A stretch of DNA of 64,000 bases. It comes from Bispira polyomma. Its lineage: Eukaryota. Shown here in pieces: positions 1 through 64,000 of this stretch. The translations under genes were made by a program, and so were the position numbers. Under the pieces are notes generated by a model. The model did no database searches and was not told the origin of the DNA. It saw nothing but the letters and a program-made list of their open reading frames with translations. The stretch is taken from positions 33,356,001 through 33,420,000 of the forward strand of contig OZ287755.1 in NCBI GenBank assembly GCA_965649765.1. Reading direction: 5' to 3'. Each line of letters begins with the position of its first letter. Positions within the stretch are counted from its first letter, which is position 1.

Positions 1-1058
1 TCAATTTTGGTGGCCATCTTGAATTTCTGCGTTTTTTTTGAAAATGTCAGTTATCTCGGAAACGGTGCTAGATAGAGCGATTTCAAGCTCATTTTCGACC
101 CACAGGGTTGATTTTGCTTAGATGTAAACTTTTAAAAAAAATTCAATTTTGGCGGCCATTTTGAATTTCTGCGTCTTTTTCAAAAGCGTCCGTTATCTCG
201 GAAACGGTGCTAGATAGAGCGATTTCGACCTAATTTTCGACCCACAGGGTTGATTTTGCTTATATGTAAACTTTTAAAAAATTTTGGCGGCCATCTTGAA
301 TTTCTATGTAATCTTTCAAAAAAATTTTTATTTTGGCGGCCATCTTGAATTTCTGGGACTTTTACAAAAATGTCCTTTATCTCGGAAATGGTGCTGTAAT
401 CTTTCAAAAAATTTTTAATTTTGGCGGCCATCTTGAATTTCTGGGACTTTTACGAAAATGTCCTTTATCTCAGAAACGGTGCTAGATAGAGCTTTTTCGA
501 GCTCATTTTTGATCCACAGGGTTGATTTTACTTATAGGTAAACTTTTTTAAAAATTTTACTTTTGTCGGCCATCTTGAATTTCTGCGTCTTTTTCGAAAA
601 TGTCATTTATCTTGGAAACGGTGCTAGATAGACCCATTTCGAGCTCATTTTCAATCCACAGGGTTGATTTTGCTTATATTTAAACTTTTTAAAAAATGGT
701 ACATTTTGGCGGCCATCTTGAATTTCTGCGTCTTTTTCGGAAATGTCCTTTATCTCAGAAACGGTGCTGGATAGAGCGATTTCAAGCTCCTTTTCGACTC
801 ATAGGGCTGATTTTTCTTTTATGTAAATTTTTATAGTAATTTTTGATTTGGGCAACCATCTTGAATTTCTGCGTCTTTTTAGAAAACGTCTGTTATCTCG
901 GAAATGGTGATCCTTTTTGAGCTTACATTGACCAAAAGTGCTGATTCTGCTTATATGTCAACTTTTAAACAATATTAAACCTTGTACACTAAACAATTTC
1001 ATTATTATTTCAACTTTAGGGACGCTTTGTTTTTGTTATCAAAAACCGTTTTCTAGTT
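1..1058. repeat. ~142-bp tandem satellite (GGCGGCCATCTTGAATTTCTG core), probably the internal array and 3' end of a non-autonomous Helitron/Helentron-type element
   Basis: GATAGA-led motif (GATAGAGCGATTTC and variants) recurs at ~71, 213, 486, 626 and 770; the segment ends ...TTTTCTAGTT at ~1058. The Helitron class is inferred. Confidence 0.7.
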
Positions 1059-1353
1059 TATCTTTTTGTAAGATAAATACTTACCTTATCCTCATAAGTC
1101 AGATGCCCACCCACCAAACCCCACTAATTTGTGTGGCAGGCTTTCCAAATTGAATCTGAGGAGTGCAAGCACCAACAGAAGTGAGAACACTTCCTGTGCA
1201 TGCGCATTCCTCTTTGTCGGTTGAGAGTAAAAATTAAGAAACAAGAATAGTCTTTTAAAAAAGACTTGCATTCTTTTTGGTCGAGCAATTATTCAAATTG
1301 AATAAAAGCACTTAGTGAGGATAAGGTAAGTATTTATCTTACAAAAAGATAAA
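1057..1353. mobile_element. 297-bp non-autonomous element with perfect 38-bp terminal inverted repeats, DIRS-terminus-like
   Basis: TTTATCTTTTTGTAAGATAAATACTTACCTTATCCTCA (1057-1094) is the exact reverse complement of 1316-1353. Positions ~1190-1340 match 44435-44570, the end of the DIRS-like relic. Confidence 0.75.
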
Positions 1354-2179
1354 TTACAATAAAATGTTTACAATTCATACGTCAAATTCACTATGGCAGC
1401 ACCCTGTCCAGAGAATTCTCATTCTTTGCCAACAACTGTTTTATGTCCGTTGGTAATTCTTAAAGTAGAAACTCTGATTACAGTGGAATCTGTATTGATC
1501 TCGAGATATAGCTGCATATGCAGATGGGTAGAACTACTTTTTACCACACAGTCTATCTATAGGGCTATGGGGCATTGTTTTCACCTGGGTTTTCTGTATA
1601 GGTGTCAAAGCGACTGCTGTCAAAGTTCATATTTGGTACAAATAGTCTTTACTGGGTGTGTAGGTGTGTAATGTTAAAGTCTGATGTGACCCAAAGGATG
1701 CAGGTTTAGGGATCTGTGATACTATCTTTATATTCATATTCAAATTTGCATACGCATTTATGTATCTTTATCTAGTATTATTCAAAGTTCTAAGTAACGT
1801 ATTCTTGATAACACAGCCAACCAGCAGCAGTAGCTGACATTCCCCTAAGTTAAGAGAAACGCTTAAGGATAAATATCATCTATCAATGTCCCATAGGTTT
1901 TTTACTCATGTCCACTACATTCCTAAACGGGTGCGTTGCCCCCCACTAAGCCAACCAATCCATGAATGCCTTACATATAGTTTCGAAGATATCAGCACCC
2001 TTCTTAGAATGAAAACAATATCAGGCTAGGTCTGATGAAAAATCCTTGACCAATAACCATTATAAAGACCGGAAGTGCGCATCGACCACAAAAGCTATCA
2101 GTGCGCAATTCATAACTGTACTTTATCTGGAAGAATAGATCACGGATAAATAGTCCCCTCAGTAGCTACAAAAATAGTT

Positions 2180-2665
2180 CACAGTGAGTTGGAAAATATC
2201 TTATTATTTGCTTTAAAATATATTATTGTCAGTCTTTTACTTTATTGGCGAATCAAAGACAGCCTTCCGCCATAAGTCAGTCCTTGATTTACCAATAAAG
2301 TACTCGCCCTTGAACTTTATTTCTACAGTAACCTGAAGAGAGGCAACTGACTCTCTGTTTCTATTGTTAGATCCACCAGAAAGGTGGGATCCAGAGCTTT
2401 CTCCATTGCAGCTCCCTTGTTATGTAAACAGTTTCCCAGTTGACCTCAGATCAGCAGATACACTTATTGGTTTTAGGAAAAAACTGAAAACCTATATTTT
2501 TAACCTTACCTACCCATCTTAGTTCCCTCCTGTATGCCCCCACATCTTTCCTAACGACCTTGCTATGCCCATAGACTACACGATTGGATCAATGATTCTG
2601 CTGTTGTGCTTTAGAAAATGCCTAGCATCAATAAAGCGTGTTAAACATTCATATTAATAATAATC
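2180..2665 (+). mobile_element. Degenerate L2/CR1-type LINE 3' end
   Basis: Decayed ORF2 C-terminus (GFRKKLKTYIF-like) followed by a 3' tail shared with 32985-33095 (GACCTTGCTATGCCC...CATCAATAAAGCG plus an AAT/ATT tail). Confidence 0.6.
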
Positions 2666-2771
2666 ACTACCTGTTATGATATGACACAAAGTGTATTGAA
2701 AGTTGACATTATAACCTGAAATAAAGGTAAGGAGCGTAGACCTGTGAGTAAACGTGTTGCTATGGTTACAG

Positions 2772-2905
2772 GAATCTAATGATGACTTGTCAGACAGTGA
2801 GATGGAGAAGCTGGATGGGGCCCTGGCAGCTGCATTTAAAAGTATGAAGAGGACCAAGTCTGAGGAGAAACAAAAACGGGTACAGCTAAAGCACTACAAG
2901 ATGAG
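2772..2905 (+). CDS. MYBBP1A: MYBBP1A exon (ESNDDLSDSEMEKLDGALAAAFKSMKRTKSEEKQKRVQLKHYKM-R)
   Basis: ttacag|GAA acceptor; AG|gtatgt donor; phase 2. Confidence 0.88.
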
Positions 2906-5008
2906 GTATGTGTGAAATGTGTACATGTCAAACACTGTAAGATGAGGTATGTGTGAAATATGTACATGTCAAACACGTCAAGATGAGGTATGTGTGAAAT
3001 GTGTACATGTCAAACACTATAAGATGAGGTATGTGTGAATTGTGTACAGCTCAAACACGTCAAGATGAGGTATGTGTGAAATGTGTACATGCCAAACACG
3101 TCAAGATGAGGTATGTGTGAAATGTGTACATGTCAAACACTATAAGATGAGGTATGTGTGAATTGTGTACAGCTCAAACACTATAACATGAGGTATATAT
3201 GAAATTTGTACATGTCAAACACTATAAGATGAGGTATGTGTGAAATGTGTACATGTCAAACACGTCAAGATGAGGTATGTGTGAAATGTGTACCTGTCAA
3301 AACATGTCAAGATGAGGTATGTGTGAAATGTGTACAGCTAAAGCACTACATGATGAGGTATGTGCGAAATGTGTACATGCCAAACACGTCAAGATGAGGT
3401 ATGTGTGAAATGTGTACAGCTCAAACACGTCAAGATGAGGTATGTGTGAAATGTGTACAGCTCAAACACTACAAGATGAGGTATGTGTGAAATGTGTACA
3501 TGTCAAACACGTCAAGATGAGGTATGTGTGAAATGTGTACACGTCAAACACGTCAAATTGAGGTGTGTGTGAAATGTGTACATACCAAACACGTCAAGAT
3601 GAGGTATGTGTGACATGTGTACAGCTCAAACACTATAACATGAGGTATGTGTGAAATTTGTACAGCTCAAACACGTCAAGATGAGGTATGTGTGAAATGT
3701 GTACATGTCAAACACGTCAAGATGAGGTATGTGTGAAATGTGTACAGCTCAAACACGTCAAGGTGAGGTATGTGTGAAATGTGTACAGCTCAAACACGTC
3801 AAGATGAGGTATGTGTGAAATGTGTACATGTCAAACACATCAAGATGAGGTATGTGTGAAATGTGTACAGCTCAAACACGTCAAGATGAGGTATGTGTGA
3901 AATGTGTACAGCTCAAACACATCAAGATGAGGTATGTGTTAAATGTGTACATGTGTACATGTCAAACACATCAAGATGAGGTATGTGTGAAATGTGTACA
4001 GCTCAAACACGTCAAGATGAGGTATGTGTGAAATGTGTACAGCTCAAACACATCAAGATGAGGTATGTGTTAAATGTGTACATGTGTACATGTCAAACAC
4101 ATCAAGATGAGGTATGTGTGAAATGTGTACATGTGTACATGTCAAACACATCAAGATGAGGTATGTGTGAAATGTGTACAGCTCAAACACGTCAAGGTGA
4201 GGTATGTGTGAAATGTGTACAGCTCAAACACGTCAAGATGAGGTATGTGTGAAATGTGTACATGTCAAACACATCAAGATGAGGTATGTGTGAAATGTGT
4301 ACAGCTCAAACACGTCAAGATGAGGTATGTGTGAAATGTGTACAGCTCAAACACATCAAGATGAGGTATGTGTTAAATGTGTACATGTGTACATGTCAAA
4401 CACATCAAGATGAGGTATGTGTGAAATGTGTACAGCTCAAACACGTCAAGATGAGGTATGTGTGAAATGTGTACAGCTCAAACACATCAAGATGAGGTAT
4501 GTGTTAAATGTGTACATGTGTACATGTCAAACACATCAAGATGAGGTATGTGTGAAATGTGTACATGTGTACATGTCAAACACATCAAGATGAGGTATGT
4601 GTGAAATGTGTACAGCTCAAACACGTCAAGATGAGGTATGTGTGAAATGTGTACAGCTCAAACACATCAAGATGAGGTATGTGTTAAATGTGTACATGTG
4701 TACATGTCAAACACATCAAGATGAGGTATGTGTGAAATGTGTACATGTGTACATGTCAAACACATCAAGATGAGGTATGTGTGAAATGTGTACAGCTCAA
4801 ACACGTCAAGATGAGGTATGTGTGAAATGTGTACAGCTCAAACACATCAAGATGAGGTATGTGTTAAATGTGTACATGTGTACATGTCAAACACATCAAG
4901 ATGAGGTATGTGTGAAATGTGTACATGTGTACATGTCAAACACATCAAGATGAGGTACGTGTGAAATGTGTACAGCTCAAAGCTTAAGCACTATAAGATG
5001 AGGTATGT
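2878..5008 (+). repeat. 41/49-bp minisatellite (~50 units), each unit carrying the exon's 5' splice site AAGATGAG|GTATGT
   Basis: Unit AAGATGAGGTATGTGTGAAATGTGTACA(TG/GC)TCAAACAC(G/A)TC; the 49-bp variant has an extra 8-nt TGTGTACA duplication; higher-order patterning in the 3' half. Confidence 0.97.
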
Positions 5009-6024
5009 AAATAAGTAGTGTCTATTGTTGTAATTTGGCATAAAGTGTTTTAATTTAGCACATAAGTATAAAAGGTATAGAACCATACCTATGTCTGAAA
5101 TAAAATAAGTTAAAACATTTCTGACATGCCAATTTATAAATTACAAGTGAAATTTTCATGAAGGATCACCAGAAAAGCCAGATATGACATGTTGTCTTAT
5201 TTGTGCCAAATTATAACTCCTGTTATCAATTACAATTCTAGTCTCTACAGCACAAACAAAATGGGATATGTTAATATTAATAGTAAAACAGCAATGAGTA
5301 CTTCACAAACACTACAACACAAGGTATGTTGTGGGTTATTATCTGCATTTTCTAGTGGATGAAAAGTTTTTGGGGTTGTGAGATCGATAATATGTTTTTG
5401 AACGCATGTATGTTTGTATTTTGATATGTTTGTTGGAAAAAAATCAGACATTATGTTGTGTTTGTTGAGGAAATCACTCTCTATTAAAACATATGTTATT
5501 AGCAATTTGACAACTAATCACTCTTATTGTGCATACACATACGCTCAATACCTTATTCTCTGAAACACTACAAGTGCCACACCTAACACTATAAGTGGAA
5601 GTGACGTCATATGTGTGTTACAATTGTAGGCCTTATGAACAGTTGTGCAGGGTTAGGTTTTTCTGCCCAAACTAGGCAAGGTTGTCTTGGCATTTGAGTA
5701 ATAGCCAGAAGATGTGACTGTTTTGGTAGTGCCACTTTGTCTAAACTATATCTTGGTAACTGTAAGTAGTAGCTATTGTGTGTAGCAAACGTCACGTTTC
5801 TTTACCTAACACATTATGTATGTGAATTGTGAATAGGTTCCATATCACCTGGTATTGCTCATTGCAGTTTGGATTTATAAAACAAAATGATCTACATCAA
5901 GAAATATACGTCTTACCCCAAAAATATACTAACTCACTAAATAAAGATTCAGTATTGTATCATGCCACCCTTTATTGAGCCTGGATCACTAGAGACAATG
6001 GTGAAAGGAAATGTTAATTATGTA

Positions 6025-6250
6025 GAGTAAGAAATGTAAAATTCACCACGGTCTGAATATTGCCACCAAGAAAATGTTGTGTTTTACTAGAATTCTCAGT
6101 AATATTTGCTGAAAGTTGAGATTTTTGTGACTATTTTGCCTGACGTACCTAAATTCCAGTTATTTTTCACCTGTTTTTTATTGATTTGGCTTACATTTTA
6201 GGTGTGGCGTATTTCAGATACAGTGGCGAATTTTAGATTCCTCACTCTAC
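6025..6250. mobile_element. ~225-bp MITE (TIR TAGAGTAAGGAAT.TAAAATT.GCCA); related copies at 25184-25413 and 29176-29392
   Basis: Inverted termini and shared internal sequence among three copies. Confidence 0.7.
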
Positions 6251-6404
6251 AAACATCCATTAGAGGATGTAGATGTGCAATATTATGATTTTCCTCTTAT
6301 GAACTTATTCTTAAATCTCAGAAATTGTATTAAAATTTTATTCTCAGCGCATTTGTCTACCCTTATCTGGAATTCAAAGTGCTATTTTACCTTTTCTTGA
6401 CTGT

Positions 6405-6590
6405 ACAGTACAGCCAACCAGCACCAGTAACTGTCATTCCCTTGACATTTAATAATGTCACAAAGGTCCTTTAGCCTGCCACTACGGATAGGACTCCATG
6501 GTATCTGCCTGTATCTGTTGCCACATGCTGAGTTAAAACCCAGGTCCTCTGCATTACTAAGCAAGTGTGTTACCCACTGGGCCACAGTGG
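6405..6590 (-). mobile_element. tRNA-derived SINE fragment
   Basis: Minus strand GTGGCCCAGTGGGTAA (A box) ... CTGGGTTTTAACTC (B-box-like). Confidence 0.5.
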
Positions 6591-7269
6591 GAGATGTGTT
6601 ATAAATATCTATAATATCTCAAGGGTGGTATTCTCGAACATATAGTCAGTTCAAGCTCATACTCAAATCTGGATTCTCTGTAACTCTGGGTACTGTTAAC
6701 ATATCTAAAATCTAACTTCATATTTGAATGTGGTGTTAAAATCTCTTTTAAAAGGAATGGTCATAAGTGTAGGTTATTTCCATGTACAAGGATTTCCACA
6801 TGGTCTATTTTTGAGTTGAGTATGAGTTTAAGCACAAGTTTATTTCGAGAATACGAGTCCAGGTGTGCACTATTGAGGTTTGACCTCCATTTAACCTTTA
6901 GTATAAAAGGTACAGCAGCACCTCTATTATCCGAATATGTTAGGATTTAGTTTGGATAAAAGAAGATTCCATCAGTATGCCTCTTTATGAACTTTATGCA
7001 ATAGAAGGGACATTTTGTATAAAACAACAGGAAAATATAAAGTTAGGAACCTGCTCAAAAATCGAATTGTTTGATAGTATTAGTTTCGATAATAAAGATT
7101 TTAATGTATTTATAACGTTCTGGAAGTTTTACAAATAATGGTGCTCTGTCATTTCTATCTTGGCCTCTTTAGGTCTCAATTTGTCAAACATTTCCAGGGC
7201 AGTGTTTCAAATCAATGGTGTCTAAAATTTTAGAATCCCACTTAAATGAAGTTAATGCGGTTACATTAG

Positions 7270-7574
7270 TTAACCTTTTGACAAACTTAGCCGTCGGCTA
7301 TCAGTCGATAGACATTTCTATTCGCGAGTGCCATGTTCTGACAACCAGCAGTCGATGGTATATGATATTATTGTATAGCTTCCTCAGCACAACAGGAATA
7401 AAATCTATGTGGTACAGGGCTTTTGAACATTAAGAGAAATACATTCTTTTCAGTTTGTGATGTCATTAGTTGTTTCGAAAACGTAATTTGTAATGGCATC
7501 AAAGTGTGTCAAAAGTATTTTCCCTCGATATACATTGTAGTAGAATTAATCTCCATCGGTGGGGAAGGGGTTAA
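7270..7574. mobile_element. ~300-bp TTAA-flanked MITE (piggyBac-like termini); copies at 23935-24242 and ~48165-48530 (inverted)
   Basis: Termini TTAACC(T/C)..TGACA ... GGGGTTAA; internal CAGCAGTCGA and CTCCATCG.TGG shared. Confidence 0.7.
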
Positions 7575-7847
7575 ACCCACAACAGAGGTGTAAATGTCAG
7601 CTAACTTAAGACACGACTTCTTGAGAGACCCTTTTCAAGTTACTATTGTGTGAATATCTGTGTTTGGTACATTTATTGTTGTGGGAGTTAATGTGAACTG
7701 TACAGTATGTGTATCTGTCTGTGTTATCTCTTAGAATACTACACTTATCAGTCATAAGTACATATACCACATTGTGTGTGTGTGTAATCTTTTGACCTAG
7801 ACGATGCTGATTACAAGCAATGACAAATGGTTCAAATACCAAACTGC

Positions 7848-8180
7848 AGTAGAATCTCTATTATCGGAATATGTTAGGAGAGCCAGTTTCTATAAGTAAA
7901 ACATCAATGGACCAGTAGAAAGACTTCTACTTAAGCATGATTTCCACTTAACAGGGTAGATTTAAAAAGGAAAAGGCCTTTGCAGGACCATAAATTTTGC
8001 TCTATATATATAAAATGGAAATTGAGTTAACAGAATTCTACTTAAAGGGGTTTAACTGTAGAAAATTTATAAAATAGAAGAGGCATTTTAGTATAAATCA
8101 ATGGCAAAAAAATTAATTTGGAAGAGTAGAATGGAAAATGGAATATTCAGAAAATAGAAGTTTGGATAATAGAGGTTCTA
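7848..8180. mobile_element. Tc1/mariner-like MITE (CAGTAGAACCTCTATTATCCGAA family) with a nested related MITE; many copies in the window, e.g. 10347-10525, 30036-30432, 53102-53302, 55094-55563
   Basis: TIRs CAGTAGAA(C/T)CTCTATTATC / GATAATAGAGGTTCTAC(TG), flanked by TA in the better-preserved copies. Confidence 0.7.
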
Positions 8181-10187
8181 CACCTCTGCCGTTGTGGGTT
8201 CCAATCTTGGCTACTATTGGCAAGTTTGTGAGTAATTTGGCAGTAGACTTGCTGAAGGGTGGTAATTTGTGAACTGCCTGTCGTGATATGACACAAACGT
8301 GTTAAAACGTGTTGAGCCTTGTAGTATTGTCCAAAGTCCAAGTGTCTCTTGGGTTGAATTGATACAGTTCTTCCTTGTCCCATGCCCTCTATACCTAATT
8401 ACCTCTACCAAATCTCATGTAAATCAGTTCAGTATTTTCGTGATAAACAAACGAAACAGCTGAACTTGGCGAACAACATATAAATAACATTTTTCATAGA
8501 GGTAATAAAATAGATGAATTTATGTGAAAATCCATTAAATGTAGTATGGTGACTAGGCCTATAATGTGGTGACATTATTATACAATCTTAAATTTAAAAA
8601 ATGCAAAAGTTTCTCAGAAATTTTTAAAGGTTTTGCAATTGTAGAATTATAGATAATATAGCATGTTTTACATTATGTTTCAATTAAGTGATTAATACAT
8701 TTTAATGACTAATACAAGCCCCAAATTGCATCAGTAGCTTGAAAAATTATCACAAATGACTTCAGTATATTATGCCATTGTCAGAAAATAATTTAAAATA
8801 TACTTGACAGTATTGTCAGTAGATTTTGCTATTGATATATAATACATTTATATGGTTCATTGTGGATTATTAGTTGTGATCACATTTGCTGTAAAATTAT
8901 CAAAGCTGATATTATATGTATTGACTATTCAGTGGCTCTTTTCTTTTCAAAATTTCAACAGTGTCCATGTTTATTTTAGGATATCTTGAGCAGGGACAAG
9001 TGTAGAGAATTAACCTCTACTGAATATAGAAAAATAATATTTACATTGTTTGAGAAACCTTGGGCGTTTATCTTAAACTAAATGCTTTGTGTAAACTTGT
9101 GCAGACATATACGCGGGGACTATTGAATATTCATAGGATTTTTCTTTCAGATCAAATGCTTGGGTCATCAGGCCTCTTTAAGTGCAGAGGAATTTATTTT
9201 ATATATCTTTGTTCAAATAATACATGTAGTTGAAATATGTACACTGTACTAAGGTGGCATAGTTTCAACAGAACAAAAATGTTATGTTGAATGATGCTTT
9301 TAGAAATATATACCTTAAAGGCTTTTAATACACAGGTTCTGCCAAATTGTAACAATGGTTTGACAAAGATCTTTACATTAGAATTTAAAAAAAACAACAG
9401 TTGAATAAACTTAACCAACAAAGCCTACAAAAGAATACAGTTGTATATAATGTGGTATAGTACGGTGTATGAAAACTCTCAAACAAGAAAACTGCCCATT
9501 ATTTCCTGGAAAACTGGCTATTCAACATATTTTTACCCATTACCAGTCAATATGCATATTTTACCCATCCTAGTAAATATTAAAAACGCTTTGTTGGAAT
9601 AAATGACAAATATATTTTTGTGGTAACTACTTAAGGTGATATTTGAAACGTCCACAGATTCTCATGAAAAATACTGGTCTATAATATCAATATTCTGTTG
9701 AAGATTAATAAAGTAATTCTAGGAAATAGTTAACGTACCATATAGTAGAACCATGTTAAGTCGAATCTGACGGGAAAATCTAAAAATCTATTTAACTAGC
9801 TTAAAGTTTTATTAGGAAACAGAAGTTATACATTACAATGAAGTCTTGTTAAGTCGAATCTGACGGGACCATAAAAAATTTGCACTTAACAGAAAATATA
9901 CTTAACTAGGCTAAATTTTAATTAGTAATTATACATATACACTGGAACCCTGTTAAGTCGACTCTGACGGGACCATATAAAAGTTTTACGTAATTGAAAT
10001 TCCACTAAACAGGGTAAATTTTTATTAAAAAATTTAGCAATGGGACCTTACATAACTTCTACTTAACAAGTAATTCCACTTATAGGTTTTTTTTGCCTGT
10101 AGTTAAATTAATAGTGATCAATCCATAAATCTATGCAATCTATCACGTCTCAACCTCCCTTCCTCCTATTGATGTACGGTCTTGAAA

Positions 10188-10270
10188 CAGGTGTGCCAGA
10201 AATCTGCATTTACAAATTACAAGGTATTGAAAAAACACCTTACTGCAAATGACAGATCTGACACAATTGA
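10188..10270 (-). ncRNA. pre-miRNA hairpin 1, miR-277-like; predicted 3p UAAAUGCAGAUUUCUGGCACAC (10191-10212)
   Basis: 5p arm UGUGUCAGAUCUGUCAUUUGCA pairs with the 3p arm; CAUC (CNNC) begins 17 nt 3' of the predicted mature end. Confidence 0.8.
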
Positions 10271-11997
10271 GCACAAGGCAAGTGTTCAGTGAGGGTTTGA
10301 TAGTGATGCACTGCAACTACTTTGTATAAATAGTATTCATTTGTATACAGTAGAACCTCTATTATCAGAAATTCTGGTGTTTGAATATTGATTTTATGAA
10401 CACACTTTCTCTCCCCCAGATTTACATTTTCCTGTTGTTTTAGAATACAATGCATGTCTTCTATTTTATGAACCTTATATCTAGACCAAATGTTGCTCTC
10501 CCAACATATTCAGAAAATAGAGGTTGTTCATTGTTTTCTAGATACAAGAAACATATCTACTTGTCTGATTGTGACAAAAAAAGTGTGAACTCTCGGGATC
10601 ACTGTACATTAAATGTAAAGCTCCAAATATACACGTTTGATTCTATTTCTTTAACATCCCTCCTTTTCAACTGTGTGTGTATTTAAAAAATCCAGAATCC
10701 AGTTTATATATATAAATAAAATAATACATCTTTTTCTATGTATTTTTACCTTCTGTGATGCAAAAATAACAAAAAAAAATCTCTTTTTATTTTAATTCAA
10801 AAACCTTTTAACTCCTGCTTTAAAAAAACACAACTAATTTACAAGTGCAATCCTCCCTAATTGATTCACACCTAGTGGCTAATTGTTTGTAACCATTTGG
10901 CCCTGCTTTTTGAACTCCTGACTGAGTCACCTTTTGATATTACCTATACATAGGTAGCATACTGAGAAGAGCCCAGGTATCAAGGTATACAGTATGTGTC
11001 ATTATGTAATCAATAGCTAGGCCGCACTTTTTGTCTTGTCAAAATGAAAAAAGAAAAAACAATATACTGCAACCTGTTTTATGCATTAATTCTCTATGTC
11101 ACCACTTGATAATCCTCTATCCCATGTGTTCTTTCGTGGACAATTCTATATCTCTCAACTGAAGTGCTTTGCAGATTGCAGTCATTTCATTTATTCAATA
11201 GATTTATCATTCAATATGTCCCCAATTGAATTTACTATACATAAACTCAATGTGTGTACTTCCCAACAACAGAAGGTATTATTGATGTATTCAAATTGGT
11301 CCACACATGCATATTCATGAATACAGCCAAAAGTCACCATATATAGTAGTACATATACACCATATATCAATTACCACAGCAGAATACAATGGGTAATGAA
11401 GGTATCAAAGATTCTTTCTATTGATTCCATGTGCTATTGTTGCTGGGAGGTCACAGCTGTTTAAAACCCCTCTCTCTATTTTAAAAGGTTTAATGTGGCT
11501 TTGAACTATCTCTCAATGCAGCATGTTTTATTTAAAACAGCTGAAGTGACCCTCTTCATGCATTTAGGTAAATCCAATAAAATTCTAATTATTTGGCAGA
11601 AATACAATTTTCTTTGAAGAATTTATTAAAAAAAAAAATTCAAAAAGCTGCTCAGGCCTAAAGTCAGGCAGATTTGGTACTAATTTCAGATAATAATAAT
11701 AATTTCAGATAAACTGTGAAACACCAATAACTACTTTTGACATATTTTACTTAGTTTTACAAATCATTTAAAATTTAATAAAAAAAATAATATAAACATG
11801 GCTATTAACTGCTTCAGTTCATTTCAACCAAGTGATAATGTGGTACAAATTCTGGTGAATATTCTTAACAACACAGTGACCACAATCTAATTATGAACTT
11901 ATACCCTGGAGTATACCTCAGATAGGCTGTATATATGACATATCCAATTGTTTTCTTGTCATTCTTCATTCTGTATCATGGTGATGTGTACATGGGT

Positions 11998-12071
11998 TGA
12001 GGTGTGCCAGATATTGCATTTATGACCATATGTAGAACCAAAAACACAAACCCAACATTTGACACAACTCA
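11998..12071 (-). ncRNA. pre-miRNA hairpin 2, miR-277-like; 3p UAAAUGCAAUAUCUGGCACACC (12001-12022)
   Basis: 5p GAGUUGUGUCAAAUGUUGGGUUUGUG forms a ~26-position stem with 4 G:U pairs that exist only on the minus strand. Confidence 0.85.
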
Positions 12072-12184
12072 GGAAAGATTAAAAAAACATCAAAAAAACA
12101 CTGCCAAAAAACTAGCAAAGATTAAAGCTGAAAACTTCTATTTTTCCTATTCTCTTGATGCTTGATTGTTTACTTCATCAAAAT

Positions 12185-12724
12185 TCCTCTAATTAGTGAA
12201 CACCTCCAACTAGTGAACACCTCCAATTAGTGAACACCTCAACTAGTGAACACCTCCAATTAGTGAACACCTCCAACTAGTGAACACCTCCAATTAGGGA
12301 ACACCTCCAACTAGTGAACACCTCCAACTACTCAACACCTCCAATTAGTGAATACCTCCAATTAGTGAACACCTCCAATTAGTGAACACCTCCAACTAGT
12401 GAACACCTCCAATTAGTGAATACCTCCAACTAGTGAATACCTCCAATTAGTGAAGACCTCCAACTAGTGAACACCTCAAATTGGTGAACACCTCCAACCA
12501 GCAAACCCCTTTTCCTGGTGCTACTTGTGAATTGTACAGGACCTCTGAATAGTGAACACCTCTCTTGAACATTATTTTTTTAACTTTTAACATAAAACCT
12601 TGGTACATTTTGTCCTGGTATTTTTTGTCCTGATACATTTTGTCCCGATACATATTGTCGCATCCCATAACAAGCATTATGACTGTGGTCCCATAAACAT
12701 TCACTATATGGAGGCTTTACTGTA
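12185..12724. repeat. 17-bp minisatellite (AA(T/C)TAGTGAACACCTCC, ~18 units, 12190-12500) inside a Tc1-like MITE
   Basis: Tandem units are directly visible; the right end TTCACTATATGGAGGCTTTACTGTA is the inverted counterpart of the unit. Confidence 0.85.
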
Positions 12725-12868
12725 CAATGTATTATTCTCTTCTCTCCTGGGTTTTTTCTGCTGTCTGAACTTTTGACATTGTAAATAAATCTTTGTTGTA
12801 GCTTGTATTGTTATGTACCACCCCCTTTGGACTGTGGCACTGATCTCTGTTGTATCTTATACCTTTGT

Positions 12869-12951
12869 TAAGATGTGCCAGACATTGCATTTATGATTTA
12901 GGTTTGGGTGAATCATCACACACACACAAATACAACATTTGACACAGCTCA
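12869..12951 (-). ncRNA. pre-miRNA hairpin 3, miR-277-like; 3p UAAAUGCAAUGUCUGGCACAUC
   Basis: Complementary arm UGUGUCAAAUGUUGUAUUUGUG; long loop. Confidence 0.82.
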
Positions 12952-13177
12952 TAGAAAACTATTTTTTTTTTTAAGTCAAAGACACCGGTAGAAATAATAA
13001 TAAATTTGCCTTTTTTTGGCAAATTTAATTGTATTTACACGAATACTGGGCACTCTATTATCCAAAATTTCAATTATCCAAACATTCATGATTTTTTTCG
13101 TTCACTTCCAACTTCCGATCTTTAAAATGTCAGTTTTATTGTGAAGATATCCTTTGAGACTGTATAATTACTCTGGT

Positions 13178-13258
13178 TGAGATGTGCCAGACATTGCATT
13201 TATGATTTGTTTTGGGTGCAAAAACCTCCCACACAAACACAATATTTGACACAGCTCA
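13178..13258 (-). ncRNA. pre-miRNA hairpin 4, miR-277-like; 3p UAAAUGCAAUGUCUGGCACAUC
   Basis: Complementary arm UGUGUCAAAUAUUGUGUUUGUG. Confidence 0.82.
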
Positions 13259-13519
13259 TAGAAATCTGGGTTTTGAAAATAAAAAGAAATGGTAAAAGTA
13301 ATAATAAATTGGCCTTTAATCGCAAATGTTGATTCTATATACACAATACTGGTTACTTTAAGGCTACCAGTAGTACAGTGGATCCTCTATTATCCAAAAT
13401 TTCAATTACCCGAATGTTCAGGATTTTTTCATTCGCTGCCCTCTCTCAGTCTTATGTCAATGCGATAGTGTTCTATTGTCAAGATATCCTGTTTCACTGT
13501 TATGTATAATTACTCTAGT

Positions 13520-13599
13520 TAAGACGTGCCAGATATTGCATTTATGATTTGTTTTGGGTGAAAAACCTCCCACACAAACACAATATTTGATACAGCTCA
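13520..13599 (-). ncRNA. pre-miRNA hairpin 5, miR-277-like; 3p UAAAUGCAAUAUCUGGCACGUC
   Basis: 3 differences in 22 nt from recalled Drosophila miR-277 (UAAAUGCACUAUCUGGUACGAC); complementary arm present. Confidence 0.82.
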
Positions 13600-13857
13600 T
13601 AGAAATGTAGTCTTTAAAAGTCAAAGAAAATTGTTAAAGTAACAATAAATTGGCCTTTTTTTTTGGCAAATGTTAATTCTATTTGCACAATATTGGTCAC
13701 TTTAAGGTTACTTGTATTACCATAGAACCTCCATTATCCAAAATTTCTATTTCCCAAATGTTCAGGATTTTTCTGTTCACTGCCCATTTTGATCTTTTAT
13801 AATGTCAGTTCTATTATTAAGATATCCTTTTAGACTGTGATGTATAATTACTCTGGT

Positions 13858-13941
13858 TGAGACGTGCCAGATATTGCATTTATGATTTAGTTTTGGGTGA
13901 AAAATCACACCTCACACAAACCCAACAGCTGACACAGCTCA
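13858..13941 (-). ncRNA. pre-miRNA hairpin 6, miR-277-like; 3p UAAAUGCAAUAUCUGGCACGUC
   Basis: Complementary arm UGUGUCAGCUGUUGGGUUUGUG. Confidence 0.82.
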
Positions 13942-14208
13942 CAGGAAACTACAGTCAAACCTCTTTCTAGTAGAACTCTGTTAACTAAATTTACCTTTAA
14001 TTGTGGAGAGAACCATCTAGTCCTAGTCCTCCAATGATTTTTGTAAATCCACTCTATCACATGGAAATCCTGCTCTAGTAGAGTTTTGACCTAATGAGGG
14101 AGTTTAAAAGGCAAAATAGACTTGTATTTTTCTATTTATTTTTTAAATTGACATTCTAATCACTTTAACATTAGTAGTAATAGTAGTAAACATATTTCGC
14201 TGCAATAT

Positions 14209-14292
14209 CTGTGCAAGAGGTGTGCCAAAAATTGCATTTATGACTTTGAGATTGTAACATAACAATTCAATCATTGACACACGGCAGCACAG
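14209..14292 (-). ncRNA. pre-miRNA hairpin 7, miR-277-like; 3p UAAAUGCAAUUUUUGGCACACC
   Basis: Complementary arm plus basal stem CUGUGC/GCACAG; CAGC (CNNC) at +17. Confidence 0.82.
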
Positions 14293-14776
14293 TTTTATAC
14301 AAAGTAAATTTAAACTGGAAATAACATGTATATAAAATTTTTAATTATCATCTTTTTCAGTAAAAAGGGGTAGTATGTTTTTCTTGTATTTTCAAGTTCC
14401 ATTAACATTCAGTCAAGTTTTTCGTTTGAGTTTTTATAATCTTTTGCAATGAATTAATAAAATTTCATTGAAATGCAAAGGAGCATGCCTATAGTAAACA
14501 GTGCTGCACACTAAAAAAGAATTTTCCCACAATATATACTGGTACTTATAAATATAAAACACTATTGTATTTTTTCCAAATACATGTTGTTCGTGCATTC
14601 ATGTATACAAAATAATACTTCCTTTTACAGCAATTTTAGAAAATGTTCATAATGAGGTTTTGCTTAAAGTCTCCTTGTTTTGTTTTTTTTAAACTTGTAA
14701 AATGAAAATGTAAAGTCTCGTTTTAATACGAAATGTGAACAAAGAGTGCAATTGACTTTCTGAAGACTGGTACAAA

Positions 14777-14851
14777 TGAAAGGTGTGCCAAAAATTGCAT
14801 TTATGAGTAAGAAAAGAACATAAGACTGCAAGTTTTTAGCACAAATCTCAC
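14777..14851 (-). ncRNA. pre-miRNA hairpin 8, miR-277-like; 3p UAAAUGCAAUUUUUGGCACACC
   Basis: Complementary arm UGUGCUAAAAACUUGCAGUCUUAUG; CUUC (CNNC) at +17. Confidence 0.82.
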
Positions 14852-15664
14852 TGTATTAAGTGTTATACTGGCGGGAAAAATTCATTAGTGTATTTATACA
14901 TGCACATGTGTAGTTCAATTAGACCAGACATCATACAGGTCCTTTCCATATTTTAACTTCTTTATAAGTTATCCATAATTCTATTTTTTTTTTTTTACCA
15001 TTCTACATGATGGTCACAGATCATTTCACTTTTAAATATTCTTCCATTCTTTTTCCCGTCCCCCCAATCCTTTCACTTTTAATAAATGATATACACCAGG
15101 TAACAAAGACATCAATTGTCTTGCAAGAGATTCTATTAATGGGGGTCTGTCCCCCTCCATTGAGCCAATAATCATCAGAATTCAATGGTATGTACTGCCT
15201 GTCATTAATTGAATTATTTTCATTCTCATAGATCTTGGGGGTATTGGGTCTATTGACAAATGACTGCCTGCTGTTTAAACATGTTTTGCATGCTTCATGA
15301 ATTGATTTCTCTCTTCTCATTCCTGCTCCCTTTGCCTGAGCATGTTCATCATAGATCTGACATCAGGTTTTGTGTGTGAACAAAAGCTAAGTACCCTCCA
15401 TAATCTTGTGTTCGTTCATAAACCTGTCCACACATAACTTTATTGACATTATTCTACATACAATCTACTGCTGCTTCATTTTCTATCCACTGTGTTATTA
15501 AAATGTTATTAATTTAACAGTTTTTCCATGAAAAGTTAAATGATGTTTGTACATTTTCCATTTCAGTAGTCTCTGCTACAGCTGTGTAGTTTAAATCTTA
15601 TTTTATTTACAATGAGGCGGCGATACTATTAAAAGCTCTCTCAGTGCATGATGAAGCTTTAACA

Positions 15665-15745
15665 CAGTGATAGGTGTGCCATTAGTTGCATTTATGGAAA
15701 TCAATAAATCACACAAATTGCAACTGTTGACACAATTCTTAACTG
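15665..15745 (-). ncRNA. pre-miRNA hairpin 9, miR-277-like; 3p UAAAUGCAACUAAUGGCACACC
   Basis: Complementary arm UGUGUCAACAGUUGCAAUUUGUG; CUUC (CNNC) at +17. Confidence 0.82.
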
Positions 15746-16286
15746 CTGTCTATTATTTTTTTTGAAGAAGAAGAAAAAGAAGAAAAAAAACCTGACCAAA
15801 TAAACACACAGATTGTACCATACATACATATCATATGATTTGCTCTGTAATACTCTTTATGTACAAAAAAGGCAAAATTTCATCAATTTCTCCGAACTAC
15901 ATTTTATACTTTGAGATCTTATTTTTTTTAGTGTAAATACTTCTGTTGTAACTGCTAAAAAGTGATATTGTAATTCAGTCATTTTTTACTGTCTGTTCTA
16001 CATTTATAAAATTCCTTTCTTGTAAAATACAAATAATTTGTAGTTTGTGTATAAATAAAATCTGTATATTTATTATCATATTAATCCATATGTTTAAAAC
16101 TTTTGATTTCCTTTTTATTTGTAATAAACATATGTGTGGTACCATGTGGTAGTAAACATGTATATGTGTATAATACACAAACTGTACACACTTACTATGT
16201 ATACAGTTTATAACATGTGACTTTGTACAATTACCTACAATTACACCAACAAACTTGTCTCTTTGGCTGTTGTGGAGTCACTTTTT

Positions 16287-16374
16287 GAAAGAGGTGTGCC
16301 ATGAATTGCATTTATGACAAGAATTACTTCAACAAATGCACCACATAAATTTCAATTGATGACACGTCTCTTCT
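16287..16374 (-). ncRNA. pre-miRNA hairpin 10, miR-277-like; 3p UAAAUGCAAUUCAUGGCACACC
   Basis: Complementary arm GAGACGUGUCAUCAAUUGAAAUUUAUG; CUCC (CNNC) at +16. Confidence 0.82.
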
Positions 16375-16727
16375 AAGTACACACACATATTCCTAGCTTG
16401 TAGGCGGAGGTTTTTATATACTAGCCATTATCATCTCTCTTTTGTCTCTCTTGTATAAGTGTGACCTGGGAAAAACAACAACTGCGTCTGATACTGTTGT
16501 AACTTCTCTTAATTTGTAGTGACACATTCAATCTCAATGAATTTTTTTTTGTATGTCAATTACATTTCACTATATAGATGTCCTACTAGTATTTGTAGTT
16601 TTGTACTAAGTATAACTACAAGCTCTGTAGTCAGTATTGATTAAACTCTGGTTTGGCTTCCATTCTCTCTCTCTTTCGCCTTTTTTTTTATTTAGAAAAA
16701 TATAGTCTTCTCATTGTTTTCTTTTTC

Positions 16728-16806
16728 GAGATGTGTGCCATAAGTTGCATTTATGATATGATAAAGTACAGACGACATAAACAAGTCAACTTTTGACACA
16801 CATTTC
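16728..16806 (-). ncRNA. pre-miRNA hairpin 11, miR-277-like; 3p UAAAUGCAACUUAUGGCACACA
   Basis: Complementary arm AUGUGUGUCAAAAGUUGACUUGUUUAUG. Confidence 0.8.
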
Positions 16807-16950
16807 TTTTTTAAACTTACTGTCAAGTTATTAAGATAAATTTGTCTTGAAAATCCGTCCTCTGTACTGAGATGTTATTCCAAGTCATAGAAGTGACATT
16901 CTGTATTTTGTGTCCATGTGGCACATTCATTTCTACATGAGATTCTTTAA

Positions 16951-16970
16951 ACTGATTTTGACACATACTT
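16951..16970 (-). pseudogene. Deleted hairpin copy (mature arm and loop lost)
   Basis: ACTGA is joined directly to TTTTGACACATA, whereas neighbouring ~200-bp units read ACTGA-aagatgtgcc...-TTTTGACACATA. Confidence 0.65.
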
Positions 16971-17118
16971 CTGTCTTGTTAGAGTTACTTTGGTGCCATA
17001 TTTCAAGTAATTTGTCTAGAATTCTTTATTGACTGGTCTCCTGACATGTTATACCAAATCCTATCTGTATATTGTGTCCACATAATTCATTCATGTTTTG
17101 ATGTTATTTTATTTCACT

Positions 17119-17191
17119 GAAAGATGTGCCATAAGTTGCATTTATGATTGAAAACTGGAACATAAACAAGTCAACTTTTGACACATATTTC
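17119..17191 (-). ncRNA. pre-miRNA hairpin 12, miR-277-like; 3p UAAAUGCAACUUAUGGCACAUC
   Basis: Complementary arm AUGUGUCAAAAGUUGACUUGUUUAUG. Confidence 0.8.
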
Positions 17192-17327
17192 TTTACTTAG
17201 GTTAAGTATCAAACATAAATTTATCGGAATATTCTTTATTAACTATCTCTCCAATATCTAATGCGATATCTTATCGCTGTATATTGCATCCCTGCAAAAC
17301 ATTCAGGCTTCTGTGTTATTTTTTACT

Positions 17328-17406
17328 GAAAGATGTGCCATAAGTTGCATTTATTATTAAATAAAATGGAACATAAACAAGTTAACCTTTGACACATATC
17401 TCTTTC
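17328..17406 (-). ncRNA. pre-miRNA hairpin 13, miR-277-like; 3p UAAAUGCAACUUAUGGCACAUC
   Basis: Complementary arm AUGUGUCAAAGGUUAACUUGUUUAU (weaker pairing). Confidence 0.75.
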
Positions 17407-17542
17407 TTGTTAGATTGACTTTGGCATTAAGTATTTAATTTATCTGAAAATTCTCTATAAAATAACTTCCTCTAACATGTTATTCCAAATACTATTTCAA
17501 TGTCCATGTAAGACATTCATGTTTCGGTGTTCTTTTCTTCAC

Positions 17543-17618
17543 TGAAACATGTGCCATAAGTTGCATTTATGATGAATAAACTGGAACATAAACAATTCAA
17601 CCTTTGACACATATTTCC
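17543..17618 (-). ncRNA. pre-miRNA hairpin 14, miR-277-like; 3p UAAAUGCAACUUAUGGCACAUG
   Basis: Complementary arm AUGUGUCAAAGGUUGAAUUGUUUAUG. Confidence 0.78.
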
Positions 17619-17714
17619 AACACAAACTGACTTCAACATTATAAAAAAAAACCCAGGCTCAACAATGAAGCTGTGAGCAAATGTATTCATTTTACAATAT
17701 ATCTTGCAAGTTTT

Positions 17715-17796
17715 TAATGATAGGTGTGCCATAAGTTGCATTTATGAATTTCAATGATCCACCACAAGTGACAACCCATGACACTGCTCTCATTAA
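17715..17796 (-). ncRNA. pre-miRNA hairpin 15 (first in transcription order), miR-277-like; 3p UAAAUGCAACUUAUGGCACACC
   Basis: Complementary arm GUGUCAUGGGUUGUCACUUGUG; basal stem UUAAUGA/UCAUUAA. Confidence 0.8.
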
Positions 17797-18504
17797 TTTA
17801 TTCACACTTTTTGACATCAAAAAAGAAAAAAAAAATTACAAATACATTCTAGTTCCTGCCTTGAAGGAATTATTTCTTAAACTTTTTTTAAAATTTAACA
17901 TAAATGTTTAAAAGTGTCAAAACATTTTGACTTTTAGTATAAATATAAGACCACTTACCTGTAAATATGTACATATTTGTATCACCTTTAGTTGAAGCCT
18001 TTCTCTCTCCTTTCTTCCAAAAAATTAATGCAAAATATTAATATATTTCTATGCTATAACATATACTGGTATATTCCTTGCTTTATAAAATGCTTTTGCT
18101 GAATCTATTTTTTTGTTTCTTCCTGGGTTATTTTGTTTGTCTGCCTCCTCCAAGATATATTTGTTAGATACATTAAAATTTTTACAACTGCTTTCCCCAC
18201 ACAAAAATAGATATAGCTTCTTCCCCATCACTTTACAACTGTGACCAAGTTGATGTGGTCACACCCCCTTTTTATTGAGAAAAACGCCTCCCAGTTATCT
18301 CCTGATTTGTGCAAGTGTGTCAAAATGATAGTGAACCCCTCTAGGCCTCTCTTTTTCTTACTACACACCCCATATACCACCACACTGATACACTACACCA
18401 CACACACACCCCCACTTTTACAAAAGTGCCCCCAAATATGTCACCACCAAAATATGTCACCACTCCAAAAATATGTTGCATGTGTAACACATGCATTGCC
18501 CAAA

Positions 18505-18550
18505 TTCCAAATGATATCCCACTCTAGGCTGGAGAGGCCTTTTTATACAC
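18505..18550 (-). promoter_or_regulatory. Candidate core promoter for the miRNA cluster primary transcript
   Basis: Minus strand TATAAAAAG (18547-18539) and Inr-like TCATTT (18514-18509); G-tracts upstream; strong donor CAG|GTAAGT at 17959/17958 downstream. Confidence 0.35.
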
Positions 18551-20867
18551 CTCATATGCATGCACACATACACCACCTCAGCTCCCCCCCCCCCCCCCCC
18601 CCCCGCAATGTCATATAGTCTTGTGTGGAGAAGAGCTTATGATATATAATGATATATAAATATATCTTGTGTGGATAAGAAACCCCCCCCCCCCCAAATA
18701 ACACACACCCATACAGTACTTAAGACCACCAACCAGTCAGTGCTGTTTTCCTTGAATTAACATTAATAACCAGTTAGTTCCCTCTCCCCTCCCCCACCCC
18801 CACTATCCCCCCACCCACCCCTCTTTATTATAATAAGTCCCTGGACCAAGTTTCAACACGACCCTCGTTGGGCTTGTTCCAACGCAGTTGCTTCGTTTGC
18901 AGCAAATCACTTGTGTTGTTATATTAAAGGATATTTGCCGGACCTGCCTAAAACTGTCCACCAAAACCTACTATTTGTGTGTTGTTATGTCTCTCTAATC
19001 TCCAATAATATTAACAAAAACAGCCAGTCTGAAGTTTGACAAGTACAGTTCTGCTGATTGTGCGTGTACTGTGTGTGGTGTAAGAAGATCTCATTAAGTA
19101 TTTATATACATAATGCAGGTTATTGTGTAATGTACACTAAGTGTTGAAATATAGAACTGGATTAATACAATAATCTTTTATATTAAGGAAAACAAAAGGG
19201 GTGGTTGAGGATTATTAGGTGACTTACAATATGGGCATTGTGTATTTGTTTTTAACAATTTGAAATACACACCAAAAAGAAAATGACCAACAGTGACAGT
19301 AAAGACTTGTAAAAATAACAGTCTATAAAATTTAATAATTAAGTGGATTATTTCACACAGCTTGTGTAATCTGATTATAGAATATAAAAATATACGCTGC
19401 CTTTTTTCTGTAGTACATTTGCCCTTTTATTCTGTTTGTTTTTGTGATCACTGTAGGTGTTTTAATTGATTGTGTTAATGATATATTGCCCTTGTAATAC
19501 TGTGACAGACTTGTGTCATCTCTGCATGGAGCTCACTAGTTCTGTGAAAGTATATGACACACTGGGATCACACACATAATAATCTGGCTGGTTGGGTGGT
19601 TTGTTTTTTTATGCTTTTGAGTAAAATGCAAAGAGAGAGGAAAGGTTAAAGGGTGATCGATGAAGCATCTAGGTTGTTGTAAAAATGCATTTTTAATCAA
19701 CCAATTAATAAATAGGTGCTTATCTATTAAATGCTGCTCTTGACATTTATGATACAGCTTCTTTTGTCAAGTTTTAGATTTTTTTTAAATCGACATAAAT
19801 ATTTTCTTTCTCTCATAATAAAACCTTTCATAAATCTTTAATACCCATACCAGGAAGAGTGAGGTAAATTCCTTATTGTAGTGACTAGTGTATTTACAGT
19901 TACTGTACATGTATTATGTGTTGTCCCTATAACTGGAATATATAGTGCCCATCCCAAATTAATATCTTACCAAATATATTTTCTTTTCTACAAAAATAAA
20001 AATAATAATAAATTTATAATTATATAATGTAATGCAAAACCTATTATTAATAATATTTTAGTACCACACAGCTGAAATAGGCTTATAAATCACATTGTGT
20101 GTTACATAACCTTGTGTAACTAGCCTTGTGTACAATTTTAGACATAGATAAAGGCTTATTGATCACTCCACAAAAGTGAAACTATAAGTAATCAACAGTC
20201 GCAGTAAAAATCTTAAGTTATGCAGAAAGAAAAACTGAAGTTTAGAAATGACAAGGATACGACCCCTCATTCTTGAAATATATAAAAAACTCACACCACC
20301 AATTAGACATTGCATTAAGAGTTTTATATTGTTATCATAATAGTTGAACCTGTCAAGTGAAACCTTAAGGGACCAGGGAAAATACCTGTACTGAAATACA
20401 GGATTTCCATTTAACAGAGTAGATTTGTAAAGAAAATGCTCTTGTGGGACTACAGATTTTTCTCCACTTAAAAGGGAAATTAACTCAACAGAGTTCTACT
20501 TAAAGGGGGTTCGACTGTGAACAATAGTTGCATTCCACACCTTTTTGACCTAAATGGACCAATAAAAAGATATTTTAGACTTTCATATATCTTTCGTAAT
20601 GATATTATTGCTTTATTTAAACTAGTTGTGTTAAGAGTTAAACTGTGACACCTATTGCAACTTTCTTGTGTATATGTACAAGTCAACCTTGGTGTGATCA
20701 AAATGAAGGTCTTAAGACGATATTAATGTGATAAATTAGCAGAAAGTTATGCAAAACACGCCCATCTTTTGATATGTGTGTTGACATTTTTAAGAGCAGG
20801 AGGGAACAGCAAACCCAAGCACCACAATAAAACTACTACTACCCTGGCTATATAGTGTGTAATAAGA

Positions 20868-20877
20868 TATATACATA

Positions 20878-20922
<45 letters not shown>
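20868..20922. repeat. (TA)n(TG)n microsatellite
   Basis: Directly visible. Confidence 0.95.
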
Positions 20923-20923
<1 letters not shown>

Positions 20924-23283
20924 GAGGTGTAAACTACGTCATCACACCACAGCCTCAGTTTGGACTTTGGTAAACATTTCATGCCTTGACAACTTTCAAG
21001 ACAGGGCTTGTCAAATATATTGAGGTTACACATTAACTAGCCTTGTGGAAGGCTTAATTAAGTGTTTGTTAGAGTAAGAGTCAACTGATAAGCAAACCAA
21101 TTTAAAATATATGTACATGTCATGGTGTACAAGTTAGGATTTCATCATAGAAGTGATAACTTGTACACAATGAGATCCTAGCATTAAGGTTGTCTTTGTA
21201 TATAGGTAAGTGGACCTGTCTTTCTTTTTGCAAATGCAGGTAAATGTATTTATTTTTTTAATGGAAATAACGTTGACATATTTTTCCATTTATTTTAATT
21301 CAGAAACTATGTAGACATGTTATAGTTTTTGGTAGTAGAACTGCAGTTGGTTTAGATTTTCCTTTCCCGGTTGTTGGTTTATAAAATTATATAACCAACA
21401 GCAGAATGTTTGTGAATATGGACCCTGGACATTTTCACCAGCTACTCCTGTCCATCCCTGATGAACTTTGATGGTGACACTTAATTAATGCAGTTAGTTT
21501 AGAGTTTGCTTACCCGGTTGTTGGTTTATAAAACGTACCAACAACAAGTTATTAACCGGTTATAATAATAAAACAGCAGAATGTCAGATAAAATTAAAAG
21601 AAAGTTCACACATCCTTGAGTTTATTTTAGAAATATAAAGTACAGAGCAAATGAGAGAAACTGTCTTGGACTTGTCAATTAATAAAGCCAAAGTATAAAA
21701 TTACATTTAAATCTCAAAAGTGTTGTGTTGTTCATTGATGGAAAATTTTCAAATTAATTTTGTAACCAACAATTGTTTTTGATGATTTTATAAGTGGTTG
21801 TTTGTGTTAATCAATAAACCAACCAACAGGTTGTTGAACAGGTTTGCCATTTACAACTTTGTACAAGTTTTTAGACAGGATCTTTCTTCTGTCAGAAGTA
21901 CACCACAGCTACCAAGAACAGGGTCCGTATTCACAAACAAATGAAATTTTTACAAAAATATCCTTAGAAGAAACAAGTCAAAAGACTCTACTAACTTAAG
22001 TTTTACTTAGAATCCAATTTGTGAAAGAAATGTTTTTTTCTCTAAATTCTGTACAGTATCTTTTGTGAATACCACTTGGATCTAAGTTGGTAAAAAAAAT
22101 CAAGAAAATACTTGAAATAGAGTGGAATTTCATTTGTTCGTGAATACAGCCCCAGATTTCTGTGAGTAGATTTATGTAATTCAGAGATGAATAAGTTTTA
22201 GGGACTTTAGAAGGCTAATGTTCTCTCTGTCATTTAAAGGTGGGGGGGGGGGGGATTTTGTGAATGAAAACTGTTTTGTGTGAGTGGACCTGTCCAAAAA
22301 CAGCCCTTGTTGAGTAGTGTGTGTTCACCCCAAAATATGCATTTAATGCTTTGTAGTTTTCTTGAAAAGGACCAAGGAATGTGGAATATGCCCCTCTTTT
22401 TACCTCTGAACTTTTGTAGCTATTTTCTCATGTGTGCATATGTATATCTATATATTGTGTGCGTTCATTGTTGCCTGGGTATATTGAAAACTTAAGATAA
22501 AAGGGTTACCGGTTTTCACCTATGGTTTTTACCTTTTCTTCCAAACATCTCAAGGCTCAACTCCAACTCAAACTCAACCCTACAAGTCTCCATATCTCTG
22601 GCCTGAGACAAGATAAATAAAATCTGACTTCATATTTGAATTCAGTGTTGAAAGCTCTTTTAGAATTAATGATTACAAGTACAGGTTATTTTCATATACA
22701 GAAGTCATACATGGCCTTCACTTGAGTTGAGTGTAAGTTTTGTGAGCTTATATTTCTTTAGAGAATATATACAGGGGCCCTGGAGCATTAAAAGCAGTGT
22801 CACCAAGAGATTTAAAACTATTATGAATTGCCCTCAAAAGTCATTATCAGCCTCTTCTTGTTTCCTTTATATATGTAGAGTTGAATATAATATCTTTCTC
22901 TTAAATTAAAGGACATTGGAAAAATTTACACTTTATAAAAATCTCTGTACTTTGAAGGTGTTGCAACTAACTGTCATATCTGTTTTAGTATTGACATAAT
23001 TTGTTTGTATATACAACTATCTATATAACTAATAGTATAGCATTAATTCTTTAAGATCAATGGATTTTTATAAAATTGGTTCTTTACTGTTACCAGTATT
23101 TCTTTATGCTAGAAATCCTTAAAGTTGAACTGATCAAGTATGTTTTCTAAAGAATATATTTTGAAATAATTAGTTGGTATTGCATATTTGCTTATAATTC
23201 GAGCGCTTGGTTTCAAGAAATTAAAACATAATTTAAGAAATTATTTGATCGCCATATATCTCCTTGGAAGTGTACTTGGAAGT

Positions 23284-23509
23284 CCATGAACATTCATAAA
23301 TTAAAGATCCATAATGATTTCACGATTGATTTACAATAAACATTTATTTTATTCCCATTCACACCCTTTAAACTAAATTTAAATTATTTTTTATTCCATG
23401 AACATTCATAAATTAAAGATCCATAATGATTTCACGATTGATTTACAATAAACATTTATTCTATTCCCATTCACACCCTTTAAACTAAATTTAAATTATT
23501 TTTTATTCC
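23284..23509. repeat. Near-perfect ~112-bp direct tandem duplication
   Basis: CCATGAACATTCATAAATTAAAG...TTATTTTTTATTCC repeated twice with about one mismatch. Confidence 0.9.
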
Positions 23510-23845
23510 GTTTAATCACCTTTTAAAACTATTTAAAGTAAAATACACTGTGTTCTGTTTTAAATATGCCCAGTATTAGTGTACGTCTCAATAAGTACTA
23601 CCTACCAAACTGTCACATGTGTAAATTTAGAGATGAGAATGGCTCAGTATTGATTTAGAGAAAGGATTTGTTGACCAGTATTACATCTGACAAAACTCAA
23701 CGGTAGAAATACATCATGACATCCCTAACAGGTACAACATGGTATAGTTGTTTTAACTTTTATACAAGGATAGCTTTGGTACCGTATGTATGTATCAAGT
23801 TACCTTTACAAATAGTAACAGGTGTGCCCCTCTGTGTATTTCCAG

Positions 23846-23903
23846 GTGTTTAGATCTACTAGAAGTCCTGGTTCAGAATGAGACATCAACTGTCTTTCTC
23901 TTG
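23846..23903 (+). CDS. MYBBP1A: MYBBP1A exon (R-CLDLLEVLVQNETSTVFLL)
   Basis: ttccag|G acceptor completes the AGG codon; TTG|gtaagt donor. Confidence 0.88.
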
Positions 23904-24410
23904 GTAAGTTCGACCCCTTTAACTAGAACTCTGTTAACCCCTTGACAACCTTGTTCATCGACCAGCAGTTGACGGCCATTTCTACTTGCCAGTGTCATGT
24001 CCTGTCAGCCAGCAGTCGACAGTATATTATACAATTATATAGCTCCTTCAGAACACACAGGAAAACGATCTATGTGGGACAGTGGTTTTAACATAAAAAT
24101 TAATGTATGTTTTAATTTGTGAGTAAATTAATTTTGTTGTAATAAGTGGTTGCAAAAACTTCATTTGTGACGTCCTGACAGTGGGTCAAAGTTTTCCCCT
24201 CAGTACAATAGAATTACTCTCCATCGATGGCTTAGGGGTTAAGTCAAATTCTCTTTTTATGTAGAAAATTTTTTATAGTCTCAGCAAAGACTTCTCATTT
24301 CAAATTTTCCCTGTTAAGTGGAAAATGCTGCTTTAGTAGATGTATTTCTCCTCTTCCCTTGAGGTTCAATGTGATTTTAAAAAAAATCCAGCTTGTGATG
24401 TACCTTGTAG

Positions 24411-24524
24411 GAAATCATTGAGCCTCTACTTCAAGTTCTGGAGCAAACTCAGAAAGAAAAGGATATGAAAGAACTCTACCACAGAGCTACAGTTGTGTAC
24501 CATGGGCTAGTGGCTCCTAGAAAG
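24411..24524 (+). CDS. MYBBP1A: MYBBP1A exon (EIIEPLLQVLEQTQKEKDMKELYHRATVVYHGLVAPRK)
   Basis: ttgtag|GAA; AAG|gtactg; 114 nt, phase 0/0. Confidence 0.88.
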
Positions 24525-25844
24525 GTACTGTAATATAACCTTAATTAAGTGGCAGTCACACTGTTCATGTTGGATAGGACCGCTTACCCCTGATGTGAAG
24601 GGCTTGTGTGATCTGGAGAAAACGTCCAACATCTGGACATAAACTAGTGAGATCGGCATGAACAGAGGCAAAAAAATGTTAAAAATATCTGTAGGTGGTC
24701 GGCTCTGGAAGCACATCTTGTGGGAACTGGAGGAAACGGGTATGGTTGAGCTTAAACGGGACATAAACGGGGCTTAAACTGATCAGAACTTGTGTGATCT
24801 GGCCATAACTGGAGTAATTTGGTGTAATCTGTAGCAAACGTTAAATGAACGTGTGATGAACTTCTTAGATCTGGTCTGCGCATAAGTTTGTCATAAACTG
24901 GGCTAAAATATACTTATTAAAGTTAACTTTTCATGGAAAATGTTTTGTTTTTCAAACAAAATTCCCCATGCTTTAAATCTTTGCTAAACTAAATATTTTA
25001 TCACCAAAAGTTACCATGGTTACTTTACTGAGAATGTATTTTTGATCAATAGAGTAATGAAATATATTTTAGAGAATTCCACTTGGATCTAAGTTTGATA
25101 AAATTCTTGACATCTAATAAGTACATATAATGAGTTTTCACTTGTTTGAGAATACCACCCCCCCCCCAAAAAAAAAAAAGAGGTAGAGTAAGGAATTGAA
25201 AATTCGCCACTCTATCTAGAATTGGCTAACCCTTAAAATTTAAGCCAAATCAATAAAAGTTGGCAAAAGTTCTTTAAAATTTAGGTAAGTGGGGCAATAC
25301 AGTCACAAAAATCTCAATTTCAGCAAATATTACCCACAATTCTACCCAAAACCCAACATTTGTCTAGGTGGCGAATCTTCAGATACATTGGCAAATTTTA
25401 GATTCCTTACTCTATATTTTATGTGAGTGTGTATAATCAAACCAGTGTGCATAAACAGTTACTCACAGGGTCACACAGGTTTAGAGGACTTAAAAAAACG
25501 TGCATGAGCAAATTTTCTGTTTTTGGTACTTTTATAGAAGTCATAGGCTAGAGGAGAGATAAAATAGGTGTTGTTAGAAAGGAATAAATAAAAGCACCTG
25601 CTTTTACAAGTATAATGTGTTCAGTAACCAAGGTTGTCAAATCAAAGAATAGAAAGAGGATTACCTCTTCTTACGCCATAACTTTACTAAGTGGATCATT
25701 TCAGCGGAGAACTGATCACGAGGTGAAACTAATTTTGCAAAATATGAACTGCGATATTATTATTTATTTATTAAAGTGACCTTTACTTTTATATAGTTTA
25801 TGCAGGGGGGGGGGGGGGGAGTGGACATAATATTTTTGCTTTTT

Positions 25845-26110
25845 TTTTGCATTTAAAGGAAAAGTATTGCAGCTATCATCACCAAATTTGTTGTGGAGGT
25901 GTATCATGTCAATAGCTTGCTTGGGATTGTAATTGGGCCCATTTCGAAAAACAAGTCGGCCTCCAAGGCCACCATCTTGAAAACGGTTTCTGGACATTTA
26001 AAGGAAAAGTATTGCAGCTATCATCAACAATTTGTTAAGGTGTATCATGTCAAGGGCTTGGTTGGGATTGTATTGGGCCCCATTCCGAAAAACAAGATGG
26101 CCGCCACGGC
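25845..26110. repeat. Two ~148-bp units of a dispersed satellite/Helitron-associated family (AAGTATTGCAGCTATCATC...AAAACAAG..GGCC.CC)
   Basis: Direct repeat at ~25852 and ~25995. Confidence 0.65.
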
Positions 26111-26546
26111 CAGACTACTGTACAACTGTTGACAAAGCATTCATAGGGTGGACATTACACATGATAATGTGTTTTCTTCTATGCTATCCTGTTTCTTTTC
26201 ATATGTTGCAGCTACTCTTAACAGGGTATGCTATTTCTAGTTCTTTAGCTAGATATTCCCCCTGTATTTCTAGTTTTAGGTTTGGAATGTCTTATTTGTT
26301 GCTATGTTTCTTGGCCAGCTTACATTTTGAAAAAACAGTGAAAGCCCCTTTTAAGCAGAGGTCTCTTAAGTCAATTTTGCTTTCCTTTTGAGACAAAATC
26401 TATTGTCTATAGAAGGGATTTTTCTTTAAAAAGATGCCCTGTTTTGTGGAAAGCATGGTTTAGCAAAAAATGCCCTGTTTTGTGGAAAGCCTGGTTTAGC
26501 ATAAACGTTTACTTCTACTAAACCTGGATTCTCTTTATGTTTACAG

Positions 26547-26622
26547 TTGACCAATACTGAAGACTGTGATAAATCTGAGTTATCCGACCGAATACAGGAG
26601 TTGGTAACATTGTCCACTAAAG
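26547..26622 (+). CDS. MYBBP1A: MYBBP1A exon (LTNTEDCDKSELSDRIQELVTLSTK)
   Basis: ttacag|TTG; G|gtaaac; phase 1. Confidence 0.85.
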
Positions 26623-26929
26623 GTAAACTCACAAATGTGTTTATTATTAATATAGAAGGCATTAATTACCAGGGTTATGTTTATTACAAATCTGTCAAAT
26701 CGAGGAAAAAGAAATTTCTATTTATTTGCAAGAAGTATCAAAAATTCAAACCTCTTTAAGTATAATTCTGATAAGTGAAATTATGTGTTAGAAGTTATTT
26801 TAAGGTCCTTTTGCTATATTTCTAATTAAAATTTACCCTGTTAAGTAGAAGTTCTGTTGTTAAGTAGAACCCATTTTTATGGTCTTTTCAGATTAGACTT
26901 AAAATGGTTTTACTGTACTTTATTTTGCC

Positions 26930-27262
26930 ATTGCTATAGTAACTGTTGTGTCAATGGTTCTAGAAGCCATCCTGTTTGTAATCCCTTTCTGTTGCTGTAG
27001 TAATTGGTGTGCCGATGGTTCTGGAGGTGGGTAAATCCATCCTGTTTGTAATACCTTTCAGTTGCTATAGTAACTGGTGTGCCAATGGTTCTGGAGGTGG
27101 GTAAAGCCATCCTGTTTGTAATCCCTTTTGTTGCTATAGTAACTGGTGTGCCGATGGTTCTGGAGGTGGGTAAAGCCATCCTGTTTGTAATCCCTTTCTG
27201 TTGCTATAGTAACTGGTGTCCCGATGGTTCTGGAAGTGGGTAAAGCCATCCTGTTTGTGATC
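26930..27262 (+). repeat. 61-70-bp tandem repeat (5 units), each containing the 3' splice site TTGCT(A/G)TAG|TAA and the start of the exon
   Basis: Acceptor copies precede 26940, 27001, 27071, 27140 and 27210. Confidence 0.95.
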
Positions 27263-27358
27263 CGTGTGATGCTGGGAATGGACAACAATGTGGCGCCACT
27301 TTCTCTGTGTCCTTTTATAAAGAAACCAAAGTTTGAAGCAAATGAGTCCAAGAAACAG
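27210..27358 (+). CDS. MYBBP1A: MYBBP1A exon (VTGVPMVLEVGKAILFVIRVMLG...KFEANESKKQ)
   Basis: Only the last acceptor keeps the frame open; CAG|gtaata donor. Confidence 0.85.
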
Positions 27359-28042
27359 GTAATAATACATTTGTTTACTTTGTTACTTCGAGGGGTCGCG
27401 GTGGCCTATTGGTAAGAAGCATTTGATTCACAATCACTGACCCTCTCACTAATGTGGGTTCAAATACTGTTCATTCATTGCCTTGAGTTTGTGGTCCTAA
27501 TGCCTTCAATCGTCATAAATATGTGGAATCGTATCATATCATGATTTCGAATGGGATGTTCTAATCTTAGAGAATGACAGATTAAAAAGTATTGCCCAAA
27601 TCTTGAGTGTAATTTTGTATATGTGTTGTATATGTATCAGAAATGTATGTGTATTCATGTACATGTATTAACAAATGTCTTGTATTAATAATTAATAGTG
27701 CTCAGTGCTGGGAAAGATCTGTTCTATATATTTTAATAAACTTAATTTGGGTTCATCATAAATTTGTTTAGGAGTTATAAGAGAAAGCTTACATTTGTCA
27801 ATTAACGTATGTTTTAAGTGACTTGTGAGCCCATATAGGGCTGGGTACCTGTATGTGTAATCTGTCATTGTGTAATTTACTATATCATGATTCTACATGT
27901 CCCTATAATTAATAAATAAAATAATTAATATTAATTATGTATCAGTGTCTATTTAGTAATAATGGAAACAATTGAACATTACAGGGCTATTAAATTAACC
28001 AGTTATGTACGTAATTCATATTTGTATTTATTTTCTCTATAG

Positions 28043-28110
28043 GACTTGTCAAACTTAGAAAAGGTATACGGCGTATTGAGAAGATCTGTCCAAGATTATT
28101 GTCAGAAAAG
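28043..28110 (+). CDS. MYBBP1A: MYBBP1A exon (DLSNLEKVYGVLRRSVQDYCQK-R)
   Basis: ctatag|GAC; AG|gtacaa. Confidence 0.85.
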
Positions 28111-29413
28111 GTACAAAAGCTAATTGTATTAAAGAAATCTGTCACAATCTATTAGTTTCACTGTTACTCAAAACAATCTAAAAAAAAAAACTCCCTAGTT
28201 AAATGACCTATTACCTGATATTTGTTTAGGGTGTGTGTATATTTAAATGTACATATCAGTTCCATTCAGTCAAAGCCATTGAGTCAACAATTTGTCACAC
28301 ATGTAATTAAGTCATTTTAACTGTGAATAGAAACATTTACCCCTTATTGGTTACAGAAAAGAGAGGGGACAGCAATACATACACAATTCCCCTCCCCCCC
28401 CAAACTGGGAACATGTGTACATGTAATCTTATGTAATAATACTTTGCTAGTGTTTATAGTTCATTCAGAAAGAAAATGGTTAAGTTCTTTTCTGAAAGTT
28501 GTGACACTTTTCTCATTAAGCTTCTGATTTAAGTAAACATGAAATATATATTAAAAAAAAAATGTAAAGACCCTGATGTACAAAAGAGTTAAAGAAGTAT
28601 TACACAGAAATTTATGTGGCTTTATGTATGATGAATTGCAGTGTCATTTTGTGAACGATAGATATATATGAATGTATCTGAAAGATTTAAGTTCTGTTAC
28701 TTATAAAGGTGAACTTTTAGGATGGCGATATATTGATCTATTCCAGTGAAAAAAACAGTATGTGTTGCAATTAATTGGATCATGATACTTTTGCAAAAAT
28801 TAAGGCGAGTTTTAAATTCAAATGAGTTCAGCCCATGTACAAAAATAGGCTTGCACAGTTAAAGTTTGAATCAATGATCTTGGAAGAAACTGTAAAAATA
28901 ATGAAAATTTTAATTATATTTAATATATTCAGTGTAGACTGCTTATATTGCTTAAATGCTACTGATGATTTTGCTGACAATACCTTATTTCTAGAACACT
29001 AAGAAGGGAGTGATATTCTAAGATTTTATGTAAAAATGATGTATCCAATACATATTGCCTTTCAAATTTCATATTGCAATATTTTGTATTGCAAAAATAT
29101 ATTTGGATATGTTGAGTTTTTCAAAATATTTCTACACCCGTACTTGCAATTGTGTTTAGTTCACGTGCCAGACGTTAGAGTAAGGAATCTAAAATTTGCC
29201 ACGGTATCTGAAATTCGCCACACCACCTAAAATTTATGCCAAATCAACAAAAACTAAGGGAAAATAACTGGAATTTAGGTAGTAGGTAAGGCGAACTAGT
29301 CACAAAAATCTTGTATTTCAAAAAATATTACCCACAATTCTAACAAAAACACAACTTTTTCTAGGTGGCAAATTTTCGATTCCTCACTCCGATATACTTT
29401 TTGTCTCATTTAG

Positions 29414-29537
29414 GGAGAGTTTGTTGAATCACATGTTGTTTCATGAGATCCTGGAGAAGCAGACTGTGTTGATGTGGCCTCTGATGCAGGACTTACTACA
29501 ACTAGCCCAGGACCCTAACATTAGGGTCTTCTGTAGG
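29414..29537 (+). CDS. MYBBP1A: MYBBP1A exon (ESLLNHMLFHEILEKQTVLMWPLMQDLLQLAQDPNIRVFCR)
   Basis: atttag|G; AGG|gtaggt; phase matches. Confidence 0.85.
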
Positions 29538-29932
29538 GTAGGTCTCAAATCTGCCCTCCCAGGGCTCCACCGTATTCAAAAACAGTCTTTCTTAGAATGC
29601 AATTTTAGCCAAACATATTCTTTGAAACAATAGCTTTAGCCAATCAAATTGGTCGAGACAAAGATTTAAGAATTTGATATATTTGTGAATATTAGCCCTG
29701 AAATCCTATGCCTGATATATGTTTACATTAAAAGCATCAAAACATGTTACTTTTTTTAATGGACTTGAATTTGGAATTAAAGTCTTTGTATTTCCTTTAT
29801 TTAATGAATCAATCAATATGTGCTTCCTGAGATTCTCCAAGCAGGAAATAAATACATATTGTCATTAATATTTAGTATTTGCTGTTCCATGTATAAATAC
29901 AATAAAGTCCATTCTATGACCTTGTATTTTAG

Positions 29933-29977
29933 ACACACGTGTGCTCTATGATGGCAACTATGATATCTAAAAACACA
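29933..29977 (+). CDS. MYBBP1A: MYBBP1A exon (THVCSMMATMISKNT)
   Basis: ttttag|ACA; ACA|gtaagt; 45 nt. Confidence 0.78.
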
Positions 29978-31371
29978 GTAAGTAGGAGAACATGTTCTCT
30001 AATGTAATATTGGGCAATATATATAAAATGGAACCTCTAGTATCAAGAAATGTGTGTTGCTCCTACCTTGTTATCTTACTTGGTCTGCCAAAGCTTTCCC
30101 TCCCTAGTATTCAGTATAGCATCTCCTGGGATACGACCACCTTCTGGAAAAGGACGTTACGAGACTTGATAGTGATTATGATATCTGCGCCTTAGAATCC
30201 ACCTTTTTTGAGAGTTAAGCACAATAAAAGTTAAATTTAATTAGCTTTTTATCTAAACATGTTGGAAGAAAAAGATTTTTTTTTTCGAAAAATAGAAGCT
30301 TCATCAAATTAAAAAAGAGAAATTTATCTGTATAAAACAATAGGAAAAAATACATTCGAAAATAAGTTTTTTTAATACATGTGTATTAAATAGTCGGAAA
30401 AACAGAAGTTTGGATAATAGAGGTTCCACTGTACTAGTTTTTCAGCTGATGACTGCTGTTAGGGGCCTTGGTTACCTACTGTACACAGAATATGTGTACA
30501 TTGTAGATGTGAAGAGAATACTACAATTGTGCTGTATAAGATCAGTGAGAAAAAAATATCAATCAATACTTGTAGGCATCTAGTTGCTGTGTTTATATGG
30601 GCTATGGGGCCTTGCCCATTTAGCTCATACAGTAACATGGTGAACGTTTAGGGGACTGGAGTTCTGTGGATCACAGTAATGTAGTCACTAACACTCTTGC
30701 TTCCGACTGCTGTGGTCGGGATTTTGATTCTTGAGCCTGAGCATTCATATGGGAAAGTTGGCAGTAGACATGCTGAAGGTTGGTGGTTTGCAGTTGGTTA
30801 CGCAGTTGGTTACAGTTGGTTACGCTGTACTGCTTTTCTCTATACTGCTTTTCTCCACCAATAAACTACCTGTTGTAATATAAAACACTCAGCTATTTAA
30901 AGCAATGTTAAAACAACAAATAAGAGTCCCTGCTACTTGTGTATATTAAGCTCACCTCAGACTCATGATCAAAGTGTGAAATACCCATATCTCTGGATAG
31001 GAAGAAGTTAAGTACAATCTGACTGTATATTTGATATTCAGTGCTAAAGGCTCTATTAAAATGAAAGGTCAAAAGTACAAGTTATTACATCATTTGAGTT
31101 GAGTTTGAGTTTCTTTGGAGAATATGGTTCCCTAAATCTTCCATTACGGGAAATTTTCCTCGGAAAAGTGCACACTTTTATAACAGCCCACCCCCAATTG
31201 TCTATAAATGATAATGCTGTTAAAATTTTTAAAACAATAACCACATTCTCAGTTAAGAGTCCTCCCACCCCTCCTACTATATTTTGAGTCTAAGTAAAAA
31301 GCTCATGGACTTTACAGTGAGAGTTAAGGGGCACAAGTGTTCAACTGTGTTTATTTTAACTATATATATAA

Positions 31372-31570
31372 GGGGCCACAGATGCCTAGTGGCTTCACAA
31401 TCACTGGCCTGTCACCAATGTGGGTTCGAATCCTGCTTGTTCCTTATTGTGGGTAAGTTTGTCAGGTACTTGCTGTGGGCTGGTTGTTTACAGTGTTTTA
31501 GCACTTTTTTCTTCCACCCGTAACATCTGAAAACTGTAATATGACCTAAAAGTGATATAAAACCAAACTA
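31372..31570 (+). mobile_element. tRNA-derived SINE; related copies at ~8185-8315, 27392-27480, 30690-30920, 31580-31730, 34340-34450 plus 34840-34900
   Basis: A box TGCCTAGTGG, CACAATCACTGGCCT, B box GGTTCGAATCC, shared body AAGTTTGTCAGGTACTT. Confidence 0.75.
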
Positions 31571-31767
31571 AATTCCATCTCAATCCTGTTTGTTTCTTCA
31601 TGTAAGAAAGTTTATCAGGTACCTACTGTAGACCAGTGGTTTACAGACAGTGCTTTAGCACTGGTTTCTTTCACCCTTAAAATCTGTCCCTCGTAATATG
31701 ACCTGAAAGGGACATATAACCCTACTAAATTCAAAGTCAAACTAAATGTTAAACTGTGTATATATAG

Positions 31768-31833
31768 GTGAGTACATTAGGAGAGGAGGGATGGAAGGAG
31801 AGTGCTTCAGAAATTACTGCCAGACTCGCTCAG
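31768..31833 (+). CDS. MYBBP1A: MYBBP1A exon (VSTLGEEGWKESASEITARLAQ)
   Basis: atatag|GTG; CAG|gtaaac; 66 nt; weak pyrimidine tract. Confidence 0.7.
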
Positions 31834-32265
31834 GTAAACACAGGACATTTGTTTATTTTATAAAATGTTGCTATATTACTGTAATGTCACAGTTTACAAA
31901 GAAATGAACAAATTGGGCCACATAAAATTGTATTTACTGATGATACCAAACAGAGTGTTCTCACTGTTTTGTGGTAGAGATTTATGGAACAAAATATAAA
32001 ATTACATATTAAGTTTAATAAAAGTAAATGAAATATATTATAGTATATTTATTTGGGTTGTTAAATGTAAATAATAAGCTAATTCAATACTCAATACTTT
32101 GTTTACAGATTTACATTGTGATATCACAATTAATGGAATGTTTTCAAATCAAAACTTTACTGTATTTTCCAGTCATTTAACAGATACTATTTTCTTAGAG
32201 GTTTACATAAAATTACTTTAAATTTACTAAAAAGATGATGTATATTGTTTTATGTTTATTTTCAG

Positions 32266-32373
32266 ACTTTTAATGCCGCCTTGGAAGAGAAACATAAGAA
32301 ACCGAAGTTTATACACGATGTCTTGTTAGTACTCCACAAAGTGTTCCAGTTTTCATCTGAAGAACTCCTAGAG
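32266..32373 (+). CDS. MYBBP1A: MYBBP1A exon (TFNAALEEKHKKPKFIHDVLLVLHKVFQFSSEELLE)
   Basis: tttcag|ACT; GAG|gtacat; 108 nt. Confidence 0.82.
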
Positions 32374-33227
32374 GTACATTAGAACCTCTATTATCTGAAT
32401 TTTTAATAACCAAACTATTACCCAAATATTTAAATATTTATAAGCTCGATTTCCACTCTTCCCAAATTCATGCTTTCCTATTTATTTCATGCAGAAATGA
32501 GTTCAGTTTTCTGAGCCTTCTAATTATCCGAACAAAAATCAATTATATTTCTACCTTTTAAAATGTTGAGATTGCCATTAGCAATATTAACTTTATACAT
32601 GTAGTTAAAATAAATAGATATATCATAATAGATCTGTAGTAATAATATAACCTTTGGCCCTTTATATTAAATTTTAATATTCAAATGCCCTAGTAATAGA
32701 TTGAAACTTTGTTTGAACAATGGAAGATTCATACAAAATGATTTGGAATGATGTATACAACTATTGTAAAATAACATTTTTGATGATTAGAAATGGGTTA
32801 TTAAAGTGACATATGCAGACAACACACTTACTACTGTAGGATTATATGAATGTACGGCTACGGCACCCTTCACCATGTGAAGCGTGAAAGGGAGTTGCGC
32901 CCCTTGCCACCGGATGCTACGGGGTGGGTTAATACTCAATCTGGTTGCTTGCTGATCAACCAGCTGTTAACCCCCCTACCCTTACGACCTTGCTATGCCC
33001 ATGGACTTTACGATTGGATCACTGATTCTGCTGTTGCGCTTTAGAAGATGCCTGGCATCAATAAAGCGCGTTAAAAATGCATTATTATTATTATTATATT
33101 ATAATGTTAACCACAGTGCAATATTACCATTTAATATTTCTTTTCCTTGTATTTTTTTCTTTTGTTGTTGTAACTTGGTCAGCTTTGTTAACTATGTAAC
33201 TATGTTGTTATCTTTGTTGTTCTATAG

Positions 33228-33337
33228 CAAATTCTACCAGATTCATTCTTGGAAAACATAGACTCGGCAAAAGACAAGTTAAAAACCAGGGACTTGAAAG
33301 GCATTAGCAACAAGTTGTCCCAGTTAATTAGAAGAAG
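33228..33337 (+). CDS. MYBBP1A: MYBBP1A exon (QILPDSFLENIDSAKDKLKTRDLKGISNKLSQLIRR-R)
   Basis: ctatag|CAA; AG|gtttgt. Confidence 0.82.
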
Positions 33338-34459
33338 GTTTGTACTGCAGTAATTTAAATATATTTAGTCACACTAATTGATTTGTATTAAAAGACTTTT
33401 GTCCAGACTAAATGATGTAATACTATTAAAGAAAGAATTGAAAACTAAAATTTATAAAATTTTGTTATTTAAAATAATTATAGGTCTCAATTTCTAACAG
33501 ATGAATCTGTCAAGTGAGCCAAAATGAAGGCAACACCCAACTAACTTTAATTTAGCAAAATTTTGTTATGTGTATACAAATTATTGATGTCATCACTAGT
33601 CAAAAGTGGCATCACAATATCACCAAATTTTCATGATGATTTCATGATGATATCACAATAATATCACGATTAAAGTTATGTAAGTAAAATCCTTTTTCTA
33701 AATTTTTTTTTGGCTTTATTTATTTACATTGTGAGGTTTTTTGTTATCATTTTAATACCAACATTTTTATGCTCTACTTGGTCACGTTTCTCCTATTTTA
33801 TCTGTTATAACATTGCTCTAAAATTAGTGAACTTGTGCATGAAATTTAGTGGTTTGTTTCCAAAAGTACCTAAAACAAAAAGTAATTTGGAAGTCCCCAC
33901 AATATCACGATTTCAAAACTGTAATCACGATACCTTAACTTATACCTTCTCTCGATGATGTCACAATATCGTGGTACACAATGGCGTCTCTCTAATACAA
34001 GTGCATCATGGGATGTCTCACACTTCATTATTTAAGAAATGATGAATCTCCCTTCATATGGAGATATTCAATTGTGACTTTGTTAACTGCTCCAATAGGT
34101 AGCATCAGAAATGTTTAATAAAAGTGTTCATATAATAATGGTGTTTAAGTTTCTTGCAAGTACAGTAGATAATCCATTCTATAATCCATCTCCCAAGTTT
34201 ATGCCATCCAAATCTTCAAAGTTCTTATCCCATTTTCTACATGGCTAAACATGTACATATTTACATGGTCAGACAAAAATAACTGTTTTTATGAACCTTC
34301 ATATACCTGGACAAAACCGGAATCACGTTAGCTTTACAATCACCAGCCTCTCACGAATATTGGTTTGAATTCTGTTTGTTCCTTCGTGTGGAAAAGTTTT
34401 GACAGGTACTTTCCATAGGCTGGTGGTTTACAAGTGCTTCCACCATTCTCTCCAGTCCA

Positions 34460-34840
34460 TGTACATCAACCTGCCTACTTATCATCTATGCTGTCTTTCA
34501 GTAATCTCACCAGAGGCAATCGTCTCTCCACCTCTGGTTTCCTACCAAAAAAACAAGCTGGTTCAAAATCATTCTTAGTTGTAGCACCTGCTGAGTGGAA
34601 TAGCCTCCCTACCAATCTTCGGACTGAGACGAGCATCATGGGTTTTAGATAAAGGCTCCAAACCCATCTGTATCAGCTCGCATTTTCACCCTAGCATGCA
34701 CCTGGTGGTCACGACTGAATCTCTGATCACGAACCTTTTTCCGTCTACCGGACTATGCTCTTGCACACTTACTAGCATATGCGCCACAGAGGATTCCTGG
34801 TCATCGATTGTGGCGCTATAGAAGTAAAAACATTAACATT
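34460..34840 (+). mobile_element. L2-type LINE 3' fragment inserted into a SINE
   Basis: QPAYLSSML...SFLVVAPAEWNSLPTNLR...GFR*RLQTHLY, a typical L2/CR1 ORF2 C-terminus, then an (AACATT) tail; SINE halves flank it. Confidence 0.75.
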
Positions 34841-34961
34841 GAATCTGGCCGTCATGATTTGACCTGGGCTGTTGAAAGTGCCGTAAAACCGACCTCAATT
34901 CAAAACCTAAGTGTTCAGAATATAGAAAAAGTTTTACTGCATTAGATTGTTTACTTTTTAG

Positions 34962-35048
34962 GTTACACATTGAACACAACCAGTCTAGAAGGAGAGAAAA
35001 GAAAAAGAGAAAACAAAAACTCCGGGAACAGGCTGAAGAGGCTAAAAA
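34962..35048 (+). CDS. MYBBP1A: MYBBP1A exon (LHIEHNQSRRREKKKRKQKLREQAEEAK-K)
   Basis: ttttag|G; AA|gtttgt; basic NLS-like stretch; phases fit both neighbours. Confidence 0.78.
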
Positions 35049-35824
35049 GTTTGTACAGCTATTTTAGAAGTGATCATTGTCTATGGACTGGACAAGATCT
35101 TTAACTGTTATTTTAGATAAGTTTGTTAGTGTATTAGGCATTATAGAGGCTGCTATATTACATTGTTAGTTAGCAGGACTGTGTAAAAACTATTTGAACC
35201 GACTTAGACAAAACTTTGTCCAGAGCATATTGGCCAAGGTTGAAACTATATAAATATGGTCGGAGATCTCGATAAAGCTGATTGAGTACTACATGCTCTA
35301 TGTCTACTTTAGTGGCTACTTTATATCTAGAAATTACTACAAAATGGATGTTTTTAGTGAAATGAGTTATTTGATTTACTTTTTATTGTTCTATCAGATG
35401 GCCCACTTTAGGAGGTCTAGGTGTGTGGGTTTTGTACCCCATGGTAGAGACAGAGTGCTATTGTTATCATTGTTGATGTTTTTTTTTTTTTTTCAAGTTA
35501 ATATTTCACACAGTATCTCATTTTGACTGGGATTCAGTGTGGTCATAACTTTTTCCTTATAGTGAACTTTCAACTAAACCGATTTACATGAAATTTGGTG
35601 GAGTGATAAGGCATGGCATAAGGAAGAATGCAGTATATTTTAGAGTGGATTCAGGTAGCAGGGTGGAGCCAAGTAAAGTTGACCCTAACGTTTTCTAAAC
35701 CTTCTATTATCCGAACAAAACCTTGGTCTTGAAATAATGTTCAGAAAGTAGAGGATCTACTGTAAAAGAAAGATGTCTGTTAATCCTTGACATAATGTGT
35801 GTATGGCTTTTATAATTGATACAG

Positions 35825-36050
35825 GTTAAAACTGAGCGATTCTATAGACAACACTATGGATGACAGTGATGGAACTGACAGTGACACAGAAACAGCCGTG
35901 ACTAATCATAAAGAGGCTGATGTGTCATCATCTGGTAAAAAGAATGTCTCCCACGCTCTTGAGAATGGTGAAGTAGACTCGAACACTGTTGTGAGTGAAA
36001 GGAAGAATCACAAGAACAAAAAGAATAAACAGAAAACAAGTGACCTGTAA
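35825..36050 (+). CDS. MYBBP1A: MYBBP1A last coding exon (LKLSDSIDNTMDDSDG...KNKKNKQKTSDL*)
   Basis: atacag|G; in frame with track ORF 35856-36050; TAA stop. Confidence 0.8.
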
Positions 36051-36306
36051 AATCTAAACAAAGGAAGTAAATATATAAAAGTACATATGTAATTTTAGTA
36101 AACTATACAGTCAGACCTGCACTGAACACTCACACAAGGCCTGGGGCAAAAGTGTTTGCTATACAGGGGTTTTTATAGCGAAATACTACTACCATTTCCT
36201 AATATAGCTATATGTTGGAGCCATCAAACTCATTGGCCAGTGAAGACATGCAAAAAGTGTTTGCTATACGGAGGTGTTCGTTATTCAGAGGTTTTACTGT
36301 ACAATA

Positions 36307-36459
36307 TACCAAAATCATTCGCAGAAGCACCCATGTTTACATTCTACGTGACATTTAATTTTGATTTCTAAGACCCCGTGCTCGCGTAATCGCACACCCT
36401 CAGTTTTACTAAAATTTCGACGTATTGCTCAGTGGGCGTTTCCGCGGATGATTTTGGTA
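36307..36459. mobile_element. 153-bp MITE with ~27-bp TIR (TACCAAAATCAT.CGC.GAA.C.CCCA); another end at 56835-56861
   Basis: Inverted termini visible. Confidence 0.7.
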
Positions 36460-37164
36460 CACTGTTGGCAAACAGGACTGGCAAAAAAGTGTTCATGATA
36501 AAGTTTTTACTGGGTAAATGGCAAATGTGTACGTATTATTATAATTAGAACAGTGTATACTGTATAGCTACTGATGGATTTGTTTTTGTTGAAAAATCAT
36601 CCCAACCTCCCGATTTTTTCGCTCCCTGACCAATAAACAGACGTCTGCTGACATCTAATCGGATCTGACGAATATCTGATGAAAGGAGGCACTTCATAAC
36701 ATCAAATAGTGACCAATGAATTCGGCCAGCGTTTGCCAGCAAAAATCAGCTTAAAGGAAGTCTAAGCTTAACAGGATAAATTTTAATTAGAAATATCGCA
36801 ATGTGACCTTAACTTCTAATTGACAGGTAATTTCACTTCTCAGAGTACACTGAAGGAAAACGCTTGTAGATAGAGAATGAACCCAAATGTATGTCAATTA
36901 TAGAATGTTTTAATACCACAATTTTTGATGGTGTAGGTTAATTTAGTTTGTTTTGTATAATTTTAACAGTGTAAATGATTTCAAGTACATAATTTGTTGT
37001 ACATGTATTTCTTAAACTTTATTACTTGTTAAATACAGCAAGATAAATCATGTTTAAAAGCCAGTAGATTAGAATACTGGCAGTAAATTGTTAATGATTG
37101 ATAAACAATTATAAAAATTATAAATACAAGGATGCAAATTGTAAAAATTTTATTGTAACTTAAT

Positions 37165-39210
37165 GTGAAACTTAATGCAGAAAATTTCAATAATGGCTCA
37201 TTCTTTAAACTAGCAAAATCTTTTTTGAAAAAGCCTACTGATAAATCTATTCCCCCTATGTTATCTCAGGATGGTACTCTGATAACTGATGATAAAGAAA
37301 AAGCAAATGCTTTTAATTCTTTTTTTGCCGAAGCTAGTATATTAAGAGAAGAGCAGGCTCAATTACCAGTTGATGACACCCCATTGGGTGGTGTTTTACA
37401 CAACATTGTAGTGTCAGAAAAAGAAGTACTTGACCAGATATCAATACTTAACTGTAACAAATCATATGGCCCCGATGGTCTTTCACCTAAATTTATAAAA
37501 CTAGCAAATCGCTCATTGGTAAAGCCGTTAACAAAATTATTGAACCTTTCATTGTCTACGGGGAAAGTTCCTAAGCTGTGGAAACAAGCTAATGTGGTAC
37601 CGTTACTCAAAAAAGACAGCAAGAATGTGTTAGGACGGGGATTGTTATTCAAACTGAAGAAATGGGGTATCAGTGGTACATTACTCCAGTGGTTTGAAGA
37701 TTACCTAAAAGATAGGGTTCAACGAGTTGTTATCAATGGTCAATTTTCAGACTGGAGCAAAATATTTGCTGGGGTACCACAAGGATCAGTACTGGGGCCT
37801 CTTTTGTTTTTGGTTTTTATTAATGATATTACAGAAGTTGTAAAAAATTGTAGCTTAAGACTTTTTGCAGATGATACTTGCCTTTTTATTGAAGTTGACA
37901 ATCGAATAGATTCAGCAATTAAATTAAATGAGGACCTAAGAAATATTGAAAAATGGTCTCAGAATTGGCTTGTTACATTCAATCCTTCAAAAACCGAATC
38001 AATGATTATTGGCCTCAAACATCACAAAAATGAAAATCCAAGGTTGTACTTACACAACACACCAATTGTTAATGTGGCTAAACATAAACATGTAGGGCTT
38101 TGGCTTGAGGATAACTTGGGCTGGCATATGCATATAGATGAAATCAGCACTAAAGCTGGAAAGCGATTGAACATGCTAAAGCAGTTAAAATATCAAGTTA
38201 GCAGAATTACACTGGAGAAAATGTACTTTGCTTTTATTAGACCCATTTTGGAATATGGTGATGTTGTTTGGGCTGGGGCTAGCCACTCTGATTTACGCAA
38301 ACTAGATAGTATTTAGGTTAATGCTATGAGGCTTGTGTCTGGTGCTCCTTTTAGATCTAACATTCGCTCACTCTTTGAGGAACTAGGCTGGCAAAATTTA
38401 TGCAGTAGGCGTGAACAGCATGTGTTGATAATGATGTATAAAATTACACATGATTTAGCTCCGAGTTATCTAAAAAACTTAATTCCTCCTGCAATTGGAA
38501 GTACCATCACATATCAACTTCGAAACCGACATGATTTTCAGGTTCCAAAATGTAGAATAAATATGCACCAAAGTTCTTTCATTCCAGCTGGGATAAAACT
38601 CTGGAATGAACTTGACAACTCACTCAAATATCCAACAACTCTCTCTACATTCAAATACATATTACGCAAACGACAATTTAAGTGTAATGAAAAACTAGTT
38701 AAATTCCGTAAAAAATTGTTTGTTGAAGGTGAACGGTACTGGAATGCAATTCATGCTAGAATGCGCATGAACTGTAGCCCTCTTAAGGAACACCTCACAA
38801 AATATTTACATGTCTTGAGCAATTGCACTTGTGATTGTGGCCTATCTGATGAAAATAATACACATTTCCTTTTAGATTGTATAAACTATGCCATACCGAG
38901 ACAGTTCATGTTAGCTAAATTATATGATATTCCTGCTGTTACAACTGAAACTCTATTATTTGGTAGCCTTGACTTGACATTTGAACAAAACCAGACAATA
39001 TTTCGAACAGTTCAAGAATTTTTAAGGGAAACAAACCGGTTTCATAGTTTTTAATTGCTACAGTGCCAACACACCTTCTCATCTTTTCATTCATTATTCT
39101 ATGTTATTTTTCCATTTTGTTTCTTTTGTATATATATCTTCCTGCGAGAAGGCTTTATAATAATCTTTTTGATTTTGCCTGATTGTTTTGTTCCAATAAA
39201 AAAAAAAATA
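37165..39210 (+). mobile_element. 5'-truncated CR1/L2-group LINE ORF2 (reverse transcriptase) with an internal deletion and a premature stop
   Basis: GPDG, WKQANVVPL, GVPQGSVLGPLLFLVFINDI, LFADDT, and a C-terminal CxC..E...HFLLxC motif. The NYRPIS...KAFD segment is missing near 37620; TAG at 38314-38316; AATAAA plus A-run at ~39196. Confidence 0.92.
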
Positions 39211-39239
39211 TTGTTTATGAAAAAAGGATATTTACAGGC

Positions 39240-40100
39240 CAGCTTGTGTCTAGACCTGAGCGTACACCACTGGTTGCCAAATCGGCTGTATGTGCCCAAC
39301 CTGTGTTGGAAGCGTCTAAAATAAGAGAAGATTGTGCTCTCTTGGATGCAAAAACTTCCTCTACCAAGACATTTAAGGGTATTCCCACCATTAAAATTGT
39401 ATCTTAAATGGTCGGTTACCGGTATCTGGATGTCCAGTCACTGAGGAAATTGTCAAATGGATTTTAGGTACCGAATGATACTGTCCTCTCCAGACTGGCC
39501 AACACCCATCAATGACTTTAACATTCTGGATATCAACAATCGAGAAATTGTTACCAATAACATGGCTTATGACAAAATCGAACACTTCTGTTGGTTAGGA
39601 AATACAATGCCTGTTCACATCGAAGAAGTAGCCGATAAAGCAATCGTTGATTGGGCCGAAGTTCGGATTCCCCAAAGGTAACCACTAAGTCCAATTGTGG
39701 AAAAACCCCTTGCCAGGAAAAATGGAAACCATCGAATGCTGTTCACATGGATTCAGTCCTTCACAACGGCGACTCCGATGAATCTGTGCCAAGCTGAATT
39801 CATAAGGATACGAAAGTAAGCATCTAACACCACCCAGTACACAAAAATGGCCTGAAATAATGCAAATTTCATTGATCTGCAAAAGACAAGACCTGTCTTG
39901 TAAGTGACTGTCATTAGGAGTCAGGTGTTCCGCACAGCGAATCCGGGACGAATCTGGGTGAATCCGAATCAACAAGGATATGAAAAGTGACGAAACTGCT
40001 TCCGCCAACGTGTAACTGCCGAAAATCTGCCATTTTCGCCCATGGAGTGATGATTCTTCGCTACGAATTCTATGAATCTCTGTGAATCTGAATCTTTGAA
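39240..40100 (-). mobile_element. Degenerate DIRS-type (tyrosine-recombinase retrotransposon) RT/RNase H relic
   Basis: Frameshifted minus-strand motifs LDAYFRILMNSAWHRFI, FSWQG, LP(F)GIRTSAQ, PNQQKC, RMLKSLMG and RNase H-like LDASNTGW. Confidence 0.7.
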
Positions 40101-40419
40101 TTTATAAGAATATGAGAAAACGTTAAAATGCCCCAAATATACCTATTTCGGCTAGAAAGCGCTGCAAAATCCGCAAATCTCCGCCCCATCGCCACGTGGA
40201 TTTGGACAGCTAGAGGGCGAGTTCTCTCTTCACCTCGCCATTAATACTGAACTCGAAAGAAGAGATATAAAAGCCAGACTTACCCCATCTACTCTTCAAT
40301 ATCTGAGAGGTTCCTCCATTTCCCTCCCGTGAGCACTTCGAGAACTTTCCCCAAATCTCACACTGCACACTTCGTGCACGCTGGGAGAATGGTATTTTGT
40401 CACAGCCATTTGTAAAGAT

Positions 40420-42378
40420 ATCCATTTTATTTGCAAATGGCGTGAACCGGTATCCATCTACACAATATTTGACAATGTATATACACAGATATTAGTAAAC
40501 GAGGCTAAAGTTTACCGCAGAAATTCTGGATCACAGATGCACATCTTAGCAGTTCGCGTGACCGTGTGAATGATTTGTATTGAATCATTTATCCAGGTAA
40601 CCTAGGTGAGATGACCCCTGAACCAATGAATTTGAAGATTTACACTGGTGGACAGGCGTAACTATGGCCTTTGTGATGTCACTGTATTGTGATGTCATGA
40701 TGGTTGTGACATCACTGGACAGTGTAATGGACTTATATTAGATTTGATGCCATAAACCAATATTGGATATTCCATTATGGGTAAAAAATACACGGTTTCG
40801 CCGGAGAGGCTCATCAGACGCATTACAACTAAAATTATCTGTTTAGTGGTCAAGTATAGGTTGACCCTAGTGGTGGTAATTCCTGGATTGGGAATATTTT
40901 ATGTTAATTTGATAGTCATTGTGAACATAATTTTTGGGTTGGCGTTGTCCCATAACCACTTTAACTCTGAGTGATTTCCTCTACTTATCAAGTGAGTAGT
41001 ATAAGCAGGTTTAGATTAAGTGAGGTTATTGGGGTAATTGAAAGATTGGAGTTAGTGTCCAATCAAAATTAGTAGGTGTAGAGTCACTAGGTTACATTTG
41101 AATACCAAGCCTGGTGGGGTATGGTGATGGCTGGTCTGCTCCATAGGTCGTTGTTGATAATTTTTTGAAATGTGGCAAAGGACCTATGGGTTAGACCTGG
41201 GTTTTATTCCTGTATGTTGAGACCCTGAGGTGCATTGGTTCTTAATCTGTGTTGCCAATGCCTTTCGATTTTCCTCCTGATGTTGAGGGCTTAAAGGGTG
41301 GGCATGGATAAAGTCGACAATGTGGATTTCAATGTCGTCTAGTCCATGGTGGTCGGGGAGATTAAAGTGTTGACCAATGGTGTCCCTTGAGTTTTTGGAC
41401 GTGATATTGTAGAAGTGACCTTGGAATCTATCCATTAGTCGTCGTTTAGTTTGCCCGACATACTGTATCTTGCAGGTTTTGCATGTGATACAATATATTA
41501 GATTACCACTCTTGCAGTCCACTCTAATTTTTGTGGAGTAACTACGACTAGTGTAGGTGCTGATTATCCAGCCAGACAGATTTAGTCTTGGGCAATACCT
41601 ACATGTTTTGGTATTACATGGAAATTCATGAGCTACTGGGCCATCACGGGTTGGTTTTGGCTTAGGTGGGTAATCAACTTTGGCTGTTACAAGGATGTCC
41701 TTGAGATTCTCATTGCGTCTGTAGCCAAAAATGACCTTTTTATCATGTAGGTGTTTGGTGTCATTTGATCTTGTGAGAAAATCCCAGTTTTTGGTTACAA
41801 TCTCTTTCATTGTGGTTGGTAGGTTGTGATTAGGAAGAGATTTTTGTTGGGTTTAGCCTGCTCCTTATTATGTGATTCTAAAAGTTTATCACGATCCTGT
41901 CTACATGCTAGGATAAGGGCTTCTTCAATGAGGTCCTGTGGGTAGCCTCTTCTTTTTAAGTGGTGGGCTAGGGTGATAGAATGTTTGTCAAAATTTTCTC
42001 TCGAAGAACATATGCGACGGACTCTTAGAAATTGGCTATAGGGTAAACTGGTCTTACAGTTCTTGGTGTGCGCAAAGGTATACAGCAGATAGTTGTGTGA
42101 ACCTGTGGGTTTGCTATATAAGTCCACATCCAGTGTCCCCTCTTTGTTGAGGTAAACAGTGGTGTCAAGGAAATTTACCGAAATTTCCGAGATTTCAGCC
42201 GTGAACTTAATGGTTTCATGGCATGAATTTAAATGTTTTATAAAGGCTTCTAAAGTAGGTTTGTCTTCAGTCCATATCATGAAGATATCATCTATAAATC
42301 TCAGCCAAACAAGTGGTTGAGTTGGGTAATTATAAGCATGGGTTTCCTCAAAGTTTCCCATGTAATTATTGGCATGTG
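40420..42378 (-). mobile_element. 5'-truncated Penelope-like retroelement (RT C-half, GIY-YIG endonuclease, 3' pLTR region), frameshifted
   Basis: WLRFIDDIF, VNFLDTTV, YSKPT, LPYSQFLRVRRICS (41807-42361); NLIYCITCKTCKIQYVGQTKRRLMDRFQGH (41184-41810). Confidence 0.92.
40788..40830 (-). ncRNA. Minimal hammerhead ribozyme core (probably defective) in the Penelope pLTR
   Basis: Minus strand CUGAUGA-GCC-UCUCC-GGC-GAAAC-CGU-GUA; stem I partner is poor. Confidence 0.55.
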
Positions 42379-42419
42379 GGAAAAAAAAAAAAAAAAAAAA
42401 AGTATATACACAGATATGT

Positions 42420-44575
42420 CAGATACATCATTCTGATATCATTAGTCTCTTGTATGGTGAAAAACAAATTGAAACCATGGAGACACTGCCAGAAATCGGC
42501 CTTGTTTATGTGGTGAAAATGAAGAGTCCATCTCATCATATGCACAACTGAAAAGCACCACAATGCTGAAATGGACAAATGTCTATACAGAGCAGTCTTT
42601 AGTAGGGATCTCTGCTGAGAAGACTGTGAGAAGGCAGAATACTGTATGTAAGCTGATCTTCTGTCAAGAAACATGGTTCTTTCAGCAATTTCACAACTTC
42701 TGAAAAGCATTTGTAATTTGTGACTGTGTTGCTAGAATTCTCTGTGAGAAGGCAAAATACTGCATGTAAACTTGGTTTCAATGAACGCATGCCTCAGGTC
42801 TCACACATCTGGGGTTTGAACCTCCGTCAAGCTATATTAGAATAAGGAGGTGAGAGTAAGGTGATCTACAGCTTTCAAAACTGCATCTCTCTGGAGGCTG
42901 AAGAATACCGGGTCTGTGCCTGAGATGAAAAAATTTCTATGAAACTTCATTCAATCTCCTAGCCATAACTTGGAACTTTTGCAAATTTCTGGTTATTGTC
43001 TCCCATGTCACCATAACTCCATTCTCTGTGGAAGAGTCTGCAAAGGGTCAGAAGAAGGTAAAGTCAATCTCAGTCTGAACTTGTGCTTTTTCTGGTAACC
43101 TGGGTGTTGTGTTCGTCCTGCCTTGTAAGAGAAGGACGAAATCAAGCCTGATTTATCCCCAAGATCTACAATTCTGACAGAAAACTGTGAAAAATTATAG
43201 GTAACAGCGACTGTAACCACAGATTTAAGAACCAATGGCCCAGCCCCTGACCTCACCTCAGCAAGGAAGGGTTGCCTGCCTACTCAGAAACATCTTCACA
43301 TCGTCATCTCTGTGTAGGGCAAAAGATAAGGTAGTGAACCACTCGGTCACCTGGCTCTCTTGTTCACTGGACGATGCTGCAAACTTCAGACATTGTAGAG
43401 GCTACTAGGCATACAAAAACTGAGTTTAAATGGGACATCACTGTAGAAACATCGTTCCTCAGTCACCCATGGCAGGAAGGTGATGGATCTTCTGCATGTA
43501 AAAACAGCAGAGGTCTTCAGTATTTGCACATCCATCTCCCACCTTCAAATGCTGGAGCTGTGGAAGTTAGGACCTAGGTGGGGCCCTGCCTCTGTCTCAA
43601 CCACTCACTACTTCAGAACGTCGAGGGTCTACAGCAGTCGTGGGCTGATCTTCTCCACAGGTCTTCCTTCAAAGTACCCTGGACTGCAAAACTCAGACAT
43701 TATAGAGGCTCTAGGCATACATGCTGAGTTTTGCATGGACATCACGGAAGAAAGCAGCTTTCAGTAGAGGGTCTACAGCAGTCGTGGGCTGATCTTCTAC
43801 CACAGGACTTCCTTCAAAGTACACCCTGGACTGCAAAACTCAGACAATGTAGAGGCTACTAGGCATACAAAGGCTGAGTTAGCAGGGACATCACTGTAGA
43901 AACATCGTTCCCAGTCATACCAAGGCAAAGAGATGATGGATCTTCTGCAGGTAACAACAGCAGCAGCTTCAGTATTCTGCACACCCATCTACCATCTACA
44001 CAACCACCGCTACTTCAGAACGTCAAAGGCCTGTAGAGGGTCCACGTCAGTCAAGTATTGATCTTGTCATTTGTCATCAGCACACACTGACAGAGAGTTG
44101 GGTCTAGTGGCCTTAGCCCTACCCTCAACTCTCGCCATGCGGTCAAACAGCCTACCTAACTCAGTTAGGAATGTAGAAGAGTCATCTGGTCTTCTTAACA
44201 CTGGGCTGTTCCAAAAAACGCCAAAAACCGCAATGGACACTGCCGGAAACTTGCACACAAAAGCTGAGTTCTGTTGGATCAAACTGAAGTAACCCTCAGT
44301 TATCCATGATACCGGCTAACTAATCTGTTATAAAAACAAACAAATTCCTATGTGGTCTGAGCCTAAAGATCGTCCTTCTCAATGGACGACCAAATGAAAT
44401 ATGACGATAGCATGCTGTTTTCGGAAGTGAACATACTTCCTGCGCATGCGCAGCTCACATGTGTCGAGGGACAAGAATAGTCTTTGAAAAAAGACTTTTA
44501 TTCTTTTTTGGTCGAGCATTTATTCAAAATGAATAAAAGCACTTGGTGAGGATAAGGTAAGGATATTTATCGCAA
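42420..44575 (-). mobile_element. Second highly degenerate DIRS-like element with internal duplications (43375-44050) and a terminus at ~44570
   Basis: Weak minus-strand RT-like remnants (DLRHAF, ILPSHREF, DIRMMYL); the terminal ~140 bp match the TIR element at 1057-1353. Confidence 0.5.
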
Positions 44576-45867
44576 TAAAAAAACAAGTCCTATATTCTTA
44601 TTCTGCCACTTTTGTCACTGATTTTGACCACAACCTCACAAGATATTTTCCGGACTGAATAAGACTGTATTTCGGGGAAATTTATATTTCTAGAAATATT
44701 TTTTAGGGCATATAGATGTGCAGTATATGCCAAGTCGTGGGGTCACCTCAAAGAAATTACCATGAGGTAAAAGTACAGTTTTAGACAAGATCTCAGGAAC
44801 TAACCGTCACAACAGAAGTTCCTATTTGTCACAAATATTCAACATTCAATGGAAATGACCAAGATCAGTTTGACCTTGCCCTTGAAATCTTGTCGAGAAT
44901 ATATTTCCAAAACTGTCACTGGAAAATTAAACTTCACAAGTATTGTCTTGGGATGTAGATGTCCCACAATGTGTCTTGAATTTGACCTTGTAAGAAATGA
45001 CATTAACCTAAAAAAAATCTTGTCAGAACTATGTATCGCTCAGTAATTACTTGTCATAGAAACTTCATAGCTGGTAGTAATATTCATCATGTGGTTAAGA
45101 AGAATTCAGTGGGAAATCCACCCCACAATTTATTTTTATTATTTAAAGAATTTCTGTCGTGCTGAATTGATTAATCCATCCTCTGAGCCACCTGTTGTTG
45201 GAGAAGGAATAGTTTTAGTTTTACAACACAACATTTGTGATCATCAGTAGACAATTGTATGTTTACATTTTGCCCAAACGATGTTGCCCCCAAGTAACCA
45301 TTACGAGGTTGGTGGAAGTTAAACCGGGAACCTTTTGATTACCAAACCAACTGCCTTACTGGGAGTCAAGCCAAAACCGCTCTTATAACAGCTAATCCTC
45401 TACTTGTCCTTACAGTTCATGGGCTTTTTTAATCAGGCACAGCCCGATAATGTTTTCATTCTGAAAAGGGTGCCGCCATCTTAGAATATATGTAACACCT
45501 TCATGCATTACTTTGAAGCAAATGACCTAGCTAAATTGAGGGGTGTCAGATTTATTTCTCAGACGCAGCTTAGGGTCTAAGTATATAGTGGCCATATCTA
45601 CGTTTAGTGTATTTCACACTGTTAGTCTTTGTCCTTTTTTAAAGGCAAATCTTGTTTACTGGGAGAGGGTCAGGGTTGTTTTAGTAAACAAAATAAAACA
45701 CTCGCAACCATGATCCCCATTGTATTATTTCACATCTGCCAGTAATGCCAATTACTATACAATAAATCACATCAAGATTGTACTTACAACAACAGAAAAC
45801 AGAAGAACACATTCCGACAGATAAAAGACGTTAACAAAAATAGAATCTTAAGAAAATCACAGCAACA

Positions 45868-45898
<31 letters not shown>
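45868..45898. repeat. (TA)n microsatellite
   Basis: Directly visible. Confidence 0.95.
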
Positions 45899-45902
<4 letters not shown>

Positions 45903-48167
45903 ATTAGCATAGGAAATACAAGGCATGACTTTTTTTTTTGTGTGTAATGACAGAGTAAGTTAAGAAAAAAAAATTTAATTAACATGCAACATATATTCAA
46001 AAACTGCTTGAACTAACACTATTATCTTTTTTTTTAAAGTTTTGATGACAGATAAATTACAAAGTAGTCTCACTGTCTATGAAAAGTTTAATTATAATAA
46101 TCATTTCAGCAAACAAATTTTCAAAAAGTAAAAATTATTATCATGGAATTTGTTTGAACAATGAGTAATGAAAAATTATTCAGGTAAATATTTCAATGTT
46201 CAGATCTACACTAAATTAACTGTTAACACCTTGGCAGAGGTATGCGCTCTACTGAGTACCGTTTCTATTTCAAGTTCTACATTCAAATACACATATAGAT
46301 TAAATTCTAAAGACTCCATTGGTGTAAGAGAAAACTGAAGTGTGAGACCATGCTATACAAAACTGGGAATTCTTTACCAAATTAGTCACATTTAGATTGA
46401 CTCCATTTTATGAACTATTATTCACTCTTTCCAAATTTAGGTTTTCCAATTGTTTTATACAGAAAGGCCTCTTTTTAAGTTGATAAACCTTCTATTAGCT
46501 GAACAAAATCCTTGCTCTTCCTGAATGTTCAGATACTAGAGGTTCTGTAGTTCAATTATAAATTCAATACTCTTAACATCATTGTGCAAGACGAGAACTT
46601 TCAAACAAGGTTATGCAATGATACACACAAATTTCACAATCGTGTTTTAATAGGTCACAACATTGATACATCTTACAAGTGTCACAGTTTTGTTAAATCT
46701 TTTACAAATAAACCCTGCTTTATCAAACAATTGAGTATATTCTATAGGGTACTAGTACACAATTATCACTTTGAAAGAAAAAACCAAGATAACTGAAGTA
46801 TGGTATTGCTTTCAATAAATATCTCTCAACACAGAGATATTATAAGGCCGTTTTAGTAAAATTACAGTCTTTTTATAGCAGTTAACTCCACAAATAAACC
46901 AAAGCCCTCCACACATTATGCAAACAACAAAAAAAACATATAAAGGTACATATAAATTTACCCCAAAGATCTGTGCCGATATTCTCAAAATAAATTCAAT
47001 CTGGTTGTGAATAAATTTTTGTAAAGTCGAACCCGCTTAATTAGAACTCAGTCAATTTCCCTTTTATCTGGAGAATAAACAAATTTGTAAGTCTCATCAA
47101 GGCATATTTTTCTTTTAAGATCGTTTCACAAAAAATAAATTTCAATATATTTTCATGAAAAATTGCAGGAAATGTGCTTTGTTAAATTGTCTATTGGCAA
47201 TGATGCGTCACTTTGCCCTTTTATAAGCCACTCTGCTATAAATATAATGTTTATCTTTAGAAAAATTTGATAGGTTTCCTATTATTTTAATAGAAACATA
47301 AGGTTTTGGGCCCTAAAAATTCTAAACAACCTGAGATTTTAAAAATTTAGCGCGGTGACCCCCTGTTTTTTGTTATATTTAGTTAGAGTTTGTAATTTAC
47401 CACAACTGGGGAGAAAAAAATAGAATTATGTGGGTTGAAATTTGTTTAAGTACCATTTCATGGAATGTTTTCTTCCCAAAACAAGCTGTTCCATTGAAAA
47501 CAATAGGCAACTAAATGGAAATACATACCATATTCAGAGCTCTGTAGGTTTCGAAAGAGCCTGATGTGACAAAGTTTTTTTTAATATTTTTGTTTAACAC
47601 ATTAATCACGCTTTTCATAAAAATTTTTTTTGAAAATTTGTGGTGTAAAAAAAATGGTAGCGAAGCACCTTAAATACAGGTATTTCTCGTGGTCCCTAGA
47701 GATTTGACTTAAATAGGTTTCAATTATATATATATATATGGAAATATCCATTTCCGCACCATTTTTATGGTGCTTTCAATGCTAAATTTAAATACAGTTG
47801 AACCTCTATTGTCCTAAGTTGTGTTACCTAGAATATTCAATGTTTTATGAACCCAAGTTCATTCCCAAATTAACAAAATTTATATGGACTATTTATTAAA
47901 ATAACTTTTCATTTTGAATTGCTACTTGAAAATTGCTCTGTCCCAACATGTCTTGATCGTTGAGGTTCCAGTACTACATTAAGTCTGAGACTACACATAA
48001 TTATTGTCAACAGAGATACAGCAAGAGATTTAAGTTGAGTAAATTTCAGGAACGCGTTTTAGCCAGAGTATTTTTTTGGAGAACATGGGCTTTGAACAAG
48101 TGTGTTTTTATAAAAATACAATCCAAATTGATATTTATTCTGTATTTTACTCTTTTAATAACCCTTT

Positions 48168-48320
48168 TCCATCAATGGAGAGTAATTCTACTATACTTGC
48201 CACCAATGGAGAGTAATTCTACTATACTTGCCACTATTGGAGAGTAATTCTACTATACTTGCCACCACTGGAGAGTAATTCCACTATACTTGCCACCAAT
48301 GGAGAGTAATTCTACTATAC
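48168..48320. repeat. 31-bp tandem repeat (~5 units, CCACCAATGGAGAGTAATTCTACTATACTTG) at the subterminus of a TTAA-MITE copy
   Basis: Directly visible; a single copy of the unit is present (inverted) in the 7270 and 23935 elements. Confidence 0.9.
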
Positions 48321-49129
48321 AGAGGGGGAAAACTTTGACCCATTTAACATGGCATTACAGACGTCGTTTTTGGTACTAGTTATTACCTCACAAATTAAAA
48401 CATACAGAGTATATTTAATTTTACGTTAAAAGCACTGTACCACATAGATTGTACTCCTGTGTGCCGAAGGAGCTATATAATAATAATATTATATACTGTC
48501 AACTGATGCTCGACGGACATGACACTGGCAAATAGAAACAGCTGACGACTGACAAGGTCTTCAAGAGGTTAATGACCATATTACAAATGGCACTTTGAAC
48601 TATTTGCATTAAAAAAGCAAACCTTAATTGATACCAACATATTATCAACATAAACAGACAAAACCCTGCTTCAACAGTGAGAATATCTGGAATAATATTG
48701 GGGGAATTCTTGATTGGAATGGGTTTTAAGATGGCAGTAGTTTCAGCTATTTTTGTTTCATGTGTGATCAGAATTAAAAACAAGCAACTCATTAACACTA
48801 TATACCTGTATATAAAATGTGGCAGGCAATGATATCTGCAATAGTTTTCCTTTGAATGAATAGGAAGTTAAATTGCACCATGCTGCTTTAGAAGCTGTTC
48901 TAATTTCAAGGTCAAAGTTGCATCTGCTGTAAATGTATGTGCATACAATGTTGTAGGCATGAAATTATATGCAGAAATGTCTTCTAACTTTCTGATACTA
49001 AATGCTTTTTCTCTTCAAATAGTTATACTGGACAAATATTCACCTTTTCAAGCCACACAACCTATTATAAAAGAAACAACCTATTCAAACATAAACGTTG
49101 TATTCCTAATTTATTTACTAGTTGAATTG

Positions 49130-49347
49130 AGTTTTACGTTGCTTTCAACAGCTCACGTCATATCATGATGGCAAGATTTAATGGTAGAAGAAACCAGTGC
49201 TGAAGAACACTGTGTAAACGAACGACCTGCAGCAAGTACCTGATAAACTTTCCCACATGAAGCAATAAATGGGATTTAATCCTACATCGGTGAGAGGTCA
49301 GTGATTGTGAAGTATGCACTTCTAACCACTAGGCTACCTTGGCCCCC
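49130..49347 (-). mobile_element. tRNA-derived SINE (same family as 31372); further minus-strand copies at ~55205-55420, 61950-62225, 63085-63325
   Basis: Minus strand GGGGCCAAGGTAGCCTAGTGGTTAG...CACAATCACTGACCTCTCACC. Confidence 0.75.
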
Positions 49348-51720
49348 AATTCCTAATGTAAGGACATCTATAATGTGTAACTACACTATAAACAGTCTTC
49401 ACATACCCGTTTCAGCAGTATTATCCAAACTTGTGTTGTCCACTTATTTTCACTCGCCCAAATTGATGTGTTCCTTTTGTTTTTGCACTAAATTACAGAC
49501 AGAATCTTGCTCTTCCAAAATGTTTGTATAACAGAGGTTCTACAGCACATATTCAACAGGAATGCTGACAATTAATGAAAAATTCAGGTATAACTAAATC
49601 AGCGGGTGATGAACAACTAAACATAGAAAGATACCGTGTAACCCTGTTAAATCGAATCTAAAAGGACCAGAAAAATAGGCTCTACTTAACAAAACTTCTA
49701 CTTAACAGGTTACATTTTAATTAGAAATTTAGCAATGGGACCTTGAAAAAACTTCTACTTAACAGGTAATTCCGCTCATCAAAGTTCTATTTAAAGGAGA
49801 TTGACTGTAGTTTAATAGAGATCTGAGAATGAAGCCTGCATCAAAGACATACAAACTACAAAAGTACAGGCACCTATAGTTTAGTTAGATGATTTAGATT
49901 ACCAGATGTGGTTGTTAGTTGAATACACAAGTGTTTCTTTTTATAACTTCAAATAATTTAAAATAAAAACTGCTAGATTAAAGTGTATACATTAGACTCT
50001 GTATAACTAGAAACTCCAATATCCCAAGGATTTCATCCTAGTTCTAGCTAAATTCTACTTATAACTACAAATATACAGCATTTTCTGATGTTGGGACCCC
50101 AAAACTGGTTCCAATTATAGCAAAATTTTACTTACACTGGTTCTACTTGTACTGAGTCTACTGTAACTTATATGTACTACACATGTACTACACACATATA
50201 TGTATAAATAATGTAAGAATGAACACTTAGTAGAAGATTCCACAGAGGCTGGTTACTAATTAATGTATATATAGTAGAACATTCCACAAAGTCTGGTTAT
50301 TAATTAATGTATATATAGAACACCTTTAACCAATCAATACCTAGAGATTGACTAGACACTAAAAATGAACAAATCTGAACAGGTACAACAGGCATTGTGG
50401 AAACTCGGAATGACAGTTTTAATTCAGAGCACCATGGGTAGAACTGGTAAACCTAATCTTTAAAAAAATTTGATTTGATTCTAACATGCATTCAGATATT
50501 TTAGGCATTCCTTAAATAATGCTGATCCAGGTAAGATCAAAAGCCCATTCAGTGTGTTAAAGCTAATTTTCTATTTATATTTTTTTTCACACAGGATACT
50601 TCGGCAAGGTTACCAGATGTACAAGATTTAATCTAAATCATTCTAGCATAGTCACACAACTGTAGATGAGAAGCCAAGTAACTCATTGCAACGGTTCATC
50701 AAATTGTTTTAAAGCTGAGTGCGTCCCGAGCTTAAAACCTTCCCTGAGTTTCAACCACCCTCTCTGTAAAACCTTTACATTCAATTATAAAATTTAAAAG
50801 GTAGTTTATAAAACAATTAGTATAAATTAATGTAGTACACAAGAAGGCTTTTTACAATTTTAATAGAATATTACACCACAAAATGTTACCCAACTGTTAC
50901 ATGAAACTTTGTTGTAATAGGTTTTACCGTTTTACTTAACCTACATTCCCAGAATAAGCCTAGAAATAAATATGACTGTTGAAAGTTAATATATTCCTCT
51001 TGTTGTTAAGCTCACATACAGAGGTTATTCTACTAGAAGATACATTTTCCAGCTATTTCAGTGAAATAGATGCTAGTGCTTTGTATGGTTCCTGTAACCT
51101 ATCCACTTTACCCCATATAAGGTCTACAATATCTTCCTCCTTTTTCTGTTTTTATCACACATTAATATATAGCAGATCAATGATGCATCACTGGGCCTGT
51201 ATTCTCTAAACAAACTCTAGTTCAACCTCAACTGAAATGAAGGCTATGTGGAAGTCCCTGTACATAGAATAAACCCATACTTGTGACCATTCATCTTAAT
51301 AGAGCTTTCAGCACTGAATTTTAAAGGGTACATGAAATAAACCTATACTTGTAACCATTCATTTTAACAGGAGCTTTAAACACTGCATTCAAATATGCAG
51401 TCAGATTTTACTTAACTTTACTCTGGCTAGAGATATAGGGACTTCAGCTTTGGGCTTCAGTCATAGTTGAGCTCAAGATCTTTCTAGAACACGGCCGCTT
51501 CATTGTAAGGCTTATTACTCAAAAGTATTTTACAACAACACACGCCTCTAGTATTACTATATGTAATAGTAATGCCATGATTTTTAAACTCATGTATTCT
51601 GTAATACCTATATTGGAAGACAACGAGTGAGTACTAAGGCAAGAATTACATGTAATGTACAAAAAAATAGTATCAGAGTGACACAGATACCATAACTCTA
51701 CAGCCGATGAGTGGAATAAG

Positions 51721-52070
51721 TGGTCTCTGTGGCCTAATGGTTAATATGTCAGACTTTGGATCTCAGGTTTTTTGAGAGCCAGGGTTTGATCCTCGTCTGC
51801 AGGCCTGGAGATTGTACCCTTGGACAAGGTGCTTTACACAATGTTGTCCCTCTCTACCCAGGTGGATAAATGGGTACCTGGCCGCTAATGGGTGTTAGTC
51901 TTTGTGCGCCGCATGTGGTAGCACTACAAGAATGCTTCCTGAGGGAGCTGAGACTGAACAATTGGTTGACAAGTGAAAGAACCCAGGCTGGGGTAATAAT
52001 TTGTAGTGTCAGTGATTATCTTTGGATAGATATTGGCACATTAAATACTGCAATTATTATATTATTATTA
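51721..52070 (+). mobile_element. tRNA-derived CORE-type SINE; internally deleted copy at 58030-58177 (-)
   Basis: A box TGGCCTAATGG, B box GGTTTGATCC, central CCCTTGGACAAGG...CCCAGGTGGATAAATGGGTACC, (ATT)n tail. Confidence 0.75.
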
Positions 52071-55000
52071 TAACTGAACTAAAGTGGAAATCCTATATCT
52101 GTACCAAATATGAAGTTGCCCTGCATAGTTACTGGGGTATACATGTGAAAATAAAATTTTCAGTCAAGGTCTTTATTCCAAGGTCAAAGTTCAAACTTAG
52201 GTGAGATCAGGACATTACATATCTACACCTTTAATGGTTTGAAGTCAGGGTTAATAGCTAAAAGGTCTAAAAGGAAGTAAGACCATAATGTCTCACATAT
52301 ACATTCCAATAAGAGTTTTCTTCTTTGATAAGTAATGATGGAGAAATAGTTGTGACATCGTATGTAGGTCAAAAGTCTGAACAAGGTTGAACCATCAGAC
52401 TACACGTTTAAAATCCATTTTGCACCAAATATGAATTTCCTCTTATGTGTAGTTTGTAATATTTAGTCAGAAAGGTCATAACTCTCAAGGTTCTCCAAAG
52501 AAGTCAGAGGTCTAACCAAGGTCAAACCATAAGGTCGCTGCAGGACCCACCAGCCTACCTGGTGGCATAAATAACAACATCAATTTGGAAAGGAATTCAT
52601 AAAATTCAATATTCTGAAAATAAAAGATCAGATAATAGAGGTTCTACTGTACTTGTTTCTGACTAATCAATGGCATGATGAATGCTCTGTGTATATATAT
52701 ATATTGGGTGTACTTTGGCTAATGAAATCAAAATCTGTGCAGACAATGGTTCTATATAATTAAACTAATTTAAAGTGCGAGTTTTACGCCTAATGTAATT
52801 TACTTTCAGTATTAGAATTGTATTTTTGTGACTTATATTTAAAATTGTTGGTCTCGTCAGAGGCAATGCTTGACTGGTTTTTGAATTATGGTTACAACCC
52901 CATTTTCATTATTTCAAAAGGCAATGATTCTGCCACTACACACTGTGGAGCAGTGAGATTACACAAAGGCAATACACAACCATTACATGAATCCCCTCAC
53001 CTGATACACTGCTTAACACATACATGTATCTATATATACAGTAATCTGTGGATATACAACATCCCTTACAAACCCCCCTTATACCCATCTAATGCAGAAA
53101 TACAGTAAAACCTCTATTATACACACATGTTGGGAGAGTATGATTTTGTCTTGGATCATGAAAGGTTCACAAAATAGAAGACCCAAAAATAGGCATTCCT
53201 GGATAAAACAAAAGGAAAACGTAAATTTAGGAAGAATAAAATTAAGTTCATAAAATTGAATATTCAGATAATACAAGTTTGGATAATAGAGGTTCTACTG
53301 TATATTAAACTATGGATATATAAAGCAGCCTGTCCAGCCCTTCCTATATACCTGTCTAATGCAGAAATGAATACCATGAATGACACTGCCTAAAAAAAAA
53401 AAATTTATTTTAATAAAACTTCACAATTCTACATCAAAAGCAACTAGACCATTAAACCCTGTTACATTGTAAGAAAAATATCTACACCTTTAGGCTCGAT
53501 TTTAAGTCAACACTCTATCACATATTAGATGTTAACAACCCCCCAAAGACCCAGGGACAACCTAGAAATTGCCTTTCTCTATAATCAATACTGAGAGATT
53601 TCTCATCTCTAAGACCAGATCTTACTCAGCAGCTCACTCTCTCTACGTAATTAAGGCTAGACAGCGGCTGATAAGCTCCTCCCATATTTATAGGTTACGA
53701 CAACACCCCACAGTAATATTTTGCAGGGCCACAGAATTTCTTTCCTACAAAAAGAGTTAGCTTGACTCAATGAAAGCTGTTACACATGTTGCATTGTATA
53801 ACAAACTTCACACTGTCGTAGTTCAAGAAGATTTATCAATGACACCTTAGTTCCATAAAAGTCCATCACGTTACTGTATGAACTAAAAGGCCTAGGCCTC
53901 ATAGTCCATACAAACACAGTGACTAGATGCCTACATGTATTGATTTTTCTCACTGATCTGATAAAGCACACCAGTAGAGTCTTCTATTCACATCTACAGT
54001 GTACACATATTCCCTGTAAATTACACTTGCATTGTTTACACCCGACCACGTATATTTGCACAACTCTGCATTTAGTGGCAATTATTACATATTAATTACA
54101 GTAACAAATCTACTAAAATTTCATACCAATCAGAAATTCACCATATGGGTTTAAAACATTAAAAAAATAAACAAAAACAGGACAAAATGGAATGACAGTA
54201 TTTAAAATAGTGTGTGTAAAAGGTAACTTTTTGAAAAATATGATTTTTTTTAGGAAGTTCCAAAATGTTATACAGGTTAGATGTCTTACTTTACTTGGAA
54301 ATAGCATTGTATCATTTATGTATAGCCAAAGACTTAAATTAGCGCTATGCTTATGGAGTTAACAGTATTATGTATCTGCATTATATAAACTGCACAATGT
54401 GTGGTTTGTAATATAGCAGCCTTTCTTTAGTAACTTGTTTCTTTAAATATTCATCGTTTCTCATGTTCAAATATTCACAGTTCTTTGTGTCAAATTTGAC
54501 GATACCTTATCACAAGTATAAGCAGATTTAGTGATACTTTTAGGAAAGAACTGCTAAACAATGCAATTGTATTCTTGAGAAAAGTTTGTAACTATACTTG
54601 AAAAAACATTTTCGGGTGAAGCTAAATGAAAAACCCCTTTAAGTATACACAGTTGTGTAGGGTTCAGATAGTACTTATACAAAGTCACTTTTGTTATTCC
54701 GCTTTTCAAAAAGAGTTCTAACTTTTGAATACTGCCTAATAAATTATGTTCAGTTGCAAGCAATCAATAACTTTAAGCAGTAAACCAAAAAATGAACTAA
54801 ATTTGAAGTTTCCTAAAATTTCAGACTAAAATGGATTAACAGACATATTGGACTAATCTTTTACTTCAATTTTTGGCAAAATTTCAGAATTGCGTGATTT
54901 CCTTCTTAGTGCAAGCCTGCGATATCAATAGCAGGGTCTCAGCCCTACTCTTGAAAAGTTACAGCTAGAAGGAATTGTGTTTTAAAATGACAAATTAATT

Positions 55001-55669
55001 AAGGTTAGGTCCAGACAACAACAAAAAGAGACACTACTAATAATATAATAATAACATAACTTAACAAAAACACCCCATAAGGCATCCATATATACAGTAA
55101 AAACTCTATTATCCAAACACAATGGAAGAGAAACAACTTGTTTGGATAAATAGAAAGTTCTTTTAACGGAGAAAACATTTAGTAGAATTTTTAAAAATTT
55201 TTATGGGTTTTACGTCACTTTTAACCTAGTTTGTCATATTATGACTTCAGATGTATTGGTGGAGAAAACCAGTACTATTTGTACAGGAAACTATTGACCT
55301 ATGGCAAGTACCCTGGCAAGATTTCTCCTATGAAGGAACCAGTTGAATTCGATCTCACTGTCTTCCGAGGTTAGAGGCTAGTGATATTATAGCAGACACT
55401 TATACCCTATTAGACCAGTGCAAAATGCCCCTTTTCGAAATGTGAGGAGAGTAATTTTGGTATAAAACAATGGGGAAATTGTAAAAATTTAGTATAGAAT
55501 AGAAGTGTGTTGACAAAATGTAATATTTGGACAATAGAAGTTCAGATAATAGAGGTTTTACTGTATTGAGAATTGCCTCATTATTACATTATTCTGGCCT
55601 CTAAAAAGACACTGTATTTGATTAAATACAAGACACACACAAAAAAAGATAAAAGAAAGATCTGTTGAT

Positions 55670-56114
55670 TTATTTAGTTGTGGTGGGAGGAGAGTAGACA
55701 CTGTTTGGAATCAGTGCTTTGGTGTTGATCCAGCGCGCTTCTCCTTGGTCGCTTCCGGAATGTTCCTCAGAAGGCACACGATCATTGTGAATTAATGACT
55801 GATACCCCATGGTTACACTGTCCGCTGGGTTACCGTTCACAACATTCTCTGCTGCTGCTGCCGCCGCAGATTTGTCTGTCATCAGTGTTGGGGGAAGACT
55901 AAAGTCCAGCTCGGTGGGGATTTTCACTGGCATTGGGGGAATTAAAGCTGTTTTTTCCAGCACCATGTTCCTGGCAACAGCCTGTGTTGCCATGGCAACT
56001 GGTGACTGGGCGGCCGCTACGGCACCACTTGACAACAGATCTTTGGAAGCCTCTCTTTCAGCAGCTGTAGATTTACAGACTTCTCGAAGGTCCTTTACTT
56101 GTTGCTCTAATTCT
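55670..56114 (-). CDS. GOLGA3: GOLGA3 last coding exon (ELEQQVKDLREVCK...SVYSPPTTTK*)
   Basis: ttgcag|A completes AGA; in frame with track ORF 55670-56035. Confidence 0.82.
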
Positions 56115-57389
56115 CTGCAAAAAAAAAAATTAAATTGTAAAATTTTATTTTTAAAATATTTTTTTCTTTCTAACTTTGAAGCTTTGTATATAAATGGTTG
56201 CTAGCCGGGCTATTATGAAGATTGTATTAGTTTTTGTGTTACTTCTCAATAAAACATGTAAAACATAAATAAAACAAGTATACAAAATAAACTGTCATAT
56301 ACCTTTGAATACTGTATAATTTGGCAGGAATATCAGACTATAAACAAAAGAATGTGCATCTATTTACTGTAATCACAGTGTTAGCGCTAGGATTTTTAAA
56401 GACCCCACCTCTCATAAAAAGTAGGGTCCCTGAGTAGCTTCCATGCATCCGATAGATATTTTTGTGTAATTGGACAGAACAAGTCGTTTGTACAGCCCTA
56501 TTGACCATTTAGTTTCATTATTAAACCAAAATCATATGCAAAATCATCAGTTCTCGCATTATCGCCCACCCCCCAAATTGTAACAAGAAACTTTTAAACA
56601 TTTAATTTACCACACAAATACATACCAGAAGTCCTATATATTCCAACTACATGTTGGAACAGGCATCCCGTTGTTTAATACATCCATTTGATGTTTTTTA
56701 GTCCAGTGTGTATGACGTAAACAATGACTTGAAAACATGTAGTTTTGGGTGTGACACACTTTATTGACTCTGTTTGTTCATGCTCATGTAAACGCCTACC
56801 CACGGTTTCACTCCAATTTTGACGTTTTCCCCAGTGGGTGCTTCCACGGATGATTTTGGTAATACAAAATATAGTTTACGTACATGAACTGTGAATTTAA
56901 AAAAGTTGGGTAATTTTCGTATCACCCAGACCCTAAAAGAATTCTAAGTTTTAGAAACTACCATTCAAAACGCCACGACCAGAAAAAGGTACTGGAAGAA
57001 CCTAATCGAAACAATATATAAAAACTAAAAGAGGAAAATGGTGATTTCTTTTTATTTACTATACAAACACGAAAACAGGTAGTAGCAGGAAACCAAGGCT
57101 GCAAGCAAGCCAGAAAATGGGCCCGTGTTACTCACTATGTGAGACTCGATTCAGTGCCGAGTACTCACTAAATGATTTTAACCCTAATCCAAAACAAGGC
57201 TGTTTTTGTTTACTTTCTGCCAACCGTAAAAAATTAATACATTGAAAATACTAAAGAAAGGGGGTGATTATTCGGAAAAATATTAAGTTTTGATGTCTAA
57301 TTATATATAATTTTATGTTTATATACGGTTTTATGTATTGTACTCCACCCTTGCAGGAAACTTAAACAACCATATTGTATTGCCATTAC

Positions 57390-57503
57390 CTCCATGACTG
57401 TGAGGAGCTCTGTAGAGCTGTGCTATGCATATCCATCTGAGTCTGTAATGTAGAGATCTCTCCTCTCAGATCACTCAGGGTGGCCTGCAGAAAACTCAGG
57501 GGT
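57390..57503 (-). CDS. GOLGA3: GOLGA3 exon (PLSFLQATLSDLRGEISTLQTQMDMHSTALQSSSQSW)
   Basis: tttcag|A; AG|gtaatg. Confidence 0.85.
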
Positions 57504-58700
57504 CTGAAAAATAAAAAGTGAAACCGTGTACATGTAAACATAGGGTTTATATAGTCTGATATCGCGCCCATAATATGAGGCCTCATCCGGCTTTACAATT
57601 TACACCCCCAGCCTGGGCTCTTCATGTACTTGTCAACCAATAATAATTTCATCTTTGTTGAATTTGTCTATATTGTTAAGAAAAAAATGGAGGTGTATAA
57701 ATTTATCTATAACAATGCAGTTGAGGGGGTTAACAAAGACATTTTTAGGATATTAAATAAAATAAACTCGGATGTGAGTGGTGAAATTTAGAGTAGATGT
57801 ATCCTTTCTGATGTTTTGTGCCATTCAAAAACAATGTATGAAATTTAATTTAAAAACTTCATTTATGCAAATGTGCCAATATCTTTATTGTACTGTTATT
57901 ACATTTTTACTTTTTTAATGCGATTGTTTATGTATGAACGTGTATGTGTGATTGTGTATGTGCTTTGTTCCTGTATTGTACTTGTATATAACGTAAAAAA
58001 AAAAAAAAATTAAGAAAAAAAAATACTTGTCAACCAATTGTTCACTCCCAGCTCCCTCAGGAAGCTTTGTGTGAAGGTCCTTGTCCAAGGGTTCAATCTC
58101 CAGGCCTGCAGTGAGGATTAAAGCTGGGACTCTATGATTTAAGTCGAATACTCTAACCGCTAGGCCATGGAGACCACAAATAAAATAGCATTGGTGATGT
58201 CAACACCCCACAGCCTTTGGGTAAAATCAGACCATGATGTTTACACCCCCTAATCGACAGTTCTACCCAAATATGAACTTCCTTGGCCTCATAGCTTTTA
58301 GAGAATTAGCCAGGACAAATTTTGGCAGTCACCACAGACATTCAGGAAACTAAGGGGTTTACAAAATGAAAGTGAAACCTTGTGTATAAAACCGGTGATA
58401 GTCTAGCATTCAGAAAACGAAGGAGTTCTTCAAAATCAGAGTACTGGTAAAAGTGTGGTCTGGAGGAAACTCCGGTGTTTGCAACATTGCAAAATGAAAG
58501 TGAAACCTGGTGTATAATCAAACCTGTTCCTGAACAGAGACTCCATCTTAGGCCTGTTTTACAACACTCCATTATAATATCACTCACTAATTTAATTCTA
58601 CAATTAAGAAACCAGTGCGGACAATGATACGCAACAGCTTTAAGTGTAATTTTAAAACACTCAGGAAACATTTGACCCTTTGACATTTAACAAGACTTAC

Positions 58701-58780
58701 TTGCTCTGTTTGGATGGCGATGCAGACTCTTGCAGTAATTTCTCCAAACTATCCCAGTCTAAGGCCATAGATTTGCCATG
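58701..58780 (-). CDS. GOLGA3: GOLGA3 exon (HGKSMALDWDSLEKLLQESASPSKQS)
   Basis: ctgtag|CAT; AA|gtaagt. Confidence 0.82.
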
Positions 58781-59159
58781 CTACAGAAAAAAAAAACAAG
58801 AAAAAACAACATGGTGAAAGGTAGTTATTTGTGTTAAGATCCTGAGAACCGGTGACATGTGCCTTCACATTCACATAAACCCAATGGCCTTGGGACAATA
58901 GTTGTTACTTTTGATTTTAGTTCAGTTTAACCTATTTGGTTGTACTACATTCTCTACAGCTAATGTTTTAGTAAAGTTCTTTTTTGCCCTTACTTGGTTT
59001 TCGCTCAGTTTTACCTTATTTGGTTTTAGCTGAGTTTCACCTTCGGAGTCTGTACCACATTCTGTAGTGCTGTTTCAGAACAGTACTTGTTTACCTTATT
59101 TTGTTTTATCTTACTATTACCATATTTAGTATTAGCTCAGTTTTAGCTGATTTGGTTTT

Positions 59160-60130
59160 AGCTCATGTTTAACTTATGAGTCTGTACCATATCCCGACCT
59201 ATTACCTTATTAGTCTGTACCATATCCCGACCTATTACCTTATTAGTCTGTACCACATCCTGACTTATTACCTTATTAGTCTGTACCACATCCCGACCTA
59301 TTACCTTATTAGTCTGTACCACATCTTGACTTATTACCTTATTAGTCTGTACCACATCCCGACCTATTACCTTATTAGTCTGTACCACATTCTGTCTTAA
59401 TACCTTATTAGTCTGTACCATATCCTGACCTATTACCTTATTAGTCTGTACCACATCCTGACTTATTACCTCATTAGTCTGTACCACATCCTGACTTATT
59501 ACCTTATTAGTCTGTACCACATCCCGACTTATAACCATATTATCCTGTACCACATTCTCACCTTTCACCTCATTAGTATGTACCACATTCTGACTTATTA
59601 CCTTATTAGTCTGTACCACATTCTGTGGTTTTACCTTATTAGTCTGTAACACACTTTGTAGTCTTGTTTTAGCTTGTCTTAATACCTTATTAGTCTGTAC
59701 CACAGTCTGCAGTGCTGTTTTAGCTTGTCTTATTACCTTATTCGTCTGTACCACATCATGTAGTACTGTTTTAGCTTGTTTTAATACCTCATTAGTCTGT
59801 ACCACATTCTGACTTACTACCTTATTAGTCTGTACCACACTCTGTAGTACTATTTTAGTTTGTCTTATTACCTTATTAGTCTGTACCACACACTGTAGTG
59901 CTGTTTTAGCTTGTCTTAATACCTCATTAGTCTGTACCACATTCTATAGTGCTGTTTTAGCCTGACTTATTACCTTATGAGTCTGTACCACATCCTGACT
60001 TATTACCTTATGAGTCTGTACCACATCCTGACTTATTACCTCATTAGTCTGTACCACATTCTGCAGTGCTGTTTTGGCTGACTTATTACCTTGTTAGTCT
60101 GTACCACATTCTGCAGTGCTGTCTTCAGCT
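59160..60130 (-). repeat. 33/51-bp minisatellite (~25 units) built from the GOLGA3 exon end plus donor (GTGGTACAGACTAA(T/C)(A/G)AG|GTAATAAG)
   Basis: The unit matches the last codons of exon 60090-60215 and the first intron bases. Confidence 0.95.
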
Positions 60131-60215
60131 CTGTAGCCTGTGTCTGTAGAGCAGTCTTTTCTCTCTTAATACCTGTAAGTTGTTCTCTTAACTTTGACAA
60201 CTCGTGGGTGTTTGC
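60090..60215 (-). CDS. GOLGA3: GOLGA3 exon (ANTHELSKLREQLTGIKREKTALQTQATELKTALQNVVQTNK)
   Basis: ttctag|GCA; AAG|gtaata; 126 nt. Confidence 0.85.
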
Positions 60216-60249
60216 CTAGAAATAAAATGAAAATACACATGATATTAGC

Positions 60250-60669
60250 TAGGGGTGGAATCGTCCTCCATTTTGCAGATCGAGTGTCGAGCCTACAATA
60301 GCGAGTTGAACTCGAGTTGAACTCGAGTAGCCGAAACATCAGTCATTGCAAAGGTCTAACTGTCCCAAATCCGGAAAGCCGTGAATTTAGTATGAACCAA
60401 TCTCAGATACCAGTCAATAATATGGCGGCTGATGTAAACAAACCACCAAACGGAACCTAGAGAACCAAAATGGCAAATATGTGGTGGGATATTGAAAATT
60501 ATAAGGAAAATGTATATTAACTGTAAGAATTAGACCTAAATTATTGGGTCTTTTTCTGTTTTGGATGTACATATGCGAACTCGAGTGATGGATTGCACGA
60601 CTCGATGTATGCTTCTATTATCGCCCACCGAGTCCCGACTCGAGTTACGGTCAACTCGTCCCAGCACTA
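60250..60669. mobile_element. Non-autonomous hAT-type element
   Basis: 8-bp TSD ATATTAGC (60242-60249 and 60670-60677), imperfect TIRs TAGGGGTGG/CCAGCACTA, subterminal CTCGAG repeats. Confidence 0.85.
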
Positions 60670-61140
60670 ATATTAGCACAGTCTATGGAAACGCATGACT
60701 CACCCATCTTTTTTCCGCATTCAAAGCATTTCAAAACCGTCACCTAGTTTACATAAATTGATTCATTTATACAATAGAACCTCTATTATCCAAACATGTT
60801 AGCACTGAAAAACCACTGTATAACTATGGGTTATTTCCATATAGAAGAATCAATATCTCTAACAAGGTTATGTTTTCATCTACCGGTTTTGTTAGTTACT
60901 TAATTGCTTTGTCACAGCTTTACACAAAAACTTTTTACAATAAATTTGGAGCTGATCCGAGAAGTAGGGCTTATCTGAGAGAAAAAAAATTCCCCTTTTT
61001 GAAACTGTGGCACCTACACAGAAGTATGCACTCCACTATGTTACATTACCTTCACTTGAGAGGAGATTCTTTGGAAAATAGTTCCAAAATACACGAGTAG
61101 ATTTCACAATACAAACTTGTTATTGTATCATATTCTATAC

Positions 61141-61257
61141 CTGAACAGTTTTCTTCATATTGTCTGCCTCTAGTGACTGTCTGTCTTCAATCAGACCCAA
61201 CTGCTGCTTGGCAGCAAAGATTTCCTGCCCTTTCTCTTGTAACTGCCACTCTAAACT
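61141..61257 (-). CDS. GOLGA3: GOLGA3 exon (SLEWQLQEKGQEIFAAKQQLGLIEDRQSLEADNMKKTVQ)
   Basis: ttgtag|AGT; CAG|gtatag; 117 nt. Confidence 0.85.
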
Positions 61258-62609
61258 CTACAACACACATAGTTTGTACAAATGATCCCTGGAGAGCAAT
61301 GTCATAAAAATATATCGTTGGGTATTGTTGATTCGAGGGTCTTGTAAATTCGATATTTGCCATTTTTCTTCAAAAACCAAATGTGCTTTATATCTCTGAC
61401 ATTACAAAATAATATTTTAACATCTCTAGATTAAAATACAGCATCAATTTTCGCCAAGAACGATCTTTTTCAATGTGAAATAAGCCCATAAAGAAATGGT
61501 TAAACTAGCGAATCTATGAGACAAGGCTACATTGGAGATGCACAAAAGCCCAAAACTGATATGCCGGAATGAGAGCCTTATTGTGTCAGACCGTAATTTG
61601 GTAAGATATTGTACATTTTATAAACTTATTTTAATAACTACCAGAGTTATGGGACTCTCGGTGCTAATTTATCTCTTCTTAACTACATAAGTACAGACAC
61701 AAAGTATCGGTATTTGTCATTTGCCTCAGTTATTGCCCCTCAATATCCATAGAATATGATTAATTCAGTTGGGTTTCACATAGCTTTTTACACCTTAGGT
61801 CATATTACGACTTCTAGATTTAAGAGAGCAAAAAACCAGTGTTGAATTTTCAATTTTTTTTTTTGAATTGGGATATTCAACGTCCACTCTAGTACCTGTT
61901 TAGGGTATATTGGGAGCGGTAGTTGGAAACACTGGAAGAAACACTGCATACAGTTAATCAAGGTTCTCCAGCGGCCCACAGTAAGGAACTACCACCTTTC
62001 CCACATAGGCATTGACGGGAGTCGAACCTACACCAGCCGATCCCAGAGGTGAGAGACCAGTGATTGTGAGAAACCAGTGCCGAAGCACTGTAAACCACTC
62101 GGATACTAGAAATACTTGATAAACTTTCCCACATGAAGAAAATGAATGGGATTCAAACAAGCCACATTGTTGAGAGGCCAGTGATTGTGAAGCTAAGACT
62201 GCTAACCACTAGGCAACCACGGCCCATCAATATCCATGGCAAACAAACTCAATAGCACAAATTTAACATATATCAGCTTTACGGCAGAATAACGGACAAG
62301 GGCATTATTTCTGTTATAAAGTCCTGTAGTGGTATATTTTAAAGCCATTAAAAAAATTTACCATCTTTAAAAAAAAAATTGACTTGACATATTATACATT
62401 TAATTATAATTTTTTACCAAGTTAACCATTTACAAAAACAACAAGATCAGAATACCTTAACGGGTATATCATCAGCTTCCTTCCCCAACAATAACCTCCA
62501 TGACAACTTTTTAACCTTGAAACCAAGGTCATACATCAAATCTGATATGCGTACCCAGACCCATGGAAATAAGTCTGCGACTTTAAAAGGCCAAAATGTT
62601 TGCGGGTAC

Positions 62610-62777
62610 CTTAATATGTTCGTCCACGAGTGGCTCCTTTGCTTGGCGCTCACCAAACTCCCGTCGTAACTTCTCCTGTTCCACCTTGAGGTTCTGGTGC
62701 TCACTGTTTAGCTTTTCAAAGGCTTCTCTGTACCTTTGCTCATTCTCCTTAGATTTCTCCACAGCCACCATTGAGGT
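62610..62777 (-). CDS. GOLGA3: GOLGA3 exon (TSMVAVEKSKENEQRY...KEPLVDEHIK)
   Basis: tattag|ACC; AAG|gtaccc; 168 nt. Confidence 0.85.
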
Positions 62778-63619
62778 CTAATAGAAATACATCATGTTCG
62801 GATAATATAGGGTTCTTATATAGGGCCATTGGAGTCTAGTATTAGAAATATATTCTGTTCAGAAAATACAGGGTTCAATACAGCCACCATTGGGGTCTAA
62901 TAGAAACACATTGGAGCAATTCTACTTTACTGAGATGTATAAGTGGATTTACAAGTAATTGGGATGCACAAAGCTACTTACATGTGGATATACAAGCAAA
63001 AATGGTTTTAAAATGTTATATTAAAATAGAGAATGTGTTCAATTTTATAAAATACAAAAAAAAATGTTGTTTATTAGTTAGGGGTTTTTAATGTTGCTTT
63101 CAACAGCTTAGGTTATATCACATCGCCCAGATTCAAATGGTGGAAAGAATCTAGTGCTGAAGAACTGTAAACCACTGGCCTACGACAAGTACCTGACAAA
63201 CTTTTGCCCATAAGAATAAACAGGATTTGAACCAGAGAGCAGTGATTGTGGCCTAATAGTGCCTACCAACTTAATCACTTAATCATGAAGCAGGCACATC
63301 TAACTGCTAGGCAAGACCTGCCCCAAAGTAAAATATGTTTACTTTACATCATTGATATGTATAATGTCCCTGGCATCAACCAAGAACCCAAGCAATGAAC
63401 TTTTGTCTATATCTAAAAACCATTTATGTTCTACTGGTACTCTATATATGTGTACATGAGAAAGATACTTTACTGTAGCATTCCAGGGACCCGTATTCAC
63501 AAACTTTTCTTTTTATAGTCTCTTTTTAAGCCAATACTTTGAAAAAAATATTCTCATCCAATCAAATTGACTGACACAAAAACTTTAGGATTAAGAATCC
63601 CCAGGAGTTATTTTTTTAC

Positions 63620-63730
63620 CTCCAAGTCCTTGATCTTTGTTTCATAGTCCACTCTCATCTGATCGTGATCCACCCAGAGTGACTCAAATTTCCTTCTAGT
63701 TTTCACATGACCTCCCTTCTCACTGAGTAG
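63620..63730 (-). CDS. GOLGA3: GOLGA3 exon (LLSEKGGHVKTRRKFESLWVDHDQMRVDYETKIKDLE)
   Basis: gtttag|CTA; GAG|gtaaaa; 111 nt. Confidence 0.8.
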
Positions 63731-64000
63731 CTAAACACAGTGAAATACCAGTTAATACACCGTACTACGGCCATCACAGTCTCCAGAAATAGAGTGAAAT
63801 GGGTCAGAAAGAGGGACAAGCAAAAGATCCACTGGTAGATGAATATATTAAGGTAGCCATAGATATATCTAGTAGTGCTTTTGTGGTATGATCGATATGT
63901 TGCATTTCGTTTTACTTTTGACAAATTTAGTGATCACCACTATGAAGTGTCCATTTCCTTGCATTAGGCTTTGCCAGAAGAGTGGGCCTTCAGAAGAGTG

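Follow-up and report, generated by a model that had tools for sequence, protein, structure and literature searches.

Fifteen probable miR-277-family microRNA genes clustered antisense within an intron of a MYBBP1A-like gene

The host intron and the hairpin cluster

The window analyzed (the whole stretch of DNA under study, 64 kb of Bispira polyomma contig OZ287755.1) contains part of a MYBBP1A-like gene on the + strand of a probable annelid. An exon at 2771-2906 matches positions 708-756 of the Pfam DNA_pol_phi model with 28.1 bits (cut-off 27.6) and is bounded by an AG acceptor and a GT donor. Earlier exons of the same domain lie upstream of the window. The exon is followed by an intron of 20.9 kb (2907-23845, GT at 2907 and AG at 23844-23845), across which the reading frame continues. 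The probable next exon (23846-23903) is preceded by a polypyrimidine tract plus AG, is followed by GTAAGT, and is in frame with the exon at 2771-2906. This segment resembles human MYBBP1A, although a database search returned no hit for it.

A cluster of 15 hairpins of the miR-277 family occupies 10183-17796 of this intron on the minus strand, and is probably transcribed as one or a few polycistronic primary transcripts. The + strand motif GTGCCA-N(5-6)-TGCATTTA occurs exactly 15 times, with matches at 10193-17744, whereas none of 100 dinucleotide-preserving shuffles gave a match. TGCATTTA alone occurs 20 times in the window against 5.2 expected, and the five sites outside the cluster do not fold (z about +0.7 for the four tested). 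All 15 copies fold on the minus strand as hairpins of 71-89 nt in which UAAAUGCA opens the 3′ arm. Values for z range from −1.5 to −6.7 and are at or below −3.6 for 10 of 15 copies. The minus strand always folds better than the plus strand, and the folds contain 62 G:U pairs that would be A-C mismatches on the other strand. Between 16 and 21 of 22 guide positions are paired in every copy, and loops are 15-34 nt. These values satisfy the criterion for an animal microRNA hairpin (Ambros/MirGeneDB) of at least 16 of about 22 paired duplex positions. The 5′ arm motif GUGUCA (TGACAC on the + strand) is present in 13 of 15. There are 11 distinct 22-mers, because hairpins 3 and 4, 5 and 6, 7 and 8, and 12 and 13 share identical guides. 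A covariance model run with filters off recovered exactly these 15 hairpins in the window, and the next minus-strand hit scored 17 bits. No other strong hairpins were found between them.

Individual hairpins are numbered along the + strand, and all guides given are predicted 3p products on the minus strand. Hairpin 1 (10183-10276; guide 10212 down to 10191) is a 6-nt spacer variant with z −6.70, an MFE of −33.6, 19 of 22 guide nucleotides paired and CNNC at +17. Hairpin 2 (11994-12077; guide 12022 down to 12001; z −4.73) contains 4 G:U pairs and scores 21.5 bits with Rfam mir-277. Hairpin 3 (12865-12957; guide 12893 down to 12872; z −5.58) carries the same 22-mer as hairpin 4 (13174-13264; guide 13202 down to 13181; z −5.55), although whole units are only about 75% alike; hairpin 4 has the best Rfam mir-277 score in the window, 23.5 bits. 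In hairpin 5 (13516-13605; guide 13544 down to 13523; z −2.83) the 5p arm reads GUAUCA, and its guide is identical to that of hairpin 6 (13854-13947; guide 13882 down to 13861; z −5.01; CNNC at +19). Hairpin 7 (14212-14292; guide 14240 down to 14219; z −2.59) has 17 of 22 positions paired and CNNC at +17. In hairpin 8 (14775-14854; guide 14803 down to 14782; z −5.47; CNNC at +17) the 5p arm GUGCUA pairs with the same guide as that of hairpin 7. Hairpin 9 (15666-15745; guide 15694 down to 15673; z −3.65; CNNC at +17) has a unique guide. Hairpin 10 (16286-16377; guide 16314 down to 16293) is the weakest copy and is possibly decaying, as its z is −1.53 and 17 of 200 shuffles fold as well, but its seed and UGGCAC block are still intact. 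Hairpin 11 (16725-16811; guide 16753 down to 16732; z −5.27) has 21 of 22 guide nucleotides paired. Hairpin 12 (17116-17196; guide 17144 down to 17123; z −3.98) has the top covariance model score of 79.8 bits, and its guide equals that of hairpin 13 (17325-17407; guide 17353 down to 17332; z −3.02), in which only 16 of 22 are paired. Hairpin 14 (17541-17622; guide 17569 down to 17548; z −5.26) has 21 of 22 paired and CNNC at +19. Hairpin 15 (17716-17796; guide 17744 down to 17723; z −2.64; 19 of 22 paired) would be first in the direction of transcription. Contigs built independently from reads of two samples span 12532-17850 with no differences and at single-copy depth, so hairpins 3-15 are not an assembly artefact.

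Conservation and family assignment

Mean pairwise identity among the copies was 86% for the 3′ arm, 66% for the 5′ arm, 53% for loops and 51-53% for flanks, with random sequence at 46-48%. This order, guide arm over star arm over loop and flanks, is the one required of animal microRNA genes. Even the youngest duplicate units are only 74-78% alike overall, yet carry identical or near-identical guides. In the structural alignment 94% of cells are paired, and 50 cells show changes on both sides, against 17.7 in shuffles (0 of 500 reached 50) and 4-10 when the partner is slid. A CNNC motif lies 15-19 nt after the predicted Drosha cut, typically at about 17 nt, in 8 of 15 copies against a background of 0.137 (p = 3e-4), inside flanks that otherwise cannot be aligned. 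The copies are old and under selection. Note that five hairpins (5, 7, 10, 13 and 15) fold only moderately better than shuffles (z −1.5 to −3.0) and may be decaying, and that no promoter or poly(A) site was identified for the cluster.

The hairpins were assigned to the miR-277 family by seed, arm and 3′ similarity. The seed AAAUGCA at nucleotides 2-8 of the predicted 3′ arm product is invariant in 15 of 15, as is the UGGCAC block, and is the same as in the published Platynereis, Capitella and Biomphalaria miR-277. UGG sits at about nucleotides 14-16, and the hairpin size fits the family. Guides 5 and 6 differ from the Rfam mir-277 consensus at 3 of 22 positions. The 3′ end, however, reads GGCAC rather than GGUAU or GGUAC, and no copy reaches the Rfam RF00730 gathering threshold of 43 bits: four copies score 18.5-23.5 bits and the other eleven have no mir-277 hit up to E = 10. 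The canonical copy of the same genome reaches only 38.7 bits, so this mainly arthropod model is strict for this lineage. Neither miR-317 nor miR-34 was found in the window; linkage to them marks the ancestral locus and not every paralogue.

Related loci elsewhere in the genome

An intact miR-317/miR-277/miR-34 locus was found on another chromosome (contig C5). Its miR-277 sits between miR-317 and miR-34, scores 38.7 bits with Rfam mir-277 (E = 1.5e-6), and has a first 16 nt equal to the published Platynereis, Capitella and Biomphalaria miR-277. The order and spacing are those reported for Platynereis (317, ∼3.5 kb, 277, ∼26 kb, 34; here 7 kb and 23 kb). A third locus, on contig C3, another chromosome, holds at least 752 more same-seed hairpins in a homogenised array of roughly 200 kb. 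These are arranged in units of about 1 kb that each contain a TATA-like spacer, which was found at least 67 times; promoter activity of this spacer is conjectural. The hairpin unit occurs only at these three loci, and is not dispersed like a transposon.

The sequence-only reading of this DNA had described 15 same-seed hairpins on the minus strand, with 11 distinct 22-mers, 4 G:U pairs in hairpin 2 and copies 5 and 6 at 3 of 22 differences from Drosophila miR-277, and that observation is confirmed, with the 3 of 22 differences counted here against the Rfam mir-277 consensus. Its interpretation is supported only in part. The claims that held are that these are paralogues with the selection profile of functional microRNAs and not a satellite, that they have the miR-277 seed on the 3′ arm, that they lie antisense in a MYBBP1A-like intron, and that miR-317 and miR-34 are absent beside them. 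It had also proposed that the cluster was a relocated miR-277 expansion. A search for a canonical locus elsewhere, which had been set as a test beforehand, showed this to be wrong: the cluster is an extra set of paralogues. It also missed that the main dosage lies in the C3 array. Its suggestion of an early-embryo role stays a hypothesis, which the layout of the C3 array makes more plausible for the family, but not specifically for this cluster.

Published copy numbers of miR-277 are low: 1 in Platynereis, 2 in Capitella, and paralogue labels up to P4 in Lingula and up to P7a in Schmidtea. The C3 layout resembles the zebrafish miR-430 locus, in which many tandem same-seed hairpins of a few subtypes are present, with 313 TATA-type promoters and 655 triplets in 577 kb (bioRxiv 10.1101/2021.08.09.455629). 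Xenopus miR-427 is organized in a similar way. Family, seed (AAAUGCA, not AAGUGC) and phylum differ, so any likeness would be convergent, and the window cluster itself has only 15 diverged copies and no recognisable repeated promoter. In scale the window cluster corresponds to the C. elegans mir-35-42 cluster and other same-seed polycistrons, in which a handful to a dozen diverged same-seed hairpins lie in one short cluster. That family is unrelated, and its embryonic function, shown genetically there, would be no more than an analogy here.

Interpretation of the cluster

We conclude with good confidence that the 15 hairpins are very probably real, unannotated microRNA genes of the miR-277 family, which arose by repeated, mostly ancient tandem duplication. 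No paper searched reports these sequences. In the mechanism we infer, one or a few minus-strand primary transcripts would be cut by Drosha/Pasha and then Dicer, and the 3′ arm, which starts with 5′ U and has its weakly paired end at UAAAUG, would be loaded into Argonaute. The resulting ∼22-nt guides would repress mRNAs that carry UGCAUUU(A) sites. The 11 isoforms differ at nucleotides 9-13 and 20-22 and would share one seed-defined target set, so that they would add dosage and perhaps tune pairing beyond the seed. Hairpins, strand, selection profile and family likeness follow directly from the analysis, whereas transcription, processing, arm choice, targets and any embryonic role are inferred from sequence alone. 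In this view the cluster is the small, diversified branch of a family that also includes the single canonical gene and the C3 array.

Three other explanations were considered and all are unlikely. The best of them is that the hairpins are relics, former miR-277 duplicates no longer transcribed or processed that are drifting as pseudogenes inside the intron. Five copies have weak z values, the case for expression rests on sequence alone, and the much larger C3 array could supply all the dosage the animal needs. However, flanks and loops are at random-level identity while seed and UGGCAC are invariant, and stems are kept by compensatory changes. Drift that saturated the flanks would have destroyed the arms as well. 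Less likely still, the hairpins could be derived from a MITE, SINE or satellite, in which case any small RNAs would be siRNAs or piRNAs. About 146 dispersed repeat copies do carry a same-sense TAAATGCA-N4-TGGCAC core, and the C3 locus looks like a satellite with higher-order repeats. The dispersed copies, however, share only a ∼50-nt core, lack the 5′ arm and leave the seed segment unpaired. Spacing in the window is irregular (175 to 1810 bp), the flanks cannot be aligned, Tandem Repeats Finder reported no array there, and stem length and bulge pattern are those of a pre-miRNA. Finally, action in cis on MYBBP1A splicing or expression, for example through antisense transcription or structured intronic RNA or DNA and with the miR-277 likeness being secondary, is suggested by the antisense position and by a UGCAUUUA 8-mer in the exon just upstream of the host intron (2831-2838, + strand), but is the weakest reading, as the same guide sequence is conserved at two other loci that share no flanking sequence with this one, the canonical locus lies on a different chromosome from the host gene, selection is strongest on exactly the seed of a known microRNA, and one 8-mer in 64 kb is within chance.

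A more speculative possibility, which we consider unlikely but not excluded, is that this worm has turned miR-277 into a miR-430-like system. The C3 array, perhaps together with the 15 diversified copies, would then fire at zygotic genome activation, flood the embryo with AAAUGCA-seed guides and clear maternal mRNAs. This would be an independent, spiralian invention of the strategy of fish miR-430 and frog miR-427, using a different and otherwise low-copy family.

Same-seed microRNA arrays with extreme copy number are few, and the best studied (miR-430, miR-427 and miR-35) act in the earliest embryo; in the papers searched, no such system is described for annelids, molluscs or their allies. 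A dosage such as that of the C3 array is otherwise known from the microRNAs that clear maternal messages in fish and frog embryos. This genome offers a natural series of one ancestral gene, a 15-copy diversified cluster and a roughly 750-copy homogenised array, with exact coordinates and guide sequences that bear on whether spiral-cleaving embryos use microRNA-driven maternal clearance. It also shows how a conserved microRNA can be amplified while selection holds only its seed and a short 3′ block.

Identification and folding of the hairpins

To confirm the repeated motif, the window, which contains no N, was scanned on the + strand for GTGCCA-N(5-6)-TGCATTTA. The motif occurs 15 times between 10193 and 17744 and in none of 100 dinucleotide-preserving shuffles, while TGCATTTA alone occurs 20 times against 5.2 expected. 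On the minus strand each copy folds into a hairpin of 71-89 nt whose 3′ arm opens with UAAAUGCA. Fold z-scores against shuffles run from -6.7 to -1.5, with ten copies at or below -3.6 and hairpins 5, 7, 10, 13 and 15 being the weak ones. Every copy folds better on the minus than on the plus strand, and the folds hold 62 G:U pairs in all, 4 of them in hairpin 2, as the sequence-only reading had stated. The 15 copies give 11 distinct 22-mers, which can be told apart from one another and from the C3 and C5 guides (described below) at nt 9-13. A covariance model built from the copies and run without filters finds exactly these 15 in the 64 kb. Of the five TAAATGCA sites outside the cluster, four were folded and do not form hairpins, and no other convincing strong hairpin was found between the copies. 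The observation made from the sequence alone is confirmed in every detail.

A search for sequencing runs returned three DNA-type runs of one study. Contigs assembled from reads of two samples cover 12532-17850 in one piece, at single-copy depth and without a difference, which confirms the DNA but does not bear on RNA. Between hairpins 2 and 3, at 12186-12497, lies a 17-bp satellite of 18 copies. Read-contig depth there is 50-60 times the single-copy level, so the unit is abundant elsewhere in the genome, and it breaks the short-read contigs.

Sequence conservation and family assignment

Mean pairwise identity among the 15 copies is 86% for the 3′ arm, 66% for the 5′ arm, 53% for the loop and 51-53% for 60-nt flanks, where unrelated sequence from the same window gives 46-48%. 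Only two sub-arrays still have alignable units, namely hairpins 3-6 (units of about 310-340 bp) and hairpins 12-14 (units of about 210 bp). These units are 74-78% identical overall, yet they carry identical or nearly identical guides. Tandem Repeats Finder does not report the cluster at all. A structure-guided alignment was then made of the 15 copies, the canonical miR-277 gene of this genome and eight copies from the array on contig C3 (both described below). In this alignment 94% of cells are paired, and fifty cells keep a pair through changes on both sides, compared with 17.7 in column shuffles (0 of 500 reached 50) and 4-10 when the partner is slid. The variable center of the guide covaries with the star arm through AU, UA, CG, GC and GU pair types. 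A CNNC motif lies 15-19 nt after the predicted 3′ cut in 8 of 15 copies, five times within 16-17 nt, against a background rate of 0.137 (p = 3e-4), and the flanks are otherwise unalignable. Note that CNNC is a Microprocessor-enhancing motif of bilaterian primary microRNAs. This is the signature of old, functional microRNA paralogues with the 3′ arm as guide, and not that of a satellite, a young repeat or neutral DNA.

The seed AAAUGCA and its position on the 3′ arm are those of miR-277. Published sequences agree: Platynereis, Capitella and Lingula share UAAAUGCAUUAUCUGGUAUGUA (supplement of PMC11213123), and Biomphalaria has the same first 19 nt (PMC7328434). Guides 5 and 6 differ from the Rfam mir-277 consensus at 3 of 22 positions. 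A search of the whole window with Rfam at gathering thresholds gave no hit, and below threshold four copies score 18.5-23.5 bits against a gathering score of 43. The canonical copy in this genome also stays below the cut-off, at 38.7 bits (E = 1.5e-6), and the model is therefore strict for this lineage. We assign the hairpins to the miR-277 family as paralogues by seed, arm and 3′ likeness, although the curated score criterion is not satisfied.

Genomic context and related loci

On the + strand, Pfam DNA_pol_phi, which we take to be the MYBBP1A/Pol5 domain, matches exons upstream of the window as well as the exon at 2771-2906 (positions 708-756, 28.1 bits), which ends at a GT donor. A probable 58-nt exon at 23846-23903 is preceded by a polypyrimidine tract and AG, is followed by GTAAGT and continues the reading frame; it appears similar to human MYBBP1A. 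The cluster thus lies antisense in a 20.9-kb intron, as the sequence-only reading had claimed. A UGCAUUUA 8-mer, a perfect site for the seed of the family, lies at 2831-2838 (+) in the coding exon just upstream of this intron, but a single site is within chance. At 2880-4981 (+), 49 tandem copies of a 41-bp unit repeat the exon-intron junction (CAAGATGAG/GTATGTGTG) of the exon ending at 2906, forming a splice-junction minisatellite of the 'mirage' type. Transposon remains at 37165-42361 comprise a reverse-transcriptase ORF on the + strand (RVT_1, E = 6.6e-15) and a GIY-YIG nuclease ORF on the - strand (E = 1.3e-5), where the GIY-YIG domain suggests a Penelope-like element.

To survey related copies, the 1.035-Gb genome, which has at least 14 large contigs, was searched with the same motif. 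The N5 form occurs 21 times, 14 of them in the window, and the N6 form occurs 10 times, one of them in the window. Of the 16 matches elsewhere, only that at 78205159 on contig C5 folds as a hairpin. This copy (78205109-78205187) lies 7 kb after an exact miR-317 19-mer (78198133) and 23 kb before a miR-34 that passes the Rfam threshold (78228061-78228134), all on the + strand, and this is the order and spacing reported for Platynereis. Its miR-277 3′ end reads GGCACAAAU instead of GGUAUGUA. So the ancestral locus is intact, and the window cluster is an addition, not a relocation. The earlier interpretation is therefore supported in part: the antisense placement and the family hold, but the proposed relocation does not. 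The Platynereis-like spacing fits an annelid origin for the genome but does not prove it. Similarly, a search for the annelid-specific MIR-2692 found only a hairpin on contig C7 (30172666-30172685, MFE -31.8) whose 3′ arm has the MIR-2692 seed and differs from the Capitella guide at 2 of 20 positions, which supports the phylum weakly.

The covariance model uncovered a third locus, on contig C3 (10311800-10512600), with the guide UAAAUGCA(G/A)UGCUGGCAC. The N4 form TAAATGCA-RTGC-TGGCAC occurs 752 times (164 forward and 588 reverse), with none in the control, and the array holds at least 752 exact copies. All listed positions of this motif and of the model hits lie between 10.31 and 10.47 Mb, and the spacer motif extends the array to 10.51 Mb, in three blocks of alternating orientation. 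The array is described from 14 overlapping 3-kb loci plus genome-wide pattern counts, and 108 hairpin sites are present in the 24.7 kb that were read. The repeat unit is 1061 or 905 bp and holds four or five hairpins of three types plus a spacer of about 330 bp, in which a TATA-like element, TATATAAGG, lies roughly 95 nt before the first hairpin. A 20-mer around that element recurs at least 67 times, only at this locus. The three hairpin types show the same profile as the window copies (guide 91-100%, star 71-78%, flanks 46-52%). Between the window and either the C3 unit or the C5 locus, no homology was found beyond the 33-40 nt guide arm. A metagenome scan for the C3-type guide gave no hit.

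Other spacings (N1-3, N7-9) gave only scattered matches, with no cluster among them. About 146 dispersed repeat copies from at least three subfamilies share a ~50-nt core containing TAAATGCA-N4-TGGCAC in the same sense as the microRNA guide, but they do not fold like these hairpins. Read antisense, the core would be a seed plus 3′-supplementary target site for the family.

Interpretation and comparison with published families

The best-supported reading is ordinary microRNA biogenesis from minus-strand primary transcripts, with AAAUGCA-seed guides acting on UGCAUUU(A) sites. The hairpins, their strand, their conservation profile and their likeness to miR-277 were established from the DNA, whereas expression, processing, arm use and targets are inferred from sequence alone. 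The 5′ U and the weak pairing at the 5′ end of the guide would favor loading of the 3′ arm. The invariant UGGCAC keeps its distance from the hairpin base and not from the seed, from which it is spaced by 4, 5 or 6 nt, and this suggests that the block may serve processing of the stem as much as target pairing.

Alternatively, though this is unlikely, the hairpins could be dead relics or, less likely still, the source of repeat-derived small RNAs. Both alternatives are weakened because one guide sequence is preserved at three loci that share no flanking sequence beyond the guide arm. A cis role on MYBBP1A is the least likely and is weakened by the same fact. Satellite, MITE and assembly artefact were also rejected as readings.

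None of the guide sequences of the window or of the C3 array occurs in any paper searched, and no report was found of a miR-277 expansion in annelids or of a spiralian maternal-clearance microRNA. Platynereis, surveyed with small RNAs from early stages, has one Mir-277 and no other predicted microRNA starting UAAAUGCA. Capitella has two paralogues, and paralogue labels reach P4 in Lingula and P7a in Schmidtea. The closest system in architecture, which the C3 array resembles, is zebrafish miR-430, with 313 TATA-type promoters and 655 triplets in 577 kb. On this evidence, the window very probably holds a previously unreported example of a lineage-specific same-seed microRNA cluster, a type of locus already known, and it is the miR-277 family of this genome as a whole, with about 770 copies, that is unusual.
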